This document shows positions 1-32,000 of a DNA stretch of 32,000 bases, piece by piece. The position numbers and the translations under genes are program-made. Every line of letters begins with the position of its first letter. Positions within the stretch are counted from its first letter, which is position 1. Location of the stretch: the NCBI GenBank assembly GCA_026387835.1, contig JAPLKZ010000011.1, positions 86,135-118,134 on the forward strand, in the 5' to 3' direction. Source of the stretch: Candidatus Saganbacteria bacterium (GTDB lineage Bacteria > Margulisbacteria > WOR-1 > JAKLHX01). Below the pieces are notes generated by a model. It did no database searches and had not been told where the DNA came from. It saw only the letters and a program-made list of their open reading frames with translations.

Positions 1-1073
<1,073 letters not shown>

Positions 1074-1077
<4 letters not shown>

Positions 1078-2279
1078 CCTCTAAGCTCCTTAAATGTTTT
1101 TGTCATGACCGGAAGGATCTCAAGGACGTCCCCGACTATTCCGTATGTTGCGACCCCGAATATAGGGGCGTAAGGGTCTTTGTTGATCGCGACTATGATG
1201 TCGGAAGAGGACATGCCTGCGAGATGCTGTATCGCGCCGGAAATACCGCATGCGATATAAAGTTTGGGGCTTACCGTCTTCCCGGTCTGTCCGACCTGGT
1301 GGAACTGCGATATCCATCCGGCGTCGACAGTGGCGCGCGAAGCTCCGACAGCTCCGCCGATCGTGTCGGCAAGGTCCTGTACCAGCCTGAAATTTTCCGC
1401 ACAGCCGATGCCCCTTCCTCCGGAAACAATTATCTCCGCCTCGGCAAGGTTTACCTTTTGCTCGGTCGATCTTATTATTTCTATAAGTTTTGTTCTTAAG
1501 GCTTTTCGGGAGATCTTCGGCTTAAACTCTATAATCCGGCCTTTTCTGTTCTGATCTTTTGGAAGCTTCTTGAAGACCTTAGGCCGGACGGTAGCCATCT
1601 GCGGCCTGTAATCTGGAGAGATGATCGTTGCCATGATATTTCCGCCGAAAGCAGGGCGTGTTTGTCTAAGGATCTTTTTATCAGGGTCTATATCAAGCCC
1701 CGTGCAGTCCGCGGTGAGGCCGACCCTGATCTGGCCGGCGATACGCGACGCGAGGTCTCTCCCCGTGGTGGTCGCTCCCAAAAGGACGATCTCAGGCTTG
1801 TACATTTTTATCAGGTCCACGATCACTTCGGTGTACGGTTCCGTCAGATAATTTTTTAGCAGCGGGTCGGTCGCCAAATATACTTTGTCGGCGCCGCTTT
1901 CAATGAGGGAGTTCACGGAGTCCTTTATGCTGTCATTTCCGAGAAGTACGGCCGCCACTTCCTCTTTAAGCGTGTGAGCGAGCTTTCTTGCCTCGGCCAA
2001 CAATTCCAGCGCGACTGATTGCACCTGGCCTTCATGCTGTTCGGCAAATATCCAGACCCCTTTAAAGGAAGAAAGGTCCTGCTTTGATGCCGTAACTTTT
2101 TTAGGCTCGATGATGACGGCGTTGAACTTGCAGGGAGCTATGCAGGCGCCGCAGAGCACGCAATTGTCATTTATTACCGCAAGCTTTCCACGCATCTCGA
2201 TCGCGCCGAAAGGACAGGAGGGAATGCATAATTTGCACCCTTTACATTTTTCCGCAATTACTTTAATTCCTTCAGGCAT
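1074..2279 (-). CDS. etfA: Electron-transfer flavoprotein alpha subunit with N-terminal 2x[4Fe-4S] ferredoxin domain
   Basis: 401-aa ORF. The first ~60 aa carry CKGCKLCIPSCP and CVLCGACIAPC cluster motifs. The rest is Etf-alpha, ending in the FAD-binding region PKLYIACGISGAIQHLAGM...AINKDP. The ATG shares its A with the etfB stop (TGATG). Confidence 0.9.
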
Positions 2280-3061
2280 CAGATTATTTTGTGCTCCTTT
2301 AGTTTCTTGAACAGTTTTTCCGAGACTTCCGCGGCTTCTCCCTCGAGGATCTCGCTTTTGCCTCTCGGAGGAGGAGTGAATATTTTTACGACCTGTGTCG
2401 GCGAGCCGTTAAGTCCGATGTTATCCTTGTCCGCGTTTATGTCAACCGCGGTCCATATAATGATCTCAGCTTTTTTTGCCCTCATCTGGCCTTTTAATGA
2501 CGGCATCCTTGGCTCGTTCATCTGTTTAAGTACTGTGACGGCAGCGGGAAGCTGTGTTTCAACAAGTTCTGCCGATTCCTCAAGATGCCTGCGGACCGTT
2601 ATTTTATTTCCTTCAATATCGGTCTTTATAGCAAAGGTTATCTGCGGTATGTCCAAGAATTGCGCCACGCCGGGTCCTACCTGCGCGGTGTCCCCGTCAA
2701 TAGCCTGTTTTCCGAAAAGAATAAGGTCAAAAGCCCCGATCTTCTTTATCGCTTGCGAAAGGGTGTAAGATGTCGCCCAGGTGTCGGCTCCCGCAAAAGC
2801 CCTGTCGCTGATGAGTATCGCATTGTCCGCTCCCATGGCGATAGCGCTTTTTAACGCTTCCGTGGCCTGTGAAGGGCCCATCGTAATGACGGTCACCTTT
2901 CCGCCGTGAATATCCCTGAGCCTGAGGGCTTCTTCTATGGCATTTTCATCAAAAGGGTTCACGATGCTTTTTACCCCTTCGCGTATAAGCGTGTTCGTTT
3001 TGGGATCGATCTTGACGTCATTCGTGTCAGGGACCTGTTTTATGCAGACGATGATGTTCAT
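2279..3061 (-). CDS. etfB: Electron-transfer flavoprotein beta subunit
   Basis: 260-aa ORF. The N-terminus MNIIVCIKQVPD and the central GKQAIDGDTAQVGP are typical Etf-beta. It lies immediately upstream of, and coupled to, etfA. Confidence 0.9.
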   Translation of the reverse strand: MNIIVCIKQVPDTNDVKIDPKTNTLIREGVKSIVNPFDENAIEEALRLRDIHGGKVTVITMGPSQATEALKSAIAMGADNAILISDRAFAGADTWATSYTLSQAIKKIGAFDLILFGKQAIDGDTAQVGPGVAQFLDIPQITFAIKTDIEGNKITVRRHLEESAELVETQLPAAVTVLKQMNEPRMPSLKGQMRAKKAEIIIWTAVDINADKDNIGLNGSPTQVVKIFTPPPRGKSEILEGEAAEVSEKLFKKLKEHKII

Positions 3062-3103
3062 GTTTTTTTTCTCTGTCGGCTCCCGATCGGATCGGGGCTT
3101 ACA

Positions 3104-4261
3104 CTATTTCTTTGTGGCTGCTTCCTTGATAAGGGAGAGCGCTATGACGTTTCTCTGTATCTGGTTAGTGCCTTCATAAATTTGAGTTATCTTTGCGTCC
3201 CTCATCATCTTTTCGACGGGATATTCTTTCATATAACCATAGCCGCCGAGCACCTGGACCGCATCGGTCGTCACCCTCATCGCCATATCGCTTGCAAAAA
3301 GCTTTGCCATTGCGGAATCTTTCGAAATATCGTCGGTGCCGGTATCAACTGTCCTGGCAGAAGCATAGACTAGAGCTCTTGCGGCCTCTATCTGTGTAGC
3401 CATATCGGCAAGGATATGCTGTACGGCTTGGATCGCCGAAATAGGCTTGTCAAACTGGATCCTCGTCCTTGAATAATTAACGGCTTCTTCAAACGCACCC
3501 TGGGCTATGCCGACTGCCTGGGCGCCGATGCCGGGCCTAGTCCTGTCAAGAGTTTTCATTGCCACAATAAAACCCATGCCTTCTTTCCCGAGTATCTGGG
3601 ATTTATGGATCTTGCAGTCCTGAAACACCAGCTCCCTTGTCGCGGAACATCTGATACCCATCTTGTTCTCTTTTTTGCCGAAAGTGAAGCCGGGAGTGCC
3701 TTTTTCCAATATGAAAGCTGTCGCGCCGCGGGTCCCTTTTGACTTGTTCGTCATGGCTATAACGGTATATGTTTCCGCTTCACCGCCGTTGGTGATCCAT
3801 TGCTTTGTCCCGTTAAGAATATAGTAATCGCCGTCTTTTTTTGCCGTAGTCTGTAAACCCGCGGCGTCGGAACCGGCATTGGCTTCGGTCAAACCGAAAG
3901 CCGCCAATTTCTTGCCGGATGCGATCGGAGGCAGATATTTTTGTCTTTGTTCCTCAGTCCCGAACATCAATATTGGATAAGCTCCCAGAGCTGAAGCGGC
4001 GAAAGTGACCCCCACTCCTCCGCAAACCCTGCTGATCTCCTCGGTAGCGAGACAGAATTCCATGCACCCTCCTCCAAAACCGCCCAGTTTTTCCGGTATA
4101 TAGAGGCCGCACAGGTCGGCTTCCGCGAATATCTTCATAAGTTCCCAGGGGAACTCGCCGGATTCGTCCAGTTCGGCCCTTACGGGTTTCACCTTCTCCT
4201 GCGAGATCTTCCTGGCAAGGTCCCTTATCATTTTTTGTTCTTCTGTCAGCAGATAATCCAT
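3104..4261 (-). CDS. Acyl-CoA dehydrogenase (short-chain / butyryl-CoA dehydrogenase-like)
   Basis: 385-aa ORF of full ACAD length. It has GLTEANAGSDA and the C-terminal catalytic-Glu context ITQIYEGTNQIQR. AGGAGG lies 8 nt upstream of ATG 4261. The order acd-etfB-etfA matches clostridial bcd-etfB-etfA. Confidence 0.9.
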   Translation of the reverse strand: MDYLLTEEQKMIRDLARKISQEKVKPVRAELDESGEFPWELMKIFAEADLCGLYIPEKLGGFGGGCMEFCLATEEISRVCGGVGVTFAASALGAYPILMFGTEEQRQKYLPPIASGKKLAAFGLTEANAGSDAAGLQTTAKKDGDYYILNGTKQWITNGGEAETYTVIAMTNKSKGTRGATAFILEKGTPGFTFGKKENKMGIRCSATRELVFQDCKIHKSQILGKEGMGFIVAMKTLDRTRPGIGAQAVGIAQGAFEEAVNYSRTRIQFDKPISAIQAVQHILADMATQIEAARALVYASARTVDTGTDDISKDSAMAKLFASDMAMRVTTDAVQVLGGYGYMKEYPVEKMMRDAKITQIYEGTNQIQRNVIALSLIKEAATKK

Positions 4262-4280
4262 CTGAATTTCCTCCTTTTGA

Positions 4281-4294
4281 TCTTACATCTTACA
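4281..4294. repeat. Tandem heptamer TCTTACA x2 (TGTAAGA x2 on the coding strand) just upstream of the acd Shine-Dalgarno
   Basis: Read directly: tcttaca (4281-4287) followed by tcttaca (4288-4294). Confidence 0.6.
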
Positions 4295-4300
4295 TTATTA

Positions 4301-4361
4301 ACCCTCACCCGGCCCTCTTTTTTTAATGAAAAGGGGCCACCCGACAGGGTACGGTGAGGGT
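4301..4361 (-). other. 61-nt nested inverted-repeat element (predicted three-stem RNA) abutting the fabH stop codon
   Basis: Outer arms ACCCTCACC (4301-4309) and GGTGAGGGT (4353-4361) give 9 bp. Inner hairpin GGCCC (4311-4315) / GGGCC (4334-4338) has extra A-T/G-T pairs. A small ACCC-tgtc-GGGT hairpin (rc of 4339-4350) lies between them. No U-tract follows on either strand. Hand-folded only. Confidence 0.35.
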
Positions 4362-5339
4362 CTATATTTCCCACCTTATGATGTTGGCCCCGGTAGTCAG
4401 CCCGGCGCCGAATCCGACAATAGCAATTATATCATCTTTTTTTATGCGGCCGCTGCGCCGTGCTTCGTCAAGCGCTATCGGGATCGACGCGGCAGAAGTA
4501 TTTCCGTACTTCTGGAGGTTCACGAAGATCCTCTCTTTGGGTATTGACAGCTTTTTTGACGTGTGGTCGATGATCCGGATATTTGCCTGATGAGGGATAA
4601 GAAGGGAAATGTCGTTTATCGAAAGTCCTGCCTCTTCAACGGCCTTCAGAAGCGAAGTCTCAAGAGCTTTTACGGCAAATTTGAAAACTTCCTTGCCGTC
4701 CATGGAGATGCAGCGCTCTTTTTCATTTTTTGGCCTGGGATTCCTGCTTCCACCCCCGGGCATCACAAGATGTCCGGCGCCTATTCCGTCGGCAGAAAGA
4801 TAGTCCGCCAGTATCCCGCGGCCTTTTTCGCAGGATTCAAGCACCACGGCCCCCGCGCCGTCACCAAAAAGCACGCAGGTCCCCCTGTCTGTCCAGTCAA
4901 GATATTTTGCCAGCGTGTCAGTCCCCACGACAAGCGCTTTCTTGTATTTTCCGGAAGAGAAGAACGCGTGCGCGGTAGCAAGGGCATAATTAAACCCTGA
5001 ACAGGCAGCCGAAACGTCAAAAGCGGCCGCGTTCTTTGCCCCGATCTTTCCCTGTATGATGCATCCGACTGACGGGAAAAGAGTGTCGGGGGTAGATGTG
5101 CCTACAATTATAAGGTCAAGTTCCTCGGCAGCAGTGCCCGCCGCTGAAAGGGCCTTTTTAACGGCAGTGAGCGCGAGGTCGGATGACGAGGTCTTTTCAT
5201 CCGTCACCCTTCTTTCTTCAATGCCAGTGCGGGACCTTATCCATTCGTCAGAAGTCTCGACGGTCTTTGAAAGATCGGCATTGGTCAGGATCTTTTCTGG
5301 AAGGGCGGACCCTGTTCCGATGATCTTAGCGCTTTTCAT
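4362..5339 (-). CDS. fabH: 3-oxoacyl-ACP synthase III FabH
   Basis: 325-aa ORF with the active-site Cys context DVSAACSGFNYAL, plus PHQANIRII and YGNTSAASIP. The ATG overlaps the plsX stop (ATGA). Confidence 0.95.
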   Translation of the reverse strand: MKSAKIIGTGSALPEKILTNADLSKTVETSDEWIRSRTGIEERRVTDEKTSSSDLALTAVKKALSAAGTAAEELDLIIVGTSTPDTLFPSVGCIIQGKIGAKNAAAFDVSAACSGFNYALATAHAFFSSGKYKKALVVGTDTLAKYLDWTDRGTCVLFGDGAGAVVLESCEKGRGILADYLSADGIGAGHLVMPGGGSRNPRPKNEKERCISMDGKEVFKFAVKALETSLLKAVEEAGLSINDISLLIPHQANIRIIDHTSKKLSIPKERIFVNLQKYGNTSAASIPIALDEARRSGRIKKDDIIAIVGFGAGLTTGANIIRWEI

Positions 5340-6310
5340 GCGATACCTTTCATAATGCTTTCCACTATATTTTCTTTCACGGCCTCGGCGCAGACCCTTA
5401 TTGCGTTCTTTACGGCTTTTGCCTTTGCTCTGCCGTGGGCCTTAAAAACTATGCCGTTCAACCCGAGAAGAGGGGCCGCGCCATGTTCGTCATAATCTAT
5501 GCGTTTTTTTAAATTGGAAAAAGAAGGCCTGAGAAGCAGAGCTCCGGCGGTTGACATCAGGCTTTTCTTAAGCTCTTCCTTAAGTAGTGTGATAATTATA
5601 TTGCTCGTGCTCTCGCACAGTTTAAGGACGACGTTGCCGACGAACCCGTCGCACACTATTACGTCGGCCTTGCCTGTAAGGATATCGTTCGGTTCGATAT
5701 AACCGGCGAAATTGATGCGGCTTTCTTTAAGCAGCGGGTATGACTCTCGCGTCAATTCATTCCCTTTTTCCAGTTCCGTCCCGATATTTAGCAGCCCCAC
5801 CCTGGGATTTTCGATGTGCATCACGTGTTCGGCATACTGGGCGCCCATCTGGCCGAACTGCTGGAGGTTCTTGGGCTTGCAGTCCACATTTGCTCCCATA
5901 TCAAGAAGCAGCACTTCCCCTCCCTGGACAGTCGGAAATATCGTGGCTATAGCGGGGCGCTCTATCCCTTCGATGCGGCCCAGCTTGAACAAAGACGCGG
6001 CCATCAGCGCACCCGTGTTTCCTGCCGAAATAAAAGCATCCGCCTTTTTATTCTTCACCAGTTCAAGCGCAATATTTATTGAGGAATTCTTTTTCTGTTT
6101 GGCAGCGATAACCGGGGATTCGTTCATGCCGATCACTTCATCTGCATGGACGATCTCGATGTTCTTTGACCTGACAAATGGTGCGACCCTGCGCCTGTCG
6201 CCGACAAGTATAAGGCTAAGCCCGCTTTCTTTTACGGCTTGTTCGGCGCCTTTAACGATCTCTTCGGGCGCGTGGTCACCGCCCATCGCGTCTATTGCGA
6301 TACGGATCAA
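5336..6310 (-). CDS. plsX: Phosphate:acyl-ACP acyltransferase PlsX
   Basis: 324-aa ORF with the N-terminus MIRIAIDAMGGDHAP. TTG start has AAGGAG 9 nt upstream. It follows rpmF as in the canonical cluster. Confidence 0.95.
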   Translation of the reverse strand: MIRIAIDAMGGDHAPEEIVKGAEQAVKESGLSLILVGDRRRVAPFVRSKNIEIVHADEVIGMNESPVIAAKQKKNSSINIALELVKNKKADAFISAGNTGALMAASLFKLGRIEGIERPAIATIFPTVQGGEVLLLDMGANVDCKPKNLQQFGQMGAQYAEHVMHIENPRVGLLNIGTELEKGNELTRESYPLLKESRINFAGYIEPNDILTGKADVIVCDGFVGNVVLKLCESTSNIIITLLKEELKKSLMSTAGALLLRPSFSNLKKRIDYDEHGAAPLLGLNGIVFKAHGRAKAKAVKNAIRVCAEAVKENIVESIMKGIA

Positions 6311-6313
6311 GGC

Positions 6314-6520
6314 TTATTTCTCCTTCTTGCCGTCCTTTTTTTCCTTAAGTGGGATCACCTGACGGCCTTGATATGTGCCGCATGACAGACAGGCTCTGTG
6401 AGAGAGGACCGGTTCTCCGCAGGAAGGGCAGGCTCCGAAATTGACCGGTTTTATCCTGAAATTAGCCTTTCTTCTTCTGTTTGTCCTTGTGTTGCTGTGT
6501 CGCTTCTTTGGTACCGGCAT
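6314..6520 (-). CDS. rpmF: 50S ribosomal protein L32 (zinc-ribbon form, Lys-rich C-terminal tail)
   Basis: MPVPKKRHSNTRTNRRRKANF... with CPSCG...CLSCG. AGGAGG lies 9 nt upstream of ATG 6520. Confidence 0.95.
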   Translation of the reverse strand: MPVPKKRHSNTRTNRRRKANFRIKPVNFGACPSCGEPVLSHRACLSCGTYQGRQVIPLKEKKDGKKEK

Positions 6521-7022
6521 TGTAAAAGTCCTCCTTTAATTTTGCAAACCTGGGATCTATCTTCTTACTGTTCTCTATGCAACCTTTTATTCCCTTACAA
6601 CCCTTATCACACAGAGTTTTTATCGGGATGCAGGAAATGAGCTCCTGCCTTATGATCTCCCCGATGTCTATCGTGTTATCTTTTTCTATCGGGAAGATAA
6701 AATCATCATCTCCAAGTTCTTTCTCTCCGCCGCGCCCATCTCCATTCTTTGTTGTCTTGCTGAACAGCTCTTCAAAATCGACCGTGATCTGCTGATCGAA
6801 ATCTTTTAGGCATCTGCTGCAGTTGAGTTTTATCTCCGCCAGGATCTTTCCTGTGACGATGACCATTTCCCCCGCATTTAGGAGATGAACACTCAGCTGA
6901 ACTGGCCCGGTTATCTCAAGACCGTCTTCAGGATATGAGACCCGGATCTGTTCTTCTACATCCTGATCGTTGCCGATCTCTTTCAGAAGACCGGTCAGGT
7001 CGATTTTCATTTGTATTTTCAT
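6462..7022 (-). CDS. yceD: YceD/DUF177 family protein (large-subunit rRNA accumulation protein)
   Basis: 186-aa ORF with Cys pairs CSRCLKDF and LCDKGCKG and a DPRFAKLKE-type C-terminal region. Its position directly upstream of rpmF is canonical. The start is uncertain (ATG 7022 or ATG 7010), and the 3' end overlaps rpmF by 59 nt. Confidence 0.8.
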   Translation of the reverse strand: MKIQMKIDLTGLLKEIGNDQDVEEQIRVSYPEDGLEITGPVQLSVHLLNAGEMVIVTGKILAEIKLNCSRCLKDFDQQITVDFEELFSKTTKNGDGRGGEKELGDDDFIFPIEKDNTIDIGEIIRQELISCIPIKTLCDKGCKGIKGCIENSKKIDPRFAKLKEDFYNAGTKEATQQHKDKQKKKG

Positions 7023-7050
7023 TATATAGGCTCATATAGCCGGGGGTCAA
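7021..7050 (-). promoter_or_regulatory. Candidate sigma70-type promoter for the yceD-rpmF-plsX-fab operon
   Basis: Minus strand reads TTGACC (7050-7045) - 18 nt - TATAAT (7026-7021). The -10 overlaps the first ATG of the ORF. Confidence 0.35.
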
Positions 7051-7061
7051 GGGAGGGGTGG

Positions 7062-7955
7062 TCAACGGGCCCTCGGATGAGTTTTGTCGTAAACAGATTT
7101 TAACCTTTCTTTTGTCACGTGCGTATATATTTGGGTGGTCGAAAGCGATCTGTGCCCGAGAAGTTCCTGTACGGACCTCAGGTCGGCCCCCCTTTCAAGA
7201 AGATGCGTGGCAAAGCTGTGCCTCAATGAATGAGGGGTCACCTTCTTGTCTATCCCGGCTTTTTTCGCGTATTTTTTTATCATGCGTTCGACTGACCTCG
7301 GGGTCAGCCGGCTACCGGAACGGCCGATAAAAAGCGCCCGGTTCTTTACGGTCCCGTTGGCCAGCTTATTCCTCGCATATTTGAGATAATCCCCCAATGC
7401 CGTCAGGGCGGAAGACCCGACCAGGACAATTCGTTCTTTAGAGCCTTTACCGAACACGGTCGTTTCGCCGTCAGATCTGTTAATATCATTCATATTAAGC
7501 CCTGTAAGTTCGCTTACTCTGATCCCTGAAGCGTACAGTATCTCGATCATCGCAAGATCCCTTATGCCGGCGGGTGTCTTTCTGTCGGGCTGCTCAAGCA
7601 GCCGTTCCATCTCTTCGATATACAAAAAATGAGGCAGATTTTTTTGTATCTTGGGTATCGATACTATCTTCCAGGGGTTGGAATGCGCATAGCCTTCTCT
7701 CATAAGGAATTTATAAAAGGACCGGTAGCAGGAGATCTTTCTTGCGACCGATTTTCTGGAAAGACCGTTGTTTTCCATTGCCATGATGAACGTCCTTGCG
7801 AGGAATTTATTGAATTGGTCAAATCCGTCAAGGTTTTGCCCCTTGATAAAAGAAGCGAACTGTCCCAGGTCAAGAGAGTAATTATCGGCAGTGTGACGGG
7901 AAAAGTTCCTTTCCCTTTTGATGTGGTCAATGAACAGGCCGATCTTTTTTAACAT
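7062..7955 (-). CDS. XerC/XerD-family tyrosine recombinase
   Basis: 297-aa ORF with an N-terminal SAM-like core-binding domain and the C-terminal catalytic region HSLRHSFATHLLERGADLRSVQELLGHRSLSTTQIYTHV. Confidence 0.85.
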   Translation of the reverse strand: MLKKIGLFIDHIKRERNFSRHTADNYSLDLGQFASFIKGQNLDGFDQFNKFLARTFIMAMENNGLSRKSVARKISCYRSFYKFLMREGYAHSNPWKIVSIPKIQKNLPHFLYIEEMERLLEQPDRKTPAGIRDLAMIEILYASGIRVSELTGLNMNDINRSDGETTVFGKGSKERIVLVGSSALTALGDYLKYARNKLANGTVKNRALFIGRSGSRLTPRSVERMIKKYAKKAGIDKKVTPHSLRHSFATHLLERGADLRSVQELLGHRSLSTTQIYTHVTKERLKSVYDKTHPRAR

Positions 7956-7965
7956 CTGCTAGGGT

Positions 7966-8400
7966 TCAAATACCGTACTTTGATCTTATTTCAGGGGTCA
8001 CGGGTGATATCTTGCCGTTTTCTTTGACCCATTCCTCTTTTTCTCCGGGATCCTTGGGCTCTCTGGTGTCTATATGGAGAGTCTTTTCCTGAGGATAGTA
8101 ACCTATGCCTGAGACCTCGGGCAGGCTTTTTGCAAAGGCATAGAGTTCTTTCAGATCGACGCCGTCGATAGAGATATGGGCTGCTTTTCCCAGGCGGTGG
8201 GAGTTCTTCTTTTGCGTGTCGTGTTTCTCGCTGTAGAGTTCGCAGCGGAACGCGTCATGGATGTGCGGGACCTTTCTAAAATGGGCGGCTACGGCTTCAA
8301 GCGCGCCCACAAGACCGAGATGTATCCTGACCTGGCCGCGGCACTCGCCGCAGCGGCAGGAAAAATCCCTGTTGCTGTAATGTTCGCTCAGATTTCCCAC
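7966..8400 (-). CDS. Peptidase M15A (YcbK/DUF882-like) family protein with altered metal-ligand motif
   Basis: 144-aa ORF. FSCRCGECRG, NSHRLGKAAHI (family pattern SxHxxGxAxD) and LHIDTR resemble zinc D,D-/L,D-peptidase M15A. GTG start has no SD. Confidence 0.55.
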   Translation of the reverse strand: MGNLSEHYSNRDFSCRCGECRGQVRIHLGLVGALEAVAAHFRKVPHIHDAFRCELYSEKHDTQKKNSHRLGKAAHISIDGVDLKELYAFAKSLPEVSGIGYYPQEKTLHIDTREPKDPGEKEEWVKENGKISPVTPEIRSKYGI

Positions 8401-8406
8401 GCAGAT

Positions 8407-8435
8407 ATTTTAGCACCAGTTGAGAGTGTTGGCAA
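8407..8435 (-). promoter_or_regulatory. Candidate promoter for the M15A-like/xer genes; predicts a leaderless GTG-start mRNA
   Basis: Minus strand reads TTGCCA (8435-8430) - 17 nt - TGcTAAAAT (8415-8407), then 6 nt to GTG 8400. Confidence 0.45.
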
Positions 8436-8448
8436 ATAATGGTAAAAT
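8420..8448 (+). promoter_or_regulatory. Candidate metK promoter
   Basis: TTGAGA (8420-8425) - 17 nt - TGgTAAAAT (8440-8448), about 30 nt upstream of the metK SD. Confidence 0.55.
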
Positions 8449-8483
8449 TATTTTGTTTGAAAATATTTAAAGGAGAAAAAGTA

Positions 8484-9674
8484 ATGTCAATGAAACATTT
8501 ATTCACGTCTGAATCGGTCACTGAGGGGCATCCTGATAAGATGTGTGACCAGATATCGGATGCGATACTTGACGCGATAATAGAAAAAGACCCGCCCGCA
8601 AGGGTCGCAGTCGAAGCTTTGACGACGAACGGACTTGTGATAGTAGCGGGCGAGGTGACGACCGGCACTTATATAGACATTCCGTCAATAGTCAGGAACA
8701 CTATAAAGGATATCGGTTACGTCAGCAGGGAGATCGGTTTTGATTATGAGACATGCGGGGTAATGGTATCGATCAAAGAACAGTCAAAAGATATAGCAAG
8801 AGGGGTCGATAAGGCGCTCGAGGTCAGGGGCGGGGAGGTCATAAAAGAAGACCTGGAAAATATCGGTGCCGGCGACCAGGGCCTCATGTTCGGCTATGCC
8901 TGCAACGAAACACCGGAGTTGATGCCGCTTCCGATAAGTCTGGCCCAAAAGCTTGCCAAGAAGCTTGCAGATGTGAGGAAAAACAAGGAACTCACGTATT
9001 TAAGGCCGGACGGGAAAACCCAGGTGACCGTGGAATATCAGAACGGAAAACCGGTACGGATAGACAGCGTGCTCATCGCGACACAGCATAATCCTGATGC
9101 CGCGCCGGAAAAGATCAAAGAGGACATGATAAATCATGTAGTAAAAAAGATCATCCCGGCCGGTCTGATCGACAAAGACACAAAATATTATGTCAACCCT
9201 ACCGGAAGGTTTGTGATCGGAGGCCCCCAGGGAGACACGGGGCTCACGGGAAGGAAGATAATAATCGATACTTACGGAGGATACGCGCGTCACGGGGGCG
9301 GCGCATTTTCAGGAAAAGACCCGACAAAAGTCGACAGGTCCGGGAGTTACGCGGTAAGATATGTGGCCAAGAACATTGTTGCTGCAGGGCTGGCCGACAA
9401 GTGCGAGGTCCAGGTCGCTTACGCGATAGGCGTGGCGCGTCCGCTTTCAGTGATGGTGGACACTTTCGGAACGGGGAAAATTGCAGAGGAGAAGATCTCG
9501 CGGCTTGTGAACGAGTATTTTGACCTGAGACCGGGACTGATCATAGGCAATCTTAATTTAAGAAGGCCGCTTTACAGGCAGGTAGCGTCTTACGGGCATT
9601 TCGGAAGACCGGAGCTCGATCTTCCTTGGGAAAATACGGACAAAGCCGAAGTTCTTAAGAAAGCCGCAAAATAA
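8484..9674 (+). CDS. metK: S-adenosylmethionine synthetase
   Basis: The track ORF starts at 8439, but AGGAG (8471-8475) precedes ATG 8484 by 8 nt. [19 protein letters not shown] is the usual MetK N-terminus, and [12 protein letters not shown] is present. Confidence 0.95.
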
Positions 9675-9687
9675 AAAGATCCGGTCA

Positions 9688-10803
9688 TCAGTTATCTTCG
9701 TATTTCACGATGATGGCGTTGCTTACGCCCTGCTGATAGCCCGACGAAGGAAGATTGACCACGACATCATTAACGAACATTGTCGAAGAGCCACCGCCGT
9801 CAAGACCGATCGCATCGCTGCAGCCCAGCTGTTTCATGGTGTCAGCGAGTTCGCTGTAAGTGACTCCCCGTTTCCTTCTCAGGTATCTGGACTGCTTTCC
9901 TTCTACAACCACAAAGATAAGATTATTACCCGAAAGTCCTACAGCGGTGCGCGCCTTCCTGCCGAAAACCTCGCTGTCAAAGTTTTCGGACGCGATGCTG
10001 TCCAACGCAACATTATTCCCATTTTCCAGGAGGCGGGGCCCGCCTGTAACGACCTGCTCATAATTCTCCCATCCCTCTGAAAGCTTATAATTTATCTCGA
10101 TATAGGCTCCCGGGGGAAGCGCGTTGGTGTAATTTTTTGTCCAGCCGTGGAACGATATCACGTAACCGTTCCTTGGGATGGGAGAATTGCCGTCGGAAAT
10201 GCCGACTACCATTCCATCTTCCACGATCACTTCAGAACCGCTGTCATTGGTCCCGGTATTCCAGCCGTATTCCGGAGTGTAGATTATCACCTCGTCCTCT
10301 TTTCTCGGTCTGTTCAGCCCCCAGACAGAGATCTTTTGGCCTGTTTCGAGATTTGTCACGTAACCGACGAACTTCGGGATGCCGAATTTTACCCCGTTTT
10401 TCTTCGAGACGCCGATCGCGGACCTGTTTAAAAGTGATTTTGTGACGATCTTTTTGTCGATGACGATCAGGCCTACGGGAAGATAAGGATAAGTCTTGTC
10501 GAAAAACGTGCCGTTGACTGCCGCAACCGCCCCATTATTGTACGCTATCGAGCTTACGGGACGGAGCCTTCCGACCGCTCCGCGGGCCAGCGCAGCCCTG
10601 ACCTCGATGCTCGGACTTTTAAAGTCTACACTGAGGACATGTATTTTGACCGGTTTATTTCCATTGAAATCTTTACTGAAACTGGAATAGACGATGCCGG
10701 GCAGGACTCCGACATTCTCCGCCGCGATAGTACACCGGCAAAATACCGCCAAGAATAGTATAGAAAAAAATAATCTTTTAATTTTAATCCGCCACCTTGA
10801 CAA
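9688..10803 (-). CDS. Secreted phosphodiester glycosidase family protein (DUF2233/NAGPA-like)
   Basis: 371-aa ORF. TTG start is followed by a signal-peptide-like RIKIKRLFFSILFLAVFCRCTIAAE. AAVNGTFFD and GLDGGGSSTM are characteristic of the family. Confidence 0.7.
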   Translation of the reverse strand: MSRWRIKIKRLFFSILFLAVFCRCTIAAENVGVLPGIVYSSFSKDFNGNKPVKIHVLSVDFKSPSIEVRAALARGAVGRLRPVSSIAYNNGAVAAVNGTFFDKTYPYLPVGLIVIDKKIVTKSLLNRSAIGVSKKNGVKFGIPKFVGYVTNLETGQKISVWGLNRPRKEDEVIIYTPEYGWNTGTNDSGSEVIVEDGMVVGISDGNSPIPRNGYVISFHGWTKNYTNALPPGAYIEINYKLSEGWENYEQVVTGGPRLLENGNNVALDSIASENFDSEVFGRKARTAVGLSGNNLIFVVVEGKQSRYLRRKRGVTYSELADTMKQLGCSDAIGLDGGGSSTMFVNDVVVNLPSSGYQQGVSNAIIVKYEDN

Positions 10804-13501
10804 GTTTCATAGAAACGAGCTTTGATATCCCGGGCTCTTCCATTGTAATGCCATACAGCGTGCCGGCGCTTGCCATGGTCCTTTTGCTGTGTGTGATGAC
10901 GACCGCCTGCATGTTTGAAGAGAACTCTTTAAGGAGCTTGCCGAAACGGATCGTGTTTATCTCGTCCAGGGCGGCGTCCACTTCGTCCATAAAGCAGAAA
11001 GGGCCGGGATTTATTTTCATAAGGGAGAACAATATTGCTATAGCCGTAAGGGCTTTTTCACCACCGGACATAAGAGAGATATTAAGCCATTTCTTGCCCG
11101 ACGGCCTTGCCATGATATCTATCCCGGCTTCAAGCACGTCGCCGGGCGCAAGCTCTATCCTTGCTTCTCCTCCCTCGAACAGCGACGTGAATATTTCGGA
11201 AAAATATCTGTTGACATCGGAGATCATAGCGGAGAATTTCTGTCTTGCTTCGCCGTCAAGGTCCCTGATCAGGCTGTTCAGGTTACCCCTTGCGCTCACA
11301 AGATCGTTGTACTGGGTCTCTATGAACGAAAGGCGTTCTTTCGACGCCTCGAATTCCTCTACAGCAAGAAGGTTCACGGGGCCGATAGCCCTTATCCCGC
11401 TCTTCAGTGTCTCTATCTCTTCTTTTGCCCTTGAAGCATTGGGAGCTTCCGGCAGTTCGCTTTCCAGCACCTGTCCGCAGGACAATTGATATTCCTGTTC
11501 CATGAGCATCGCTATGGCGTTCAGTTCACCCTCGATCTTTGCGAGGCCGACCTCTTCTTTTGCCAGTTCGTCGCGGACCACCCTTTCCTCGCCGGTCATG
11601 GACCTTATCTTTTCTTCAAGAGCCTCAAGTTTGGCCTGCTTGGCCGCTTTTTCGGATAAAAGGGCCTGAAGCTTTGCCTCAATAACCTTTTCTTCGCCGG
11701 CGAACTTAGGCAGGATAGCTTCACAGCCATCTATCTCTTTCTGCGCAGCTATCAGTCTTTCTGAAAGAGATATGATCTCGGATCCTTTATCTTTGATATC
11801 GCTTTCCGCGGCTGAGGTCTCAGCCCGGATGCTTTCGATCTCGTCTCTTTTTTGTTTTGATGTATCGTCAAAATTCGAGCAGTTGAGCCTGGTTTCGGCA
11901 AGCGCGGCAATGGCTTTTTCTTTCTCGAGATTAAGGTCCGCGGTCTTTTTCTCAAGTTCCCTGAACATATCGCTCATCTCCAGGGAGCTTGACTCAAGCC
12001 TTGAAAGCGAATCTTTTTCTTGTTCCCTCTGTATCAGGATCATTTCCAGATGTGCTTTTTTATCGGAGATGTTCTTTTCGAGGACGCCAATTTCCATGTC
12101 GATCTTTTTGAATATCGCGTCCTTCCTGGAAATTATGCTGCGCTTTATATCTTCGGAGACCCCCGAAAGGCCTTCCATCTCCTTTTCCAGGGACATAATA
12201 TCCTCTTTAAGTCCCCTCAGATTATCGAGGAATGCCTTATCCTTAGAGATTGTTTCCTCGGTGAAATTTACGGCGAGGGCAATTTCCTTAAGCGAATGTC
12301 TCTTTGAAGATAATTCAATGTCCTTTTCGTGGATAGGGTTTTTCAGGCTGCTCCAGTTGCGCAAAGCATCCTCTGTCTTTTTATTGACCTCGTCAAGGGT
12401 CTTTTTTGCCTCATCAAGAAGGAATTTAGGGTCCTTCTGCCTGTCAAGGAACGATCCGATCTCTTTTTCTTTTATATCGAGCTTTTGGAGTTTTGCTCCA
12501 AGGAGAGTCCCGATCTTTTCATTTTCCTTTTTTATCTCGGAGATCCTTTCCGTAAGCTGGGATATCCTTTCTTTCCCGACATTGATACTGCCTTTGGCTT
12601 CTTCAAAAGATCCCCTAAGCCGCGAGATTTCAGACCTTGCAGCATCTATCAGAGCGTCGATCTCTTTAAGTTTATTCCTGATCTTCGACCTGTCGTCTTC
12701 TTCTTTCAGCGTGACGGCTTCGCTTCCGGAGGTCTTTTTTTTCAGATCATCGATCCTTGCAAGAAAACCGTTCCTTTTTTCTTCGAGCGAGCGCAGCAAT
12801 TTTTTCCCGAGGCCGATCTCGAGGGCCATTAATCTTTCTTTCAAGTCAAGATATTCTCTGGCTTTTTCTGCCTGGGTCTCAAGGGATGAAAGGTTGTCTT
12901 TGATCTCCCCGCGGAGGTCATTTATCCTCAGAAGGTTCTGCTCGGTGCCTATCAGCCTTCTCTCGGCCGCTCTTTTTCTGAACTTGTATTTGCCGATAGC
13001 CGCTGCTTCCTCGAATACCTGGCGCCTGTCCTCCGGTCTTGAGCTCAGGATCGAATCGATCTGCCCCTGGTTGACGATGGAATATGCCCCGTTACCTATG
13101 CCGGTATCCATAAACAGCTCTTTTATATCCTTAAGGCGGCAAAGGTTCTTGTTTATATAGAATTCGCTTTCCCCGGACCTGAAGACCCTTCTTTTTATCT
13201 GGATCTCGCTGTAATCAGTCTTAAGGCGGCGGTCGGAATTATCTATAACGATAGAGACCTCGGCAAGCGAAAGGGCCTTTCGGCCGCTGCTGCCTGCAAA
13301 GATCACATCTTCAAGACTTTCTCCCCTCAGATCCTTCATGCTCTGTTCCCCGAGAACGAACCTCAGGGCGTCGACGACATTTGATTTTCCGCAGCCGTTG
13401 GGGCCGACGATAGCAGTGATTGACGGCGGAGAATCGATCAAAAGCGAGGTCTTATCTGCGAAAGTCTTGAACCCGCGTAATGTAAGTTCTTTTAAACGCA
13501 A
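10784..13501 (-). CDS. smc: Chromosome partition protein Smc, unusually short (905 aa), no recognisable hinge
   Basis: N-terminal head: GFKTFADKT...IVGPNGCGKSNVVDALRFVLGEQS...EEAAAIGKYKFRK. C-terminal head: LSGGEKALTAIAILFSLMKINPGPFCFMDEVDAALD. The centre is continuous coiled-coil-like sequence. TTG start has an AAGAAGGGA SD. Confidence 0.85.
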   Translation of the reverse strand: MRLKELTLRGFKTFADKTSLLIDSPPSITAIVGPNGCGKSNVVDALRFVLGEQSMKDLRGESLEDVIFAGSSGRKALSLAEVSIVIDNSDRRLKTDYSEIQIKRRVFRSGESEFYINKNLCRLKDIKELFMDTGIGNGAYSIVNQGQIDSILSSRPEDRRQVFEEAAAIGKYKFRKRAAERRLIGTEQNLLRINDLRGEIKDNLSSLETQAEKAREYLDLKERLMALEIGLGKKLLRSLEEKRNGFLARIDDLKKKTSGSEAVTLKEEDDRSKIRNKLKEIDALIDAARSEISRLRGSFEEAKGSINVGKERISQLTERISEIKKENEKIGTLLGAKLQKLDIKEKEIGSFLDRQKDPKFLLDEAKKTLDEVNKKTEDALRNWSSLKNPIHEKDIELSSKRHSLKEIALAVNFTEETISKDKAFLDNLRGLKEDIMSLEKEMEGLSGVSEDIKRSIISRKDAIFKKIDMEIGVLEKNISDKKAHLEMILIQREQEKDSLSRLESSSLEMSDMFRELEKKTADLNLEKEKAIAALAETRLNCSNFDDTSKQKRDEIESIRAETSAAESDIKDKGSEIISLSERLIAAQKEIDGCEAILPKFAGEEKVIEAKLQALLSEKAAKQAKLEALEEKIRSMTGEERVVRDELAKEEVGLAKIEGELNAIAMLMEQEYQLSCGQVLESELPEAPNASRAKEEIETLKSGIRAIGPVNLLAVEEFEASKERLSFIETQYNDLVSARGNLNSLIRDLDGEARQKFSAMISDVNRYFSEIFTSLFEGGEARIELAPGDVLEAGIDIMARPSGKKWLNISLMSGGEKALTAIAILFSLMKINPGPFCFMDEVDAALDEINTIRFGKLLKEFSSNMQAVVITHSKRTMASAGTLYGITMEEPGISKLVSMKLVKVAD

Positions 13502-13524
13502 TCTAAGGTCCCTTCTTAAGGCAA

Positions 13525-13533
13525 ATTATAACA
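13525..13533 (-). promoter_or_regulatory. Extended -10 box for smc
   Basis: Minus strand TGTTATAAT lies ~23 nt upstream of the TTG start, with the SD in between. Confidence 0.4.
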
Positions 13534-13610
13534 CAATAAAAAATTTCCGGTCAAATAAAACTCCTCGTTCCGGTAAATAAACACGTCAAAAATGTAGTAA
13601 AATAGATATA

Positions 13611-15809
13611 GTGCTGTCAACATTTACTATCTTAAGCATTTTTATCGAAATATTTGCGGCATTGATACTAATTGCCGGGGCCTACACATTAATAATAAAA
13701 TTAGTGCAGACCCGTGCAAAAGAAGACCTGCTCCTGTCTATTATCTTCAGTTTATTAAGCCTTTATCTTATCGGGACCATAAGTTCCCAACTGATGTTCA
13801 ATATCGGACTTTATATGTCGACCCTGATAATTCTGCAGAGAGCGATGAACGGCCTGTTTGCGCTATGTTCGGTTTTTATCGTAGTTTTTGCCTGCAAGGT
13901 GGCAGGCCTAAAGATCAGGTGGTCTTTGCCTGTGACGGCTCTTTTTTTCGCCTTTCTTGTCGCATTGATAATTACGTCTCCGATAAATCTGATATACAGG
14001 TTTGACATAACGGAACCGATAGTTAAATTTTACGGACTAACATTCACCCGTTATTTCTGGATAGTGTCATGGGTCTTTCTCGGCTCGGTTCTTTTGAATA
14101 AGTCCAGAAAACCGCAGCAATTTCAGGAAAGAAAGCTGTTGCGGTTATCAGGCTTTTCGTCTTTGTCCGTCGCTTTGGGGTACAGCCTCTATTTAGTGTA
14201 TATTGTATCTAACAACGGCATTTTCTTATTGTCTTCGTGGCTGATAACCTTTTTTTCTTTTTCAGGGTTTTTGATAGGGAATATAATCTCTCCTAATGAC
14301 CCCATCGCAGAAAAACCGCTGGATATATTAAAGACCAGGATACTTTTCAAGCTGGCCATGCTTTTTGTGCTTATGATCGTCATCATAGTAGAAACGACAT
14401 CGATCGCCACGATAAGCATATTGAGGGTATCACTTTCAAAGGCGGTCGTGGAAAGGGACAGGCAGATAGCCTTGGGTATTTCCGACAGAGTGGAGTATTA
14501 TCTGAAACAGGGCAAGAAATCGGACGAAGTGATCCTCCAGCTCCAGGCGGATGTTGAAAACATCAGTTTTTCACAGAGAAGGATAATAGGTGTCGTGGAT
14601 TCAAACGGCAGGCTGATCGCGCATTCGGATCCACAGAGAACTGCTTTGAGGGAAGACCTCAGCATGCTTTCTCCCATAATGAAAGTCTTGTCGGGAAAGT
14701 CCGGTTGGGAGACGTTTTTTGACGAATCCAACGGCCGGATGGTAGGCGCATTCCTGCCGGTGTATTCAACGGGATGGGGGATCCTTGTGACAGAGCCGAT
14801 AACACAGGCATACGCGGAGACCAGAAGGATGGAAACAAGCTCGCTTATATTCGTGATACTCGGCATAATAATCGCGGTGATAGTGGGACTGATATCTGCC
14901 AAGAGGATCGAACTTCCTATAAACGCCATCATTTTTGGCACGGAGCAGATCCGGAAAGGCAACCTGAAATATCAGATAGTGACCGACTCGATCGATGAAA
15001 TAGGCCGGCTGGCGAAGGAATTCAACAGCATGACGGCGGAACTTAAGGAAAGCCAGGACCATCTTATAGCTTCAGAAAAACTTGCGGCCCTGGGAGCCAT
15101 GGCGGCCGGTATGGCGCATGAAATAAAAAACCCGCTTGTCGCGCTCAGGACGTTTACCCAGCTTTTTCCGATGAAATGGGAGGACAAAGATTTCAGGGAT
15201 AAATTTTCGGCTATTGTCCCTGCTGAAATTGACAAAATAAACAAGATAGCCGAAAACCTTTTGAAGTTCGGGAAACCCTCAAAACCCGAGTTCAAACACA
15301 CCAGCATAAACGCAGTCCTTGAAGAAGTCCTTGATCTTTTGGATAACCAGTTCAAGAAGAACAATATCAGGGTGGCTACAAAAATGATACAGCTCCCTAT
15401 GATAAACGGCGACCCCGGGCAGCTTTCCCAGGCATTTCTGAATATTGTCCTTAATGCTTCTCAGGCGATGCCAAACGGCGGTGAGCTTACGGTCAAGACC
15501 GATATAGGCCATGTAATCCAACTGGGAACGCTTACCAAGGACAGTTTAGCCGAAGTTAAAAAGATCGCGGATAAAGCTTCGGGCAGTGAAGTCCCTGTAG
15601 TATTTGTCGAGATCACTGATACGGGAAGCGGTATTTCCGAAGAAAAAATGAAGAACATGTTCGATCCGTTTTTTACTACAAAAGAAAGCGGTACCGGAAT
15701 GGGGCTGCCTATTACTTTAAGGATAATCGAAGAGCACAAAGGTTCAATAAAAGTAAAAAGTCAGGTTGGGAAGGGTACGACTTTTATTATTATCCTGCCT
15801 CAAGCATAG
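13611..15809 (+). CDS. Sensor histidine kinase (multi-TM N-terminal region, Cache-like extracytoplasmic domain, HAMP, HisKA, HATPase_c)
   Basis: 732-aa ORF with about 7-8 hydrophobic segments in the first ~270 aa. A ~150-aa loop and one more TM follow. The H-box is MAHEIKNPL, and the N/G boxes are NIVLNASQAM, DTGSGI and GTGMGL. No response-regulator gene is adjacent. GTG start has no SD. Confidence 0.85.
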   Translation: MLSTFTILSIFIEIFAALILIAGAYTLIIKLVQTRAKEDLLLSIIFSLLSLYLIGTISSQLMFNIGLYMSTLIILQRAMNGLFALCSVFIVVFACKVAGLKIRWSLPVTALFFAFLVALIITSPINLIYRFDITEPIVKFYGLTFTRYFWIVSWVFLGSVLLNKSRKPQQFQERKLLRLSGFSSLSVALGYSLYLVYIVSNNGIFLLSSWLITFFSFSGFLIGNIISPNDPIAEKPLDILKTRILFKLAMLFVLMIVIIVETTSIATISILRVSLSKAVVERDRQIALGISDRVEYYLKQGKKSDEVILQLQADVENISFSQRRIIGVVDSNGRLIAHSDPQRTALREDLSMLSPIMKVLSGKSGWETFFDESNGRMVGAFLPVYSTGWGILVTEPITQAYAETRRMETSSLIFVILGIIIAVIVGLISAKRIELPINAIIFGTEQIRKGNLKYQIVTDSIDEIGRLAKEFNSMTAELKESQDHLIASEKLAALGAMAAGMAHEIKNPLVALRTFTQLFPMKWEDKDFRDKFSAIVPAEIDKINKIAENLLKFGKPSKPEFKHTSINAVLEEVLDLLDNQFKKNNIRVATKMIQLPMINGDPGQLSQAFLNIVLNASQAMPNGGELTVKTDIGHVIQLGTLTKDSLAEVKKIADKASGSEVPVVFVEITDTGSGISEEKMKNMFDPFFTTKESGTGMGLPITLRIIEEHKGSIKVKSQVGKGTTFIIILPQA

Positions 15810-15814
15810 AAGAA

Positions 15815-16042
15815 TTAAGTTGTATAGAACACTTGCGTAGCTAATGTCGGGTTAAATTCTTTTGTAATGCTCAGCTTTTTTGCATCTTCATCATTTAGGA
15901 TAGTTGCAAATTGTCCGTTTGATGTGTCTTGTATATTTCTAGCATCACGCGCATAACCATCAAGTTGTATATTTCCGGCCTCCATTTTTGCAACCGCCAC
16001 TTGAAAGTTATTGTTAACAGACATATCGTTTGTTATAGCCAT
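15815..16042 (-). CDS. Hypothetical 75-aa protein (no family recognised)
   Basis: The ORF has AGGGGA 8 nt upstream of ATG 16042 and lies in an AT-rich stretch. It has no TM or signal sequence and is Asn/Asp/Thr-rich. Confidence 0.45.
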   Translation of the reverse strand: MAITNDMSVNNNFQVAVAKMEAGNIQLDGYARDARNIQDTSNGQFATILNDEDAKKLSITKEFNPTLATQVFYTT

Positions 16043-16106
16043 ATAGAGAGTCCCCTTTTGAGCCTCTACATACTGTATATCGTGGTCATATGCAAAAAAC
16101 TTGCAT

Positions 16107-16136
16107 TTGATTTAATACCTTATATTTTGCTATAAT
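16107..16136 (+). promoter_or_regulatory. Candidate clpC promoter
   Basis: TTGATT (16107-16112) - 18 nt - TGcTATAAT (16128-16136). AGGAG at 16144-16148. Confidence 0.5.
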
Positions 16137-16160
16137 CTTAGCCAGGAGTCAAGATATAAT

Positions 16161-18656
16161 ATGGCAATGTTCGAACGTTTTACGGAAAGGGCTGTCAGGG
16201 TCATAATGTCATCACAGGAAGAAGCAAGAAGACTGCTCTCGGTATCAGTAGGAACAGAGCACCTTTTGCTTGGGATGATAAAAGAAAAAGAACCCATCGT
16301 TTTGAAAACCCTCGAGTATTTTAGGCTTGATATAGCCCAAATAAAGAACAAGATAGAAGAAATGCTGAAAAATGAAAATCCAACCCATTCACCCGAGATA
16401 CCGTTTTCTGCCCAACTTAAGCGAAATATTGAACTTGCCTGGGATGAGGCCCGCCAGCTTGGTCATTCTTATGTAGGAGTCGAGCATCTGCTTATGGGTC
16501 TTTTAAGAGAAGGCAGCGGCATAGCCGGAAAAGTCCTTAATGATCTCGGAATAACCTATTCCGGGGCAAAAAACAGGATAATAGCGTTCCTGGGAGAGGA
16601 GACCTCTTTCCAAAGAAGAGGGGGAAGGGCCGCAACTGCGACGCCAGTGCTTGACAGCTTCAGCCGCGATCTTACGGCTTTTGCCAGGGAGAACAAACTT
16701 GACCCTGTAGTGGGCCGGGACAAGGAAATAGAAAGGGTTATACAGATACTTTCAAGAAGAAAAAAGAACAACCCTGTCCTTACCGGAGAAGCCGGAGTGG
16801 GGAAGACCGCAATCGTCGAAGGACTTGCCCAAAAGATCGTTTCTGGCGATATACCGCCGACCTTGATGAGCAAACGGCTTATGACCCTTGACCTCGGTCT
16901 TTTGATAGCGGGCACAAAATACAGGGGTGAGTTCGAAGAAAGGCTGAAAAGGATAATAGAAGAAGTACGCAAAGCTGATAATATCATCCTCTTTATTGAT
17001 GAACTGCACACGATAATCGGGGCCGGAGCCGCCGAAGGCGCTATGGATGCGGCCAATATGCTCAAACCCCCGCTGGCAAGGGGCGAGATGCAGTGTATAG
17101 GAGCGACCACTTTTGACGAATACAGGAAAAAGATCGAGGGAGATCCCGCCCTTGAGCGGAGGTTCCAGTCAGTAAAAGTAGATGAGCCCAGCGTGAAAGG
17201 CACGATAGAGATACTGAAAGGCTTAAGGCCCAAATACGAAGATTTTCATAAAGTGACAATAACCGATAAAGCGCTTGAATATGCCGCAAAGCTTTCCGCG
17301 CAATACATTATTGACCGGCATCTTCCCGATAAAGCGATAGACCTCATCGACGAGGCATCGGCAAAGGTCATGCTTAAATATATCAGTTCACCGCCGGAGC
17401 TCGTGGAGCTGAACAAAGAAATAGAGAATGTAAGAGGTGAAAAGGAAAATGCCGCCCGGCAGCAGCAGTTCGAAAAAGCCGCAGAGCTCAGGGACAAGGA
17501 GGAAAGGCTCCTTCTGGAATATCAATCAATGACACAGGACAAGATACCTTCCGATAAGGCTGGGCGTCCTACGGTCGATGAAGAATCGATAGCCCATGTC
17601 GTCTCTTCATGGACAGGGGTCCCGGTCACGCAATTGAGCGAGGAAGAGACAAAAAGGCTGCTTAAGATGGAAGAAGAGCTAAAAAAACATATTGTGGGAC
17701 AGGAAGAAGCGATCGTTTCCCTGTCAAAATCCATCAGGCGTTCAAGGGCGGGACTAAAGAACCCTCACAGGCCTATAGGATCGTTCCTTTTTATGGGGCC
17801 TTCGGGTGTCGGCAAGACGGAGCTTGCAAAAAGGCTTGCGGAGTTCATGTTCAACGACATTGAAGCAATGGTGAGGGTCGACATGTCCGAATATCTCGAA
17901 TCACATACTGTCTCCAGGCTTGTGGGGTCCCCTCCGGGTTATGTGGGATTCGGAGAAGGCGGTCAGCTGACAGAACCGGTCAGAAGAAGGCCGCATTCGG
18001 TCGTTCTTCTTGACGAGATCGAAAAAGCAAACCAGCAGGTCTTGAACATACTCCTTCAGGTCCTTGACGACGGAAGGCTCACGGATGCCCAGGGACGCGA
18101 AGTGGATTTCAGGAACACGATAGTGATCATGACATCTAATATCGGGGCGGAACATATAAGAAAAGAATCAACATTCGGGTTCGTGACGCGTGATGACGCG
18201 AGTGCCGGCTACGACAGGATGAAGGAAAAGATTCTTGAAGAAATGAAGAAAGATTTCAAGCCGGAGTTCCTGAACAGGATAGACGAGTCGATAGTGTTTC
18301 ATCCGCTCTCAAAGGAAGACCTTCTGCAGATAGTTGACATCATGATGCGGGAGGTAAATCAAAGGATAGAAGACAAGGGCATCACCGTGGAACTGAACGA
18401 AAAGGCAAGGCAGCTTCTTGCCGAAAAGGGCTATGACTCTAAACTCGGGGCTCGGCCTCTGCGCAGGGTGATCGAAAATAATATCGAAGAACCTCTGGCA
18501 GAAGGATTGCTCAGCGGCGAGTTCACCCAAAACAGCATTATAAAAGCAACTGTCAAAGAAGACAAGATAATATTTTCATCAAAACAAGCCAAAAAAAAAG
18601 CCGCAAAGGAAAAAACAGCATCCCCTCAGGAAGAGCTTGAGACCGCCGGAAAATAA
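16161..18656 (+). CDS. clpC: ATP-dependent Clp protease ATP-binding subunit ClpC
   Basis: 831-aa ORF with a double Clp_N repeat and two AAA+ modules (GEAGVGKT, GPSGVGKT). It also has a UVR-like linker (QQQFEKAAELRDKE) and a ClpP-loop-like FGF. Confidence 0.95.
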   Translation: MAMFERFTERAVRVIMSSQEEARRLLSVSVGTEHLLLGMIKEKEPIVLKTLEYFRLDIAQIKNKIEEMLKNENPTHSPEIPFSAQLKRNIELAWDEARQLGHSYVGVEHLLMGLLREGSGIAGKVLNDLGITYSGAKNRIIAFLGEETSFQRRGGRAATATPVLDSFSRDLTAFARENKLDPVVGRDKEIERVIQILSRRKKNNPVLTGEAGVGKTAIVEGLAQKIVSGDIPPTLMSKRLMTLDLGLLIAGTKYRGEFEERLKRIIEEVRKADNIILFIDELHTIIGAGAAEGAMDAANMLKPPLARGEMQCIGATTFDEYRKKIEGDPALERRFQSVKVDEPSVKGTIEILKGLRPKYEDFHKVTITDKALEYAAKLSAQYIIDRHLPDKAIDLIDEASAKVMLKYISSPPELVELNKEIENVRGEKENAARQQQFEKAAELRDKEERLLLEYQSMTQDKIPSDKAGRPTVDEESIAHVVSSWTGVPVTQLSEEETKRLLKMEEELKKHIVGQEEAIVSLSKSIRRSRAGLKNPHRPIGSFLFMGPSGVGKTELAKRLAEFMFNDIEAMVRVDMSEYLESHTVSRLVGSPPGYVGFGEGGQLTEPVRRRPHSVVLLDEIEKANQQVLNILLQVLDDGRLTDAQGREVDFRNTIVIMTSNIGAEHIRKESTFGFVTRDDASAGYDRMKEKILEEMKKDFKPEFLNRIDESIVFHPLSKEDLLQIVDIMMREVNQRIEDKGITVELNEKARQLLAEKGYDSKLGARPLRRVIENNIEEPLAEGLLSGEFTQNSIIKATVKEDKIIFSSKQAKKKAAKEKTASPQEELETAGK

Positions 18657-19999
18657 TGAGTAAATTTGCCTGCCAAAATTGCGGAGCGATGTCCCCTTCA
18701 TGGGTCGGGAAATGCAGCGAGTGCGGGCAATGGAACACCTATGTCGAAGAAAAGACAAAAGCCAAAAACCAAAAGTCAAAAGGGAAAGGCCATGAAAGGC
18801 AGATCATATCGCCGGTAGATATAGGAAGCGTCAGGATAGAAAAAGAAAACAGGTTTTCAAGCGGGATAGGGGAGTTTGACAGAGTGCTCGGAGGCGGAGT
18901 TCTGAAAGGGGCTGCTATTCTCGTAGCCGGAGAACCGGGGATCGGGAAATCGACGATGATGCTTCAGCTTTCGGCCTCGCTCTCAAAAAGCGGGAAGGTC
19001 CTTTATGTCAGCGGCGAAGAATCTTCATCACAGATAAAGTTCAGATCGGAACGGCTTAGCATAAAATTTGGGCAACTTCTGTTACTCACGAACACCGTGC
19101 TTTCCGAGATCGAAGACCAGATAGATAAACTGAACCCAAGCGTTATTATCATTGATTCCATACAAACTATAGAGAGCGAGGAGGTCGAATCAAGCGCAGG
19201 CTCGGTCTCTCAGGTGAAAGAATGTGCTGCCAGGCTTGTCCAAACAGCGAAAGAGAAGAATATCCCGGTTTTCATCGTAGGCCAGGTGACAAAGGACGGA
19301 TCCGTAGCGGGGCCCAGGATACTGGAGCATATGGTTGATACTGTCCTTTATTTTGAAGGAGAGCAGAACAAAAATTACAGGATACTGCGCGCGGTAAAGA
19401 ACAGGTTTGGCTCTACTAACGAGATCGGCATCTTTGAAATGACATCAAAAGGTCTCGAGGAAGTATTGAACCCTTCGAAACTTCTTCTGGACGAAGGGTC
19501 AGCCGGCTCCCCCGGTTCCGCTATCACTGTCGCCATGGAAGGCAGCAGGCCATTAGCCGTGGAGATCCAGGCCTTGAACAGTCCTTCAAAAATGGCCGTT
19601 CCGAGAAGGGTTGTCACCGGTTTGGACTATAACAGATGTTCGATGATAATCGGTGTGCTTGAAAGAAAAGCAGGCATCAGACTGAGCGAACAGGAAATTT
19701 ACATGAGCGTTGCTTCAGGTATATACGTGGACGAGCCGGCGGCGGATCTTCCAGCCGCGTGCGCGATTGTCTCGTGTGTAAAAAATAAGGCAGTGGACCC
19801 AAAGACGGTCATAATAGGGGAGATCGGTTTGACCGGTGAAATAAGATCAGTCCCTCACATAGAGAAAAGGCTGCAGGAAGCAAAAAAACTCGGATTTACA
19901 AAAGCCGTATTTCCAAAAGGCAACTCGACTGCAATTCCAGGGATGAAATCGGTCATAGTATCCAATTTGAAAGAAGCGGTAAGCACCTTGTTCGAATAG
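18656..19999 (+). CDS. radA: DNA repair protein RadA/Sms
   Basis: Zinc finger CQNCGAMSPSWVGKCSECGQW, Walker A GEPGIGKST, KNRFG motif and a Lon-like C-terminal domain. The ATG overlaps the clpC stop (TAATG). Confidence 0.95.
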   Translation: MSKFACQNCGAMSPSWVGKCSECGQWNTYVEEKTKAKNQKSKGKGHERQIISPVDIGSVRIEKENRFSSGIGEFDRVLGGGVLKGAAILVAGEPGIGKSTMMLQLSASLSKSGKVLYVSGEESSSQIKFRSERLSIKFGQLLLLTNTVLSEIEDQIDKLNPSVIIIDSIQTIESEEVESSAGSVSQVKECAARLVQTAKEKNIPVFIVGQVTKDGSVAGPRILEHMVDTVLYFEGEQNKNYRILRAVKNRFGSTNEIGIFEMTSKGLEEVLNPSKLLLDEGSAGSPGSAITVAMEGSRPLAVEIQALNSPSKMAVPRRVVTGLDYNRCSMIIGVLERKAGIRLSEQEIYMSVASGIYVDEPAADLPAACAIVSCVKNKAVDPKTVIIGEIGLTGEIRSVPHIEKRLQEAKKLGFTKAVFPKGNSTAIPGMKSVIVSNLKEAVSTLFE

Positions 20000-20000
20000 T

Positions 20001-20282
20001 CTATCTGTCTTTTGCCTGAAGCTCTCTTTTTAGCTCATTTGAAAAAGACGAATATATTTTTTCGGAAATGAATTTGCGCGCGGCAACCGGAAGTTTACCG
20101 AACACAGAATCGCCGTCAACGGCGCTCCTGGCTTCGTTGAGAAGTTTAGATATGGTCCTCTCCTGAGGACCTGTTTTATTTGAAGTTCGCATATTATTTA
20201 CTTTCCCTGCTATACCAGCTGCTATCATCTTTTGTCTCTCCTTGGCGGTCAGGTGATCTTTATTTATTAAAAGGAAGGTCAA
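20001..20282 (-). CDS. Hypothetical basic 93-aa protein (no family recognised)
   Basis: TTG start (20282-20280) is preceded by GGGGAGG 8 nt upstream. It is the last gene of the rplU...dapB co-directional cluster. Confidence 0.5.
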   Translation of the reverse strand: MTFLLINKDHLTAKERQKMIAAGIAGKVNNMRTSNKTGPQERTISKLLNEARSAVDGDSVFGKLPVAARKFISEKIYSSFSNELKRELQAKDR

Positions 20283-20365
20283 CAGGCAAGCCTCCCCTTC
20301 AATTAATTATCGGACACAAAATACCGAAATTTCAGTAAAAATAGAAAATACGAGGGGATATTCTT

Positions 20366-21100
20366 TTACAGGATATTTTCAAGCCCGCAGACAAGCCCGT
20401 CAAGTCCCGCGACTTTTTTTACAGCAAGCATGACTCCGGGCATGAAAGATTCCCTGCTGACAGTGTCGTGCCTGATCGTGAGGGTCTGTCCAAGACCGCC
20501 AAATATCACTTCCTGGTGGGCAACAAGGCCGGGCAGTCTTACGCTGTGTATAGGAACAGATCTGCCGGAGGTTTTTTTCATCATCTCGGAAGTCTTTAAA
20601 GCAGTGCCGGAGGGCGCATCGATCTTCAGGTCATGATGAAGCTCTATTATTTCCGCCTTAGGCAAGAATTTTGAAGCTTCGACCGAGAACTTCATCATGA
20701 GTACCGCTCCGATAGCAAAGTTCGGGGCTATCAGCGCGTTGACAGAGTTTTTTTTGCATATCGATCCAATTTCTTTTATGTCCGACTCAGAAAGTCCCGT
20801 TGTGCCGATCACCGCATGAGCCTTATTTTCCAATATGGTTTTTGAGTTCATAAGAGCAGTTTTAGGGAGCGTAAAATCAATGACGACCGCGGTGCCCGTA
20901 TCTTTTATCGCCTTCGCAAGGTCGCTGCCGACCGTGATATTTATTTTTCCGATCCCGGCTATCTCTCCTATATCAGAACCTACATTGACGATGTCAACAG
21001 CCCCGACAAGTTTAAGGTCGGGCTCGTTCATCACAGCTTTCACGATCTCCCGGCCCATCTTGCCGCAGGCGCCGTTAACAAGGGTTTTTATTTTGCCCAT
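20366..21100 (-). CDS. dapB: 4-hydroxy-tetrahydrodipicolinate reductase
   Basis: 244-aa ORF with an N-terminal GACGKMGREI dinucleotide fold and ELHHDLKIDAPSGTA. Confidence 0.9.
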   Translation of the reverse strand: MGKIKTLVNGACGKMGREIVKAVMNEPDLKLVGAVDIVNVGSDIGEIAGIGKINITVGSDLAKAIKDTGTAVVIDFTLPKTALMNSKTILENKAHAVIGTTGLSESDIKEIGSICKKNSVNALIAPNFAIGAVLMMKFSVEASKFLPKAEIIELHHDLKIDAPSGTALKTSEMMKKTSGRSVPIHSVRLPGLVAHQEVIFGGLGQTLTIRHDTVSRESFMPGVMLAVKKVAGLDGLVCGLENIL

Positions 21101-21111
21101 ATTCCACCTCC

Positions 21112-22374
21112 TTATATCGAGATCTTCTTTATCGGCAGTTCTTTAAAATCACCGATGACTACCAGATTTAAATATTTATCGATAAAATGCAGGTTTGCTA
21201 TCCTTATTATATCTTCCATGCTCACTGAATCTATCTTTTCAAAGATCTCGTCGATGGGAACAATTCTACCATAGTAAAACAATGATTTTCCTGTGTAATT
21301 CATACGGCTGTTACTTGTCTCAAGGGCAAGCACAAGAGACCCTTTGAGGAACTCTTTTGCTCTTGACATCTCCTCGTCCGTGATCCCGTTCTTTTTGATG
21401 CCAGAGAGTTCTTTGACCGTAAGTTCTATCACCTGCTCGAAATTCTTCGGACTTGCTCCTGCATAGATGCCAAAAAGCCCTACGTCCTTAAACCCCTGGT
21501 TAAACGAATAAACAGAATAGACCAAAGCCCTTTTTTCCCTGATCTCCTGGAACAGTCTGGAGCTCATCGAACCGCCGAGAGCGTTATCGAGTATCGCGCA
21601 GACATACCTGTCTTCATCGTTCTGTGACGAACCCTTCGTGCCGAGGATGATATGGGCTTGTTCGGTCTTTTTTACCTTGAGCTTGATATTAGAACTGATT
21701 TCGGGAATATTTTCGGTTTTAATGGATTTGTTGCCGGCAAATGAAGAAAAGATACCGTTCAATGTATCAAGTACCATCTTTTTATCTATCCGGCCGGCTA
21801 CCGAGATGATCAGATTGTCGGGCGTATAAAGTTCTTTTCTATAAACCGATATCTTTTCCCTGTTAATATCTTTTACGGTCTTTTCTTCGCCTAAGATAGA
21901 ATTCCCGAGGTTGTGATGGTGAAGTATCGTTGAAGCAAAGATGTCGTGTATCTGCTCGTCAGGCGTGTCCTCGTACATCTTGATCTCTTCAAGGACTACG
22001 TTCCTTTCCATGTCCAGGTCCTTTTCAAGGTAAAGGGAGTCCAGGAAAATATCGCCCAGCACATCGGCGGCGACATTGAAATATTTATCCTGCACAACGG
22101 CATAATAGACCGTATACTCTTTTCCGGTGAACGCGTTCAGCCTGCCTCCGACGCGGTCGAGTGCCTGGGCGATCTCAAAGGCCGACCTTTTTTTGGTGCC
22201 CTTGAAGGTCGTGTGTTCTATGAAATGGGATATCCCCATGACGTCTTTATTTTCCGTTATCGAGCCGGCCCCGACGGTCAGGCCTATGCTTACCGAGCGA
22301 AGGTGAGGCAACTCTTCAATAGCGACTTTGATGCCGTTCTCTAAAATATCTATATCGGCGTTTGGGATTTTCAT
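21112..22374 (-). CDS. M16 family zinc peptidase (pitrilysin-like)
   Basis: 420-aa ORF with the inverted zinc motif HFIEHTTFKGT (HxxEH) and a two-domain M16 length. Confidence 0.85.
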   Translation of the reverse strand: MKIPNADIDILENGIKVAIEELPHLRSVSIGLTVGAGSITENKDVMGISHFIEHTTFKGTKKRSAFEIAQALDRVGGRLNAFTGKEYTVYYAVVQDKYFNVAADVLGDIFLDSLYLEKDLDMERNVVLEEIKMYEDTPDEQIHDIFASTILHHHNLGNSILGEEKTVKDINREKISVYRKELYTPDNLIISVAGRIDKKMVLDTLNGIFSSFAGNKSIKTENIPEISSNIKLKVKKTEQAHIILGTKGSSQNDEDRYVCAILDNALGGSMSSRLFQEIREKRALVYSVYSFNQGFKDVGLFGIYAGASPKNFEQVIELTVKELSGIKKNGITDEEMSRAKEFLKGSLVLALETSNSRMNYTGKSLFYYGRIVPIDEIFEKIDSVSMEDIIRIANLHFIDKYLNLVVIGDFKELPIKKISI

Positions 22375-22412
22375 TTTTATTGGCGCTGAAGACGTTCAGT
22401 AATCACTTCAAC

Positions 22413-23027
22413 TTATCTATAAAGTCCCTTCTTGTTGATATATCTCAAAACCGCCTTAGGGATCATTCTATCAATATTCTTCCCCTTTTTCATTCTTTCC
22501 CTGATATCGCTTGAAGAAAGGTCCATCTTAAGTTCGAATAGTTCCACCTTGTCTTTATTGATGCTGATAGGGGGGAACTTCATTATTCTTCTGAAAGTGC
22601 GCAGCTTTGACCCCGGCCTGGTCGCTATTAAAAATTGGCAGAGTTTAAAAAGCTCCAGCGGTTTTTTCCAGCTGAGGATGCTGTTTATCGAATCAAGTCC
22701 CATAATATAGAACAATTTCGTTTCGCTTCCGAAGCGCCTCTTTAATTTTTTGAAAGTGTCAATGGCATACGAGTAACCTTTTCTATCGATCTCTATCCGT
22801 GAGACGGTGAACTTTTTGCGGCCTTTTAAGGCGAGGCGGACCATCTTCATCCTGGCCTGTTTCGGGGCAAGGTCCTTATCGCTTTTGTGCGGGGGAAAGC
22901 CTGTCGGGACAAATATTACCGTTTCAAGGCCGAATTCTTTTACCGCTTTTTTTGCGAGTGCGATGTGGCCGTTGTGGACAGGATTGAAAGTCCCGCCGAG
23001 GATGCCGACCCTTTTCAAACCCTGCAC
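22413..23027 (-). CDS. nadD: Nicotinate-nucleotide adenylyltransferase
   Basis: 204-aa ORF with GILGGTFNPVHNGH (the (T/H)xGH motif) and the C-terminal SSSDIR. Confidence 0.9.
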   Translation of the reverse strand: MQGLKRVGILGGTFNPVHNGHIALAKKAVKEFGLETVIFVPTGFPPHKSDKDLAPKQARMKMVRLALKGRKKFTVSRIEIDRKGYSYAIDTFKKLKRRFGSETKLFYIMGLDSINSILSWKKPLELFKLCQFLIATRPGSKLRTFRRIMKFPPISINKDKVELFELKMDLSSSDIRERMKKGKNIDRMIPKAVLRYINKKGLYR

Positions 23028-24265
23028 TGCCCGTTCCCTTCGACAATATATTTATAGGTTGTAAGCTCTTTCAGTCCCATCGGGCCACGCGCGTGTAGTT
23101 TTTGGGTGGAAATTCCTATTTCCGCGCCAAAACCGAACTCGCCGCCGTCAGTAAATCTTGTGGAAGCGTTCACGTACAACGCGGCTGAATCTATTTTTGA
23201 TGTGAAGGCTTTTGCCTTTTCCGCATCTTTCGTAAGTATTGTTTCGCTGTGGTGCGAGCCGTATTTTGATATATGTTCTATCGCTTCATCAAGTCCGCTG
23301 ACGACCTTTACCGCAAGTATCAGGTCCAGATATTCAGTGTACCAATCTTTCTCGACAGCGTTTTTTACCAATTTATCGATAGCTTTGGTCTTTTTGCATC
23401 CTCTGATCTCGACTCCCGTGGCTTTAAGGCGTTCGAGCATCTTCGGTAGAAAGACTCCGGCTATTTTTTCATCCACAAGCAGCGTTTCGATGGCATTACA
23501 AACCGAAGGACGCTGGACTTTGGCGTTGAACACGACATCCTCTGCCATTTTAAGATCGGCACTTTCCTCGACATAAGCGTGGCAGTTGCCGACCCCGGTC
23601 TCTATGACAGGGACCCTGGAATTTTCAACGACCATATTGATCAATCCTGCGCCGCCCCTGGGGATCACGCAGTCGATGTATTGCCGGAGGCCGAGAAGGT
23701 CTTTTACAGCGGACCTTTCCGTTGTTTTTATGAATTCTATCGAACTTTTTGGAAGACCGGCTGAGGACGCCGCGTCCGATATTATTTTTGCGATGCAGGA
23801 ATTCGTATTTACCGCGTCACTTCCGCCGCGCAGGATGACGCAGTTGCCAGCTTTGATGCAAAGGCCGGCCGCGTCAACCGTCACGTTGGGACGGGCTTCA
23901 TATATTATCGCTATCGTCCCGATCGGCACGCGGACTTTTTTTATCCTGAGGCCGTTAGGCCTGGTCCATTCTTCAATGACCTCTCCGACAGGGTCGGGAA
24001 GGCCGATCACAATATCAAGCCCTTTGCACATCTCATCGATCCTTTTTTGGTCCAGTGCGAGTCTGTCTATAAGTGCGTTTGAAAGGCCTTTTCTGATGCC
24101 GGACTTAACATCCTTTTCATTTGCCGACATGATCCCGGCGGAGTTTTCCTTAAGAGCCTCTGCCATCTTTTTCAATGCCGCGTTCTTTTTTCCGGCAGGG
24201 GCTACTGCAAGGAGCCGCGCCGCCAGAGCAGCATTTTTAGCTTTTATTTCCGTTTCTTTTTTCAC
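23015..24265 (-). CDS. proA: Glutamate-5-semialdehyde dehydrogenase
   Basis: 416-aa ORF of ALDH-like fold with VIPRGG and NASTRFTDGGEFGFGAEIGIST. GTG start. Confidence 0.95.
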   Translation of the reverse strand: MKKETEIKAKNAALAARLLAVAPAGKKNAALKKMAEALKENSAGIMSANEKDVKSGIRKGLSNALIDRLALDQKRIDEMCKGLDIVIGLPDPVGEVIEEWTRPNGLRIKKVRVPIGTIAIIYEARPNVTVDAAGLCIKAGNCVILRGGSDAVNTNSCIAKIISDAASSAGLPKSSIEFIKTTERSAVKDLLGLRQYIDCVIPRGGAGLINMVVENSRVPVIETGVGNCHAYVEESADLKMAEDVVFNAKVQRPSVCNAIETLLVDEKIAGVFLPKMLERLKATGVEIRGCKKTKAIDKLVKNAVEKDWYTEYLDLILAVKVVSGLDEAIEHISKYGSHHSETILTKDAEKAKAFTSKIDSAALYVNASTRFTDGGEFGFGAEIGISTQKLHARGPMGLKELTTYKYIVEGNGQCRV

Positions 24266-24298
24266 AGGATCACCATATCAAGTCCCCCCGGTCTTTTT

Positions 24299-25093
24299 TT
24301 ATTTTTTATGAGATTTTGGTATAAATAGAGTCCCGATATTTTCCCCGCTCAAGATCCTTTTTACGACATCTTTTTCTTTGCTGAGCGCAATGACCAAGGG
24401 TATCCCGGCGTTCCCCGCGATAGCTGCCGCCCTGAGCTTAGTTTGCATTCCGCCGATTCCAAATGACGAATCCGAACCTTTGGCGGCCTTTTCTACCTCT
24501 TTAGTGATCTTATTGATCTCGGAAAGGACCGTTCTGTCCTTGATGAACCCCTCCACATTGCTCAGGATAACTAAAAGGTCGGCGTCCGCAAGGTCGGCCA
24601 CCAAAGCCGACAGGGTATCGTTATCTCCAAACTTTATCTCATCGACCGAAACTGTGTCGTTCTCGTTTATTATGGGGATGGCCTTGAATTTTAAAATTTG
24701 CCTGATCGTGTTCCTTGAATTTATGCGGCGCTGGAAGTTCTCGATCGCGTCCCGGGTCAAAAGCACCTGCGATACCGTGATCCCGAAAGAGGCAAAGTTT
24801 TTTTCATATTCTTTCATCAGAAGAGGTTGTCCGATGGCTGCGGCAGCCTGTTTTTCTTCAATAGTCTTAAGAGAACCTTTATGGGAAAGCTTCTGTGATC
24901 CCGCCGCGATCGCGCCGGAAGTTACCACTATAACCTTTTTGCCGAGGTCCTTTATCAGATAAGAGATCTCTTTTGAGAGTTTTTTGAAAAGCCTGGAGTC
25001 AAGCCGGCCAGTACTGTCCGTGAGCGAGCTGGTCCCTATCTTGATGACGATCAAGGCGGCATCGGATAATGTTTGGCGAGAAAAAGTTGCCAT
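24299..25093 (-). CDS. proB: Glutamate 5-kinase (short form without PUA domain)
   Basis: 264-aa ORF with amino-acid-kinase motifs IVIKIGTSSLT and VVTSGAIAAG. It lies directly upstream of proA. Confidence 0.9.
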   Translation of the reverse strand: MATFSRQTLSDAALIVIKIGTSSLTDSTGRLDSRLFKKLSKEISYLIKDLGKKVIVVTSGAIAAGSQKLSHKGSLKTIEEKQAAAAIGQPLLMKEYEKNFASFGITVSQVLLTRDAIENFQRRINSRNTIRQILKFKAIPIINENDTVSVDEIKFGDNDTLSALVADLADADLLVILSNVEGFIKDRTVLSEINKITKEVEKAAKGSDSSFGIGGMQTKLRAAAIAGNAGIPLVIALSKEKDVVKRILSGENIGTLFIPKSHKK

Positions 25094-25101
25094 AAGAGGT
25101 G

Positions 25102-25344
25102 TCAGGCCGGGACTATGCTGACTTTTCTATTGCTTCCGAAAACGACCTTGCCGCCTGTAAGTGCGAAGAGAGTATCGTCTTTGCCGATGCCGACCCCTAC
25201 GCCCGCCTTGAATTTGGTCCCTCTTTGCCTGAGTATGATAGAGCCCGCGTTGATGGTCTCCCCGCCGTAGGCTTTCACGCCGAGCCTCTGGCCGTTAGAG
25301 TCTCTGCCGTTACATGAAGTCCCTCCGCCTTTTTTATGTGCCAT
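25102..25344 (-). CDS. rpmA: 50S ribosomal protein L27
   Basis: [24 protein letters not shown]..., 80 aa, with no N-terminal propeptide. Confidence 0.95.
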
Positions 25345-25363
25345 GTCTGTTCTCCTAAAATAG

Positions 25364-25675
25364 TCAGGTTGATATTTTTTCGACCTGAAGCCTTGTATAC
25401 TTCTGACGGTGCCCGATCGTCCTGTGGTAATTGATCTTGTTCTTATATTTGAAAGAGACGACCTTTTTATCCTTTATCTCATCAAGGACTTTGCTCTCGA
25501 CGGTGGCGCCTTTTACATACGGAGTGCCGATCTTTATCGCATCATCATCCGAAACGAGCAATACCTTGTCAAACGCCACGGTCTCGTCTTTTTTTAAAGC
25601 AAGAAGTTCGACATCTATTACAGATCCCGGACCGACTTTATATTGTTTATTGCCGGACTCGATTATCGCGTACAT
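25364..25675 (-). CDS. rplU: 50S ribosomal protein L21
   Basis: [14 protein letters not shown]..., 103 aa, upstream of rpmA. Confidence 0.95.
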
Positions 25676-25684
25676 TATGATATA

Positions 25685-25713
25685 AATATATCAAAAAAAA
25701 ATGCCCTTGTCAA
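25685..25713 (-). promoter_or_regulatory. Candidate rplU promoter (predicts a near-leaderless mRNA)
   Basis: Minus strand reads TTGACA (25713-25708) - 17 nt - TGaTATATT (25693-25685), then 9 nt of A/T with no SD to ATG 25675. Confidence 0.45.
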
Positions 25714-25735
25714 CGAGAGCGTATTTTGCTATAAT
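25707..25735 (+). promoter_or_regulatory. Candidate infC promoter
   Basis: TTGTCA (25707-25712) - 17 nt - TGcTATAAT (25727-25735). The -35 overlaps the rplU -35 on the other strand. Confidence 0.55.
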
Positions 25736-25758
25736 CTCAAATAATCGGAGGCACAGAC

Positions 25759-26268
25759 ATAGCCCCAAAATATTTCTTGATAAACGAGATGATCCGAGCA
25801 AAAGAGGTCAGGGTCATTGACAGCGACGGATCCCCGCTCGGGGTCCTTCCGACACAGACAGCTATCACCACGGCGCTTGACAAGGGGTTCGATCTTATTT
25901 TGATATCGCCGGACGCAAATCCTCCAGTATGCAGGATAGCCGACATGGGGAAGATGCGTTACGAGCAGGCAAAGAAGGAAAAACAGTCGAGAAAAGGGCA
26001 GAAAGCGGGGCAGCTTAAAGAAATAACGCTTTCGATAAAGATCGGGGAGCATGATTTTCAGGTCAAGGCGGCCCGGGCAAAGGAGTTCCTGGAAAAAGGC
26101 TGCAAGGTAAAAGTATCTCTGCGGTTCCGCGGCAGGGAAGTGACGCATCCGGATATCGGAAGAAGGTTGATGGAAAGGATGGGAGATACTCTTTCAGTCG
26201 CAGGGAAAGTCGAGTCTTTGGCAAGTGCTGATGCCAGGAACATGATACTGATACTGTCCCCAAAATGA
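25759..26268 (+). CDS. infC: Translation initiation factor IF-3 (probable non-canonical ATA start; the track's TTG at 25777 is the alternative)
   Basis: INEMIRAKEVRVIDSDG and the following sequence are typical IF-3. GGAGG (25747-25751) lies 7 nt before in-frame ATA 25759 but 25 nt before TTG 25777. The frame is open back to 25735. Confidence 0.85.
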   Translation: MAPKYFLINEMIRAKEVRVIDSDGSPLGVLPTQTAITTALDKGFDLILISPDANPPVCRIADMGKMRYEQAKKEKQSRKGQKAGQLKEITLSIKIGEHDFQVKAARAKEFLEKGCKVKVSLRFRGREVTHPDIGRRLMERMGDTLSVAGKVESLASADARNMILILSPK

Positions 26269-26323
26269 TGAAGACCTGAAAAAACCCTTCAAAATGTGTT
26301 ATTATTTATATTAAGGATACAAA

Positions 26324-26530
26324 ATGCCTAAAAACAAGATTAAAACAAGAAAAGCGGCCGCAAAGAGATTCCGTTTTACGGGGACCGGAAAGATCGTAAG
26401 AAGAAAAGCCTATAAAAGGCATATCCTTGAATCCAAGACATCTAAACAGAAAAGACGGTTAAGCAAGGATATCCTGGTGTCAAAATCTGACGAGCACCGC
26501 GTGAGATCCATGCTTGCCGGCCAAAAATAA
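26324..26530 (+). CDS. rpmI: 50S ribosomal protein L35
   Basis: [35 protein letters not shown]..., 68 aa. Confidence 0.95.
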
Positions 26531-26545
26531 GAAAGGTCTATTTAA

Positions 26546-26896
26546 ATGGTAAGGGTAAAAAGAGGATTCGTTGCAAGAAGAAAAAGAAAAAAAGTATTAA
26601 AGAGGGCTAAAGGCTTCAGAGGATCCCTCAGCAGGCTTTACCGGGCCGCGAAACAGGCCGTATATCACTCGCAAAGATATGCCACTGCCGACAGGCGAAC
26701 AAGAAAAGGCGACTTCCGTGCGCTCTGGAACGCGAGGATAAACGCCGCGGTAAGAAAATACGGACTTTCATACAGCAGGTTCATCAACAGCTTAAAGAAG
26801 AACAAGATATTGCTTAACAGGAAGATGCTTTCCGACCTTGCCATCTTTGATCCAAAAGCCTTCTCAAAGATAGTCGATATTGTGAAGAGCAAATAG
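26546..26896 (+). CDS. rplT: 50S ribosomal protein L20
   Basis: [26 protein letters not shown]..., 116 aa. Confidence 0.95.
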
Positions 26897-26897
26897 T

Positions 26898-27389
26898 ATG
26901 ATCCAGATGGAAGTCGGCGGTTTAGGATTTGACCCCAGGAACTTTTCCCCTCTGGTGCTGCTGAAAGACAAAGACGAACTCAATTTTCTCCCAATATGGA
27001 TAGGGATATTTGAGGCGACGGCCATTGCGATGGAGCTTCAGGGCATCAAAGCCCCGCGGCCCATGACGCATGATCTTTTAAAGGATACCATAGATAAGTT
27101 CGGCGGCAAGATCACAAGGGTCGTCATAAACGACATCAAGGAAGGCACGTTCTATGCCACGGTCGAGATCGACACTAAAGACCAGAAAAAAATGATACTT
27201 GACGCGAGGCCGTCCGACGCGATAGCCCTTGCCGTCAGGAGCAGCTGCCCTGTTTTTGTCTCTGAAGTTGTCATGATGCAGTCAAAGCTGGTCAACGCGG
27301 AAAAAGACGCCGAGGAAACCCAGAAGTTCAAAGATTTCATCGAGAACATGAAGCCGGAAGATTTCAACCAGTATTATAAGAAAGACTAA
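26898..27389 (+). CDS. Bifunctional nuclease (BFN/DUF151) family protein
   Basis: 163-aa ORF. LPIWIGIFEATAIAMELQGIKAPRPMTHDLL and ARPSDAIALAVR are typical of the family. The ATG is 1 nt after the rplT stop. Confidence 0.75.
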   Translation: MIQMEVGGLGFDPRNFSPLVLLKDKDELNFLPIWIGIFEATAIAMELQGIKAPRPMTHDLLKDTIDKFGGKITRVVINDIKEGTFYATVEIDTKDQKKMILDARPSDAIALAVRSSCPVFVSEVVMMQSKLVNAEKDAEETQKFKDFIENMKPEDFNQYYKKD

Positions 27390-27394
27390 AAAGA

Positions 27395-27416
27395 GCTGAA
27401 GAGCTGAAGGCTGAAG
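27395..27416. repeat. GCTGAAG x3 near-tandem repeat just after the BFN stop
   Basis: GCTGAAG at 27395-27401, 27403-27409 and 27410-27416. Confidence 0.6.
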
Positions 27417-27437
27417 TAACCCCTCAAGATTTCCATT

Positions 27438-27446
27438 TGATATAAT
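27438..27446 (+). promoter_or_regulatory. Orphan extended -10 box ~100 nt upstream of the methyltransferase gene
   Basis: TGaTATAAT, with no good -35. Confidence 0.3.
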
Positions 27447-27477
27447 AAGAAAAGCCCCCAAGACATCCTTAAGCTGC

Positions 27478-27518
27478 TTTTGCAAAAACCATCGAACAAT
27501 AATGAAATTCTTTGCAAA
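27478..27518. promoter_or_regulatory. Pair of TTTGCAAA palindromes (candidate operator sites)
   Basis: TTTTGCAAAA (27478-27487) and TTTGCAAA (27511-27518), with centres 32 bp apart. The second lies over the -35 region of the methyltransferase promoter. Confidence 0.3.
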
Positions 27519-27527
27519 TTATCACGA

Positions 27528-27536
27528 TGATATTAT
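27528..27536 (+). promoter_or_regulatory. Extended -10 box for the methyltransferase gene (predicts a leaderless mRNA)
   Basis: TGaTATTAT, then 9 nt (tgataacat, no SD) to ATG 27546. Confidence 0.4.
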
Positions 27537-27545
27537 TGATAACAT

Positions 27546-28379
27546 ATGCTAAACGAAACATACACCGCTAAAAATATTTGGAATCTAAGCGCAACTTCGT
27601 ATCATGCATATACAAAACGCTTTCGGATGCATGCCAATATAGCAACCCGACTGATCGCAATGGCAGGATTGAGAGTTGGCGAACATGTTTTAGACTTCGG
27701 TGCTGGAACGGGAGTCGCAACCTTGAAAATCGCGGAATCCGTGGGTAATGAGGGCAGAGTCGTTGCCTATGATTTAAGTGAAAACATGCTGAAAATTGCC
27801 CAACAAGAGTGTAAGTCCCATTCCAACATAGTATTTGTTTTAGCACACTCTGATGAAATAAATGAAAAGCTTTGCAATGAAAAGTTTTCGGCTGCGATAT
27901 GCAGCAATTCTTTTTTTCATATTGATTCAAAAGAAGCCTTTCTTAAAAGCCTTATGGGTCTATCCATGCCTGGATTCAGGATGACTTTTAGCCTTTATGA
28001 GACCGTTTTTCACGACCCTGAATATATCAAAGGCAGAGAACAGTCAGATGATTTTTTTTCAAATATACTTTATTGCTCCAGACAAAGAGGATTTGGAAAC
28101 ATGCAAAGACAAGAAAGATATCAAAGATTAGATTTTAATGCTTTATTGCGCCTTTTTGAAAAATATGGCCTAAAATTAGAGAAACCCCAAATAGAAAAAA
28201 TGCAAAGACCTTTCGAAGATAGAGTTGCGTTCTTCAAGATTCCAGCAATTTTATTTGAAATTCTTCCGGGAATTCCTCTTAGCGAAGCAAGCATGATAAT
28301 AAATTTAGCCTCTGCCATGACAAAGAACAGACAAGTTCAAAATAGAAGGAGTTATCTTTTTAAGGCATCAGCCATATAA
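27546..28379 (+). CDS. Class I SAM-dependent methyltransferase with an uncharacterised ~130-aa C-terminal region
   Basis: 277-aa ORF with motif I VLDFGAGTGVAT and the acidic motif II VVAYDLSENM. It is visibly more AT-rich than the flanking core genes. Confidence 0.75.
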   Translation: MLNETYTAKNIWNLSATSYHAYTKRFRMHANIATRLIAMAGLRVGEHVLDFGAGTGVATLKIAESVGNEGRVVAYDLSENMLKIAQQECKSHSNIVFVLAHSDEINEKLCNEKFSAAICSNSFFHIDSKEAFLKSLMGLSMPGFRMTFSLYETVFHDPEYIKGREQSDDFFSNILYCSRQRGFGNMQRQERYQRLDFNALLRLFEKYGLKLEKPQIEKMQRPFEDRVAFFKIPAILFEILPGIPLSEASMIINLASAMTKNRQVQNRRSYLFKASAI

Positions 28380-28399
28380 TAAGCGTTAGGAATTTAAAA

Positions 28400-28471
28400 T
28401 GGGCGTGGTAGGGATCGAACCTACGACCTCATCAGTGTGAATGATGCGTTCTACCACTAAACTACACGCCC
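28400..28471 (-). tRNA. tRNA-Val (anticodon CAC)
   Basis: The reverse complement GGGCGTGTAGTTTAGTGGTAGAACGCATCATTCACACTGATGAGGTCGTAGGTTCGATCCCTACCACGCCCA folds by hand into a cloverleaf. Anticodon loop is TTCACAC and the T-loop is TTCGATC. No CCA is encoded. Confidence 0.9.
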
Positions 28472-28507
28472 GTGACCCTTCGACTCGCTTCGCTCGCTCA
28501 GGGTAAA

Positions 28508-28579
28508 TGGGCGCGGTAGGGATCGAACCTACGACCTCCTCGGTGTAAACGAGGCATTCTACCACTAAACTACGCGCCC
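28508..28579 (-). tRNA. tRNA-Val (anticodon UAC)
   Basis: The reverse complement GGGCGCGTAGTTTAGTGGTAGAATGCCTCGTTTACACCGAGGAGGTCGTAGGTTCGATCCCTACCGCGCCCA folds into a cloverleaf. Anticodon loop is TTTACAC. No CCA is encoded. Confidence 0.9.
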
Positions 28580-28619
28580 ACATGACAAATGACCGATAAC
28601 TAAAACTGCTGACCAGTTT

Positions 28620-28628
28620 ATTATAACA
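28620..28628 (-). promoter_or_regulatory. Extended -10 box for the tRNA-Val pair
   Basis: Minus strand TGTTATAAT lies ~40 nt upstream of the first tRNA 5' end. Confidence 0.4.
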
Positions 28629-28638
28629 TTGATAAATT

Positions 28639-28690
28639 ACAATAAAAAAACCCGCATCGAGTGATACGGGGTTTGATCTTTTAAGACCTA
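28639..28690. repeat. Copy A of a 52/53-nt direct repeat (terminator-like hairpin flanked by an A-run and a T-rich run)
   Basis: acaataaaaaaaCCCGCATCgagtGATACGGGGtttgatcttttaagaccta. It differs from copy B (29304-29356) by one C indel and two transitions. Confidence 0.8.
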
Positions 28691-28701
28691 ATGCTAATAT
28701 C

Positions 28702-28737
28702 TGTAAAATCGTAAAAACCGTAAAATCAGTGAAATTT
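28702..28737. repeat. Four tandem 9-bp units (consensus GTAAAAWYN)
   Basis: tgtaaaatc / gtaaaaacc / gtaaaatca / gtgaaattt, read directly. They lie upstream of the HEAT-repeat gene. Confidence 0.55.
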
Positions 28738-28808
28738 ACAAATAAAGCTGTCGATAACAATCTGTGAAGAATCGGTCTTCAAAAATTTAATTAAGAAAGG
28801 CAAACAAC

Positions 28809-29285
28809 ATGAGCGATGCAGCAATAGGCCCGACAAATTTAATAGACACTACGATTTCTATGAACCAAGACCTCGTCAAAGAATACCAGAAGCTCTATCA
28901 GTCGACAAATACTAGTTTAAAGGACAAGCAGACTTATAGTAATTGTATCGTCGGCGTCTCATTGAGTATCATAATTCTTAACGCTGCAAAGGCACTGAGC
29001 AGCACCAACGAAGCAATAAGGGTTCAGGCGGTCAAAAGCGTTGCAACGAAGCACAAGGACAATTATCCTGCAATCGGACTTTTATCGAAAGTACTTAGTC
29101 AAGATCCAAGCAACACGGTCCGTATTGAGGCTGTAAAAGCTATCTCGGTTATAGGCGGACGTGATGCCGAACAAATACTTGTTGACAATCTCAGAAAACA
29201 GTCCGCCGCTGTTCGTAAGGAAATTGTTAATGCTCTGAAGGAAGTCGTGGAGACCAATGATAAGGCGCTGCGAGATTTGCGTTAA
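28809..29285 (+). CDS. HEAT-repeat protein (PBS-lyase-type HEAT-like repeats), 158 aa
   Basis: Repeated units: IRVQAVKSVATK..., VRIEAVKAISVIGGRDAEQILVDNL and AAVRKEIVNALKEV. An N-terminal hydrophobic stretch is CIVGVSLSIIILNAA. AAAGG lies 8 nt upstream of the ATG. Confidence 0.55.
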   Translation: MSDAAIGPTNLIDTTISMNQDLVKEYQKLYQSTNTSLKDKQTYSNCIVGVSLSIIILNAAKALSSTNEAIRVQAVKSVATKHKDNYPAIGLLSKVLSQDPSNTVRIEAVKAISVIGGRDAEQILVDNLRKQSAAVRKEIVNALKEVVETNDKALRDLR

Positions 29286-29303
29286 AAACACAATCTCTTG
29301 TAA

Positions 29304-29356
29304 ACAATAAAAAAACCCCGCATCGAGTGATACGGGGTTTGATTTTTTAAGGCCTA
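29304..29356. terminator. Bidirectional intrinsic terminator between the convergent HEAT and RRM genes (copy B of the direct repeat)
   Basis: A7 run, then stem CCCCGCATC / GATACGGGG (one C-A mismatch) with loop GAGT at 29316-29337, then TTTGATTTTTT. It sits in the 78-nt gap between the two stop codons. Confidence 0.65.
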
Positions 29357-29363
29357 GTACTGA

Positions 29364-29672
29364 TTAGTACGCGTTGAAGCCTCTGTTGCCTCTGCCTTCG
29401 CGTCTTCCGCCTCCGCCGCTGCCTTCTGACTTCGGCTTGGCTTCGTTGATGGTAAGCTCTCTGTCGCCCCATTTGTAGCCGGTCAATCCTTCGATGGCTT
29501 TCTGGGCGTCAGCGTCTTCCATGTCAACAAAACCGAATCCTCTGGATTTTCCAGAGAACTTGTCGGTGACAACCCTTGCAGATATCACGTTACCGAACTG
29601 GGAGAATTTCTCCTGAAGATCGGCATCGGCTACTGACCAGGGAAGGTTCCCGACAAATATCGTCTTTGCCAT
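29364..29672 (-). CDS. RRM-type RNA-binding protein with Gly/Arg-rich C-terminus
   Basis: RNP2 IFVGNL and RNP1 RGFGFVDM, with tail GSGGGGRREGRGNRGF. Start set at ATG 29672 (MAKTIFVGNL), which has AGGAG 6 nt upstream, rather than the track's 29717. Confidence 0.9.
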   Translation of the reverse strand: MAKTIFVGNLPWSVADADLQEKFSQFGNVISARVVTDKFSGKSRGFGFVDMEDADAQKAIEGLTGYKWGDRELTINEAKPKSEGSGGGGRREGRGNRGFNAY

Positions 29673-29831
29673 ATTGGACTCCTGACATATTTTTCTGTTG
29701 CTTAATGGCGTTTTCAAAAGGACACAGCAGCTTATTTGACAGCCGGCCTGAAAAAATAACCAGATCTACAGTCTATCCGGTTACATGTCAAAAAAACATC
29801 TTACCATTAAACCTCGACCTTTGACATAATT

Positions 29832-29840
29832 ATTATACCA
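29832..29840 (-). promoter_or_regulatory. Extended -10 box, candidate promoter of the RRM gene (implies a ~150-nt 5' UTR)
   Basis: Minus strand TGgTATAAT. TTGACA (29857-29852) is only 14 nt upstream. Confidence 0.35.
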
Positions 29841-29879
29841 TAACCTTACCCTGTCAATAGGGCTTTTGCCTATTTATAA

Positions 29880-29888
29880 TGTTATAAT
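29880..29888 (+). promoter_or_regulatory. Extended -10 box for yqeY-rlmN (predicts a leaderless mRNA)
   Basis: TGTTATAAT, then 6 nt (aataat, no SD) to ATG 29895. A second TATAAT lies at 29875-29880. Confidence 0.45.
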
Positions 29889-29894
29889 AATAAT

Positions 29895-30323
29895 ATGTTT
29901 GAGAGAATAAATAAAAATATGGCCGCTGCGATGAAGGCAAAAGATACTGTCCGCCTCGAGACGCTCAGGATGATGAAGTCAAAGATACTGAACGTAAATG
30001 CGAGAGGCGACCTTCCCGAAAAAGACATCGCCAGGATCCTGCAGAATTACGTAAAAAGCCTTAAAGAATCTGTCGAAATAATGGTGCAGCACGGGAAGAC
30101 GGAGGATGCGGGGAAAGTAAAAACGGAAATAGCCATAATCGAGGAATACCTTCCGCGGATGCTTACTGAAGAAGAGACAAAGAATCTCGTAAAAGAGACC
30201 ATTTCAGTCCTTGGCGCGACAAGCATCAAAGAGATCGGCCGCGTTATGAAAGAGATAACCGGCAAGCGGTCGGATGTCGACGGCTCGCTGGTCAAAAAAC
30301 TCGTTTCGGAGATCCTACAATAG
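29895..30323 (+). CDS. yqeY: GatB/YqeY domain protein
   Basis: 142-aa ORF. AMKAKD..RLETLRMMKS and IIEEYLP are typical of YqeY. Confidence 0.85.
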   Translation: MFERINKNMAAAMKAKDTVRLETLRMMKSKILNVNARGDLPEKDIARILQNYVKSLKESVEIMVQHGKTEDAGKVKTEIAIIEEYLPRMLTEEETKNLVKETISVLGATSIKEIGRVMKEITGKRSDVDGSLVKKLVSEILQ

Positions 30324-30346
30324 AAAACAAAACTCTCCTGCCGGAC

Positions 30347-31345
30347 ATGGACCCGAAAGAACTCCGGCAATACATCATTTCGCTTGAGATAGAGCCTTTC
30401 AGGGCCGGCCAAATATCGTCATGGATATATAAAAAAGGCGTCCTGTCATTTACAATGATGACCGATATCCCCGCTTCACTCAGAGAAAAGCTGGCAAAGA
30501 CCGCAAAGATCGAAATGCTTTCGTTAAAAGAGAAGACAAGATCTTCCGACAGAGGGGCAACAAAATACCTGTTTACCACGGATGACGGCCTGGGGATTGA
30601 AACGGTCAAGATCAAGGACAGGGACAGGACAACGGTCTGCGTCTCTTCGCAGGTCGGATGCCCCATGCGTTGCGCGTTCTGCGCGACGGGGAAGAACAAA
30701 TTCAAAAGGAACCTCTCGGCAGGAGAAATAATATACCAGGTGCTGTATTTCACCGGTGAAGAAAAAGAAACCATCACTAATGTCGTGTTCATGGGGATGG
30801 GGGAGCCCCTGCTTAATTACAATAACGTGCTGAAAGCGGTCAGGATAATGAATTCAAAGGATGCGATGAACATGGGGATCAGAAGGATGACAATTTCTAC
30901 CTGCGGCCTTCCTGAGAAGATAAAGAGACTGGCCAGAGAAGGCCTTGACGTCAACCTTTCCGTGTCTCTTAATGCCGCTTCCGAAGCGATAAGATCAAAA
31001 TTGATGCCGGTCAACAGGGATCATCCTATCCGTGAGCTGATAAGTGCGGTCAAATATTACACGCAGATGACGGGGCGAAGGGTGACCTTTGATTATGTGA
31101 TGATAAAAGAGGAGAACGATTCTATCAAGGATGCAAAAGATCTTGCCGCATTGCTGGAAGGCATGTTATGTCATGTAAATCTGATCCTCTTCAACAAGGT
31201 CAAGGACTCTTCGTTTTTGTGCTCTTCAAAAGAAAGGATAGAACTATTCCTGCAAATATTGGCGCATCACGGAGTTAATGCTACAATCAGAAATAGCAGA
31301 GGCTCTGACATAAGGGCCGCGTGCGGACAACTGGCAGGGAAATGA
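30347..31345 (+). CDS. rlmN: 23S rRNA/tRNA (adenine-C2)-methyltransferase RlmN (radical SAM)
   Basis: 332-aa ORF with FRAGQISSWIYKKGV at the N-terminus, the radical-SAM motif CPMRCAFCATG, and the C-terminal RAACGQL. Confidence 0.9.
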   Translation: MDPKELRQYIISLEIEPFRAGQISSWIYKKGVLSFTMMTDIPASLREKLAKTAKIEMLSLKEKTRSSDRGATKYLFTTDDGLGIETVKIKDRDRTTVCVSSQVGCPMRCAFCATGKNKFKRNLSAGEIIYQVLYFTGEEKETITNVVFMGMGEPLLNYNNVLKAVRIMNSKDAMNMGIRRMTISTCGLPEKIKRLAREGLDVNLSVSLNAASEAIRSKLMPVNRDHPIRELISAVKYYTQMTGRRVTFDYVMIKEENDSIKDAKDLAALLEGMLCHVNLILFNKVKDSSFLCSSKERIELFLQILAHHGVNATIRNSRGSDIRAACGQLAGK

Positions 31346-31439
31346 CTAATGACTAATTTTTAATGACTAATTAAGGAATGATATAATAATTCTTCCTTCA
31401 TTCATTAGACATTAGTCATTAGTAATTAGTCATTTTTTT
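31342..31439 (+). terminator. Long imperfect hairpin built from TGACTAAT/ATTAGTCA octamers followed by T7 (rlmN terminator)
   Basis: The outer arm ATGACTAATGACTAAT (31342-31357) pairs with ATTAGTAATTAGTCAT (31418-31433), giving 16 bp with 1 mismatch. Inner pairs add further stem. TTTTTTT follows at 31433-31439. Confidence 0.55.
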
Positions 31440-31444
31440 AGCCA

Positions 31445-31517
31445 GCCCGTGTAGCTCAGTTGGTAGAGCACGTCCTTGGTAAGGACGAGGTCATCGGTTC
31501 GATCCCGATCGCGGGCT
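31445..31517 (+). tRNA. tRNA-Thr (anticodon GGU)
   Basis: GCCCGTGTAGCTCAGTTGGTAGAGCACGTCCTTGGTAAGGACGAGGTCATCGGTTCGATCCCGATCGCGGGCT folds into a cloverleaf. Anticodon loop is TTGGTAA. A tRNA-Thr upstream of tuf is a common arrangement. Confidence 0.9.
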
Positions 31518-31537
31518 TATGGTGAACACTGTCGCTA

Positions 31538-31566
31538 TTGACGGAAAAATCACAGTATATTATAAT
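31538..31566 (+). promoter_or_regulatory. Candidate tuf promoter
   Basis: TTGACG (31538-31543) - 17 nt - TATAAT (31561-31566). AGGAGG at 31591-31596. Confidence 0.55.
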
Positions 31567-31604
31567 GAGATTTATCATAAAGAAAGATTGAGGAGGATAT
31601 AATT

Positions 31605-32000
31605 ATGGCAAGAGAAAAGTTCGAGAGAAAAAAGCCGCACGTAAATGTCGGGACGATAGGACACGTCGACCACGGGAAGACGACGCTGACTTCAGCGATC
31701 ACAAAGGTGCTGGCCGCCAAAGGCATGGCGAAAGCAAAAGCCTTTGACGAGATCGACAGTGCTCCCGAGGAAAAAGCAAGAGGTATCACGATCGCCATCG
31801 CTCACGTCGAATATGAGACCGAAAAAAGACACTATGCGCATATCGATTGCCCGGGCCACGCCGACTATGTAAAGAACATGGTGATCGGCGCTGCGCAGAT
31901 GGATGGCGCGATACTGGTAGTCAGCGCGGCTGACGGGCCTATGCCTCAGACAAGAGAGCATATCCTTCTTGCAAGACAGGTGAATGTGCCGAAGATCGTC
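31605..32000 (+). CDS. tuf: Elongation factor Tu, 5' 132 codons; runs off the right edge
   Basis: Not in ORF track (no stop). Hand translation: [37 protein letters not shown]...[12 protein letters not shown]... Confidence 0.95.

Follow-up and report, generated by a model that had tools for sequence, protein, structure and literature searches.

The window analysed, a 32,000-nt stretch of a Candidatus Saganbacteria contig, carries on its minus strand the genes yceD-rpmF-plsX-fabH-acd-etfB-etfA-fabD-fabG. This order, and the start/stop overlaps described in the first-pass annotation, were borne out by the ORF coordinates. The first gene of the operon, yceD (6462..7022), codes for a DUF177-family protein and rpmF (6314..6520) for ribosomal protein L32; both were assigned from the ORF and a Pfam match (YceD and Ribosomal_L32p, respectively). 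The products of plsX (5336..6310, phosphate acyltransferase; TIGR00182, 409 bits versus a cutoff of 243), fabH (4362..5339, beta-ketoacyl-ACP synthase III; TIGR00747, 414 versus 292) and fabD (166..1077, malonyl-CoA:ACP transacylase; TIGR00128, 383 versus 261) exceeded the cutoffs of their families. Only the 5′ part of fabG (1..169, GTG start at 169) is present, as the gene is cut by the window edge, and the complete fabG on the longer contig scored 329 bits against TIGR01830 (cutoff 298). Between fabH and fabD lie acd (3104..4261), encoding a 385-aa ACAD-fold flavoprotein (Pfam Acyl-CoA_dh_N, _M and _1), etfB (2279..3061), encoding a 260-aa ETF beta subunit of the bifurcating type (NCBIfam flavo_sub_EftB, 345 bits), and etfA (1074..2279), encoding a 401-aa ETF alpha subunit (Pfam Fer4, ETF and ETF_alpha). 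Directly upstream of yceD, the site TTGACC-18-TATAAT (7021..7050, minus strand) matches 11 of 12 consensus positions and is the top-scoring promoter-like site of positions 1-8500; by consensus match only, it is likely the promoter of the operon.

Start and stop codons overlap at etfB/etfA (TGATG), etfA/fabD (TTGA), fabD/fabG (GTGA) and plsX/fabH (ATGA), such that fabD is translationally coupled to both etfA and fabG. The alignment to the FabD model begins at residue 2, in support of the TTG start of fabD. The base composition of the acd-etfB-etfA module is that of its flanks. At the upstream border of the module, a 100-nt spacer (4262..4361, minus strand), with an AAGGAGG ribosome-binding site for acd, separates fabH from acd. 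That this spacer is structured, as had been claimed, was confirmed by its stable fold (-34.5 kcal/mol, z = -3.6; none of 200 shuffled sequences was equally stable). The spacer contains no T-tract or terminator-like T-run, has no Rfam match, and is present in a single copy in the window. Relatives are more tightly packed: the fabH-acd distance is only 4-5 nt in a 95%-identical relative (L090) and in four further loci (L007 and L087-L089), and acd and etfB overlap or lie 1-5 nt apart. The extra 95 nt of the spacer are a hairpin insertion private to this lineage.

A lineage-specific insert at the fabH/acd junction could indicate that the module itself arrived as a one-off horizontal insertion unrelated to fatty-acid synthesis. 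The conservation data contradict this, and together with the uniform composition and the translational coupling to fabD they leave it virtually no chance of being correct. The fabH-acd-etfBA-fabD junction was kept in all relatives examined, and the 12-gene order yceD-rpmF-plsX-fabH-acd-etfB-etfA-fabD-fabG-acpP-NMO-fabF was common to all Margulisiibacteriota loci with sufficient flank. A scan of GTDB species representatives yielded 80 loci whose Acd was 67-87% identical to the query. An Acd(-Etf) block was considered FASII-linked when it lay within 1.5 kb of a FASII gene on the same strand. By this measure 41 of the 80 phylogenetically non-independent loci were linked, 25 were not adjacent, and 14 were truncated. 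The non-adjacent loci comprised all Bacillota with a judgeable flank, Verrucomicrobiota and one Nitrospirota sub-clade, and in 37 of the 80 no Etf gene adjoined acd. The linked loci fall into at least nine phylum-level lineages (Margulisiibacteriota, Nitrospirota, Omnitrophota, Thermodesulfobacteriota, Rokuibacteriota, Ratteibacteria, Edwardsbacteria, UBP2 and UBP3) and occupy at least four operon positions with operon-like intergenic gaps: fabH-[acd-etfBA]-fabD, fabF-(rnc)-[acd-etfBA]-smc, plsX-[acd]-fabD (no fabH) and fabH-[acd-etfBA]-fabG (no fabD). The Omnitrophota modules stand at a distance from fabH, behind fabF or rnc, and in several Thermodesulfobacteriota the operon that holds the module has no fabH at all. 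Unrelated genes (TonB_C, NTP_transferase) were also found inserted in some of these fab clusters.

The Acd protein reached no NCBIfam equivalog cutoff, the top model being AcrC (463 bits versus a cutoff of 640). Its best PDB matches were the Bcds of C. difficile (5ol2_C, 434 bits) and A. fermentans (421 bits). The window Acd is 53-55% identical to Bcds and 65-74% identical to members of its own clade. Across phyla the clade holds to 65-74% identity, and to 48-56% with the Bcds of C. difficile, A. fermentans and M. elsdenii, which are 58-67% identical among themselves. As judged by these identities, the Acds form a distinct, strongly constrained clade that spans phyla and has the characterised Bcds as its sister group. 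The catalytic-Glu context IYEGTNQIQR, pointed out in the first-pass annotation, indeed corresponds in the alignment to IYEGTSEVQR of the C. difficile enzyme. Besides the catalytic Glu, four residues for Etf docking (E198, Y341, E346 and Y347) are retained, and W155 replaces F155 of Bcd. Nothing among 18 clade-specific invariant positions pointed clearly to a newly gained basic patch for ACP docking, R303 being the only candidate.

EtfB matched CarD (6fah_B, 274 bits), C. difficile EtfB (257 bits) and A. fermentans EtfB (250 bits), but the non-bifurcating human and Paracoccus ETFs with only 109-123 bits. The top full-length PDB match of EtfA was CarE (6fah_A, 441 bits, residues 4-394). For both subunits CarE/CarD ranked first, followed by the C. 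difficile, A. fermentans, T. maritima and LctBC Etfs, and the scores against bifurcating Etfs were 2-3 times those against non-bifurcating ETFs. The N-terminal ferredoxin domain of EtfA (about residues 1-65, roughly positions 2085-2279, minus strand) carries two [4Fe-4S] motifs, and the two CxxCxxCxxxC motifs are present in the window EtfA and in 42 of 44 EtfA ORFs called beside clade Acds. The remaining two look like ORF miscalls. By sequence, both Etf subunits belong to the bifurcating type, and EtfA has a CarE-like, two-cluster ferredoxin domain.

The module thus resembles two known systems. It shares with Bcd-EtfAB (C. difficile 5ol2, A. fermentans 4l1f/4kpu, M. elsdenii 1buc) the acd-etfB-etfA order, the ACAD fold with a catalytic Glu in a YEGT motif, the bifurcating-type EtfB/EtfA and the Etf-docking residues, and presumably the chemistry, in which 2 NADH reduce one enoyl thioester and ferredoxin. 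It differs from Bcd-EtfAB in that its Acd belongs to a separate, more conserved sister clade, its EtfA has an extra ferredoxin domain, it is never found beside crt, hbd or thl but in or beside FASII operons, and its host genomes appear to lack the crotonyl-CoA pathway. With CarCDE, the caffeyl-CoA reductase-Etf of Acetobacterium woodii (6fah), it shares an EtfA that is CarE-like over its full length, including the two-[4Fe-4S] domain, and an EtfB closest to CarD. However, its Acd scores higher against Bcd (434 bits) than against CarC (339 bits), no caffeate-activation genes lie nearby, and the context is that of FASII.

The first-pass annotation had proposed an Etf/ferredoxin-coupled FASII enoyl reductase, on the premise that no enoyl-ACP reductase (ENR) is visible in this part of the operon. 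The premise holds inside the window but fails on the same contig, where the operon goes on as acpP-NMO-fabF, 1 kb past the window edge. The absence of an ENR from the window is therefore an edge effect. Since the NMO protein, encoded between acpP and fabF, belongs to the FabK/FabX family and has a four-Cys [4Fe-4S] motif, it is a rival enoyl-reductase candidate. By sequence and by fold its top PDB match was FabX (TMq 0.86, versus 0.80-0.82 for FabK). The catalytic His of the GGH motif is kept, the four Cys align with C300/C304/C308/C320 of FabX, and an Arg aligns with its ACP-contact residue R164. The relevant comparison is, then, FabX/UfaA, the [4Fe-4S] NMO-family decanoyl-ACP dehydrogenase/isomerase (H. 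pylori 7e1q; N. gonorrhoeae NGO1024), although the identity to FabX is 41% over the aligned parts, under the >50% homologue threshold of the FabX authors, and the Cys spacing is C-x2-C-x3-C-x4-C rather than C-x3-C-x3-C-x11-C.

It could be argued that this NMO [4Fe-4S] flavoprotein is the ENR of FASII (with FabI/K/L/V elsewhere in other phyla), and that Acd-EtfBA is a CoA-specific bifurcating enoyl-CoA reductase for redox balance, placed in the rpmF-plsX-fab-rnc-smc neighbourhood through co-expression or drift. The NMO gene is kept in every Margulisiibacteriota locus that extends past acpP, and in L016; the fold match to FabK is nearly equal to that to FabX; and overexpression of a FabX homologue in F. 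nucleatum partly offsets FabK inhibition. But the NMO protein falls below the FabK equivalog cutoff (179-214 bits versus 453), its Fe-S motif stands in place of the NAD(P)H site, and characterised FabX-type enzymes are dehydrogenase/isomerases that work alongside a separate ENR. Furthermore, NMO cannot explain the general pattern, because the fab operons of other phyla lack the gene. As to the CoA-specific Acd, its identity to genuine crotonyl-CoA reductases, the lack of a clear ACP-docking signature and the published genome paper, which labels the module plainly Bcd/EtfAB, speak for it, whereas no CoA substrate is evident, since enoyl-CoA-producing genes are missing near the 86 loci probed, and the KO data for Saganbacteria show no Hbd and hardly any thiolase (see below). 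A chance neighbourhood would fit the unrelated insertions and the third of clade members that are not fab-linked, but not linkage in at least nine lineages and four positions with operon-like spacing. Overall, we consider this explanation doubtful.

The same FabX-like features allow a second proposal: that the module works as an acyl-ACP dehydrogenase, in a confurcating 'backtracking' step, or that the EtfA ferredoxin domain serves the NMO [4Fe-4S] cluster as its missing redox partner. FabX-family enzymes of anaerobes require an electron acceptor whose identity is still open in the literature, and Acd and the ferredoxin-domain Etf are the only other redox proteins of the operon. However, an NMO gene is missing from the operon of most fab-linked modules, among them those of Nitrospirota, Omnitrophota and Thermodesulfobacteriota, so that a partnership with NMO is not their general function. 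In addition, low-potential clusters would be poor acceptors from an acyl/enoyl couple near -10 mV. We know of no characterised precedent for either arrangement, and this proposal appears unlikely.

When 86 loci were probed by tblastn, crt, hbd, thl, fabI and fabZ were not found within 10 kb of any of them; Pfam scans showed that the probe sequences were genuine members of their families. In a published KO table of 26 Saganbacteria genomes (PMC6349859), FabI (K00208), FabK (K02371) and Hbd (K00074) are absent from all 26 and thiolase (K00626) from 24; the table leaves out FabV and FabL, and its absences are soft, because even FabZ escapes its thresholds in nearly every genome. In the same table K00248 'Bcd' is called in 23 of the 26, Etf, FabD, FabH, FabF, FabG and ACC occur in nearly all, most have Rnf, and the FabI-bearing relatives Marinamargulisbacteria and Sericytochromatia have no Bcd call. 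These results also bear on the alternative, raised in the first-pass annotation, that the module supplies butyryl-CoA or another short saturated acyl-CoA primer to FabH. The position of acd right after fabH in the window and the short-chain nature of the nearest characterised relatives (Bcd, AcrC) would suit such a role. However, no route to crotonyl-CoA is apparent, because thl, hbd and crt are missing at the loci probed and, in Saganbacteria, by KO, and the modules far from fabH in Omnitrophota, or in Thermodesulfobacteriota operons without it, could hardly serve FabH. A C4 primer would also bring no apparent benefit, since its even-chain products would be those obtained from acetyl-CoA. The primer role is thus disfavoured, and we regard it as very unlikely.

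We propose that acd-etfB-etfA encodes an NADH-dependent, ferredoxin-reducing enoyl-ACP reductase of FASII, with a probability of roughly 0.45. It is the best single reading, because the junction is conserved, FabI and FabK are absent by KO from the Saganbacteria genomes, the NMO protein lies below the FabK cutoff, and FabX-type enzymes coexist with an ENR. The interpretation of the first-pass annotation is thus partly supported: of the results that it named as refuting, loss of the junction in all relatives and a conventional ENR with a complete crt/hbd/thl pathway were looked for, in the loci and in the Saganbacteria KO data, and the proposal withstood both. In the fab operons of Firmicutes (Streptococcus, Clostridium), the slot between fabH and fabD is that of fabK. 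If the proposal is correct, the module would share with FabK, the FMN-dependent enoyl-ACP reductase II, its pathway role and its flavoenzyme nature, but it would do so with three subunits and an ACAD plus Etf fold instead of an NMO TIM barrel, and with ferredoxin coupling instead of a simple NADH-dependent reduction. Both halves of the idea have precedents: ACAD-fold enzymes can be physiologically reductive (Bcd, and CarC and AcrC among the named homologues), and can act on acyl- or aminoacyl-carrier-protein substrates, as RedW, PigA and MbtN do. These three are weaker homologues of Acd (265 versus 650, 249 versus 500 and 53 versus 700 bits versus cutoff, respectively) and, unlike what is proposed for the module, catalyse oxidations in secondary metabolism without Etf bifurcation.

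In the proposed mechanism, a module with the architecture of Bcd-EtfAB and CarCDE would have been recruited to type II fatty-acid synthesis, its three proteins forming a complex that works in the reductive direction on acyl-ACP rather than acyl-CoA. The bifurcating beta-FAD of EtfB would be reduced by NADH. The low-potential electron would pass along the two [4Fe-4S] clusters in the N-terminal domain of EtfA to ferredoxin or flavodoxin, and the other to the alpha-FAD on the mobile domain II of EtfA, which would swing onto the Acd tetramer and deliver it to the Acd FAD. After two rounds, the Acd FADH- would give a hydride to the FabZ product, the trans-2-enoyl thioester, with Glu363 as the acid, and the acyl-ACP product would enter the next FabF condensation. 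The net reaction per elongation cycle would be 2 NADH + oxidised ferredoxin + enoyl-ACP -> 2 NAD+ + reduced ferredoxin + acyl-ACP. The enzyme would have to accept C4-C16 chains, a range that is not evident, because the nearest solved relatives of Acd are short-chain enzymes.

Searches of the accessible literature turned up no such system. These results suggest an undescribed, energy-saving last reduction step of fatty-acid synthesis in Saganbacteria and in many other anaerobic phyla. If this is true, the free energy that is lost by FabI or FabK would be saved as reduced ferredoxin, which could be used by Rnf or by hydrogenases.

The fatty-acid-synthesis (FASII) operon with the acd-etfB-etfA module lies on the minus strand of the window and comprises yceD (6462-7022), rpmF (6314-6520), plsX (5336-6310), fabH (4362-5339), acd (3104-4261), etfB (2279-3061), etfA (1074-2279), fabD (166-1077) and the start of fabG (GTG at 169). 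The ORF coordinates over positions 1-7050 agree with the gene order and the start/stop overlaps reported in the first-pass annotation. PlsX, FabH and FabD scored above their curated NCBIfam cutoffs. Acd has the three ACAD domains (Pfam N, M and C), EtfB the Pfam ETF domain, and EtfA the Fer4, ETF and ETF_alpha domains; the names given to the module proteins by PGAP are generic. The strongest promoter-like site of the region is located directly upstream of yceD. The yceD and rpmF ORFs share 59 nt (6462-6520) in different frames, as they also do in L001, a longer contig with an identical Acd (retrieved contigs and loci are numbered L001-L090), and do not overlap in L087-L089; the overlap may be due to an extended YceD C-terminus or to a miscalled stop context.

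The 100-nt spacer between fabH and acd (4262-4361, minus strand), previously described as structured, was indeed unusually stable when folded (-34.5 kcal/mol, z = -3.6). It carries a ∼95-nt hairpin element, present in a single copy in the window, that brings a new ribosome-binding site. Since the fabH-acd gap is only 4-5 nt long in a 95%-identical relative and in four more distant ones, the spacer is a private insertion. A regulatory RNA was considered and rejected, because the spacer had no match in Rfam and is not kept even in the 95%-identical relative. The hairpin may have originated as a small mobile element or one resembling REP sequences.

It had also been noted that no enoyl-ACP reductase (ENR) gene is visible in this part of the operon. 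This holds inside the window, where positions 8439-31345 contain no ENR, crt, hbd or thl gene and consist of ordinary housekeeping genes (metK, dapB, nadD, proA, proB, radA, rlmN, and genes for a NAGPA-domain protein, an SMC_N/AAA_23 ATPase, a histidine kinase, a ClpC-like ATPase, an M16 peptidase and a methyltransferase). Beyond the window the statement proved to be an edge effect. The identical Acd is present on Logan contigs, and one of them, the 57.5-kb L001, runs on as fabG-acpP-NMO-fabF, with a gene of the FabK/FabX family (here the NMO gene) ∼1 kb past the window edge. The ACP, FabG and FabF of L001 are all above their family cutoffs.

To learn whether the junction is kept in relatives, a check that the first-pass annotation had proposed, retrieved loci were compared. 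The order fabH-acd-etfB-etfA-fabD-fabG was found in L007, L009, L087, L088, L089 and L090, whose Acds are 78-95% identical to that of the window, and the acpP-NMO-fabF continuation in the five loci that reach past fabG (all but L009); gaps between genes are minimal. The window proteins were then mapped by tblastn onto 80 loci from GTDB species representatives, which span many phyla and encode an Acd 67-87% identical to the query. The Acd(-Etf) block was co-directional with, and within 1.5 kb of, a FASII gene in 41 of the 80; 25 were not adjacent and 14 loci were incomplete. The linked lineages are Margulisiibacteriota, Nitrospirota, Omnitrophota, Thermodesulfobacteriota, Rokuibacteriota, Ratteibacteria, Edwardsbacteria, UBP2 and UBP3. 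A one-off insertion is thus refuted, both by the junction kept across the phylum and by the linkage to fab genes in many others.

The position of the module varies. It was found between fabH and fabD, 3′ of fabF or rnc and 5′ of smc, in the slot of fabH (plsX, 36 nt, acd-fabD), or in that of fabD (fabH-acd-etfBA-fabG). Among Thermodesulfobacteriota MAGs, Acd takes the fabH slot in L043, L085, L080 and L056 (plsX-acd-fabD or plsX-acd-fabG), and acd-etfBA the fabD slot in L059, L064, L084 and L086, so that fabH or fabD is missing from its customary position in these operons. In a Nitrospirota sub-clade (L028, L017, L068, L026, L035, L036, L042, L046, L048, L049, L060 and L067) Acd is located 3′ of a PRTase-QueD-PmbA block; in some members acd-etfB-etfA-fabD is detached from the remaining fab operon, and in others a lone Acd is found without Etf. 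An assignment of these upstream genes as accB-accC was wrong. Clade members from Bacillota and Verrucomicrobiota have unrelated gene contexts. The fab clusters of L013 (Edwardsbacteria; 5918-6643), L018 (an unclassified MAG; 3877-4611 and 5630-6667) and L024 (Omnitrophota; 6551-7297) contain inserted genes in which a hidden FabK or FabI was ruled out. They code for TonB_C, CarboxypepD_reg-like and nucleotidyl transferase (NTP_transferase) proteins, and fab operons there are therefore not strictly confined to FASII.

The 80 Acds form a tight group on a long branch that is sister to the characterised butyryl-CoA dehydrogenases (Bcds). They are 65-74% identical across phyla and 48-56% identical to the Bcds of C. 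difficile, A. fermentans and M. elsdenii, which are 58-67% identical among themselves. The Acd of the window is 100% identical to a protein from a Candidatus Saganbacteria MAG, and at least 120 homologues, most of them in Margulisiibacteriota and Saganbacteria, share 77-100% identity with it; the best 120 matches of the protein searches are all MAG or metagenome sequences, with no cultured carrier among them. Against solved structures Acd scored best with Bcd (434 bits vs 339 for CarC), and it fell below the cutoff of every NCBIfam equivalog (best, AcrC, 463 bits vs 640). Its IYEGTNQIQR segment aligned with IYEGTSEVQR of C. difficile Bcd (5ol2_C), which bears out the catalytic-Glu context recognized earlier. 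Of the residues with which C. difficile Bcd docks EtfA domain II, E198, Y340 and Y346 are kept, D345 is replaced by Glu and F155 by Trp. When basic residues gained specifically in the clade were sought as a sign of ACP docking, only R303 emerged, which is uninformative. RedW, PigA and MbtN are ACAD-fold enzymes that act on carrier-protein substrates, and Acd is only a distant homologue of them, below the cutoff of each model (265/650, 249/500 and 53/700 bits, respectively).

Against five bifurcating Etfs of characterised structure (CarD, C. difficile, A. fermentans, T. maritima EtfABCX and LctB) EtfB scored 222-274 bits, vs 93-123 against non-bifurcating ETFs; EtfA scored 288-441 bits with bifurcating and 127-175 with non-bifurcating ETFs. 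The match of EtfA to CarE (6fah_A; 441 bits) is full-length, starts at residue 4 and includes the ferredoxin domain, seen at the N-terminus as two CxxCxxCxxxC motifs with Fer4 Pfam matches. Of the 44 EtfA ORFs adjoining clade Acds, 42 have this domain, and the remaining two look miscalled. These comparisons point to an Etf of the bifurcating type, in which EtfB would hold a second FAD in place of AMP. Matheus Carnevali et al. judged the Etf of Margulisbacteria and Saganbacteria non-bifurcating, on the view that it binds AMP and that bifurcation is unlikely, and did not mention the fab operon (PMC6349859). Since the best matches of both subunits are bifurcating Etfs and the docking residues of Acd are kept, that assignment is not supported here and needs revision.

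Judged by homology and conserved residues, the module is predicted to be an NADH-dependent, ferredoxin-reducing enoyl-thioester reductase of the Bcd/CarCDE type. It resembles Bcd-EtfAB in the three-domain ACAD fold, in the catalytic Glu of a C-terminal YEGT motif, and in the gene order acd-etfB-etfA, kept in 43 of the 80 loci. Unlike Bcd-EtfAB it showed no association with thl, hbd or crt in the 86 loci probed, and its Acd falls outside both the characterised Bcd clade and the curated equivalogs. It shares with CarCDE the CarE-type N-terminal ferredoxin domain of EtfA, with two predicted [4Fe-4S] clusters, but its Acd is not of the CarC type and its neighbours are FASII genes instead of caffeate-activation genes. 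From the known ENRs it differs in fold: FabI, FabL and FabV are SDR proteins and FabK an NMO protein, whereas Acd, EtfB and EtfA have only ACAD and ETF folds.

Partner genes of a CoA pathway were sought around the module. With probes whose family membership was confirmed by Pfam, crt, hbd, thl, fabI and fabZ gave no tblastn match within the ∼10 kb flanks of the 86 loci probed. The first-pass annotation had proposed a genome-wide search for fabI/fabK/fabL/fabV and crt/hbd/thiolase. In a published KO table of 46 genomes (PMC6349859, Supplementary Data 2 and 3), FabI (K00208), FabK (K02371) and Hbd (K00074) are absent from all 26 Saganbacteria and thiolase (K00626) from 24, while FabV and FabL are outside the table, which applies strict thresholds, as FabZ is also "absent" almost everywhere. 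ACC, FabD, FabH, FabF, FabG, PlsX and Etf are called in nearly all Saganbacteria, Rnf in most, and K00248 ("Bcd") in 23 of the 26 (PMC6349859). The relatives with FabI (Marinamargulisbacteria and Sericytochromatia) have no Bcd call (PMC6349859), an anti-correlation confounded by aerobic versus anaerobic lifestyle.

A fatty-acid-synthesis role is argued by these observations together: the module lies within FASII operons time and again, and not always at the same position, it has no CoA-pathway partner genes alongside, and in Saganbacteria neither a crotonyl-CoA route nor a canonical ENR is apparent. We consider a functional tie of the module to FASII probable. Enoyl-ACP reduction is the sole FASII reaction that fits the chemistry of the enzyme. 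Our leading interpretation, held at somewhat below even odds (∼0.45), is that Acd-EtfB-(Fd)EtfA constitutes a fifth, structurally unrelated and bifurcating class of FASII ENR, and would be the physiological ENR of Saganbacteria and of many strictly anaerobic phyla, such as Nitrospirota/Thermodesulfovibrionia, Omnitrophota, Thermodesulfobacteriota and Rokuibacteriota, among others. The benefit would be energetic. The enoyl/acyl couple (∼-10 mV) lies far above NADH (-320 mV), and by bifurcation this gap would be stored as reduced ferredoxin, one per elongation cycle. The first-pass annotation had offered as an alternative that the module supplies butyryl-CoA primer to FabH. We find this very improbable, since no crotonyl-CoA route is apparent and some operons have the module at a distance from fabH or lack fabH altogether.

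A stronger rival comes from the NMO gene between acpP and fabF (L001:15183-16190; L007:15197-16171; L016:15167-16147; L087:14082-15041; L088:14075-15037; L089:14093-15046; L090:11328-12317), annotated merely as "nitronate monooxygenase". Its product scored 179-214 bits with the FabK equivalog TIGR03151 (179 for the L001 copy; cutoff 453), and a FabK-type NAD(P)H-binding C-terminal region was not recognized in it. The closest solved sequence is FabX of H. pylori (145 bits vs ∼130 for FabKs). The protein has GGH, with the catalytic His, and a C-x2-C-x3-C-x4-C motif that aligned to the four [4Fe-4S] ligands of FabX; the Cys motif and the His are invariant in 30 homologues and in L001, L007, L016 and L087-L089. 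In FabX the [4Fe-4S] subdomain takes the place of FabK's NAD(P)H site. Where the two align, the NMO protein is 41% identical to H. pylori FabX, below the >50% that the authors of that work used for homologues, and a confident AF2 model (pLDDT 89.9) gave TMq values of 0.86 to FabX and 0.80-0.82 to FabKs, too close to discriminate. Within the FabK/FabX family the protein may form a third Fe-S subgroup; it could act as an ENR that depends on ferredoxin or Etf, or as a FabX/UfaA-type enzyme in the anaerobic synthesis of unsaturated fatty acids. Where FabX-type enzymes are known, a separate ENR is present as well (FabI in H. pylori, FabK in F. nucleatum).

If this protein, or an ENR encoded elsewhere, performs the step, the module would be a CoA-specific redox enzyme. 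We regard this as unlikely, yet several observations weaken the case for the module as the ENR: a candidate ENR sits in the same operon in this phylum, no clear ACP-docking signature was found and the nearest solved relatives are short-chain enzymes, one third of the clade is not linked to fab genes, and some fab clusters carry unrelated genes. A role of the module as partner of the NMO protein is improbable and cannot be its general function, as the operons of other phyla contain no NMO gene.

Enoyl-ACP reduction is the most enzyme-diverse step of bacterial fatty-acid synthesis and a major antibiotic target. To our knowledge four ENR families exist, all simple NAD(P)H-dependent enzymes; these waste roughly 60 kJ/mol per cycle. 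No account of an Acd/Etf-type ENR, or of genes arranged in this way, was found in full-text literature searches. Bifurcating Acd-Etf complexes are already known, and what would be new is their systematic integration into FASII and the ACP-directed, energy-conserving ENR that this implies. Even if the ENR interpretation is wrong, two results stand: i) the linkage, in many phyla, of fab operons with a conserved Bcd-like/CarE-like module, and ii) the need to correct the published non-bifurcating assignment of its Etf. If it is right, the module would define a new structural class of ENR, Etf-coupled and ferredoxin-reducing, and would explain why FASII seems incomplete when the metabolism of Saganbacteria, and perhaps that of other uncultured anaerobic phyla, is reconstructed. 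It would also provide the first link of flavin-based electron bifurcation to anabolism, with energy conserved within a biosynthetic pathway.
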